A stretch of 60,038 bases of DNA, filler included, from Stramenopiles sp. TOSAG23-3 (Eukaryota): NCBI GenBank assembly GCA_900128585.1. It is 13 parts of 13 records of this genome, joined end to end, with 100 filler letters (N's around TTAATTAATTAA, not from the genome) between each part and the next. Parts side by side here need not be neighbours in the genome. Positions count along the whole stretch, not along the records: positions 32,424 to 36,946 come from LT643794.1; 12 more parts are not named here. One strand, 5' to 3'. Positions 1 to 60,038 of the stretch are shown here, in pieces (within the stretch, counting starts at the first letter, position 1; each line of letters opens with the position of its first letter). A program made the position numbers and the translations under genes. The notes beneath the pieces are model-generated. The model worked only from the letters and a program-made list of their open reading frames with translations. It did not search any database and was not told the origin of the DNA.

Positions 1-5
1 CCCTG

Positions 6-79
6 TTGATAACCCTAAAGTGTCGACAAAAAGTGGAGCATTTGTAAATAGCTCTTAATAAAATAATATAAAATGTAAT
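6..79. repeat. 74-bp perfect inverted repeat, left arm (right arm 4468..4541)
   Basis: 6..79 is the exact reverse complement of 4468..4541. Confidence 0.95.
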
Positions 80-437
80 TAATAATCTTATTAATTAAGA
101 AGTATTATTATAACAAAACATCATCATCATATCATCAGATGTTTTTTTTTTTTTAAATTATTTTGTTATTATTATATTAAATTTTTTTACCACCAACCAA
201 CCAAAGGCTAAGCCAGGTAATATTAAAAAAATAAAGAAAGATCTGGTTGTAATTTCTCAGTATTTCGACACTGACCAATTCAAGAAGAAGAAATCAAAAC
301 GATCGAACACATCTGTAAACTGTCAATGTAAGTATTGAATCCTTTTACACTGCAGACGACGTCTTAAACAATTTTAAAGTAGTTGAAACTCAGCCCAACC
401 TTAAGGTAAGGAGTAAGTTTGAATTTTGCAAGAAACG

Positions 438-2120
438 ATGCTCAGTGCCAAAGCACAACTAGCGCTGCTACTGCTGCTTGGGGCAATTATTGTATCGCCC
501 GTGGTTGGTTTCGGGACGATTGAACACAGGGCAATTGGGGATGCGGGTACGTTGCGTTACATCGTGCACGGGGTGCAGAATAATCGTCCTGCAAAAACAG
601 CAAAACTTGATTTGCCGAATGGGAACAAGTTGAGTTTTGGCGAAATAATCGGCCTGGCCGGCGACTTTTATGGCGTACTTGGTGAGCCGATCTCAGAAGG
701 TGCCACCCAGCAGGACCGCGAAAGACGTTTCAATGCGGCTTTTGGTACGTTGGCCGTCGCCCCCGACACGCCTGTCATTATTGACGAAGAGTACGCGCCA
801 AGTAGAAATATGCAATATATGAGTCAAATAATCATGGGAGGTCCACTGAAAGACCTGGAGTCGGCCTTGGCGCAAATGCAGGCAGAGGGAAAACCACCGT
901 CAGAAGCGTGGGCCGTTGTAAACGGGGAAGACGAACGACTGGAGCTCCGTTTTAACAAGTTGACGGGTGGGACTGCCCGAATAAAATACCAGTTGGCCAT
1001 ACCACATTACCAAGGAAAGTACATGAAACTTGCAATCGAGAATTTCGACCACTTTAATGCCGGCATGCATGCGGCGTACCGATCCTACGCGGCCGGGCAC
1101 GCGGAAGCAATGCGGGCGGCCCAGAAAGCAAAGCAATCTGGCTCGCAGGAAACATTAATGCTTGCTTATGCAAAAGAGGCGTTTGCACAACATTTCCTCA
1201 CCGATATGTTTTCCGCTGGGCATATGCGGACACCTCGGAACGAGCTGCAAGATTTTTGTGCAAGAGGAGTGGAGATTGGTGCGCAAGGGGGGTTTTTATC
1301 AAAGTCGATGCACGACGAAGACAATCTCCTGGGGCTATTGGTGACCAACAAAGATGGTCTTGCTTGGCGCGCTTATGGCGACAGACACTACTTTAGCCCG
1401 GCGCATAGGAAAGGCCGAGAAGCAGCGGAAACGTGCAGCCAACGATCGATTGACGAGGTGTTCAATGCGTTTAAAACCGGTCACGTAATCACGAACCCAA
1501 CGGAATTTGGTGTCAAAAATTGCTTACCAAACGTTGCGAGGACGGGAAAGGGTGGGAACCATTTTCCAATGTTTTCTATCCAATCGCTTGGGAAGGTTTT
1601 ACGAATCGAAGCCAAGGGCGATTGCGAAAAAAAGAGCCTGCCGTGGTATCGGACGTCATGTAATGTTGACCATGAGTGCAAATCCAGGGCAAGCAACCCA
1701 TGCACGGGACATTGTGTCTGTAAAGGCTGGGTTGTATGCAAATGTGTGAAGGACCAAGAGGTTCCCACGGTGTTCATGCGGAAGGATTTACAGAATGTAT
1801 GGGACAATCACGTGGTAACGTTCAAGACCTGTGCTTTACAAAACATTCGATTGTATAACGGGGACGAGGACGATGCAGAAGAAGAAGAAATGGAGAGGAG
1901 TGGTCGCTTGCCAGGGCCTTCCTACGACGAGGACGAGGATGAGGAGGGCAATGATGATGCAGCGTCGGACATCATGACCCAGATGGAACGTAGCGGTTTG
2001 TACTTTGAAGATGATGTCCCTGTTGTACATAGAAGATTACCTCATGCAGTCCGTCGGTTAAGAGATCGTAGACTTGGATCCGGTAAGCGGTTAAGTGATC
2101 GTAGACATGGTGAATGGTAA
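438..2120 (+). CDS. Secreted zinc-dependent phosphatidylcholine phospholipase C (Legionella PlcA/PlcB-like) with Cys-rich and acidic C-terminal extension
   Basis: Signal peptide from ATG 438. Motifs LSFGEIIGLAGDFYG, NFDHF, HFLTDMFSAGHMRTPR, MHDEDN..GL.V.N..G..W.AYGD. Confidence 0.75.
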   Translation: MLSAKAQLALLLLLGAIIVSPVVGFGTIEHRAIGDAGTLRYIVHGVQNNRPAKTAKLDLPNGNKLSFGEIIGLAGDFYGVLGEPISEGATQQDRERRFNAAFGTLAVAPDTPVIIDEEYAPSRNMQYMSQIIMGGPLKDLESALAQMQAEGKPPSEAWAVVNGEDERLELRFNKLTGGTARIKYQLAIPHYQGKYMKLAIENFDHFNAGMHAAYRSYAAGHAEAMRAAQKAKQSGSQETLMLAYAKEAFAQHFLTDMFSAGHMRTPRNELQDFCARGVEIGAQGGFLSKSMHDEDNLLGLLVTNKDGLAWRAYGDRHYFSPAHRKGREAAETCSQRSIDEVFNAFKTGHVITNPTEFGVKNCLPNVARTGKGGNHFPMFSIQSLGKVLRIEAKGDCEKKSLPWYRTSCNVDHECKSRASNPCTGHCVCKGWVVCKCVKDQEVPTVFMRKDLQNVWDNHVVTFKTCALQNIRLYNGDEDDAEEEEMERSGRLPGPSYDEDEDEEGNDDAASDIMTQMERSGLYFEDDVPVVHRRLPHAVRRLRDRRLGSGKRLSDRRHGEW

Positions 2121-2382
2121 AAGAAAAGAGGATAAGTGTTTTCCTGCACCACGACATGCGATGGTTCTGCGACCACCAGCCAATCAAAATACTCCAGGAA
2201 CTATTGCTTCTCGAACTATGGCTGCAGCACAAGAACATTTCTCTCCTCACATTTGTCCACGCACGCCTCTAGACAACGGGAGACGAACACCTTTAACTTA
2301 TAAACAAAAAATACCGCAAAGGCAAGAAGCAGGAGAACCTGGCCATCGTGTGCGCCGGGGCATTTTGTATGGAAATGTTGAA

Positions 2383-2455
2383 TGGTTTCGGGACGATTGA
2401 ACACAGGGCAATTGGGGATGCGGGTACGTTGCGTTACATCGTGCACGGGGTGCAG
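2383..2455 (+). repeat. 73-bp exact direct copy of 506..578 (start of mature PLC coding region)
   Basis: Identical sequence tggtttcgggacgattgaacac...cacggggtgcag. Confidence 0.95.
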
Positions 2456-2527
2456 TATGTTTTAAGTCAAAAAAGAAAAGAAAAAAGAAGATAAAACCGT
2501 TCAAGAACCCAAACTCCTCCTTGTTCC
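2456..2527 (+). repeat. Dispersed repeat, near-identical to 41497..41568; diverged relative of module E
   Basis: tatgttttaagtcaaaaaagaaaagaaaaaagaagRtaaaaccgttcaagaacccaaactcctccttgttcc at both sites, each 3' of a gene. Confidence 0.9.
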
Positions 2528-2852
2528 AGAATAAAACTTCTGGTATTCATCATTCAAACTATCATAAAGTNNNNNNNNNNNNNNNNNGTCCGTGTCTATC
2601 CCAAAACGTATTATGATGATCATAATGATGAATTTTTTTCAAGTCGTATACATAAACCTGCGTAAAAATGTATTTTCTAAAGATCCAAGTCTACTAAGAG
2701 TATCATGGATTTTCCACTTTAGGGCGTATTCGTGTTCATCATTCAAACTATCATAAATTAATTATATGATATATAAAACATACTATATAATTTTGTTTTT
2801 TATAGATAGTATTAGTATTATTATTTTATGATGAAAAATACTACAGCTGGAT

Positions 2853-4175
2853 TTACACAATTACCATCTCTTCGGACAATTTTGTAAGAAACGGATGTGT
2901 GCAAAATCTCGTAATTGCGTAACAAATAACCCCCATAAATATAGAAAATGGTAGCGCCGGCAATGGCTTCTGCATCAACACCAACACCAACAGGGTGATG
3001 GCGAGCCCGGCTAAAACGCAAACAATGGATGCTACCGCACTTAAATACCCACCGTGCGAGCCTGCAGTCGCTACCAAGACAGAGTAGAAAATGAAATCGC
3101 CCAGGCCCAGTTTTATAGCACGCACTGGTGGTTCCCGGACCAGTGCTTGGTGCCTTCCATTATTCTTTCCTTCCCGTGCCCCCTGCGAGGAAGCAGCGCC
3201 ATCTCCTTCGCCAACAACAACAGGGTTTTCAATGTTGCGCACGAGTGGTGCCTTTCTGGTTGCGAAAGAGGGATCTGGCGTATTCGAAACTTCGGCTTCG
3301 TACAGCAGCCCATTAAGCCCACCGGTGGAATCCGTCCCCTTCGACTGCTTTTCTCCAACTGCTTCGATCAAAAGTTTTAAGGGCCCGCACGGGGTTAAGA
3401 CTGCGCACAGGTCGTAGCAAGCAACCGCCATCAGAAGGCCCCAAATGAACTCTTCCCCGACAAAATCAAAATGTGAAAATATATTTGCAATGATCACCGA
3501 CACACATATGAGGTATCCCCTCCCTAGTTTTTTGAACAGGCTGTTTTCGGCCATAAAAATAGAGAGTATTCCCACCGCAGCAAAATTGAATACAATGTAA
3601 CAGTACGTGATCGTGTCAACGGGCACGTTCAAGAGGCGCAATGCAGGTTGGAGGACGAGCATACTGGTGACCGCCAAGACCAAAAAAAAGGCGAACATCA
3701 AATAGCAACCAAAGAATTTTTCAAGGTTGTACTTTACCAAGCACACTATACAAAATGTCATTGCTGCAATGACAAATACGACCACACCAAGAAAGAGCAG
3801 AACGTTGGAAAACGCGTACCCCCCCCCGTCCGGGCTGCCATCCCCAGCAATCGGCTTCACATATGCTTGTGCAAGTTCACTCCCTACCTGCTTCGTCGAT
3901 TCGTCCACCAACCACTTGACGCTCAGGGCGGCCAGTACCATAGTGGCGGACACAGGTTACATAATGGCCGTGAACGATTTTGCCGTAAACACCGGATCGG
4001 GGGACGACCGGACGCGCCGCCTCCTGCGATTTTCATTCTGCCGCCCCTGTACATCAACCCCTGTGTGTTCCAAGTGCAGCAGCGGTTCCCTCAACTGCAT
4101 AGTGTCGTTGTCGTCAGCCATGTTCTCGTCTTCGGTAGTACCGTCGTCCAAAGAAAATTCTTCTCGGCCAGAAGG
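2853..4175 (-). CDS. Presenilin (GxGD aspartyl protease), interrupted by one in-frame TAA at 3957-3959
   Basis: YDLCAVLTPCGPLK, IKLGLGDFIFYSVL and PALP motifs plus multiple TM helices. ORFs 3957..4250 and 2853..3953 are in the same frame (..AIM*PVSATM..). Start codon uncertain. Confidence 0.9.
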
Positions 4176-4541
4176 CATAATCAGCACTACGCTCAGAAAT
4201 CTTCTGACATGAATGATCAATTCCCTGGTCAGTTCATTGATGCATTGCATAAGGTTGTTGTGAACACACTTTTTTGCCCATAACCATTTGAATGTGTTAT
4301 TACATTCATGTATGTGCTGTTTTTTTATCAGTCAGGTTGTTTCCTTTTATTATATTATTTTATTATTATTATTTTTTTTTTTTCGTCGATGATGATTATT
4401 ATCTTCTTCTATCATCATCATCTTCTCTCTCTCTCTCTGTTCTTCTCCGTTGTTATTATGATATTGTATTACATTTTATATTATTTTATTAAGAGCTATT
4501 TACAAATGCTCCACTTTTTGTCGACACTTTAGGGTTATCAA

Positions 4542-4641
4542 NNNNNNNNNNNNNNNNNNNNNNNNNNNNNNNNNNNNNNNNNNNNTTAATTAATTAANNN
4601 NNNNNNNNNNNNNNNNNNNNNNNNNNNNNNNNNNNNNNNNN
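4542..4641. other. Artificial contig spacer (first of 12)
   Basis: 44 N + TTAATTAATTAA (stops in six frames) + 44 N. Identical spacers start at 9181, 13819, 18452, 23078, 27701, 32324, 36947, 41569, 46188, 50807 and 55423. Contig lengths fall from 4541 to 4516 without ever increasing. Confidence 0.98.
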
Positions 4642-5201
4642 CCTGTTGAGCGGTGACCTTGTGGCACACGAGATCCATGAAGCGTCGTCTTAGACGGTGG
4701 GTGCCAGTGTTTTTTATCATGTAGAAATAATAATAATGTACAGCCCCAAGACGTTTTTCTTCTTCCTCCTCCATTTTTTTTTTATTAGCTCTATTATTTA
4801 AAAAAAGAAAGATACTTTAGAGTCGGTAAAAATTTATTCCCTAATAATAATTATTGTCTAATTCCACACTGAATAAACTATTTTGATAGGACGAGCTTTA
4901 TTACATTATCTCCAAAAAAAAACGACAAAAAAATTACAGCCGTACCCGTATTGTAACAACACAGACAGAGAATTTGATACTAATCCTCTGCTGTATTAGA
5001 TAATATCGCGCAGCAAAACAAGAGAGCTTCTTCTCTGAGGGAAAAAAAATATAAAACCGATTTTACTGCCCAATCCTTTAACATGGCAATACTGTAGCCT
5101 CTTTTGGCAATCATTATTCATGGGCAATCTTTTTTTTGTCGTTGCTTGCAGCGTTCAGGTCCTTGTTGTACCGCGTACCGTAGTAAACTCCAACTATATT
5201 T

Positions 5202-6448
5202 ATGTTCAATTCTATTTTAGAAGAGGAGGAGACGAAGTACTATTATACTACCGGCGGCAGTGGAAGTTTTTTTGTTACTACCACTCTTTACGTAGTAATT
5301 ATAAACATAATAACAATTGTCGACTACGCCTATACTCCGACTGTTTATGCACGAAAAGCAACGACAGAAAGAGTTGCCGGTATATCGAATTCTGCGCCGA
5401 ATTCCGTAATCCTGCCGACGGGAAACAACGCTAGCTTGCAATGAAGAAATTGGCGGGCCTTCTCTCTTTCACGGTGGTGCTTCTGCTTGGGCTCCTGCCG
5501 TTCAAGCAAACATGCCGGTCAGGGACATTGCCCTAATTGCGACAGAATGGATAAGTGTGTCATTTATGTACCTGAAGAACCAATTTATCTACTACAAAAA
5601 TTAGAAATTGTTGGTGTATACAAATCCACACTTGAAAATAATGTTGCACAAATAAAAAAAGATCTTGCCAAAACACTGGACGTTAACCCAGGGAATGTCA
5701 AAATCGTGTCTCAGTTGGATACACGTCAACGTCAACGGGGGGAAATTCTTCAGTAATTTCGTACAAGGTCCAGGTTCAGGATGCATCTAATATTGCAGCA
5801 TTGGAAACAAAAATGCAAAGTGCAGAATTTAAAAATGAGATTAAAGAAGATATATCGTTGGCAACGTCAGTAGATGAAAGCACGATTAGTCTTTATACAA
5901 ACACGCCGGAGGTTCATAACTACGACGAAAGCAATAAACGTGCCAGTGAAGACCGTGAAAACAATTCAGCAACAGTCTATATAGTACTGGGCCTTGCAAT
6001 AATGGTAATTGGTTCAATGGGTTTTCTTTATTATTACTTCCGTCACAATAAAAACGATTTAGATACTGCCCCTTCCCCGTTACAGGGTGCTGCTGTAGGT
6101 GTTGAATTGACAAATACTTCCTGCGATGATGTTCGTAGTGACGGCCAAGTAAATAATGGTGTCACAGTAAACCCTATTCTTGCCCCCGATCATGACGACA
6201 TAAAAGATGTTACTGGAAGTGTTGAATTGACTAATGCTTCCTGCGATGTTGATGTTGATGTTGGGGGGCATATGGAAACAAATACCCCAGGGGGGGCTCT
6301 AATTGGTAATATTGCAGTTCCCGGGCAGATTGTAGACAGTACTTCACGGAGGCCTGCAATTGGTAATGTTACAGATTCCATTCAGATTATAGATGATGAT
6401 ACTGAAACTTCACAATGGGATATGAGTGAGATTCCGGATCTTGATTAA
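5202..6448 (+). pseudogene. Disrupted single-pass membrane protein with SEA-like juxtamembrane domain
   Basis: ORFs 5487..5756 and 5801..6448 join if 2 nt at ~5709-5712 (gtgTCtcagtt) are removed, giving KIVSVGYTSTSTGGNSSVISYKVQVQDASNIAALETKM. TM helix VYIVLGLAIMVIGSMGFLYYYF. Further TGA at 5442-5444. May be assembly error. Confidence 0.5.
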
Positions 6449-6530
6449 AATTGGCAAGTGGTCGTTGGGATTATCATAGTTTCTTACTCCGTAATACACA
6501 ACAATAACAACACTATACTACCGTTATTAT

Positions 6531-9179
6531 TCAATCAAAGTTTATTTTTAGCTTGCATTTTTCCTTGCATTCGTCCGCGGTTTGCCTCACTTTAGTGTTT
6601 CGCTTTAGTGTTTCGTCAAGCTTGACTGGTTTTTCATGTCGAAACGTCTTCAATGTATCTGGTTCAAAATAACCATTGCCTTCCTTTATCATATACTGAA
6701 GGATGCAGTCTAACTCTGGGTATTTTGTGGCAAGTTCCTTTCCCAAAGTCTTGCCCTGTCCTTGGAACTCCTGTAATAGATTATAGGCCTTAACGCTTAT
6801 ACCCCGATATTCCGGTTTCCAAAATACCGTTCCACAGGAATGATTTTGGATGCCTCTAGCTCGATTCAGCTCTTCGCGAACGTACTGAGAAAATTTGGTC
6901 ATGTGGTATAAGTTACAAAACGGCAGCCATGCCACCGGATTTTTCTCGAGATGATTTAGATGGTCAATCTCATTAACAACCCCCTCGCACTGAAAGAAGT
7001 CCCACCAGGCAAGGCGAGGTTTTATTGATTCAGAAAAGAGCATAGGATGCTTGTTGCAATTTGTCTTCTCCAGTTTGTCTTTGCAAACCCTTACATCTTT
7101 TCTATTTGGTTTAGTGGTATTGGGATCTATATATTCACATGGCGCCGTTGGGTGGCCTTCTAGGTCAGCGGGAACAACAATCACACCGAATACTTTGATG
7201 ATAGCATTTGCCAGATCGTTTAGCTCATTGTTTGCTTCGCCTTCTTCATACCATATTGGGACATGAAAATCATATCTTTTTTGATTCGATGGCTTAAATA
7301 ATTTCTTAAGCTGTAAACATAACTTGCTCAGCTCTGTGATATCCATTTCTAGAAGATCTGGATAGTAGCCTGGACGCCGACTGCATTCGATATAATCATG
7401 AATTGAAAACAAGCCTTTCAGGCATGAATAACCCTGTTCTAAAATATTTTCTTCTTCCAAATGTCTGTCTTTTTTGGGAAATAGTTGGAACAGTTCACTC
7501 ATTTCTTCCCATAAACCCTCTGTTTTCATCTTCCAATCCTCATAATTTTTCACTCCTTGTTCCTGCATCTTTTTAGAAATAATTTGATTGTTCTTCTTGG
7601 AGGAAGGGTTAGGGTTACCGAACCTACCGGAAAAAGTTTTCCCCGCCTTCACTTGGTTCTCTTTGAATAGTTTGAACGGTTCCCTAGGGTACTTAGGATC
7701 ACAATTTGGGCCCTTGTGCATTTCTTTGAACTTGTCATAGTCTGACTGTAAATCGTTATTTTTTTGCTTTAGTGTGTTATTTTGTTGCTTTAGTGTGTTA
7801 TTTTGTTCCGTTAGACCTTCATTTCGTCCCTTTAGATCTCCATTTTGTTGATTTAGCTTTTTATTCGTCTCATTTAATTGTAACCATTCCTTCAATTTAT
7901 AGTTGATATCTTCAATTGTCTTTTCCCAAACATCTTGGTGTTCATAAGTCATAAGCTTTTTACGAGTAGTTTCAGTGTTGCCCTTTTTGTATCCATCAAA
8001 AAAGTTTTGGACTATTTTGATCTTCTTTTTCAATGAGGTTAGCCGGCCGTCCAATCCGTTTATTCTCTTTTTCCACGAATCAGGTGTATCAGACATAGGT
8101 GACACTGCGCCACGCGATTTATCAGGGTATTTATCCAAAAACTCCTTGGCGCACTTGCACTTTTGTCTTAGGTCTCTCAATTCCTTTTCACCATTCTTTG
8201 TCCCAGTAGAACTTGGTAATGGCGACAGGTGAGTTTCATCACGCTTTTCAGTTTTGCACTTTTTGTGTTCATCTAGCAGCGTTTTCAATTTCTTTATTCT
8301 CCTTTGCCAGTCACCATTTGTATGATTAGTGTATTCATCTAGCAGATTTTCCAATTTCGTTATTTTGTTTTTCCAATCACGAAGATCCGTATCGGCAATC
8401 TCAGTTTTGCGATCTTCAAATATGTCGACTACCAGACGCGATTTATCAGCCTCAGTGTTGCCATCTTGGTATTTATCAAACAATATTTCGACTAATTTAC
8501 ACTTATCTTGCAAAGTACAATCAGCCGGAGGTGGCGCACCAGGTGGCGAATCGCCGGATCTAGCAGGCTTTGGAGTTGGATTTTCAGTTCCGAATTTACA
8601 ATTCTTGTGTTTCTCTTTAAATTTCGCTGATTCATCTAGCAGCGTTTTCAATTTCTTTATTCTCCCTTGCCAGTCACCATGATCAGTGTAATCTAGCAGA
8701 TTTTTCAATTCCTTTATTCTCTCTTCCCAATCATCAAAATCACCAAGATTATCTGCATCGACTTTTTTATAATCGTCGAAATGTTTCTGGACTAACTTAC
8801 ACCTCTTCTGCAGGTCTGCCAATTTCTTTTCACCAATCTTTGGCTCAGGTGACGGCAGGCGAGGTTCATTGATTTTGACTGGTTTGGATTCAGCCGTAGG
8901 TGATGGATGAGGGTGTTCATCATGCTCTGGAGTCGGATCTTCAGTTCCGAATTTACAATTCTCGTGTTTCTTATAAAATACCTGGTACTCCGCACGCTCT
9001 GTTTCCCATTGTTCTCGATCTTTCTCCCAAGCAGCTTCCTTTTGCTTCAGTTTCTTTATTGTCTCTTTTTGTTCTTCGTTTTCATCCTTCAGTTGTTTAA
9101 GTTCTTCTATCTTTTTTTTTAACGTTATGGCACATCTGGCGTGCTTGTCCTGTTCTGCTTTTAATTTCGTTGCACATCC
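6531..9179 (-). CDS. Large Lys/Glu-rich coiled-coil protein with internal repeats, 5'-truncated
   Basis: The frame of ORF 6531..8822 stays open to the contig end. Repeats DWQ.RIKKLKTLLDE, KH.NCKFGTE.PTP and NNTLKQ. No family recognised. Confidence 0.7.
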   Translation of the reverse strand, partial: GCATKLKAEQDKHARCAITLKKKIEELKQLKDENEEQKETIKKLKQKEAAWEKDREQWETERAEYQVFYKKHENCKFGTEDPTPEHDEHPHPSPTAESKPVKINEPRLPSPEPKIGEKKLADLQKRCKLVQKHFDDYKKVDADNLGDFDDWEERIKELKNLLDYTDHGDWQGRIKKLKTLLDESAKFKEKHKNCKFGTENPTPKPARSGDSPPGAPPPADCTLQDKCKLVEILFDKYQDGNTEADKSRLVVDIFEDRKTEIADTDLRDWKNKITKLENLLDEYTNHTNGDWQRRIKKLKTLLDEHKKCKTEKRDETHLSPLPSSTGTKNGEKELRDLRQKCKCAKEFLDKYPDKSRGAVSPMSDTPDSWKKRINGLDGRLTSLKKKIKIVQNFFDGYKKGNTETTRKKLMTYEHQDVWEKTIEDINYKLKEWLQLNETNKKLNQQNGDLKGRNEGLTEQNNTLKQQNNTLKQKNNDLQSDYDKFKEMHKGPNCDPKYPREPFKLFKENQVKAGKTFSGRFGNPNPSSKKNNQIISKKMQEQGVKNYEDWKMKTEGLWEEMSELFQLFPKKDRHLEEENILEQGYSCLKGLFSIHDYIECSRRPGYYPDLLEMDITELSKLCLQLKKLFKPSNQKRYDFHVPIWYEEGEANNELNDLANAIIKVFGVIVVPADLEGHPTAPCEYIDPNTTKPNRKDVRVCKDKLEKTNCNKHPMLFSESIKPRLAWWDFFQCEGVVNEIDHLNHLEKNPVAWLPFCNLYHMTKFSQYVREELNRARGIQNHSCGTVFWKPEYRGISVKAYNLLQEFQGQGKTLGKELATKYPELDCILQYMIKEGNGYFEPDTLKTFRHEKPVKLDETLKRNTKVRQTADECKEKCKLKINFD

Positions 9180-9280
9180 GNNNNNNNNNNNNNNNNNNNN
9201 NNNNNNNNNNNNNNNNNNNNNNNNTTAATTAATTAANNNNNNNNNNNNNNNNNNNNNNNNNNNNNNNNNNNNNNNNNNNN

Positions 9281-9350
9281 TTATATAAAACAGACGATTA
9301 TTACAGCTAGTACAGCAGTAAGTAAATATTATTATTTATTATTATTTTTT
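9281..9350. repeat. 70-bp perfect inverted repeat, left arm (right arm 13740..13809)
   Basis: 9281..9350 is the exact reverse complement of 13740..13809. Confidence 0.95.
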
Positions 9351-9378
9351 ACCTGTACAGTTTGGCAAGCAGCAGAGC

Positions 9379-10332
9379 GTGCACCTGAATATGCGTGTTG
9401 AAGACATTATCGTTGGCAATGAGGTTATGCTCCTGAAAGATGTGGAGCTCTGCCAGAAAGCGTTCGAGCCAGCCCCGGGAGAAATAAGGAAGCGACGGGT
9501 TGCCGTTTGGGACCCATCGATGAAGTGGTACATAGGGAGGCGTGGGGAGGTGATACGGAAAGACGGAGAGGGCATGACGTGCGTTCGTTACAAAGACGCC
9601 AGTGAATTTTGGTTTCCACCACAAGCCTTGCGACCCTCGTTGCTCACCATCAGTAGGTTCACACCGTTCCACCACTTCCCCATGTCAGAAAGTGACCTGG
9701 AAGACGCTGAAATAGGAATTTGGAGGTGCAACCATTGCCTGCGAATAAGCAGCGCCGTGAGAGACATAGGAAAACCCTGGATATGTCTCGGTGGGACACC
9801 GTTTAAGCTTTGCAACATTTGTGTAAATTCTGTAAACGACGACGAAGCCCGCAGTATTTTCGTTGCGTGTGAAAAAGGAAATTTGCAGCTGCTGCAGGAG
9901 CTTATAAACGGAGAAGATCCGGTCGATGTGAACGTGCTAAAGCCGGTCTCGACATGGACACCTTTGCACTATGCCGCCCGTCATGGGCACTTGATGATAA
10001 TGGAGGTTTTGTTGAAGAGGGGAGCAAACCCAGATTTCCGCGACATTGATGGAAGGGCCCCCATTCATTTGTGTACGGAATTCAACCACTCAAAGTGTGC
10101 ACTTTTGCTCCTAGCCTGCGGGGCTCGGTACTGGCTAATGAATAAATTTGGCAAGAGCGCATATATTCTTGCGATGGAGCGTGGAAATGAGATCATCGCA
10201 AGGGCCATTCAGAAAAAAATAGACCAGAAGAAGGCACTGGAAGACATGGAACGCGTCGATACAGACGGTGAAACTGATATTGACAGCGAAGACGACGAGG
10301 AAGCAACAGGAAACGAGGGAAAGTTGTTGTAA
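9379..10332 (+). CDS. Mind-bomb-repeat-like + Cys/His zinc finger + ankyrin repeat protein, possibly 5'-incomplete
   Basis: W..SM..YIGRRGEV...D.EG...V.Y....FWFPPQAL; WRCNHC..C..KLCNIC; ankyrin WTPLHYAARHGH and GRAPIHLC. Acceptor-like tacag at 9356-9360. Confidence 0.75.
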   Translation: MHLNMRVEDIIVGNEVMLLKDVELCQKAFEPAPGEIRKRRVAVWDPSMKWYIGRRGEVIRKDGEGMTCVRYKDASEFWFPPQALRPSLLTISRFTPFHHFPMSESDLEDAEIGIWRCNHCLRISSAVRDIGKPWICLGGTPFKLCNICVNSVNDDEARSIFVACEKGNLQLLQELINGEDPVDVNVLKPVSTWTPLHYAARHGHLMIMEVLLKRGANPDFRDIDGRAPIHLCTEFNHSKCALLLLACGARYWLMNKFGKSAYILAMERGNEIIARAIQKKIDQKKALEDMERVDTDGETDIDSEDDEEATGNEGKLL

Positions 10333-10649
10333 AAAACATTCTTAAATTTGTATAGCTAACGAATCATACCCAGAAGAAGTATCAAAGAAATAATGCAGCT
10401 TCGCATGTACATTAGAATATCTCATATAAAAACTACTAATAAATTACGAGTCCTCTGCCGCTATCATGTACATCAAAAAAAAAGATCTGTGTGTATATGT
10501 GATTGATCTTTTCGAAACTTTCTTTTTTCAGTCAGCAAAAAGATTTCGATTCAAAAGTTTTTTTTAGACCCCTTTCTATAATACACTGTATTTTCGATTG
10601 TAAAAATTATATATGTTGAAACGAATGTTACCCATACATTTGCCTCACT

Positions 10650-13403
10650 TTAAATAAACATGCACGAGACGTCCCTCGAATACTTCCCTCTTCGCTTGCC
10701 GAAGTCGCGTCCTGTGCCATCTTCGTTAGAGACCTTGATCCCACGAACTTTATTTTCCTCAAAGGACGGGTAATACATGACTAGCTGGTCCGCCGCGTAC
10801 CGGTGCAAATCATTGTAAATTCCCCAGTGGGCAGCACGGACTTTTCGAGCAGGGTGAAACAGCCCTGCAGCTGCGTATTGAAATATCCGACCAGCACCCA
10901 GACTAGTTCGCAGCCCTGAAATTCCCTCATGCACCGCTTTTATCACATGTGGAGATTGTTCGTAAATATTTGGCCACAAGTGATTCAACAGATGCAGCAG
11001 CATGTCCTCACACCCGAGGCCTTCCACGTCTAAAGTGAGATGCTTGGTTGCCGTGGACGCAATCTGACGATGCACCGCATCCTTGTGGCTGAGGGCATCG
11101 ATGAGGAGGGAGAGAATAGCGCCAATGTATTCTTTCCCCATTTCTCCAATGTACTCGAAGAGGAACGACAAAGTCTTCAACACACCGTTTTGCAGATTAT
11201 TTTCTGGGATACGGTACTCGTTCATCATCGCAGGCAAAACAGTGTACGGGCCGCAGCTCTCGGCAACAATGGCGATCGCAACCGTCGTGGCCACGCGATT
11301 CTGCCTGTCCTCATTTTTCAGGTTGCGAAGTAGCGTGTACAGGACATCCTGCGGGCCAATGGCTTGCGCAATCTGACCAAACGTTCGAACTGCCGCGCGG
11401 CGGATCGACTTCCTCTTTGCTTTCAGCAGCTCAGTCAATTCTATACATACGCGCATCCATTCCCGAGGGGGCACGCACGCGCTCTCTCTATCGGCAATGC
11501 ACCCAATCACCCTGATGCAATTTTCTTGCACTTTCTCATGCCGGTTTCTAAAGATAGGAGTCAACGTCTGGACAACTTCTCCTATCGGGGGGTCAAAGTC
11601 TGATAGGTCCATTTGTGAAATCACGGAGTTCATGGCTTTCAAAATACTCCCCAGCACTTCCGGGTACTCTTCGCCATGGTATTCATACAAAATTTGCCCC
11701 AGTGTCTTGAGCATTTCTGCATCTTCGCATTCCCCAATCACAGGAGCAATAACCGATATGAGATCGGCTGCTTGCATCCGCACGTTCATGTCCTCGCTGC
11801 GAAGTCTCCATGTGATTATTCTATTCAGTTGCGGCAGGTAAGGTTTCGCTCGTTGCCCTAAGGTGGAGATTATTTTCTCAACTGCACTCAGCATGAGGGT
11901 CCCATCGTAGCGTTTGGTGGAGCGCATCTTTTGCTCCTGAAACGCATAGAGCGCCCCATCAACCATCTGCATTTCAATACTTTCGTTAACCCCGGAGTAT
12001 TCCCCAGATTCGAGGATGTCTTTCATTGCAATGGCAGCCATCAGCCGGAGAGGCTCGTTCTCGTCCTTCATCATCGGGGAGATCTTTGGCAACATGTCTT
12101 CCGTCCCGACCGTTCGAGCGATTCTCACAGTAGTCTCCGCGACCTCGCCCGCTAGCTTAACATCAAGCGCAATCTGCCGGGTCCAAAAATACTTCAAAAA
12201 CGCAGGGACGATGTCCGACCGGGTGAAGGCAACGGTTACCCCTTCCGTATCCAAACATTTTCGCAGCACCTGCAAGACCGCCAACTTCATCGTGTCATCG
12301 TGGGAGTTGAAATGTGGAATGATCACTGGGATTACCTCTTTTGCATTTTGCACGGCCAACTCAGTATCCATCAGCGGAATAATAAAACCTAGGGCCTTTA
12401 AAAAGGCAACGAGCCCCTTCCCTCGATACAGCCGTATCCCTTTCCACAGGGTCACTACAGACGCAGAAAACGAATCAAAACCGTACGGGTACGAAGCCTG
12501 GGCCAGCGACCCGAGCGAGAGCGCAGTGACGGTCCTGATGCTGATTTCTCTATTTAAAAGTCCGCCCTCGACGCAAGCGACCAGCTGCTTTAAGTACGGC
12601 AGCACGGCACAGCCCATCAAGACTGCGAGGTGCCGGACAACCAGAATCCCCGAGTGCTGCGCTTGCCAACTCTTCTTGCTCATGCAGACAGCCCGGATGA
12701 ACGGAAGGATCGCTGGAATCCCCAGCGTTTGGCCGACCACCGCGAGGGCCCGGGCGGTGGTATCCCGTACGTAAGGGTCGGCATTGTCGATGTCCGGCCT
12801 TAGCCTCGCTATAATTGTGGCAAGGCCTGCACTCTTTGTCAGGTTACTAATAATTTCAGACGCTTCAAGCCGAGCGTAATGGTCTTTGTCGATAAGCATC
12901 GGCTGGACGACAACCAGTATCTTTTTGACATGCGGGCGGATACGGCTTCCTAACTCCTCCACGACACGCCCTAGAATCCGCATTAGCCAGTGCCGTTCCT
13001 GGTCATCAATAGACGGGGCCATTAGCATCGGAATGATTGCTTTGAAAAATTCGGCTTGCGCATCCTCCTTTCCTGATCCTATTTTCTTCAGAACCCGGCG
13101 AATCGCAGGTTTTCTCACCTGGCTCGACCCGGTTGCTATATCTCTCAGCAAGTTCGGCAACGCGTTTTCGTCGACTTCCCCCTCCGCGTTAAGGACCTGG
13201 CCCGCCCCGGCGCCTTCCCCTACCGATGCCTGCGTGCCCGAGGCATCGTTCGATTCCGCAGACTCGATCGTCCGCAAGAATTCATCGTTCGTAAATACTA
13301 CTCTATAACCTATTGAAGGGAACAGCTCGTCCAAGGCGGCCGAAGTGCTCACTGCGGAAGCGACGGCTTCTCGGTTCATCATATATTGCGTGCAAGGGTT
13401 CAA
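10650..13403 (-). CDS. SF3B1: Splicing factor 3B subunit 1 (HEAT-repeat region)
   Basis: EIISNLTK.AGLA, SKKSWQA, ILMGCA-like VLMGCAVLP, GEEYPEVLGSIL, NRHEKVQENCI, REWMRVC.EL, IGPQDVL, NGVLK.LSFLFEYIGEMGK, GLFHPARKVR. Confidence 0.96.
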   Translation of the reverse strand: MNPCTQYMMNREAVASAVSTSAALDELFPSIGYRVVFTNDEFLRTIESAESNDASGTQASVGEGAGAGQVLNAEGEVDENALPNLLRDIATGSSQVRKPAIRRVLKKIGSGKEDAQAEFFKAIIPMLMAPSIDDQERHWLMRILGRVVEELGSRIRPHVKKILVVVQPMLIDKDHYARLEASEIISNLTKSAGLATIIARLRPDIDNADPYVRDTTARALAVVGQTLGIPAILPFIRAVCMSKKSWQAQHSGILVVRHLAVLMGCAVLPYLKQLVACVEGGLLNREISIRTVTALSLGSLAQASYPYGFDSFSASVVTLWKGIRLYRGKGLVAFLKALGFIIPLMDTELAVQNAKEVIPVIIPHFNSHDDTMKLAVLQVLRKCLDTEGVTVAFTRSDIVPAFLKYFWTRQIALDVKLAGEVAETTVRIARTVGTEDMLPKISPMMKDENEPLRLMAAIAMKDILESGEYSGVNESIEMQMVDGALYAFQEQKMRSTKRYDGTLMLSAVEKIISTLGQRAKPYLPQLNRIITWRLRSEDMNVRMQAADLISVIAPVIGECEDAEMLKTLGQILYEYHGEEYPEVLGSILKAMNSVISQMDLSDFDPPIGEVVQTLTPIFRNRHEKVQENCIRVIGCIADRESACVPPREWMRVCIELTELLKAKRKSIRRAAVRTFGQIAQAIGPQDVLYTLLRNLKNEDRQNRVATTVAIAIVAESCGPYTVLPAMMNEYRIPENNLQNGVLKTLSFLFEYIGEMGKEYIGAILSLLIDALSHKDAVHRQIASTATKHLTLDVEGLGCEDMLLHLLNHLWPNIYEQSPHVIKAVHEGISGLRTSLGAGRIFQYAAAGLFHPARKVRAAHWGIYNDLHRYAADQLVMYYPSFEENKVRGIKVSNEDGTGRDFGKRRGKYSRDVSCMFI

Positions 13404-13930
13404 CCAACCACCTAATTATACTTAATATAAATCGGATAAAAAATCACACTTTCCAAACAAATAAAAGGCAAGAGTACCCTATTCGTTTCCTTTAAAAACT
13501 GTTCTTGCCATAAAAATCATTCCCATCATTTACATCTACCCCTTCCTTCTCCAAACACGCACACAAAGAAAGAACACACATTTAAACTCTAATATTTTAA
13601 ACTCGTTCTATCTAATTTTTTATATACCACCACCCAATAATAATAATAATAATAATTTTAATTTTTTAAGCAGGAACTAATAACAGCAGCAGAGAAGAAG
13701 AAGAAGAAGAAGAAGAGGCAGCGGAGACCAAATTAATAAAAAAAATAATAATAAATAATAATATTTACTTACTGCTGTACTAGCTGTAATAATCGTCTGT
13801 TTTATATAATAATTATTANNNNNNNNNNNNNNNNNNNNNNNNNNNNNNNNNNNNNNNNNNNNTTAATTAATTAANNNNNNNNNNNNNNNNNNNNNNNNNN
13901 NNNNNNNNNNNNNNNNNNACGACGAAGCTA

Positions 13931-14453
13931 AATTTAATTACTTAAATAACAGCCAATTTTCTTGTTTAAAAAATAACAGCCAATTTTCTTGTTTTTATTT
14001 ACAATATGTGTATAAAAAGAAAAAAGAAGGTGTCAGTTCAATAACAATATCTCCTCCTATTGAAGATCCTCCCCAAGTTCTGGTCAAGATTTCAATTGAT
14101 TGGTCTTAAAAGTACACGGCGGCATAAATGTTTAAAGGGGGCTCGTTGTCTGTGGTACTGCTCAATGAAACAATGATCGGTATTGAGTTTGATCGTTTCC
14201 TGTTCGTATACACATACAGATGTAAGTGTACCTTCTGGGAATCCTCAACGGCAATGTTATTGAGGTATTTAAAACATTACTTCCTTCTTGTACTGTGATT
14301 TGTTTCTGCTCAAAAAAATAATCAATTTCCTCTTATCCTGTAGTCTTCACTATCCTCATCGTGTGAAGTCCATTCGTGATCAGAATCGATATTTAGATTT
14401 TCGACGATTTCAAATGACCCAAAGTCGACTTCTTATCCCTGTGTCTCGCTCAT
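13931..14453. mobile_element. Cluster of the AAATAACAGCC inverted-repeat family: two motif copies, module E (+), modules C/B (-)
   Basis: 13931..14117 closely matches 59885..60038. 14270..14453 is a reverse copy of the peptide module. Confidence 0.7.
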
Positions 14454-14624
14454 AACATATTATATCTTCTTCATATATCACGAAAGTGAATCTGCTCCTT
14501 TTGTCCATATCAATAAAAATCTAAATTCGCAAATTAGTTAAAGTAATTTATCGGCCTTTCAAAAGCAATTAGTTCGTTTGTTGTTTTACCAATTAGCACG
14601 ATCAACTGACCAACTATACAAAAC

Positions 14625-17600
14625 CTAACTATAAAAAGTCAGCACATTCTTCTGATTCCCTCTTAAAAAACAGATCGGTGGACGCCCTTTCCCTTCCCCC
14701 GCTCCAACGACAGCCTCCAACCAAACCAAATATTCTTCTGCGGTGAGTTTCTCTGGGACAGCTGGGAACGGCAGAGTAACGTAGACAAAAGTTGCATCAG
14801 AAACCGATTTTTTCTGGACAACCTCCCCTACGCGCAAATATCGTTTCAGTTTGGATGCATAATTTGATGATCTGTCGGCCATCTTGTCAGTGTACTTCGC
14901 CAACGCTGCAACCGAAGGTTTCTTGTACATATCAAACGGTTCAACGCTCCATACAGGAATACGAAATTTGTGAATCATATGAAGAACTTGGGCTGCAGTT
15001 TGGGCATTCATGCTGGCAGAGCTGTGAAGAAAAACTCGAAGTCTGCACTTTCGATTCCAAGCCTTCCATATACTGTGTATGTAACCGATCAACAAGATGG
15101 CCCCACCCGTGTCCGCGAGCCAATAGACATCTATAATAGGCTCTTTCCCCCCGGTTGTCTTGCCCCCAACAAATCGCGAAGCCCAGTTTGTTGTCCAATT
15201 TGGTGCATAGATAAGGCCTGCACCATATCTTAGCCGAAGCGCATTACCAATAATCTCCACATAATCCCCGGCAGTTATACCATCGCGTTCCTTTGTTTTA
15301 TCTTTGAAGGAACTATTAAGCAGCAAGGGCATAATTAGCATATTTGGCCTCATTGCGCCAACACCAGCACTTTGCAGCAGCTGGGTGACACCGTGGGGTA
15401 CGGTATCCGATACAATAGTTTCAACCAAAATATCTGACAGTGCTCCATTTGCTTCTTCTTTTACGGTTCCTCCATCCATATCTGTCGTGTTAGCATTGCC
15501 CGCAATTGTCCCAGACTTCTTCTTCTTGCTGTCCTCTTCGTTGTCACCAAAAACCTCGCTTCTGCTACGAAATAGGCTCATAGTTTCATCTTGCAATTCA
15601 GTTGAACTTTTTAGGATAGCTACAGTGTTTTGTCTTTCAATTACTTGTGACGGCTTTACATATTCATATGCATGCCTTATACGTTCGTGCGGCATCATTC
15701 TACGGCGCTCCCGTAGAGTGTCACCCATTTCGTCAAACGAGCCCACCAGCACATCCGCCAAAATGTTCAGCCCATTGCCTTGTTTTAATTGTTGGGACCA
15801 CCATATGAGAACGCCTTTGTACTCCTTCTGCAGCTATTAATTGAAAGTACTTGTTAGATAGTGTTGAGTGGAGACTTTCGAGAGAGTCGATACTTACCGG
15901 CGATATTAAGTAAATAGGACGCCATGTTTTCGCATGCCTCTGCAAGCTCATTTTTTCCAAACGAATCATGCTTTTTCGAGCTATTTGCCATTTCATCCCT
16001 TGCTCTGCTGCCCCCCAGTTAACTTCTGGTGCTTTTTGCTTCATGTAATAATACAGCCCACTGCCGATACCTAGGGTGATCAGTGCTTGGAACCAACTAA
16101 TTGCAAACATAACAACAACGCACAGCAACGATGTGCACAATGAAACGTATGGGTTGTAGTATTTATACGTAGGCCTCCACCCTGGACTTTGAGACTGGTG
16201 CGCAGCAAAGCATGCAAAATTTATTAACGTCCTCGTCGCCAAAAAAAAGTTTGTGATCAAAGGGGCGATAGTGTTCAGGTCGCCTATCAGAACACCCGCA
16301 CACGCCACGCCGACAGCCAATACGTATCCGCGAATGGGCTCGTTGTCTCTCTCCCGTCCCTTTGCGAAGTACTGCAAGGGCTGAAACAGCTCATCTTCGC
16401 ACACTGCTTTCAAAATGCGTGGCGCGCCAATCAGTCCCGCCAACGCGCTACTGAGTGTTGAAGCGAATATGCCGACGATTACCAAAGGGGACCAAACAGC
16501 GATCCGAATCATCAAAATAGAGTCGTCGTACAGGCCACCATCCTCCGCACTACGCGAGCAAGTGGCACCAAGTAGCCACAAAATTAGCATGTAAACTAAC
16601 GACGCTACTAGCACAGCCAACGACGTCCCAAAAGGAAGCGACTTTTGTGCATCCTTTAATTCCCCCGAGATGTTCGCGCCCGCCATCATTCCAGTCATTG
16701 CCGGGAAAAAAATAGAAAACACCGACATGAAATTTTCCCCTGATGGTTGGTTGACGGTTGGCCTGTAATCTGGCAGCCAATTCGTTGCAAAGGTGTGCGA
16801 ACTAAAGCTAGTGAACCCCCAACTGTCCCTTTTTTCCGTCGTAAACGTACCCACAACGAACGCCAGAATGCCAATAACGAGGAACAGCAACTGAAAAAGG
16901 TCAAATTTCACTACCCAAGCCGAACCTAGGCAGGCAAGCCCGAGCAAAAGAAACAGTGCAATGAATGCAATCATTCTGATATCAAAGCCTCGGTTAACGA
17001 CAAACCCGCCCTCGCTGTACAAACCAACAAGCGTTTCTGCAAAGCCGACCAAATACATTGATATTGAAATTGCATTGGCCAAAGAAAAGATCAATCCGAT
17101 AGAACCACCATAAGCAGCCCCCAGAGACCTACTGATAAGAAAGTACGCCCCCCCCCCTTCAACCTCCCCGTTCGTCGCTATTGCGCTAAGACTGGTGGAA
17201 GTCAAAATGGACAGAAAGAAGGATAAAAAAATTATGAGCGTTCCGTGGAAAACACCTGCGTGGGCGACAACAAATCCCATCCGAAGAAACATTATCACCC
17301 CCCAAATATTGAGCAAGCAACGGGCAACAACACCATCAAACGTTCCAAATCTTTTTTGTTCTGTTAGTTTCTTCCGGGCTGCTTTCACAGCTTCCACAGC
17401 CTCCAAACGTTGTTTCAGTACCGAAGACGGCTTCCCAGCGAGGACGAGAGTCGCATGCCCAGGCCGAATTTGAACGGTCCCTTCGTTGTTGTATAAATAG
17501 TTGTCCACATTCGGCATCAATTCGATTGTATTGGCATACCCAGTGGCATAACCCGCGTCAATGGTTCCCTGGTTGCCGGGAGGGCTTTCAACGCTAACGT

Positions 17601-17664
17601 CCACGCTAACGTCGATGGTGTCGACAACGAGTGTGTCAAGGGTGCCAGCTGATTGATCAGCCAT
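14625..17664 (-). CDS. SLC12 cation-chloride cotransporter, two exons (17664..15898, 15833..14625)
   Basis: FGTFDGV..RCLLNIWGVIMFLR, GGGAYFLISRSLG, FFPA.TG.MAGANISGEL, SPGWRP, RGNQ.NVLTFYS. A 64-bp intron at 15834..15897 (GTAAGT..CTAAC..TAG) restores the frame. Confidence 0.93.
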
Positions 17665-18551
17665 AGTTTGTTGTTTCAAAGTTTCAGTTTTCAAAAAACA
17701 GTCAATGCAATGGAGTGACAAGAGCAAATTATTAGGTAGATTCTTAGGTGAACCTGTTTTAATATTTCTCGACGAATGAAGAAAACAGGGGTAGTAGCAA
17801 TATTAAAACAGAGTGGTCCAACGTTCCTCGAAAAAGGTTGAAAAGGTCAGGTGTAGTAGTATGAGAAGAAATGTTTTTTTTCTTATTCTTCTTCTTATTA
17901 TTTATACGACGACACAAACGTCGTTGTTGTATAATACATATATTAGACACTATAATATATTATTTATTCGGAATTAACTAGAACGACTAATAGCCTAAAT
18001 AGTGGCTCGGAAGCTTCGCTTCAGCTCCAAGGCGAAAGCCTACTGCATACCCTACTCTCAACACTAAACAATCACCTCTTCCTACAAAAAAAAAATTGAA
18101 GGTTAGGGTTAGGTGAATGTTTATTGAAATGTTGTAAACGTTTCAAATTAGAGATTAACTCTGGGTCAACTTTCAAAATACGCAACGTATTCGAAACCCT
18201 GAAACAATTTAACAACCCATTCGAGTGTATGCATCGTGTTGATCTAATTGATCAACTTATACTTGTGGTACACGTCGTCCAACTAGCACGCCCTGCTAGT
18301 CTTTACCTGTGTCGATAATATTATCGGATAATAAAATTCGTCGTCTTAGAGATGCGTTACCGGAGCCTCTAGCTGCTGGCAACGCTCTGATTCTCTGTGT
18401 CTTCATCCGAGGATATCACTACTAGGGTCGGGGCGATGCTGAGTTGCTGACNNNNNNNNNNNNNNNNNNNNNNNNNNNNNNNNNNNNNNNNNNNNTTAAT
18501 TAATTAANNNNNNNNNNNNNNNNNNNNNNNNNNNNNNNNNNNNNNNNNNNN

Positions 18552-18700
18552 TCTTCTTCTTCTTCTTCTTCTTCTTCTTCTTCTTCTTCTTCTTCTTCTT
18601 CTTCTTCTTCTTTCTTCTTTCTTCTTTCTTTCTTTTTTTTTCTTTTTTTTTCTTCTTCTTCTTTCTTCTCCTTCTTCCTTTTTTTTCTTTCCATAATAAT
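18552..18700. repeat. (TTC)n/pyrimidine microsatellite at contig end
   Basis: Direct observation. Similar tracts at 21394..21509 and 37047..37085, and (GAAA)n at 55334..55422. Confidence 0.95.
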
Positions 18701-19285
18701 AATTTTGTTGTTGTTGAATTCTTCTTCTTCTCCCTATGCTCTCCTGAACAATTCATCATCATCGATCATCGAAGAACAAAAAAAAATAATACAAATATTT
18801 TTATAATAAATAACAGGTTTATAGCATCAGGAACAAACCACAACAAATAATATATAATAAAAAAAAAGCCTTTTTTTTTCTTCTTTTTTTTCTTTCTTTT
18901 CTTTCTCTTTTCTTTCTCTTCTTCTTTTCTCTTCTTTCTTCTTTTTTCTTTTCTTCTTTTTTTCTTCGAGGAGGGTATTATAGTAGGTAGGAGGAGTATT
19001 ATTAATAATGCGGCGGCGGCGGCGGCGGAGCGAGGAGTAGTGTTTCCTTTCGCGTTCTTTTTTTTTTATCGTTTTTTGGTATTTTTATACGCGTGGTGGG
19101 TGTAAGTGTTAATATATAAATTTTTATATTGTACATTAGATAATATATATGGATTTGTTTGCAAGTATTGTTTACTTGTTTAGGGTTCGTTTCGTTTCGT
19201 GTTTAACTGGAACGGGCGTCATCACATAGATTTATATTTTCAAGGTTGGTACGTTCGGTACTCTTTTATTATTACTCTGTTCGCA

Positions 19286-21109
19286 ATGAGCGATTCGACG
19301 CCCTTCAATTTATTTGACTCGAAACCGCGAAAGAGTTTAGCAGCGGTGAAATACCATTTGTATTTTTCCAACGGCGGTGATGCAAGCGCGACGACCAACT
19401 TAAGCAGTGTCCGGGACGATTGCATAGATTATCTGAAAGAGTACACTGCACCGTACATATACCAAAATGAGCATTTCAACTTGAAGGTTTCTTCTTCTGA
19501 AACGTGCGAGGGTCTCCACTCCTTGGAGGGGTCTGTGAATTTTGGTGAAAACATAGACGATGAGTGGTTTGTAGTATTTTTGTTGTACCGTTTGTCGCTC
19601 TGGTCAAAGTACAATTTTTTTGTGAGGGTCGTGGATGAAGACGGCCAATTTTTGTTGATCCAGGCAGCGCTTAAAATTCCGTATTGGGCGAACCCGGGGA
19701 ACTGCGACAATCGCGTATTCTTGTACAGGGGTAGAATGCTATTGATCCCGTTGGAAGTTTTGCCCGGTTCGCCGATGTTGGTCAGTTGCCTCGAAGCTAC
19801 TCGTTCGTACATCGCGTCCACAACGGCAACTGGGCATTGTGCGGAGAGAGATGCTGCGCAAAAATTGTGGGATGCTGGCGACGGTGCAAACGAAGCCATG
19901 TTCGAGCGTGTGGGCGCCTTCCCAGCGAGTGTTTCGGCAAATATGCACAGGACTCATTTGTACGTCCCAAAAAAGTTAGCTCACGTTCTTCAGAAATGCC
20001 CTTCCCTGCTACCACACGCAGTAAATGCGTTTTACTTTCGAAACGCAGACGAAAGCAAGATATGTCAGGGTTTGGCGTCTTTCCCCCCTCAATCGTCCTC
20101 CGACAAGACCCGAGTCACGCTTCAGATGACCCGGTGCTTGTATGCACAGCTACGATTGCAACATTTAGAGCCACGCAGTCCCTCGTTCAGGGAGTTTTTT
20201 CCTGCAGACGCGGCCAAGAATCAGGATGAAACCCGTTGGTCGTCATTAGGGATGAAGCTCGCGTGCGGTTTTGAAATACTATATGAACAGCAACGTCGCC
20301 ACTCGTCAAACCTGTTCAATCATGGGAACGTTTCTATCAAAGGTGTGTTGGCTTCGTACACAGGGGAAGGCGTTGTCTCTCCGGCAGGAGTTGAAGATTC
20401 CGAAGAATGGATGACCCTGGATCCCCAACAGTTCGAAAAACATTTGAACGAAAACTACAGTGATCCCACCTTAGCAAAGGACACTGCAAATGCAAAGAAT
20501 GAGCAGGAGACTTTTGAGAGACAGGCCGTTGAGTTTAAGAACGAATTTAACAACTTTTTAAAAGGCGTTTCTGGAATCGATGGAATTGAGATCGCTGGCG
20601 ATACGGACCACGTAGAGGGTGCCAGTTCCGATGAGGAGGGGGAGGTGAACCCAGGCCCCGACGAGGGAATTAAGCTGGATGCCTCTAGATTTTTTAATAT
20701 TCTAAATTCGTTAAGTGGGGTGGCAGGGGATCAAACTATTCGCAACGACGGCGATGCTGGGGAAGGCGATGGGCTTACCGTGAAAGATTTTATGGATGCC
20801 ATGGACGAAGAGCTCAGCCATTCCACGGCAAGCAAAACATTTGCTCGCGCACCGACCGAGAAAATGCAGGCCAAAAGCAAAGATTTGGCCTCGGATGAAA
20901 AGAAGCCGAGCTCCCCCAACCAAGGAAGTAGCGCCACAGAACAATCCTACAATTTGGACCCCATCGATTTAGATTTCAATTTGGTATCTAGCTTGATGGA
21001 GTCTTTTCAGCACCAAAACGGCGTTGCGGGACCCGTAAGTAATTTATTCGGGGAAATGGGACTTCCCATTCCAAACGCTGATGGAAATCGGGAGACGAAT
21101 GCGGAGTAA
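19286..21109 (+). CDS. ECD: Ecdysoneless/SGT1-family protein
   Basis: FGENIDDEWFVVFLL, DEDGQFLLIQAA, NRVF, MTRCLYAQL, LGMKLACGFEIL, C-terminal D.NLV.SL.ES.....AGPVSNL. Confidence 0.88.
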   Translation: MSDSTPFNLFDSKPRKSLAAVKYHLYFSNGGDASATTNLSSVRDDCIDYLKEYTAPYIYQNEHFNLKVSSSETCEGLHSLEGSVNFGENIDDEWFVVFLLYRLSLWSKYNFFVRVVDEDGQFLLIQAALKIPYWANPGNCDNRVFLYRGRMLLIPLEVLPGSPMLVSCLEATRSYIASTTATGHCAERDAAQKLWDAGDGANEAMFERVGAFPASVSANMHRTHLYVPKKLAHVLQKCPSLLPHAVNAFYFRNADESKICQGLASFPPQSSSDKTRVTLQMTRCLYAQLRLQHLEPRSPSFREFFPADAAKNQDETRWSSLGMKLACGFEILYEQQRRHSSNLFNHGNVSIKGVLASYTGEGVVSPAGVEDSEEWMTLDPQQFEKHLNENYSDPTLAKDTANAKNEQETFERQAVEFKNEFNNFLKGVSGIDGIEIAGDTDHVEGASSDEEGEVNPGPDEGIKLDASRFFNILNSLSGVAGDQTIRNDGDAGEGDGLTVKDFMDAMDEELSHSTASKTFARAPTEKMQAKSKDLASDEKKPSSPNQGSSATEQSYNLDPIDLDFNLVSSLMESFQHQNGVAGPVSNLFGEMGLPIPNADGNRETNAE

Positions 21110-21462
21110 AAGTTTTACAGTCATCATTCATAGAATTTGAAGTTCATGTTAGTAGTTTTTTCGTTTTAGGATTTTCAAATGAATAGGTTCTGTCCCAATC
21201 TTTGATTGATTGCTGGATGATTCTTCTGAGTTTAATTGCGCTCCCAAAAAAAACATTTGTGCTGGAGGAGTTTTTATCTTTCGTGGTGGTAACAAGAATA
21301 TGGAAGATATATGATGCTAATAATGTATTTTCATTTTTTTGCCCTCCTCCTTCTTTCTCCCCGTGCTGCTGCCCCCCTCACCCCTCCTCCTCCTCTTCTT
21401 CTTCTTCTTCTTCTTCTTCTTCTTCTTCTTCTTCTTCTTCTTCTTCTTCTTCTTCTTCTTCT

Positions 21463-21494
<32 letters not shown>

Positions 21495-21689
21495 CTTCTT
21501 TTTTTTTTTCGGGGAGGATCTCAGTTTCTTTTTGAGTTGAAAGCTGCATTGATGATGTATTCAGCAACCGATAGAAATAGTTCGCGCGATAAATTACACC
21601 ACACCATAATAAATAATGATTTGACGTAATTTAAAGCCTTTGCTGTACCCAGCATAGCTTAGCAACCCCTTTGCACAATACCAGGCGCA

Positions 21690-22955
21690 ATGAGTGTGTC
21701 AGTTGATGTGACGAACCGAAACTGGGAGGCTGCTGCAGCGACGATGAAACACGCGGCGGGAGAAGGCACGCCTTTTTCCTCGCTTGAGTGCGATTCGGCG
21801 TTGGCATCTTTGAAAGCTTTAATTCCCGTGGAAAACGAGGGTAAAAACATAGACTGGGGCAGACTGAGATCATGTTTGAAGGAGAGAGCTCATTTGGCCC
21901 CTAAAGATTGGCCTGTGACAAGTGAGACGGCGGCTATGCTCGAAGATATTTTTGGAACACCGAATACCTCTGAGGCTTTTCAAAAGGTTTTTGATTGGGT
22001 TTTAGAAGGAGGGAATTGGCACAAAGCAAAAGAAGCAGCGAAGGCACGCCCGGCGGCAGAAAAACCATGGGTCGTTTTAGTAATGGGAGTAAATGGCATT
22101 CGAAAGACAACGAGTGTTTACCAAAGGTGGGTTACAAAAGCGTTGAGTGCGGCCCTTGGACAAGAAGTGGAGGAATCGAGCCTTCCGTCGGGCTCCAATA
22201 GTTTTTTTCGGCAATTGGATTACATGGTTGCCACATTGGCTAACGACGAGCTGCAAAAATTGTACAAAGGGCCGTTGTGCGCCGATGGCATGGGCTCAGA
22301 GCCTTATTCAAAATACAAGGACGCTGTTTTTGCAAGGTATCGAACAATTGCGGAGGCACTGGGAATCTTGCTGTTGAATGCTGCAAAAGTAGAGAAAATG
22401 AATGTCATGGTAGAAACCAGTGGAAGAGATATCGCCTCGTTCGCATACATCGAACGTTTTTTCCCCGAAGAGTCGCAGTACCGAAAGCTAGTCTTGAACT
22501 TTTCCATCGACGACATAATGCACGCAGAGCAGAGTGTTGACGTCCGAATGAAGCGGGAAATGAGGAATGGAAGGGCTGCAGTCATTCGAAATGCAGATGC
22601 GAGCGAGTTGGTGAGGGTGAACGCCGGGGGGCCGTATGGTAGCGCAGTGTTGAAAGGCATCAACGCGCAATCACAACAAGTGTGGTATCGTGTCAATAGC
22701 ACGGTAATCCACGGCGAGTGCGAGGCTGGCACACAGCGCTCCACGACTGAGACAGGGGGAGCAAGCGGCGACAAGTCAGTCGAATCACGCGCGAAATCTA
22801 CGGGTGATGGGAAGGCCCGCTGTTACCTAACATGGTCAAAAGCTCACATTGCCATCCATGGGAATGAATCTCCCAATCAGTGGTACGCCCGCGCCGTTTT
22901 CAATGGCTTGGAAGTTGAACCAAAGTATTCGTATGTTACATTATCTGAGAAGTGA
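21690..22955 (+). CDS. Zeta-toxin-like P-loop kinase-fold protein
   Basis: Walker-A-like WVVLVMGVNGIRKTT and NVMVETSG strand. Confidence 0.6.
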   Translation: MSVSVDVTNRNWEAAAATMKHAAGEGTPFSSLECDSALASLKALIPVENEGKNIDWGRLRSCLKERAHLAPKDWPVTSETAAMLEDIFGTPNTSEAFQKVFDWVLEGGNWHKAKEAAKARPAAEKPWVVLVMGVNGIRKTTSVYQRWVTKALSAALGQEVEESSLPSGSNSFFRQLDYMVATLANDELQKLYKGPLCADGMGSEPYSKYKDAVFARYRTIAEALGILLLNAAKVEKMNVMVETSGRDIASFAYIERFFPEESQYRKLVLNFSIDDIMHAEQSVDVRMKREMRNGRAAVIRNADASELVRVNAGGPYGSAVLKGINAQSQQVWYRVNSTVIHGECEAGTQRSTTETGGASGDKSVESRAKSTGDGKARCYLTWSKAHIAIHGNESPNQWYARAVFNGLEVEPKYSYVTLSEK

Positions 22956-24139
22956 ATAAATTTGATATGGTGAGATTTTTTTGTATGTTTACTGAAAAAA
23001 TTCTGTTTTTGTGTTCACATCAATCATCATAAAATAAAATCAAATTGAAAAATAAAAAATTTGATAATAATAATAATNNNNNNNNNNNNNNNNNNNNNNN
23101 NNNNNNNNNNNNNNNNNNNNNTTAATTAATTAANNNNNNNNNNNNNNNNNNNNNNNNNNNNNNNNNNNNNNNNNNNNAAAGTACATAATATTAGTATAGT
23201 CGAGTTGCAACACAACAGGACACAACGCAACGCACAGCTCCAACGCTATGCCTTGTATTGTAATATAATACCGAGAAGAAAGCAGTTCAAAAATTATTTT
23301 TAGTGCGACGAGTAACAAAATAGAATAATTCTGTGTACTGTACCTGAATGCTGTACTATTAGCTGTACATTATATCATGCTTTCGCACGTCCCTAACGTT
23401 CGTGAAGCCACAGTTGGAAAGCGTCGTCTGTATATGTTTTAGTACATAGTTGATTTCCTATCAATATTTATACTAAAACAAACTATAGAGTACAAGTGAA
23501 AATGAATATTTATTAATGGTACAGGCTCACAAGAAGCCAAATTAAACTAATTTTTTTTACCATTCCTCGGGAAAGGAGTTGTTCCATTTTTGAATTTGAT
23601 TTCTATGCTGTTGCTATATCGTATAATTTATATTTGCGTTGTATTCCTTACTTGAATTGTTTATTTAGAAGGAAGGGAGGGAGGGAGGGAGGGGGAAGCG
23701 AGGGGGTCGTTGGGATAAAAAAAACATTCTTCATTTTATAAAGTTTATAACATCTAAACAGCATTGTTATCAACAAGTATAATTTATTGTATTTTTCTGG
23801 TTGTTGTTGGATTAATATATCTGCTTACTAAGAAGTTTTATATTGTTAAGTAGTACGACGTACACACGATTTTATACTACTATATTAATAATACGAAGTA
23901 ATAAGGAGTTGGTCAAATGATGAAGAAGAAAGAAAAAAAAATAATTAATAATAATACTCGTATTTTATTCCACGATAAACAAAATACCAACTAAGTCCGT
24001 TCGTAAGAGGAGGAAGATATATAAAGTATAGTAATTGACTGATTATATTCTTTAATTTGGGGATTAAAAGTGTTAGATATCTTTTCATAGACGATAAAAA
24101 GACTTTGTTTTATATATCATTGACAGAAAAGACCGCACT

Positions 24140-25020
<881 letters not shown>

Positions 25021-25378
25021 ATTTTAATTAGTTTCTGCACGTGCAGCAAAAATCAATATAGCGTGTGCTGTACACACACAAAAAAAAGAGAGAGAGCCGT
25101 GTTATCGTTGTCGGGTAAGCATTAGAACGGCGCAGAGAGAGAGCCTTGATTTCAACTTTACACTTTAAAATTCAAAAAAATCTAATTTCATTTTAAGTAA
25201 TAATAGTTAATTGTGAACTCTCTAGTTTCTAAAAAATCTGCGCCCTTTGAACCCCCAAGCCGGGTCGTACAAATTGCCGGAAAGTAAACCTTTAATGGAT
25301 AGAAGGAGCAGAATCACTTTCGCGTACCTCAGACTAGATAATTTTTAATTATTTAAAAAAAAAAACATATACATATTT

Positions 25379-26294
25379 AAATAACAGCCATCTGTTATTT
25401 TTTTTAATCATATGACATCGACGCAAATCCAAATACCGATTCGGATCATACATGGAGTACACTTGAGAATGATAGTTCCACGTATATTATTGATTATATA
25501 GTAAAATAACAGGATCAGAGATAAGTTCGCAGTAAGTTTACATGAAGGAATGTTTAATGGACAAAAGGAGCATATTCATTTGCGCAGTAAATGTGGAAGA
25601 TAAATTTGAATTTACTTAAATACCAGTGCCACTATTTTGTTTTTAATTACAAACTGCACTGTTTTTTTTTTAATTCTTAGATTAAAGGGTATATTTTTGA
25701 TTTTACTAAAATCACTAATTCTAAAAGTAAAAAGAGATCAGTTCGCAGTAGATTAATTTTAAGTACTTAACGACGGGAACAGCATTCACACACGCCGATT
25801 ATGAACACCGACCCAAACGACACCCCGTCGACACCCCAACCCACAATTGACAATTGGTTGGTCCAAAAGACAGACAACGAGCATCGTTAAAACAATTACG
25901 CCGATTCTTCGACACCAACACAAGGAATGATCCATCTATGAGCGAGACACTGGATGAGACAGTTGATTATGGGTCTCCCGTCATCGACACATTTCCATAC
26001 ACCGATTGGGATCATGCATGGAGTACATCTGAGAATGATAGTCAACACTAGTGACAAGGGTATACTGATTAGTAAAACCACAAGAGCAGAGATAAGTTCG
26101 CAGCACAGGAAGGAATGTAAACCTTGAATGTCTAAATTTAGAGTTCAGTTCGCAGTACATTAATTTTAATTATTCTATATAATTTGTTCTTAAATAACAG
26201 CCAATTTTCTTGTTTTTAATTATGTTACTGAACTAACAGCCAGTTTTTCGTTTTTAATTCTTAAAACTGTATAACCGCCAGTATTTTGTTTTTA
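25379..26294 (+). mobile_element. Cluster of the same repeat family with two peptide-module copies, between convergent genes
   Basis: Motifs at 25379, 25613, 26190, 26234 and 26270. Peptide modules at 25414..25479 and 25938..26051. Confidence 0.7.
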
Positions 26295-26471
26295 ATGTTT
26301 TTAATACTTTGTATCTCTCTGGGACGTCCATAATTTCTCGTGGGGCAACTCGGCGATTCGAAGAAAGCCTAATTCTTGTATCGACTGGCCCCACGAGTAC
26401 GGCTGTGGCAAACGCCTAACTATATCAGCGTGGTCCGTAGCTGAGGCCGTAAAAAACAATTGACATCACAT

Positions 26472-26960
26472 TTATAACCGTTTCTGCCCACCTTTCCCAC
26501 CTTTGCCCCCCTTCCCTTTTTTAACGGGTGGCTTTTTGGTACTAGGCTTTGCGCATGGAACGCCAATTGAGCGGCACATTTCAGTAAAATCTTTTCCGTC
26601 TAAGTAATTTTGTACCAAACTGTCTTCATTCTCAAACATGGTATCACACTAAACAAATTTAAATAATGCAAGTTGTTAGCTATAATAGAAACAGGGATAT
26701 ATATATGAATCACGTTGTGAACTTACAATGTCGTAAAATACGCTCGGCATATCTGAACAGACCTTTTCAAATGCATATTTTGTTGCTTCATATCCGGCGC
26801 TTTCATCCAGCACGGAATTTGTCTTTGACCAAACGTACTTACAACCTTCGCAAGCTTCCATCTTGGCTGCGAAGGTTCCGTCCTGACCATGAACAGGTCG
26901 CATATGCATAACACAGATAGTCAGAAAAGCTAATAAACCTCTACCGACAGAAGCCATCAT
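26472..26960 (-). CDS. Secreted saposin-B-domain protein with Lys/Gly-rich tail; exons 26960..26727, 26648..26472
   Basis: Signal peptide. Six-Cys pattern CEGC..C..C..C..C after removing a 78-bp GTAAGT..CTAAC..TAG intron. Tail KKGKGGKGGKGGQKRL. Confidence 0.75.
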
Positions 26961-27800
26961 TATTGTTGCAATGTCGAAATTTGTATTGACTGTATCGTTT
27001 GCAATTGGCTTCGTAATTTGTTTTTCTGCAAATCTAGATCTTGAAGCAGGTTGTCGCATCATTTTTGTTACGATCCTTTCTTCACTATATCTACACGAAA
27101 TGCTTCGATCAAAACACAATGGCAGGCGGGGCCGTCCGTCCGTGTACGAAAAGTATATATATACAACAACAAAAAAACATTTAGCTTGTATAATACTGAT
27201 AATGTAATAATACCATTACATGCTGCATTATATGACACACGAACCCCCTCTTTTTTCTTCATAAAAATTATGACTTCTGCCTCTTCTTCTGCTGAACCCC
27301 CGTCCTCTCTGTTTTATTTGCCTGTGGTATGCGTGTAGCAATAAAACAAAAAAGTACGATAAACTCATGTATTATCCTATCAAATGAATTTATTTTCAGT
27401 GAGTTCGCGTGTGATGTTCGCCTCATTTGTTTTTTCCCTGCTGCTGATGACGCTTAAAAAAAGAACACTATGAAAAAACATTTATCATAGACTACTTAGA
27501 CACTATATTAAATTTAAAGCGAATAATGTTAACACGGGGGTTAGAAGTTCCTTGAAAAGATGCATCGTTCGCGAGGTGGAAATTTTTTAACTAACTTATA
27601 AAAAAAACAAAATTTAATTACTTATAGAGTAGAATCAAATAAGAGTGGGCTTTTTTTTTTAAAGTTAAAAGTTGTTTGGTTTAGTGAAAAAACACCGAAA
27701 NNNNNNNNNNNNNNNNNNNNNNNNNNNNNNNNNNNNNNNNNNNNTTAATTAATTAANNNNNNNNNNNNNNNNNNNNNNNNNNNNNNNNNNNNNNNNNNNN

Positions 27801-29076
27801 TAAACCCGCCCCCTCGCTCCGGAGTGGACGCTACCACGTGCAGTGGTGTCCGCTGGTACTCGTCGCGCAGGTAAGGGTCAGCGCCCGCGGCCACCAGTCG
27901 CTCCAAGCAGTTTGCGTTCCCTGCCCTGGCCGCGTCGTGGACGCACGTCCCGCCCCCTTTCCGCTTAATGTTCAACAACTTCGTCACGCTCGAAATCTCC
28001 AGCAGCGCCTCTACTATCTCTTCCGAGCCTATCTTCGCCGCTGCATGGAGTGAGGTGTCACCACCAGCCCCAGACACCATGGGGTTCGCCCCTAACGAGA
28101 GCAGCACCCGTACCACGTGGGACAGCCCGGAGCGAATGGCCGCGACAAGGACGGAGTCCCCGGCCTCGGTCTGGGCTTGCAAAAGCGACCGGTTGTTGCA
28201 GATCAATTTTTCTACGCCGATGGCCGTCAGGCTCTCGTCTTGGTCCGTGCCGGCGTCCTGGACTAAGGAAAACAATCGCTCGCTCCCGTCGTCTCCCGGA
28301 GGCGGCTGGCCCATCTCAAAGACCGCCTCCCGCAAGTCTTGAACCCACGCGTTTGCCTGAAGGGAATCTTTCGCGCGGACTACGACGTACCTTCCCTTGG
28401 CCTGGAGGGTGAAGAAATCATTTATTACCTCCGACGAAGGAAGTTTCACTCCCGGAGTCGCAACACCAATCGATATTTTTACCACCATCTCAAGCGCCAA
28501 GCTTCCTGCAAATATGCTCTCAACGCTCTCGTTCATCCGCCAGACTATTTTATTGTTTTCTCTATCCAACTGAAACCAGTACCGACGGGGAGACCCTAGC
28601 TGCTTCAGTGACCCTTCCTCGCCTCCTTCGGCAGGTTCCTGGTCGCCCGACCCTGCCTTCTCGTCAAAGACTCCACGGGGGTGGTAGACGGCCAGGTGCT
28701 TCTCGTACTGCTCCTTGTCCGACAGCCACCACGTGCACGCCCGGCACTTTCGCGGGTACGTCACTATGTTCGACGCGGCTGACTCTTTGCTGCCCTCGCT
28801 CGGGTATTTGTACAACCAACCGCCCGCGTCTGCAACGGAGGTGGGCTTTTGCTTTTCTGCCAAACACTTTTCCTGCCCCGAACGACCCGCTGAAACTTTT
28901 TCAAGCCCTGTGCCACCATCCACACCCGGGGACCCGGTGCCCGCTTTCCCGCTCGTTCCCTTTTTGTCTAACGCAGTGTCCTGCATCGTTGCAAACGGAC
29001 TTTCGGTTGCGACCTTTCCATCACCCGCCTGCGTTGCCTTCAGCGTTTCCAGCAACGCACTGAGTTCCGGGTCCAT
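27801..29076 (-). CDS. Split PH domain (C2H2-finger insertion) + ankyrin repeats, 3'-truncated
   Basis: GWLYK..RRYWFQL..ANAWVQDLR (PH); CRAC..YEKHLAVYH; GDTSLHAAAKIG and GGTCVHDAARAG. Confidence 0.8.
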
Positions 29077-29688
29077 GCAGTATTTTTTCTAGTTATGGTA
29101 TTTTATCGCACTCCAGAAGTTCTAGCTTCTATATTCGGGTATTGGTTGCTTCTACCCACCAGCATGCGGGGATTGGCTTTTGATCGTCTTGACTTGTGCG
29201 TGGCTGAACTTTACTTTTATTTATCCTCACATTTTTCCTTTTTCAATTATTCTTGTTCCTTGCATCAAATGCAAATTTAATTGAATTTTATATTTTTTTA
29301 GTAGAGAAGAAGAAGAAGAACAAAAAACAGCAGCAAAAAATAATAATAATTATTTTTTTTTGTACGTCCGGTATTAATAACAGGCAATACCATAGAATAT
29401 AAATAAACTCTTCCTTCTTTTTCAATAAAAAATATTTGTGATCAATAAAAAAAGAGGATTATATATAAACACACCATTGGGCACCAAAAAAGGATTTGAC
29501 GGGGGTTTTATACTTCTATACAGATGCTGTGTAGATGTTATCAAAATAAATAATTTTATTTGTTAAAATATAATAACGACGACAATTCTGAATGAATTTT
29601 CTTTCTTCTTTTCTTCATCATCATCATCTTGTTTTTAATAAGATTGGCGCCGATTTGAAATAAAGCACAGGACTTTGTGTCAACTATT

Positions 29689-29991
29689 TCAAATGAAGAG
29701 ATAATTATGAATAGAAGTTTTACTTTTTAATTTTAAAGTGTGAAAAGTGGTTTGAGATACATTAGATTGTGTCTGCCCCATGTATTTTTGAATAGCTTGA
29801 AGATAAAGTAGTGTTTGTTCCGGCGGCGTTTGGTTCAATTCGTCCATTTCACAAAAAATTGTCCCTTGGAACCACATTTCCAAGTCATTCGAGGGCAAAC
29901 AATTTATAAACGTTCGTTCAGGGGCGACCATCGTGATCGGAACGATTGTCTGATCTAAACTTGTGCAATAAAGCGTCCCCCTTGCTTTCAT
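29689..29991 (-). CDS. Possible small hypothetical protein or fragment
   Basis: 100-aa ATG ORF, slightly GC-richer than flanks, no motif recognised. Confidence 0.25.
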   Translation of the reverse strand: MKARGTLYCTSLDQTIVPITMVAPERTFINCLPSNDLEMWFQGTIFCEMDELNQTPPEQTLLYLQAIQKYMGQTQSNVSQTTFHTLKLKSKTSIHNYLFI

Positions 29992-30266
29992 TTGTCGTTT
30001 TCTGGCAGAATACTTACAAACTTTGAAAATCGAGTTGGATTTTTATTCGCGCCAAGGATACTGAACACTTTGTAGAACAGGCGCCTATCATAGCATTTTA
30101 CTTAAAGAAAAACAACGACAGTCGTGTTTTTTTAAAACGATGAAACCAAAATTTAATACATTGAATAGCATTATAACATTTAATTATTATAATTAATCAT
30201 TCTTCACGACGCCTACAGTAAACTAAGGTTTGGAGCCCATAGCCCATCATCGAAATATCTTCCCCT

Positions 30267-32105
30267 TCATGTTTCCGCGCCAGAACCTACAGTCTCCTCC
30301 GAATCTTCCGAATCCTCGGAGTCTTCGTCTAGCATTGCTTCAACTGCCTGCAGAAGGCGCCCGGTATAATCCCTTCGGTCGCCATCGGCCATAAATATCT
30401 CAAAATGTTGCACGATGGCGAAATTTGGGTAAGGCGGTGGGGTCTCCACGGTGATGGCCCCGAGCATTGCGCAAGAAATCCCAAACTCTATTTCAAGCTC
30501 CTGCAGCCGAGACAATCGTCCGGATTTCTTGCTCAGTGCAGACGTTGGTGGGTAATTGCTCCCACGGCTGCTCGAGCTTCGCACGGTGTCGCGGCTCTCC
30601 AGGGTTGCGCGATCGTCAGCTTTTGTGTTCAACCCATGGTTCATTCGCTCATCTTCGTCACGATACCGCTCCTCCCGGTCAAAGCGTACCTTGTGCTGCA
30701 TGTAGAACTCCTGCGCTTCCAGGCGCTTGTTGTCGAACAGCCATTTGACCAGGCCGTCCAAGGAGTTTCTTATTTCATCGAATACGCCGTATATGGTTCT
30801 CTTCACAGGGTCGGCAGAGTTCCTTATGCCTCGTATTTGGTTCTCGATGGCGCGTTTTAAGTCTTCGAACTGCTGGCTGAACTCGTCTGGCGACCTGCGT
30901 TCTTCTTCGGGCTCCCCCTGACCCTCGTTCTCGCCGGTCGTGCTGGCGTCCCCGCGCTTGCCCTCGTCTCTGCGCTCACGGCTTCTCCTGTTTCTTCGCC
31001 GGGACGCCCTCGCGACCTCTTTCTTCCGCTTCTCTGCCAGCTCAGTCTCGACCTCCTCTTTCGCAGCCATGCAGAACGTGGGGCACGTCGCGTGACTGCC
31101 AAGGTTGCAACGATCGTCCTTGCGGACCGACGTCCCTATGTCGCCGTAGTTGTCTATCCCAATCGGGGTGCCGTACTGTATCATCAGCCTCCCATCATCT
31201 TCCGGGCAGAGACCTGACAGAATGAACATCCCCATTTGTCCGCACGCCGGTATTCCCCCAAGCCCCCCCATTTTAAAGCCTTGGGGCCCCCCAAAGGGCA
31301 AAAAGTCTGCCTTTCGAAAAATTCGGACCTGGTCCTCTGTGCAAATGGAGTTGGCGAAAACTGTGTTTTCCCGGCAAAAACCCTTCGATTGCAGCAGCCG
31401 CAGCAAGCCTTTTCGCAGATCGGAAACGGGAACAATTGCCCGGGGGTCGATTTCTGAAAATCGCCCTTGTATTGCCTGAATGACCTGCCCCAAGTCCTGC
31501 AGAAGCTTTTTGCCGCCTTCTCCTTTACCCGACTTCCGTTGAATCAACTCCTTCTCGCGCTTTCGTTGCAAGGCTTGTCGCAAGTCTTCTATCATCTGCC
31601 TCCCTTCCCTCGGGTCCATGTCGCCGGTCAGTATCTGGGCACAAAATTCATCTGTTACAAAGTTTTGACTGGCGTCGGTGAACTTGTGCAAGTTTTCGGA
31701 AGCTGCCGTCTCTCTCTTCCGGGTCTTTTCGTCCACATCCGCAGAACCAGAGGAAGAGATGTCATTGTTGTTGTACGCCGGCGACGCCTGGTCTCGGGCA
31801 GGGGACGTCTGCTCCCGCGCAGGCGTCACCGCCCGCTGCACGTCGTACAGCACTTCGTCCGACCCTTCACACCTATACCCTTCCTTTGGAACTTCCCACT
31901 GGGTCTCCCCGCTCTTTGAATTGATGTAGTAGGTGTGTCCGCTGTCGTGGTCGAGTTCGGCACTCCAAAATGTGTCCTGCTGGTCCTCCGATTCGACAAC
32001 TCCGTCTTCCGCTTTGGACGAATAGTCGTCGCCCATTCCTGGTCCAGCGTGGTCGCTCGACATTGGAACTAACAGGTTTATTGGCAAGTGCTCCGCAGCT
32101 GCCAC
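30267..32105 (-). CDS. WW domain + degenerate LCIB/theta-carbonic-anhydrase-like domain
   Basis: WW: WSAELDHDSGHTYYINSKSGETQWEVP. LCIB-like: GFCRENTVFANSIC, FKMGGLGGIPACG, LMIQYG..IGID..G.IG, AMLGAITVETP..NF..FEI. Start uncertain (GTG 32105 or ATG 32063). Confidence 0.75.
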   Translation of the reverse strand: MAAAEHLPINLLVPMSSDHAGPGMGDDYSSKAEDGVVESEDQQDTFWSAELDHDSGHTYYINSKSGETQWEVPKEGYRCEGSDEVLYDVQRAVTPAREQTSPARDQASPAYNNNDISSSGSADVDEKTRKRETAASENLHKFTDASQNFVTDEFCAQILTGDMDPREGRQMIEDLRQALQRKREKELIQRKSGKGEGGKKLLQDLGQVIQAIQGRFSEIDPRAIVPVSDLRKGLLRLLQSKGFCRENTVFANSICTEDQVRIFRKADFLPFGGPQGFKMGGLGGIPACGQMGMFILSGLCPEDDGRLMIQYGTPIGIDNYGDIGTSVRKDDRCNLGSHATCPTFCMAAKEEVETELAEKRKKEVARASRRRNRRSRERRDEGKRGDASTTGENEGQGEPEEERRSPDEFSQQFEDLKRAIENQIRGIRNSADPVKRTIYGVFDEIRNSLDGLVKWLFDNKRLEAQEFYMQHKVRFDREERYRDEDERMNHGLNTKADDRATLESRDTVRSSSSRGSNYPPTSALSKKSGRLSRLQELEIEFGISCAMLGAITVETPPPYPNFAIVQHFEIFMADGDRRDYTGRLLQAVEAMLDEDSEDSEDSEETVGSGAET

Positions 32106-32423
32106 ACTCGTCGTAACAGGTTCCTTTGCTGTCTCTGTGCGTTCACAATATATTTAATACACAGGTGGATGTCTCAACGAACAGCAATTCTGACCTTTTC
32201 TTGAATGTTCCACGCAACCTTTCGATCCCCGACCTTATACAACAGGTGCCAGGAAAAGCCTCGATGCTGCATGCTTTTGCCGTTGTTTGAAATTGTTTTT
32301 CAAACAAACAACAAAATTTTATANNNNNNNNNNNNNNNNNNNNNNNNNNNNNNNNNNNNNNNNNNNNTTAATTAATTAANNNNNNNNNNNNNNNNNNNNN
32401 NNNNNNNNNNNNNNNNNNNNNNN

Positions 32424-34729
32424 GGTATATCGATTAGTAAAACCAAAAGAGCAAAGATAAGTTCGCAGTTCATGAAGGAATGTAAACCTAGAATGTCTAA
32501 ATTTAGATTTCAGTTCGCAGTACATTAATTTTAATTACTTAAATAACAGATAATTTTCTTTGTTTTATAAAAGTTAGTGTCCTAGGTAAGTATTATTTTA
32601 TTTTTAGAGTGAGAGAAATTGTGAACCTGAGGGACGGGTACCGGTACTATCTCCATGACAAAAATTCCTATATAAAGTATATGAACAAATAATGGCTGTT
32701 ATTTCGGTATTTAAAATTTATTTTCTTCGTGTACACCGCGAATGTATTTCTGCTCCTAATGTCCAGTAAAATTTTACTTCCTTCATGTGCTGCGAACTCA
32801 TCTCTGCTTCGGCGATTTTCTTAATCAATGTACTCCTGTTCTTTAGTTACCCTCTTGTGTACTCCATGAATGATCAGAACTGATATTTGGATTTTCGATG
32901 ATACCAAATGACCCGTAGTCAACTTCTTCATCAGGTATCCCGCTCATAAATGAGTCAGAACTTGTGTGATTTTTCAAGCAACGGCGTAAATATTTTCAAG
33001 GTGCTCGTTGTTTGACTTGTAAATTGGCCAAGGGGAATGGTCATTGATGGGTTGATATGGCTATATCATGACTCATGAAATTTTCAATTCATCCTTCCTT
33101 GCAATGTAACTTATTCTTGTCCACTAAAAAACCCTCCATAATGCGAATAATACTGATGATGATTGAACTGATACCTTCTTTTTTCTTTAATTTTAATTAC
33201 TATAAAATAACAGCCAATTTTCTTGTTTTTAATTTGCACTGATTTAGATCTTCGTGTACATGTATACGAGCAAGAGAAGATTGAACACATTAAAGATCAT
33301 TCTTTCATAGAGCAGTACAACAGAAACCGAGCACAAAGCCGTTGTTTATCAGCCAATTGGAATCTTGCCCAGAACATCTGGTAGTGTGTACGAAGGGGAT
33401 AATATCAAACTCGGTGACGATCATTCTTTCATAGAGCAATACAACCGAAAACGAGCACCTTAAAATATTATAGCCGCTGTCTATTCGCAAATTGGAATCA
33501 AATTGGAATCTTGACCAAAATTAGGAAGGATCTGCAACAGGAGGAGACATTGTTCTTGAACTGACACCCCCTTTTCTTAAATAAATAACAGCCATTATTT
33601 TGTTTTTAATTTGTTTTTAAAGTTTTAATTTCTTCTTGTACTGCGACTTGTTTCTACTCCAGAAGCCTGTCTCAAGTATTCAATTTACTTATACCCTTTA
33701 GTCTTCACTGTCATCCTCGTGTGAACTCCACACATTATCAGAATTGGTATTTGGAATATAGTCATATAAATTTAGATATCTAAATAATAGCCTATATTTG
33801 TTTTTTAGTTAAAAGTAAAAAATATAATTAGTTTTTTTTAAATACTCAATGGCTCCAACCTCATGAAAAGAAAGTTTCATATTTTATTTCCTTTCAGTAA
33901 AAAATATCCTTGGTTTAAATTAAAAACAAAATTTATACTGCTATTTAGATTATTGTCCAAGTTATAAATTATAAATCACCAGCGGCAGCCTAGGCTAATT
34001 GGCAGTACACAAAAGATGGGCGGATTGGTGGATGCGAATCTTCCAACGCAACGTACTCAATGTGGTCGCTAAGTTCATAGCATCAAGGGTCCGAATTTTA
34101 AAGGCCCTAGCCCCAACATCCCTGCCAATGGACTACCCCGCGGAAGCAGTAGACACTGCGCCAGGACAAGACACGGACGCTCGCGGCGCCGCCTTGCCCA
34201 TTTCCGAACTGCGATAGCACAATATCCACAGACATTCGACACAAAAAACAGCATCGCACATCGCACCAAAACCCTCAAGGACGGGTTCCGACTACCGACC
34301 CGGACGACACTTCCCTGCAATCACAACCCATTACTGATAATCCCTTGAACGATTTACAAAACAGAAAATGAGCACCCTCAAAACAATTAAGCCACTGTTT
34401 AACAAATCAAACAAGACCTGAATCAGCCATGAGTGGGACACCGGATGAAGAAGTCGATTATGGAGTAGCCGATACCGTTGAAAATCCACACGTCGTTAGC
34501 GATTATGAATGGAGTACACAAGATGATGGTAGTGTACACTAGATGATAGAGAGTGAACCGATTAAAGAAAAGCACAGGAGCAGAAACAAATCGCAGTACA
34601 AGAAGGAAATAACACTTCAGTGGGCAAAAACAAGTTACATTGCCAGGAAGGATGAATTGGAGATTTCAGAGTTAGCCATGTAACACTTTAGATTAATATT
34701 TAAGTAGCAGCCTATATTTTGGTTTTTAA
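32424..34729. mobile_element. Largest cluster of the repeat family (modules in both orientations)
   Basis: 32424..32556 matches 26059..26217. Peptide modules at 32843..32947(-), 33698..33757(-) and 34429..34542(+). Module E reversed at ~33250..33578. Confidence 0.72.
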
Positions 34730-34857
34730 ATTATAAATAAATGTTTCTAATTTGCAACTTCTTTTGCTTATAGACCACTGCTTCAGCCATTAAATGAAAA
34801 CCCGTTTTTCCGAAGCTAAATAATTGTAATGATTGATTTTTATGCTATGAATAAGCT

Positions 34858-35701
34858 TCAATATTTTCTGCTATTTTTCCCCCAACCTCCTAGAATTTTT
34901 TGTCGCAAATTATTTGAAAAGTAAAATGTATAAGAATCCATGATGGAAATTACAGTATCGTTCCTTATCGGTGGTATTAAATACCCTGAAAAGGTGTGTG
35001 AAACTGCACCCCGAAGGTCTTTGCATTTCGCCCCATTTTTTCGCAAAGGGTTCTCAATAAACGCGCAACTGGCAGTCAGTTTAACAAGAGAGTGATAGGG
35101 TGTAATAGAATTGTTTCTTCGCCGTTTAGTTCTTCTCGTAACTTTATTTGCACAGTCAAGGTAGATTAAAAATAACAGAAGTGCGAAGACTATCCCCGCT
35201 GCAACCGCTGCCCCGAAATAGTTTGCTTCCATACTGTTATATTTTGTTGCGTTCCTAAATGAAAACCCTTTCTTTTTTAACGAGTTCGGGCTTATAGATA
35301 TATTGATAAATGTGTGGTTGAGTACCGGAGCCGTTGGTTAACGTTTGCCCATTTTTTCCATGCATTTCGGAAGGTGACGGTGCAGACGCATGCAAATAGT
35401 TACTCTTATTAACTGCTTCTTTTAGCGAGGAATTTTGAACTATTTTAGTAGAATTAGACAGAGTCAACGTTGACGTGGCTGAAAGTGGTGATTTTTTCCC
35501 CAAATCTTGACGAACAGTTTCCGAAGAGTTAGCACTGTTGCGTTGTAGTTCTCCAGCTAGCCTCTGCTTGATTTCCTTCAAAGTAAGATTGTCAAATAAG
35601 TCCTCGCTCCATTTGATACAAAACTCCATAACGTTACTGTTTGTTGATTCGCTTTTATCAGGTGTTTCTTTGTGAAGTGTTAGAATTGTACAGATAGCCA
35701 C
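34858..35701 (-). pseudogene. Fragmented putative single-pass membrane protein
   Basis: Two consecutive out-of-frame ORFs: a Ser/Thr-rich stalk, then TM helix FGAAVAAGIVFALLLFLIYL plus a basic stretch. Confidence 0.35.
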
Positions 35702-37441
35702 AATAACAGAGTTATATTATGTGGACTTAACCAGATTTTCCAGAGTGCCAAGCATGTATTCCGGGTGAAACAGTTGCGAATAGAACAACACGGGGGAGAA
35801 GACACAGACAACAACATTTTAACTGCACTTCTTGTTTCTACTATTCTTCCTACTGCCTCCCTCTACTTCTCCTGCTCCGTTCATGAACCTATCTACGGGG
35901 ACACCGCAACCGGTACTCCATATTAAGGACTTCGTTCGGCGGTAGGGACGGTGCCAGTACCTGGTACGTACCGGTTTTAAATAATACAGGGACCAGGTTC
36001 CATACCTGTTCCTTACCAGTAATAAAAAGACAGAGTAAAAATTTAATACCGCCTTAGGTTCGGGCGAGAACCCCTGATCTGATCGAAGTTTTTTAAGGAT
36101 ATGGTTAATACTTTTACTTAACCTATTCGTAACGCTAATATAAAGGGCAGTAGTATTGTATTAGTGTCTATAATCCAATCCTACATATGTAATGCCTGAG
36201 GACACTTGTTTAAAAATGTTATTTATAATATTTAATCAAAACAATGAAATGACCCTAGCTCGCTGACCCTGTTGTGTTGAATCTCTTACCAAGCGGCTCC
36301 CACACCATCCTATCGACAATTAGGTAAATTATAGAAATTTTACATGGGTTAGTGTAATAATGCAACAGAAGCACCCCACCCCCCAATCTGTCAGACCCAC
36401 TGATGGTGTGTTCAACAATTAATTCAGGGTTATGGTTCGATTGCTTTCGAAGCTAACGAACGTCTCTTTCCAAAAGATGGGTTAACATCGGTCGGTACAT
36501 TATTATAAAATAATAAATATTTGTCAGCCCTCAAGGGACTCCGAGAAAAACAAATATTAAGGTTTAATTAACAATATAATTGTTTTAGAACATAACATTT
36601 TGTAATGTGGTTATCGTATCAAATTTGGAAAAAAGCTATTTAGCTGACAGAAATACCACTGCGGATTAGCTGGTGATGTGGTAATTGGAACCATTTTACA
36701 TCGAATATCATTAGACCCAATGTAGTTTTTACCTGGGTGAAAAGGAGAATCAGATATATGTAGATAGGCAAGGTTGTAAATCATGTCCTTAATTTCGCAT
36801 TTGCTTAATAATATATGTTACGTAAAAATAATTTAACATGACGACGACATCATCATTCTCAACAAGAAGTAGAAGAAGAAGAAAAAGCAGCAGCAGGAAA
36901 TGAACAAAAAAGAACGAACAAAATGAGGTGATTTTGGTGATCTACTNNNNNNNNNNNNNNNNNNNNNNNNNNNNNNNNNNNNNNNNNNNNTTAATTAATT
37001 AANNNNNNNNNNNNNNNNNNNNNNNNNNNNNNNNNNNNNNNNNNNNAGAAGAAGAAAGAAGAAGAGAGAAGAAGAAGAAAGAAGATGAATTCTTCTACTA
37101 AAACTACTAAGATGAATTCTAGCTAATCGACACAAATCCAATATGTACATATTTATTATTTTATTTTACTTAGACTAGCGATCAGGCAGGCATCAGGCAT
37201 TCTTCTTCTCTACTACTACTACTAGAACGACTACTATAATAATATTTTAATAATTGTTTTTTTTAGTAATAAAAAATGTCATTATTATAATTCCGTACTT
37301 ACGGATATTATCGGTTGTTCGTATCTTTTAATTACCAATAATAAAAAAATATAAGAAGATGATGTATCGGATGTTTGACATTGATCTACACGATGGATGA
37401 TGATTTCCATGAACGAAATTCTTTGCTCCGACTGACCCGAC

Positions 37442-39139
37442 GTGACTGACTTTGTTTTTGAATTTGATCTAGGAATGGTACAAGAGAGTAAGCGTCGGGT
37501 TCGACGGAGGGCAGCGAGGTTGACCTTGGGCACGACGACGAAGCGCTTGCTTTCGGATGAAGAGGCGCTAGCACTTTTTCAAGCCATTGATTCAAAGCAA
37601 TATTCCTCGTTTGGATTGGTAAAACTCTCAACTTTAAACTTAAATGAATTGTACAGGCCTCCACTTCGCAAATTGGAGAAACCTTCCCTTCGCACTTGGA
37701 ACCCCAGTGGAAGCTGCTCTTTGTTGACATATGCCGCGTATAGGATGCGGGACGTTGTGGTAATGAACTTGCTTAACGCAGGGGGCGACCCCAGCATATA
37801 TTACGACGAAACATTGAAAAAAAGCACCTGTGTGTCAGGCGTTTTGAATTATATCAAGGGGGTCCAAGGGTATTCGCCCGAGTACGCCGCGTGGATCGTG
37901 CGAAGAGTAGTGGCAGGAAGAGTTCAAGCGGCGGAAGTCCTTGAGTCTGCTACCCAACAACAGCAGCAAGGCTTCAACTGTATCTGCGAATATTGTCGTT
38001 CGGCAAGCGTTCGTCCTGTTTGCATATGTTCAAGATGCAAGCACTTGGTTTGCGAGCAGTGCTTTTGGAAAGCACAGCAAGAGCGGCCTTTGAAAACTAG
38101 GATTGCAGAGCTGTCATGTAGAGCATGCGGTGGCAAGGGGGACACCGAAGGCAAGGCTGAAGCTGGCAACGGGACCCTCGATAAATTTCTATTGCTCCCT
38201 GTCGAGCTGAAACCGGCCGAATACAAACGCGCCACAAGGTGCAAGTTTAAAGCAATGTGCGAGAATGAAGCAGCGGCGTTGCGCCCGGGCGTCACCCGAA
38301 GGGAGAGAGCTGAGCAGTTTCTTAAAGCGGTTTCACAGGGAAATATGTTGAGGGTCCGCGCGCTAATTCGCGCAGGTGTTGATCCAAACGTGAGGGGAGA
38401 GGTAGGTGAGACGGCGTTGAACATTGCCGAGTGGATGGGATACGTGGGCATTCGCGACATGCTCCTAGGAATAGACAACATAGACCCGGCGTTGATACCA
38501 TACGGAGCAAAGGCTCTCGGGAGCAAGGGCCTGGGCGTAGAAGACAGCGCGACAGAGCCAAAGTTTTCACACATACTCCGCCAACATTTCTCATCTGAGG
38601 CCACCGTGGTGGTTGATAAGGGATTTTCAGAGAGCTTTTTGGGTTGTTTGGGTGACATTTACTCAAGCCTGCACCCGGTTGACTTGACCCCGACAAAACG
38701 TCGAACTTTCTCCCAAACGTGTGCGGTCCGTTCGGTCTTTTGCGATTGGAAGGGGGAAATATGTAAAGCAATTGAAAACGTTCTCAACCAAGGGTTCTCA
38801 ACCGTTCGTTGTACCGTTCACCCCATGATGCGATTCATTTGTTACGTTCAAAAAGGGGGGTCCATGCCCATTCACACCGACCTGGCAAAGACAGACGCAA
38901 GGTCTGGAAACACCAGTACTCACACATTCATTTTGCACTTGAACGATTGCGACGATGGGGGAGAGACTGCATTTTACAAGCAGGTAAAATGTGACGAAAA
39001 AGCGTTGGCAAAGGTTTACCCGGTACGTGGAAGACTGCTGGTCTTTCCACACGATCGGGCACATGCTGGGTTGGCAGTTTTCAAGGAAAACCAGAAACTA
39101 TTTCTACGAGGTGAGGTGATGGTGAGCGTCACAAAGTGA
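37442..39139 (+). CDS. Ankyrin + RING-like Cys cluster + 2OG-Fe(II) oxygenase (prolyl-4-hydroxylase-like)
   Basis: HTD..TFILHLND.DDGGETAF..PVRGRLLVFPH...HAG..K.FLR; ankyrin GETALNIA; CEYC..C..C.H.VCEQC..CRAC. 5' end unclear. Confidence 0.8.
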   Translation: MTDFVFEFDLGMVQESKRRVRRRAARLTLGTTTKRLLSDEEALALFQAIDSKQYSSFGLVKLSTLNLNELYRPPLRKLEKPSLRTWNPSGSCSLLTYAAYRMRDVVVMNLLNAGGDPSIYYDETLKKSTCVSGVLNYIKGVQGYSPEYAAWIVRRVVAGRVQAAEVLESATQQQQQGFNCICEYCRSASVRPVCICSRCKHLVCEQCFWKAQQERPLKTRIAELSCRACGGKGDTEGKAEAGNGTLDKFLLLPVELKPAEYKRATRCKFKAMCENEAAALRPGVTRRERAEQFLKAVSQGNMLRVRALIRAGVDPNVRGEVGETALNIAEWMGYVGIRDMLLGIDNIDPALIPYGAKALGSKGLGVEDSATEPKFSHILRQHFSSEATVVVDKGFSESFLGCLGDIYSSLHPVDLTPTKRRTFSQTCAVRSVFCDWKGEICKAIENVLNQGFSTVRCTVHPMMRFICYVQKGGSMPIHTDLAKTDARSGNTSTHTFILHLNDCDDGGETAFYKQVKCDEKALAKVYPVRGRLLVFPHDRAHAGLAVFKENQKLFLRGEVMVSVTK

Positions 39140-40035
39140 GCTACGCCGCGGCGGTGGTGCCGGGCGAGGTCCGCCGTGATTTTATTATTATTATTCTAAA
39201 TAATCCTGAATTTCCTCATTTTCAAACAAATTGGACGCTAACTTTGTCCTTTGGTGTCCATTGGAATGGTTTGATTTCGATTCGTTTTGAAAAAGTTGCT
39301 TCTACTTGAAGTATTTTCATAATAAAAATAAGCAGTATTCTATAAGCAGAGAACAAATTTGCGTTAAAAATGTACTTGTGATTCGTAGTCTTTTACCTAT
39401 TACATTTCAAAAAAATACGGGGAGGATGGTGGGTATAATCTGGAATACCTCGTGGACTAATAATTGAAGGTTTTCATTCCTTCCTTCTGTAATATTATTA
39501 GATACCTATATATATATATAAATAGTATACGAATACGAATTAAATAAGTAGATGAATAATGAAAGCCAGCCAGTAGCCAGTCGTCTCTAATTTGGATACG
39601 GTGTTCAGTGCCTGTAAGTATAATTTTAATACTAAATAATAGTAAAATTATAAAATTAATAAAAATGAAGAAGAATGAATGGTGGTGTTGGATGGTGTTT
39701 TACCTCCTCGTAGTAGGTGTTATATAATACCTAGAACCCTAATTTGTGCCCCCTCCCTAATTTGTGCTGTTGTAATAATTTTAATAAAAATTAATCGATC
39801 GACGACGACGGGGAGAGGATGATATGACAAGGAAGTGCGTGCATGCATGCGGTCAAGAACTGTAAATAAATAAATTGTACTTGTTCGTTGCAACTATTAA
39901 AATTCAAAATAATGCTAATCATGTCAGGAATATGTACAAAAAGTCACGCAAAGGCATTTATCAACTTAAACAAATTCATCAAAAGGATTACTGGAGTATA
40001 GCAACGCAAGAAAGAGAGAACAACCGGCATCAGGT

Positions 40036-41364
40036 ATGGCAGCGATTACAGAAAATTTATCGAACTTAAACGTTGACAATGAAGACGTGAAAATGCACCG
40101 TTACGGTGTGAACGTGACAGGTGTGAAACAGGTGTTGAAATCGAAAGTGTCCACGTTACCGCAGGCGGAGGAGCGCGACGTGAAAAAATTGCTGGAAAAG
40201 TATAAAGACAGCATTGAAAAATTGAAGACAAAGTGCAAAGATATCCTGAGTTTGAACGGAAACGACCCAGGTATTGATTTAATATACGACGACATATTCA
40301 TACTGAGGTATGTTTTATCGAAAAAGAATAATTTGAAGAAAGCAGAGGAAGCCATTCGGGTTTGCTGCAAGTGGAGGGCTGACCCAGAAATCAGAGAGCA
40401 AGTGTTGAAGCCTGTGGCAGACAACACTTGGACAGAAGCACCTGTATACCAGTCATTTTGCAAGCATATGTGTTTTGGCGTTTTGGGGTCGCAGGTTGAT
40501 GGTGGTTGTCTCTTTTATCTACGGGACGGGTTGGGCTTCCCGAACACGGTATTTGAAAGTTTGAAACGCGACGAGTTTCTAAAGATCGGATTTCAATCGC
40601 GTGAATACATATATCGTTGGTGCGATTACGAGACCAGGCGCTTGGGTAGGCTTGTTAAAGCAATGTTTATTTTGGACATGGACAAAGTGAAATTATCGAA
40701 ACTTTCAGACTCGCGCGTGCAGAAATGTTATGCAGAACTGGGAGAATTTTCCGAAAATAATAACCCACAAATGGTGGACAAGTATTTGGTCGTAAATGCC
40801 CCATCTTTCATCCCATGGTTCATCAGTTTTGTAAGACCGCTATTTCCCAGATCGATGATGGACAAGTTTGATGTGTTTCCAAACAACCCTGCGTTGGGGA
40901 AATCGCAATTCGGCAAAAAATGGATAAATTTAGATTATCTTCCCGATTATCTTGGCGGAAAATTTCCTTCCACAGATCTGCCAAAGGAACTGACTGGAGA
41001 GCTTATTCAACGTGGCGACGGTGGCTTGAGCAAAATTTACCTTGGTCGTCGCACCAGAAAATATTGTGAAGTGATGACACCGTCTAAGGGTAAAATTAAT
41101 TACAAATTTGCATTAGTTGGTAGGGATGCTTATTTGACTGCAACGTTTCATAAAGATCCAACGCAAGTTGACGAAGACCATGAATCCCCTGATCAAGTAG
41201 AAATACAAAAACAGCTTAAAATTTCTGCGGAGAATGGAGTGTATAGCGGCGCATGGGAAGTGCCAAGAAGCGGCGTTTTGATTGTCGAATTAAGCAATGC
41301 ACATTCAAGATTCACAGGCAGAACTCTGAAATGGGCGATGGATTTTGAGACTGTGGACACCTGA
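40036..41364 (+). CDS. Sec14/CRAL-TRIO lipid-binding protein with C-terminal GOLD domain
   Basis: DDIFILRYV..K, ILDMD, NNPQMVDKYLVVNAP, LPDYLGG; GOLD-like G.LIVELSNAHSRFTGR.L. Confidence 0.88.
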   Translation: MAAITENLSNLNVDNEDVKMHRYGVNVTGVKQVLKSKVSTLPQAEERDVKKLLEKYKDSIEKLKTKCKDILSLNGNDPGIDLIYDDIFILRYVLSKKNNLKKAEEAIRVCCKWRADPEIREQVLKPVADNTWTEAPVYQSFCKHMCFGVLGSQVDGGCLFYLRDGLGFPNTVFESLKRDEFLKIGFQSREYIYRWCDYETRRLGRLVKAMFILDMDKVKLSKLSDSRVQKCYAELGEFSENNNPQMVDKYLVVNAPSFIPWFISFVRPLFPRSMMDKFDVFPNNPALGKSQFGKKWINLDYLPDYLGGKFPSTDLPKELTGELIQRGDGGLSKIYLGRRTRKYCEVMTPSKGKINYKFALVGRDAYLTATFHKDPTQVDEDHESPDQVEIQKQLKISAENGVYSGAWEVPRSGVLIVELSNAHSRFTGRTLKWAMDFETVDT

Positions 41365-42025
41365 AAGAAAAAAGGATGTACATCATGCACACAAAAGCAA
41401 AACAGACGAAAAAAAACAAACATATGATATGATACTAGTATCATATCATATCACATTATCGTATGTTAAAATCAAAAAAACAAATTATATATAGTATATG
41501 TTTTAAGTCAAAAAAGAAAAGAAAAAAGAAGGTAAAACCGTTCAAGAACCCAAACTCCTCCTTGTTCCNNNNNNNNNNNNNNNNNNNNNNNNNNNNNNNN
41601 NNNNNNNNNNNNTTAATTAATTAANNNNNNNNNNNNNNNNNNNNNNNNNNNNNNNNNNNNNNNNNNNNTTATTTATTATATAATTATTATTATTTCAATA
41701 ATAATATAAATATTATTATATTTATTTATTTATTTTTTTTTAGAAGAAAATTTAAAAAAATATATGACATATTGGATACAAAAAATAATAGTACTACATC
41801 GCCATACTATCTAGTACCAAGGGTAGTAGTTAGTTAGTAAAAAAAAATAAGGAGGAAAAGCATACACGAAAAAAATATGAAATAATTGTTGACATTTTAT
41901 AAAATCATTCCGTATTGTGGAATTGTAGGTAGGTAATTTTTTTAATGCAGTCTGTGGCCATTTTATTTTGTGTATAGAAAATCGTAGAAACTGCAAAAAA
42001 ATTGTGAAGTTTTAAAAGTGCCGGG

Positions 42026-60038: not shown

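Follow-up and report, generated by a model that had tools for sequence, protein, structure and literature searches.

The R2 protein carries a CCHC motif and then a PD-(D/E)XK nuclease after its reverse transcriptase (RT), as set out in an excerpt of one account (PMC4838377), and most elements of the R2 type insert in a target-specific manner, according to an excerpt of a second (PMC4640811). A family of repeats in Stramenopiles sp. TOSAG23-3 appears to share the plan of R2, R4, NeSL, CRE, Hero and Utopia elements, in that a putative RT, a Cys/His knuckle and a C-terminal PD-(D/E)XK nuclease would follow one another in a single long open reading frame (ORF), and R2 is its best structural match. 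Like R2-type elements, the family has no poly(A) or simple-repeat tail to be seen at its 3' end and is represented by many 5'-truncated copies, and its 3' ends adjoin one short sequence, which recalls the target-specific insertion described in that second excerpt (PMC4640811). It differs from R2-type elements in an RT too divergent for Pfam RVT_1, in an ORF in which family searches detected no N-terminal zinc-finger or Myb domain, and in a putative target that is a scattered motif at gene 3' ends rather than rDNA, snRNA or spliced-leader genes. A further difference may be the presence of ~250 residues beyond the nuclease, made up of a helix, a disordered acidic stretch and a conserved tail.

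Two other kinds of system also bear comparison. As in LINE/SINE pairs, there is a common 3' tail of ~45 nt together with numerous very short units that carry that end alone; unlike in such pairs, no tRNA-, 5S- or 7SL-derived head is seen, and the 5' limit of the shortest units is sharp and not a continuum. As with small ORFs on short contigs, public catalogues include a 37-aa ORF of the family among their proteins (P0194-P0196), but this ORF is a remnant of a longer frame and shows no sign of its own translation. The 114-nt ORF at 34429-34542 (+), which is the subject of this work, is not a micropeptide gene; it is the last piece of a ~1,650-residue jumping-gene protein of an uncultured marine protist. 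We put at about 0.8 the probability that it represents the last 37 codons of a single ORF of ~1650-1690 aa in an R2-like non-LTR retrotransposon, where R2-like refers to layout, fold and truncation pattern.

The Peptide as the End of a Long ORF

At locus L023, in related metagenome DNA, the tail peptide closes a 280-codon stop-to-stop frame (1092-1934). When this frame was used as a query against longer proteins, it led to P0002 (744 aa, E 2e-73, 99% query cover) and P0003 (776 aa), both of which terminate in the peptide. The 90% clusters of these two proteins contain P0189 (1655 aa), P0175 (1689 aa) and P0159 (1422 aa), and full-length ORFs in the public protein catalogues measure 1655-1689 aa. 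The tail corresponds to residues 708-744 of P0002 and 1619-1655 of P0189. It is fused to upstream sequence in all 29 library matches that reach residue 715 or beyond of P0002, and in most of these the upstream sequence includes a conserved ...LTDLQDRQRAPLKQLSRCLENRTR... stretch or a close variant. The Met that opens the 37-codon ORF is an internal residue in all of the long ORFs, and the otherwise intact P0178, P0184 and P0185 have Leu at this position. A word search for longer relatives of P0154 (1491-4255 aa) returned none.

An earlier note on this DNA had offered two alternatives, namely a stand-alone multicopy micropeptide, to be given up if the peptide proved to be the tail of a mobile-element ORF, or the C-terminus of a decayed mobile-element or viral protein. 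The full-length parent that it suggested looking for has been found, with the peptide as the tail of P0002 and P0189, and the micropeptide alternative is thus refuted on the note's own terms. The mobile-element alternative is upheld, as the tail is continuous with the long ORF and the window copies are broken.

Predicted Reverse Transcriptase and Nuclease

Four motifs occur in order in P0189, KKPSGIRPIAIGE (309), DAKNAFN (378), QQGDP (449) and FADD (504), and all four are conserved, or almost so, in P0159, a protein with 56% overall identity to P0189. We take these to be reverse-transcriptase motifs in their canonical order. Among the 30 named ESM-Atlas clusters closest to residues 230-640 of P0189, 25 are from the RVT_1 set (top score 0.95, 175 shared features). 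The long ORF has no match in Pfam up to E 10, none to an RT family in NCBIfam, where the sole match is unrelated and weak (fucI, E 0.17), and none of any kind in PADLOC; PDB sequences, queried with a single protein or a five-sequence profile, and a plasmid tblastn likewise gave no match. Since no profile library recognises the RT, the domain is a putative one, called from motifs identified by eye together with a single neighbour search by language model.

The Cys/His knuckle, CPCLKKNGEPC...HFIGCKSHG, lies at residues 1153-1180 of P0189 and is followed by a predicted PD-(D/E)XK nuclease, both being C-terminal to the putative RT. An AlphaFold2 model of P0002, built from an 83-sequence alignment, has blocks averaging pLDDT >85 over most of residues 370-470, with an average of 55 for the whole model. 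Folded from its single sequence, P0002 gave a pLDDT of 34.5. A structure search over 48,161 chains ranked R2 first (9dou_A, model residues 192-530 against chain residues 1179-1390, rmsd 4.0 over 175 residues), with a Z of 8.6, which barely exceeds the best Z that this tool typically gives to models lacking a clear match (7-8). The second match was 8ibw_C (Z 8.1), and below it came the endonuclease-like domain of Prp8, influenza PA-N, restriction enzymes and Hjc. Foldseek gave no match at E <= 0.001, its top row being R2 8ibz_C at E 0.15. The predicted nuclease fold thus resembles the R2 endonuclease region, as these tool results show for the model, and the acidic positions conserved in the 83-sequence alignment (E..D and E.WDVHF) are candidate catalytic residues. 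For the nuclease part, the ESM Atlas returned unnamed clusters only, and family searches with the 744-851 aa forms returned zf-primase alone, below threshold (E 0.007, 16.5 bits against a cut-off of 28.8).

The ORF would be laid out, in the model proposed here, as an RT, a long linker, the Cys/His knuckle and the PD-(D/E)XK restriction-like endonuclease, then a helical stretch, a disordered Ser/Asp/Glu-rich stretch and the conserved acidic C-terminus, with a 3'UTR of ~150-250 nt beyond it.

Truncated Copies in the Window

The window, by which we mean the whole 60,038-nt stretch analyzed, is made up of 13 contigs of ~4.5 kb each with N spacers between them. An nhmmer profile made from copies A, B and C below and run on the whole window found nine places (E 4e-83 to 4e-4) on contigs 4, 6, 8 and 13. 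The window copies comprise seven with the ORF and one with the 3'UTR alone, on 4 of the 13 contigs, and are 68-82% identical to one another. Rfam at gathering scores had no match anywhere in the window. The copies and associated features are as follows.

Copy D, 14268-14455 (-): truncated at the ATG; in-frame TAA at codon 7; stop lost (TAC)
Internal ORF fragment, 18348-18449 (-): at the end of contig 4; 82% identical to P0175 aa 1574-1607 (tblastn, E 2e-8)
Copy F, 25408-25650 (+): truncated within the tail (from ~codon 13); 3'UTR and degenerate 25-nt motif
Copy A, 25775-26192 (+): 5'-truncated; coding remnant of about the last 90 codons, frameshift upstream of the ATG
Tail of copy A, 25938-26051 (+): 37 codons, then 3'UTR up to the 25-nt motif
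25-nt motif AATAACAGCCAATTTTCTTGTTTTT, 26193-26217 (+): exact
Copy H, 32424-32561 (+): 3'UTR and motif-like end only; cut by the start of contig 8
Copy C, 32676-33054 (-): last ~65 codons, two in-frame stops upstream of the ATG, 3'UTR
Copy G, 33613-33757 (-): truncated within the tail (from ~codon 19); part of the 3'UTR
Copy B, 33975-34730 (+): two segments matching P0189, the tail ORF of the present study, 3'UTR
Copy E, 56871-56991 (+): CTG in place of ATG, +1 frameshift, 3'UTR deleted

The longest coding remnants could be aligned to P0189 by tblastn. Copy A matches aa 1597-1655 (63% identity, E 1.7e-13; nhmmer 25860-26135(+), E 4e-83) and copy C matches aa 1590-1652 (59%, E 5e-16; nhmmer 33025-32757(-)); the tail ORF of copy C, at 32947-32843, has 34 codons owing to a 9-nt deletion, and its motif-like end is at 32697-32676. 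In copy B, 33975-34163 matches aa 1394-1456 (63%, E 3e-18) and 34321-34542 matches aa 1583-1655 (59%, E 6e-18), with a shortened, out-of-frame middle between them. A TGA stands 25 codons before its ATG, and the tail ORF (34429-34542) is followed by the 3'UTR and a degenerate motif at ~34704-34727 (nhmmer 34350-34628(+)). Copy H is 82% identical to 26059-26218 (nhmmer 32424-32500(+), model positions 202-278), copy E was placed by nhmmer at 56870-56991, and copy D lies immediately after the 3'UTR remnant of a different copy; a weak 40-nt nhmmer match was also obtained at 14153-14114. At least the first 1390 codons are missing from each of the eight window copies that have a 3' end, and most of these copies contain stops or frameshifts.

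These results agree with much of what had been described from the sequence by eye. The earlier note reported a dispersed repeat with at least seven copies on four contigs, as nhmmer also finds for the ORF-bearing copies, and its partial copies at 25414 and 33698 are confirmed as copies F (nhmmer 25409-25564(+), model positions 117-277, E 3e-22) and G (33757-33618(-), model positions 134-269, E 1.7e-18). The peptide translations it quoted are correct on re-translation, the TGG is invariant in all seven copies, the equivalent stop it saw in five copies is present in A, B, C, E and G, and the homologous frame 5' of the ATG is broken by stops in B and C, two copies as reported.

A wider view was obtained from 132 related loci, picked by the 25-nt motif in a way that favours 3' ends, so that the window copies alone are unbiased. 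Over the window together with these motif-chosen loci, tblastn depth on P0189 stays at 0 throughout aa 1-600 and never exceeds 1.4 between aa 601 and 1400; it then rises to 3.9 and to 5.9 in the two following hundreds and reaches 16.8 in aa 1601-1655. Of 70 nhmmer matches, 49 end in the last 40 model positions, with starts spread over all bins, and 5' ends fall at P0002 residues ~72, 330, 473-483, 500, 566, 608 and 655-708. The copies, those of the loci having been chosen by a 3' motif, have a common 3' end and are truncated at their 5' ends at many points, and the window copies are broken. Neither the DNA of a full-length copy nor a target-site duplication nor an empty site was seen, and no orthologous pairs of filled and empty sites were found among the loci or between the window and the loci. 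In the scenario favoured here, the element would have left many stumps consisting of the ORF end and 3'UTR only, which would then decay neutrally. Some stumps would happen to begin at an internal Met codon with the frame open by descent, and for this reason would resemble a small gene.

The 25-nt Motif and the 3' Ends

Every element 3' end adjoins the 25-nt motif, which is degenerate or motif-like in some copies; the motif also occurs alone and is present at many gene 3' ends. Further exact matches to AATAACAGCCAATTTTCTTGTTTTT are at 13972-13996, 33206-33230, 44467-44491 and 57028-57052, and sites with at most three mismatches number eight in the window, where 100 shuffles predict 0.00. A and D are cases of a new copy lodged between an older 3'UTR remnant and the motif. 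Copy F and the plus-strand L023 copy each lie between two directly oriented motif sites, the upstream site of copy F being motif-like and just upstream at ~25379-25405, and around copy E there are motif copies at 56824-56840(-), 56995-57011(+) and 57031-57047(+). Three 3'UTR variants belonging to different ORF subfamilies have the ~45-nt end in common, and the shortest units, which bear that end only, are numerous (94 of 159 reach at most 6 nt beyond the core). The motif may be either the conserved terminus of the element or its insertion target.

A role for the motif as a spliced leader was considered because RNA contigs show a word depth of 150-900 at motif sites with many different continuations. 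It was rejected since motif sites are rare before ORF starts (7 and 8 of 179 sites lie at most 250 nt upstream of the start of ORFs of at least 100 aa) compared with ORF ends, which 40 and 64 of the 179 adjoin. One mapped poly(A) site falls inside a degenerate copy of the motif.

Constraint on the Terminal Codons and Rival Explanations

It is very improbable that some truncated copies have been taken over as an independently translated acidic micropeptide gene. An ATG with an open tail of 31-37 codons is kept in 9 of 22 copies (and not in the other 13), copy C and sequence upstream of B are represented in RNA-library contigs at 0-1 mismatches and a depth of 2-6, and three contigs of 610-683 nt have the 37-aa protein among their called genes; against this, the RNA libraries may contain DNA and their contigs carry no strand, the Met is the internal one of the long ORFs discussed above, and there is no conserved promoter or start context beyond the parent sequence. 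The codon-biased divergence described in the earlier note is not borne out over the 37 codons, where mean pairwise divergence at positions 1, 2 and 3 is 0.273, 0.307 and 0.283 in 19 of the 22 aligned copies (window and related loci, three poorly aligned rows dropped). A third-position excess, which would favour a micropeptide, is limited to codons 1-13 (0.14, 0.18 and 0.30). The dN/dS check that the note had advised likewise gives no sign of constraint specific to this frame: the Nei-Gojobori value of 0.54 for the ORF frame is matched by 0.56 for frame +2 and by 0.51 for one of the frames in the 78 untranslated nt past the stop. Conservation 5' of the ATG and past the stop is as high as within the ORF, and homology extends ~80 nt or more upstream, where open frames also continue, and 80-250 nt downstream. 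As homology continues on both sides, the ORF is not the unit of conservation.

A cut-and-paste DNA transposon was also weighed, in which the ~45-nt end (AATTTTAATTACTTAAAT plus the 25-nt motif) would form terminal inverted repeats, the short copies would be MITE-like deletion derivatives and the nuclease would be a transposase. This is improbable, even though the motif abounds near genes as MITEs typically do, and a short unrelated repeat on contig 13 (59773-59930) also lies between inverted ends. The end is inverted at the 5' edge and direct at the 3' edge in just three inspected copies (E, the minus-strand L023 copy and L093); most 5' edges adjoin a direct motif or a 3'UTR remnant instead (A, D, F, plus-strand L023, L007). 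Two motif ends would predict N-terminal pieces as often as C-terminal ones, but N-terminal fragments are nearly absent near motif sites, as the tblastn depths given above show. Nor was a target duplication found, and the ORF has the motifs read as those of an RT and RVT_1 neighbours. The idea that the ORF comes from an integrated or free protist virus, with the copies as endogenous viral fragments, has hardly any likelihood. The cap-snatching endonucleases of influenza and bunyaviruses do match the nuclease fold at Z 5-6, but R2 outscores every viral nuclease in the structure search, BFVD gave no fold match at E <= 0.001, and among 2.9 million viral contigs the motif had no match and P0154 no confirmed one. 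The copies, moreover, lie between ordinary host genes on many contigs, and the viral variant of the earlier note's second alternative is left unsupported by these searches.

Occurrence and Significance

The family is widespread in the ocean. In ocean metagenomes, 302 representative clusters match it at E <= 1e-3, one cluster member is labelled MAST-4 by EukProt, and the contig bearing copies B, C and G is present, whole or in part, in 20 of 24 listed sequencing runs (12 studies). Literature searches by motif or peptide string and by MAST-4 with retrotransposon found no description of the element. The best reading is of dead, 5'-truncated copies from an undescribed R2-like retrotransposon family of uncultured marine stramenopile-like protists.

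The locus serves as an example of a common trap, in which the stump of a 5'-truncated retrotransposon is mistaken for a conserved small gene because its frame is still open from an internal Met to a stop. Its biological interest is modest and lies in documenting a retrotransposon family that has no RT or nuclease match in the family libraries searched. The one feature that deserves further work is the link between the element's 3' end and the 25-nt motif at gene 3' ends. It is conceivable, if rather doubtful, that the element is a site-specific R2-like one whose target, rather than a multicopy RNA gene, is the 25-nt host sequence AATAACAGCCAATTTTCTTGTTTTT just downstream of many protein-coding genes, with the motif taking part in mRNA 3'-end formation. 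A weaker corollary would make the conserved acidic tail (DEEVDYG...W-S-T-x-E-N-D) a functional docking peptide of the retrotransposon protein. If the target reading is true, the element would home to gene ends and would spread or renew a host 3'-end signal.

The Dispersed Repeat and Its Surroundings

The 13 contigs of the window, each of ~4.5 kb and separated by spacers of the form N44-TTAATTAATTAA-N44, carry long, intron-poor eukaryotic ORFs, with products that include a HEAT-repeat protein, a cyclic-nucleotide-gated channel, a polycystin-like channel and an amino-acid permease family transporter. A further ORF at 6531–9180 (minus strand), of at least 880 aa, runs off its contig, contains internal repeats of 60–120 nt (7972–8813) and matches no Pfam family; it encodes a Lys/Glu-rich repeat protein. 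Contigs 1 and 3 have 70–74-nt terminal inverted repeats of 100% identity (6–79 vs. 4541–4468; 9281–9350 vs. 13809–13740), which suggest an artefact of amplification or assembly (a fold-back chimera, for instance) and not biology. Contig 1 also has a 17-N gap (2571–2587) and two 72–76-nt segments that recur at 99% identity, 506–581 at 2383–2458 and 2456–2527 at the end of contig 9 (41497–41568); assembly overlaps and recent duplications are both possible.

The earlier note had described a dispersed repeat encoding a short peptide. Self-comparison of the window confirmed the repeat, with pairwise identities of 68–82%, and the quoted peptides were correct. Nine places in the window matched an nhmmer profile made from copies A, B and C: part of the 37-codon ORF lies in seven of them, one (copy H) covers only the downstream untranslated part, and one is a weak 40-nt match.

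Copies of the repeat in the window (nhmmer)
14455–14268, minus strand, copy D
25409–25564, plus strand, copy F
25860–26135, plus strand, copy A
32424–32500, copy H, downstream untranslated part only, cut off by the contig start
33025–32757, minus strand, copy C
33757–33618, minus strand, copy G
34350–34628, plus strand, copy B
56870–56991, plus strand, copy E

Homology extends beyond the ORF, for ~80 nt or more upstream and 80–250 nt downstream, with similar or slightly lower conservation. The copies are damaged: in B the middle has collapsed and a TGA lies 25 codons ahead of the ATG, C carries two stops upstream, A and E are frameshifted, D has an in-frame stop, and F, G and H are cut within or after the tail, as the 37 codons are called here. 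In every one of the eight window copies that have a 3′ end, at least the first 1390 codons of the parent ORF described below are missing. The contig with copy B is wholly or partly present in 20 of 24 runs among those listed (12 studies); it occurs in small DNA runs from a single coded organism as well as in many marine metagenomes, so that an uncultured protist of the sea is the source.

Coding Constraint on the 37 Codons

Codon-biased divergence had also been claimed, and this part did not hold. Across 22 aligned copies from the window and related loci (three badly aligned rows left out), mean pairwise divergence at codon positions 1, 2 and 3 was 0.273, 0.307 and 0.283, with a third-position excess in codons 1–13 only (0.14/0.18/0.30). 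The Nei-Gojobori dN/dS of 0.54 in the ORF frame provides no evidence of coding constraint in these copies, because frame +2 (0.56) and one frame of the 78 nt past the stop (0.51) give like values. The ATG and open tail are kept in 9 of the 22 copies and lost in 13.

The Tail Belongs to a Long ORF

In the metagenome locus L023, the 37 codons end a 280-codon stop-to-stop frame (1092–1934), the N-terminal part of which (...RWADWHMRIFQRNILNVIAKSIASGIRIF...) recurs upstream of copy B at 33975–34163. When longer proteins were searched with this frame, the catalogue proteins P0002 (744 aa; E 2e-73, 57% identity, 99% query coverage) and P0003 (776 aa) were found, both terminated by the peptide. When 1.84 billion representatives were searched in full with HMMER, 302 matched at E ≤ 1e-3, with 164 and 49 remaining at ≤ 1e-10 and ≤ 1e-30, respectively; the best 150 of the 302 were 64 to 419 aa, each shorter than the query. 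In all 29 matches reaching P0002 residue 715 or beyond, the tail is fused to upstream sequence, in most of them the conserved ...NPLTDLQDRQRAPLKQLSRCLENRTR... stretch or a near variant. Full-length members were present in the 90%-identity clusters: P0189 (1655 aa), P0175 (1689 aa) and P0159 (1422 aa), on contigs of 5.1–5.6 kb. EukProt labels one cluster member, P0165, as a MAST-4 stramenopile. An isolated internal 34-codon fragment of this ORF lies at the end of contig 4 (18348–18449, minus strand), with no tail following and 82% identity to P0175 residues 1574–1607. In P0079 and P0158, an ordinary enzyme domain (FAE1/type III PKS-like and DUF229, respectively) is fused to a fragment of the ORF, probably because the gene reads through into a truncated copy lying at its 3′ end after insertion there.

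Two readings had been offered in the earlier note, an unannotated multicopy micropeptide and the C-terminus of a decayed mobile-element or viral protein. A stand-alone micropeptide is not supported: the peptide is residues 1619–1655 of P0189, its Met is Leu in several otherwise intact long ORFs (P0178, P0184, P0185), homology crosses the ORF bounds and dN/dS is not frame-specific. The same clusters do contain three 37-aa "proteins" (P0194–P0196), called on contigs of 610–683 nt; here gene callers took the tail for a protein, as the micropeptide reading did. Searches for support of a viral origin found nothing, including one of viral contigs with a 21-nt part of the motif described below. Of the readings offered, the correct one is the C-terminus of a decayed mobile-element protein.

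5′ Truncation of the Copies

The copies have their 3′ end in common and have lost the 5′ end at scattered points. In the window and 132 metagenome loci, the latter selected via a 3′ motif and so biased toward 3′ ends (the window copies were selected otherwise), tblastn depth along P0189 is 0 at residues 1–600, at most 1.4 up to residue 1400, and 3.9, 5.9 and 16.8 in the last three hundreds. Among the 70 nhmmer matches to the repeat in this set, 49 stop within the final 40 positions of the model; the starts are distributed over every bin. Expressed as P0002 residues, 5′ ends fall at ~72 (L068), 330 (L049), 473–483 (L023 twice and copy B), ~500, 566, 608 and 655–708. A common 3′ end with scattered 5′ loss is what target-primed reverse transcription classically leaves behind when it halts early, and judging from this footprint such halting would have produced the truncated copies.

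A 25-nt Motif Adjoining the Copies

The 25-nt motif AATAACAGCCAATTTTCTTGTTTTT lies 70–150 nt downstream of several copies, and eight window sites have at most three mismatches vs. 0.00 expected.

Motif sites in the window
13972–13996, exact
26193–26217, exact
33206–33230, exact
44467–44491, exact
57028–57052, exact
13945, variant
59781, minus strand, variant
59902, variant

The flanks of the exact sites differ. The 21-nt part matches at least 132 stretches in metagenome contigs. Three 3′UTR variants, from different ORF subfamilies, share the end ...TAAATTTAATTACTTAAAT, followed by the motif. The motif also stands alone, with 94 of 159 distinct sites reaching no more than 6 nt past the core, and in short tandem runs (e.g., 26196, 26236, 26273). 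Among the 179 motif sites of the window and loci, 40 follow a same-strand ORF (≥100 aa) at a distance of up to 250 nt, and a further 64 adjoin the end of an ORF on the opposite strand; just 7 and 8 are near ORF starts, giving 104 near ends vs. 15 near starts. Metatranscriptome contigs have a word depth of 150–900 at motif regions vs. <10 in most other contig parts, with many different continuations, which fits a sequence shared by many 3′UTRs. One RNA contig (run X17) ends in a poly(A) tail at 34693, as a T run on the plus strand; this site belongs to the minus-strand gene 34858–35337 and lies inside the degenerate motif that ends copy B. A second dispersed repeat (...GAAGGTGTCAGTTCAA.AACAATA.TATCTCCTCCTATTG.AGATCCTCCCCAAGTTCTGGTCAAGAT...) adjoins motif sites on contigs 4, 8 and 13 (14016–14252, 33374–33575, 59885–60038) and is 94–96% identical to three metagenome loci (L024, L088, L115).

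At A and D, a newer copy has an older 3′UTR remnant on one side and the motif on the other, and copy F and the plus-strand copy of L023 have the motif on each side in direct orientation. Such arrangements are in keeping with insertion at one fixed position adjoining the motif, the behaviour anticipated for restriction-like-endonuclease elements (PMC4640811). No empty site or target duplication was found in the window and loci, and three copies have an inverted motif at their 5′ edge. The motif may be a terminus of the element, its target, both, or a host 3′-end signal.

Probable Relationship to R2 Retrotransposons

Profile libraries do not name the parent ORF: Pfam, PADLOC and PDB sequences gave only a sub-threshold zinc-finger match, and NCBIfam only an unrelated weak one (fucI, E 0.17). 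P0189 contains, in order, KKPSGIRPIAIGE (309), DAKNAFN (378), QQGDP (449) and FADD (504), all of them conserved or almost so in a relative of 56% overall identity, which we take to be reverse-transcriptase motifs 1–2, 3, 4 and 5. Of the 30 named ESM-Atlas clusters closest to residues 230–640, 25 are in the RVT_1 set (top score 0.95, 175 shared features). These RT-like motifs, together with the near absence of 5′-end fragments near motif sites, contradict a DNA transposon with inverted ends.

An AlphaFold2 model of P0002 from an 83-sequence alignment has a mean pLDDT of 55, with ten-residue blocks averaging >85 across most of 370–470. Foldseek alone gave no match at E ≤ 0.001 (top row R2, E 0.15). 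Exhaustive structure search placed the R2 retrotransposon on top (9dou_A, rmsd 4.0 over 175 residues, chain 1179–1390) with a Z of 8.6, which barely exceeds the best score that the tool calls common; 8ibw_C was second (Z 8.1), and the Prp8 endonuclease-like domain, influenza PA-N, restriction enzymes and Holliday-junction resolvases ranked lower. A Cys/His cluster, CPC-x7-C-x8-H-x3-C-x2-H, directly precedes this nuclease-like domain. The order resembles that of R2, in which a CCHC motif and then a PD-(D/E)XK nuclease lie downstream of the RT (PMC4838377). No description of the element was found in the literature. Taken together, the RT-like motifs, the RVT_1 neighbours and the modelled fold point to an R2-like retrotransposon protein, and the element most probably represents a previously unnamed, highly divergent R2-like family of non-LTR retrotransposons.
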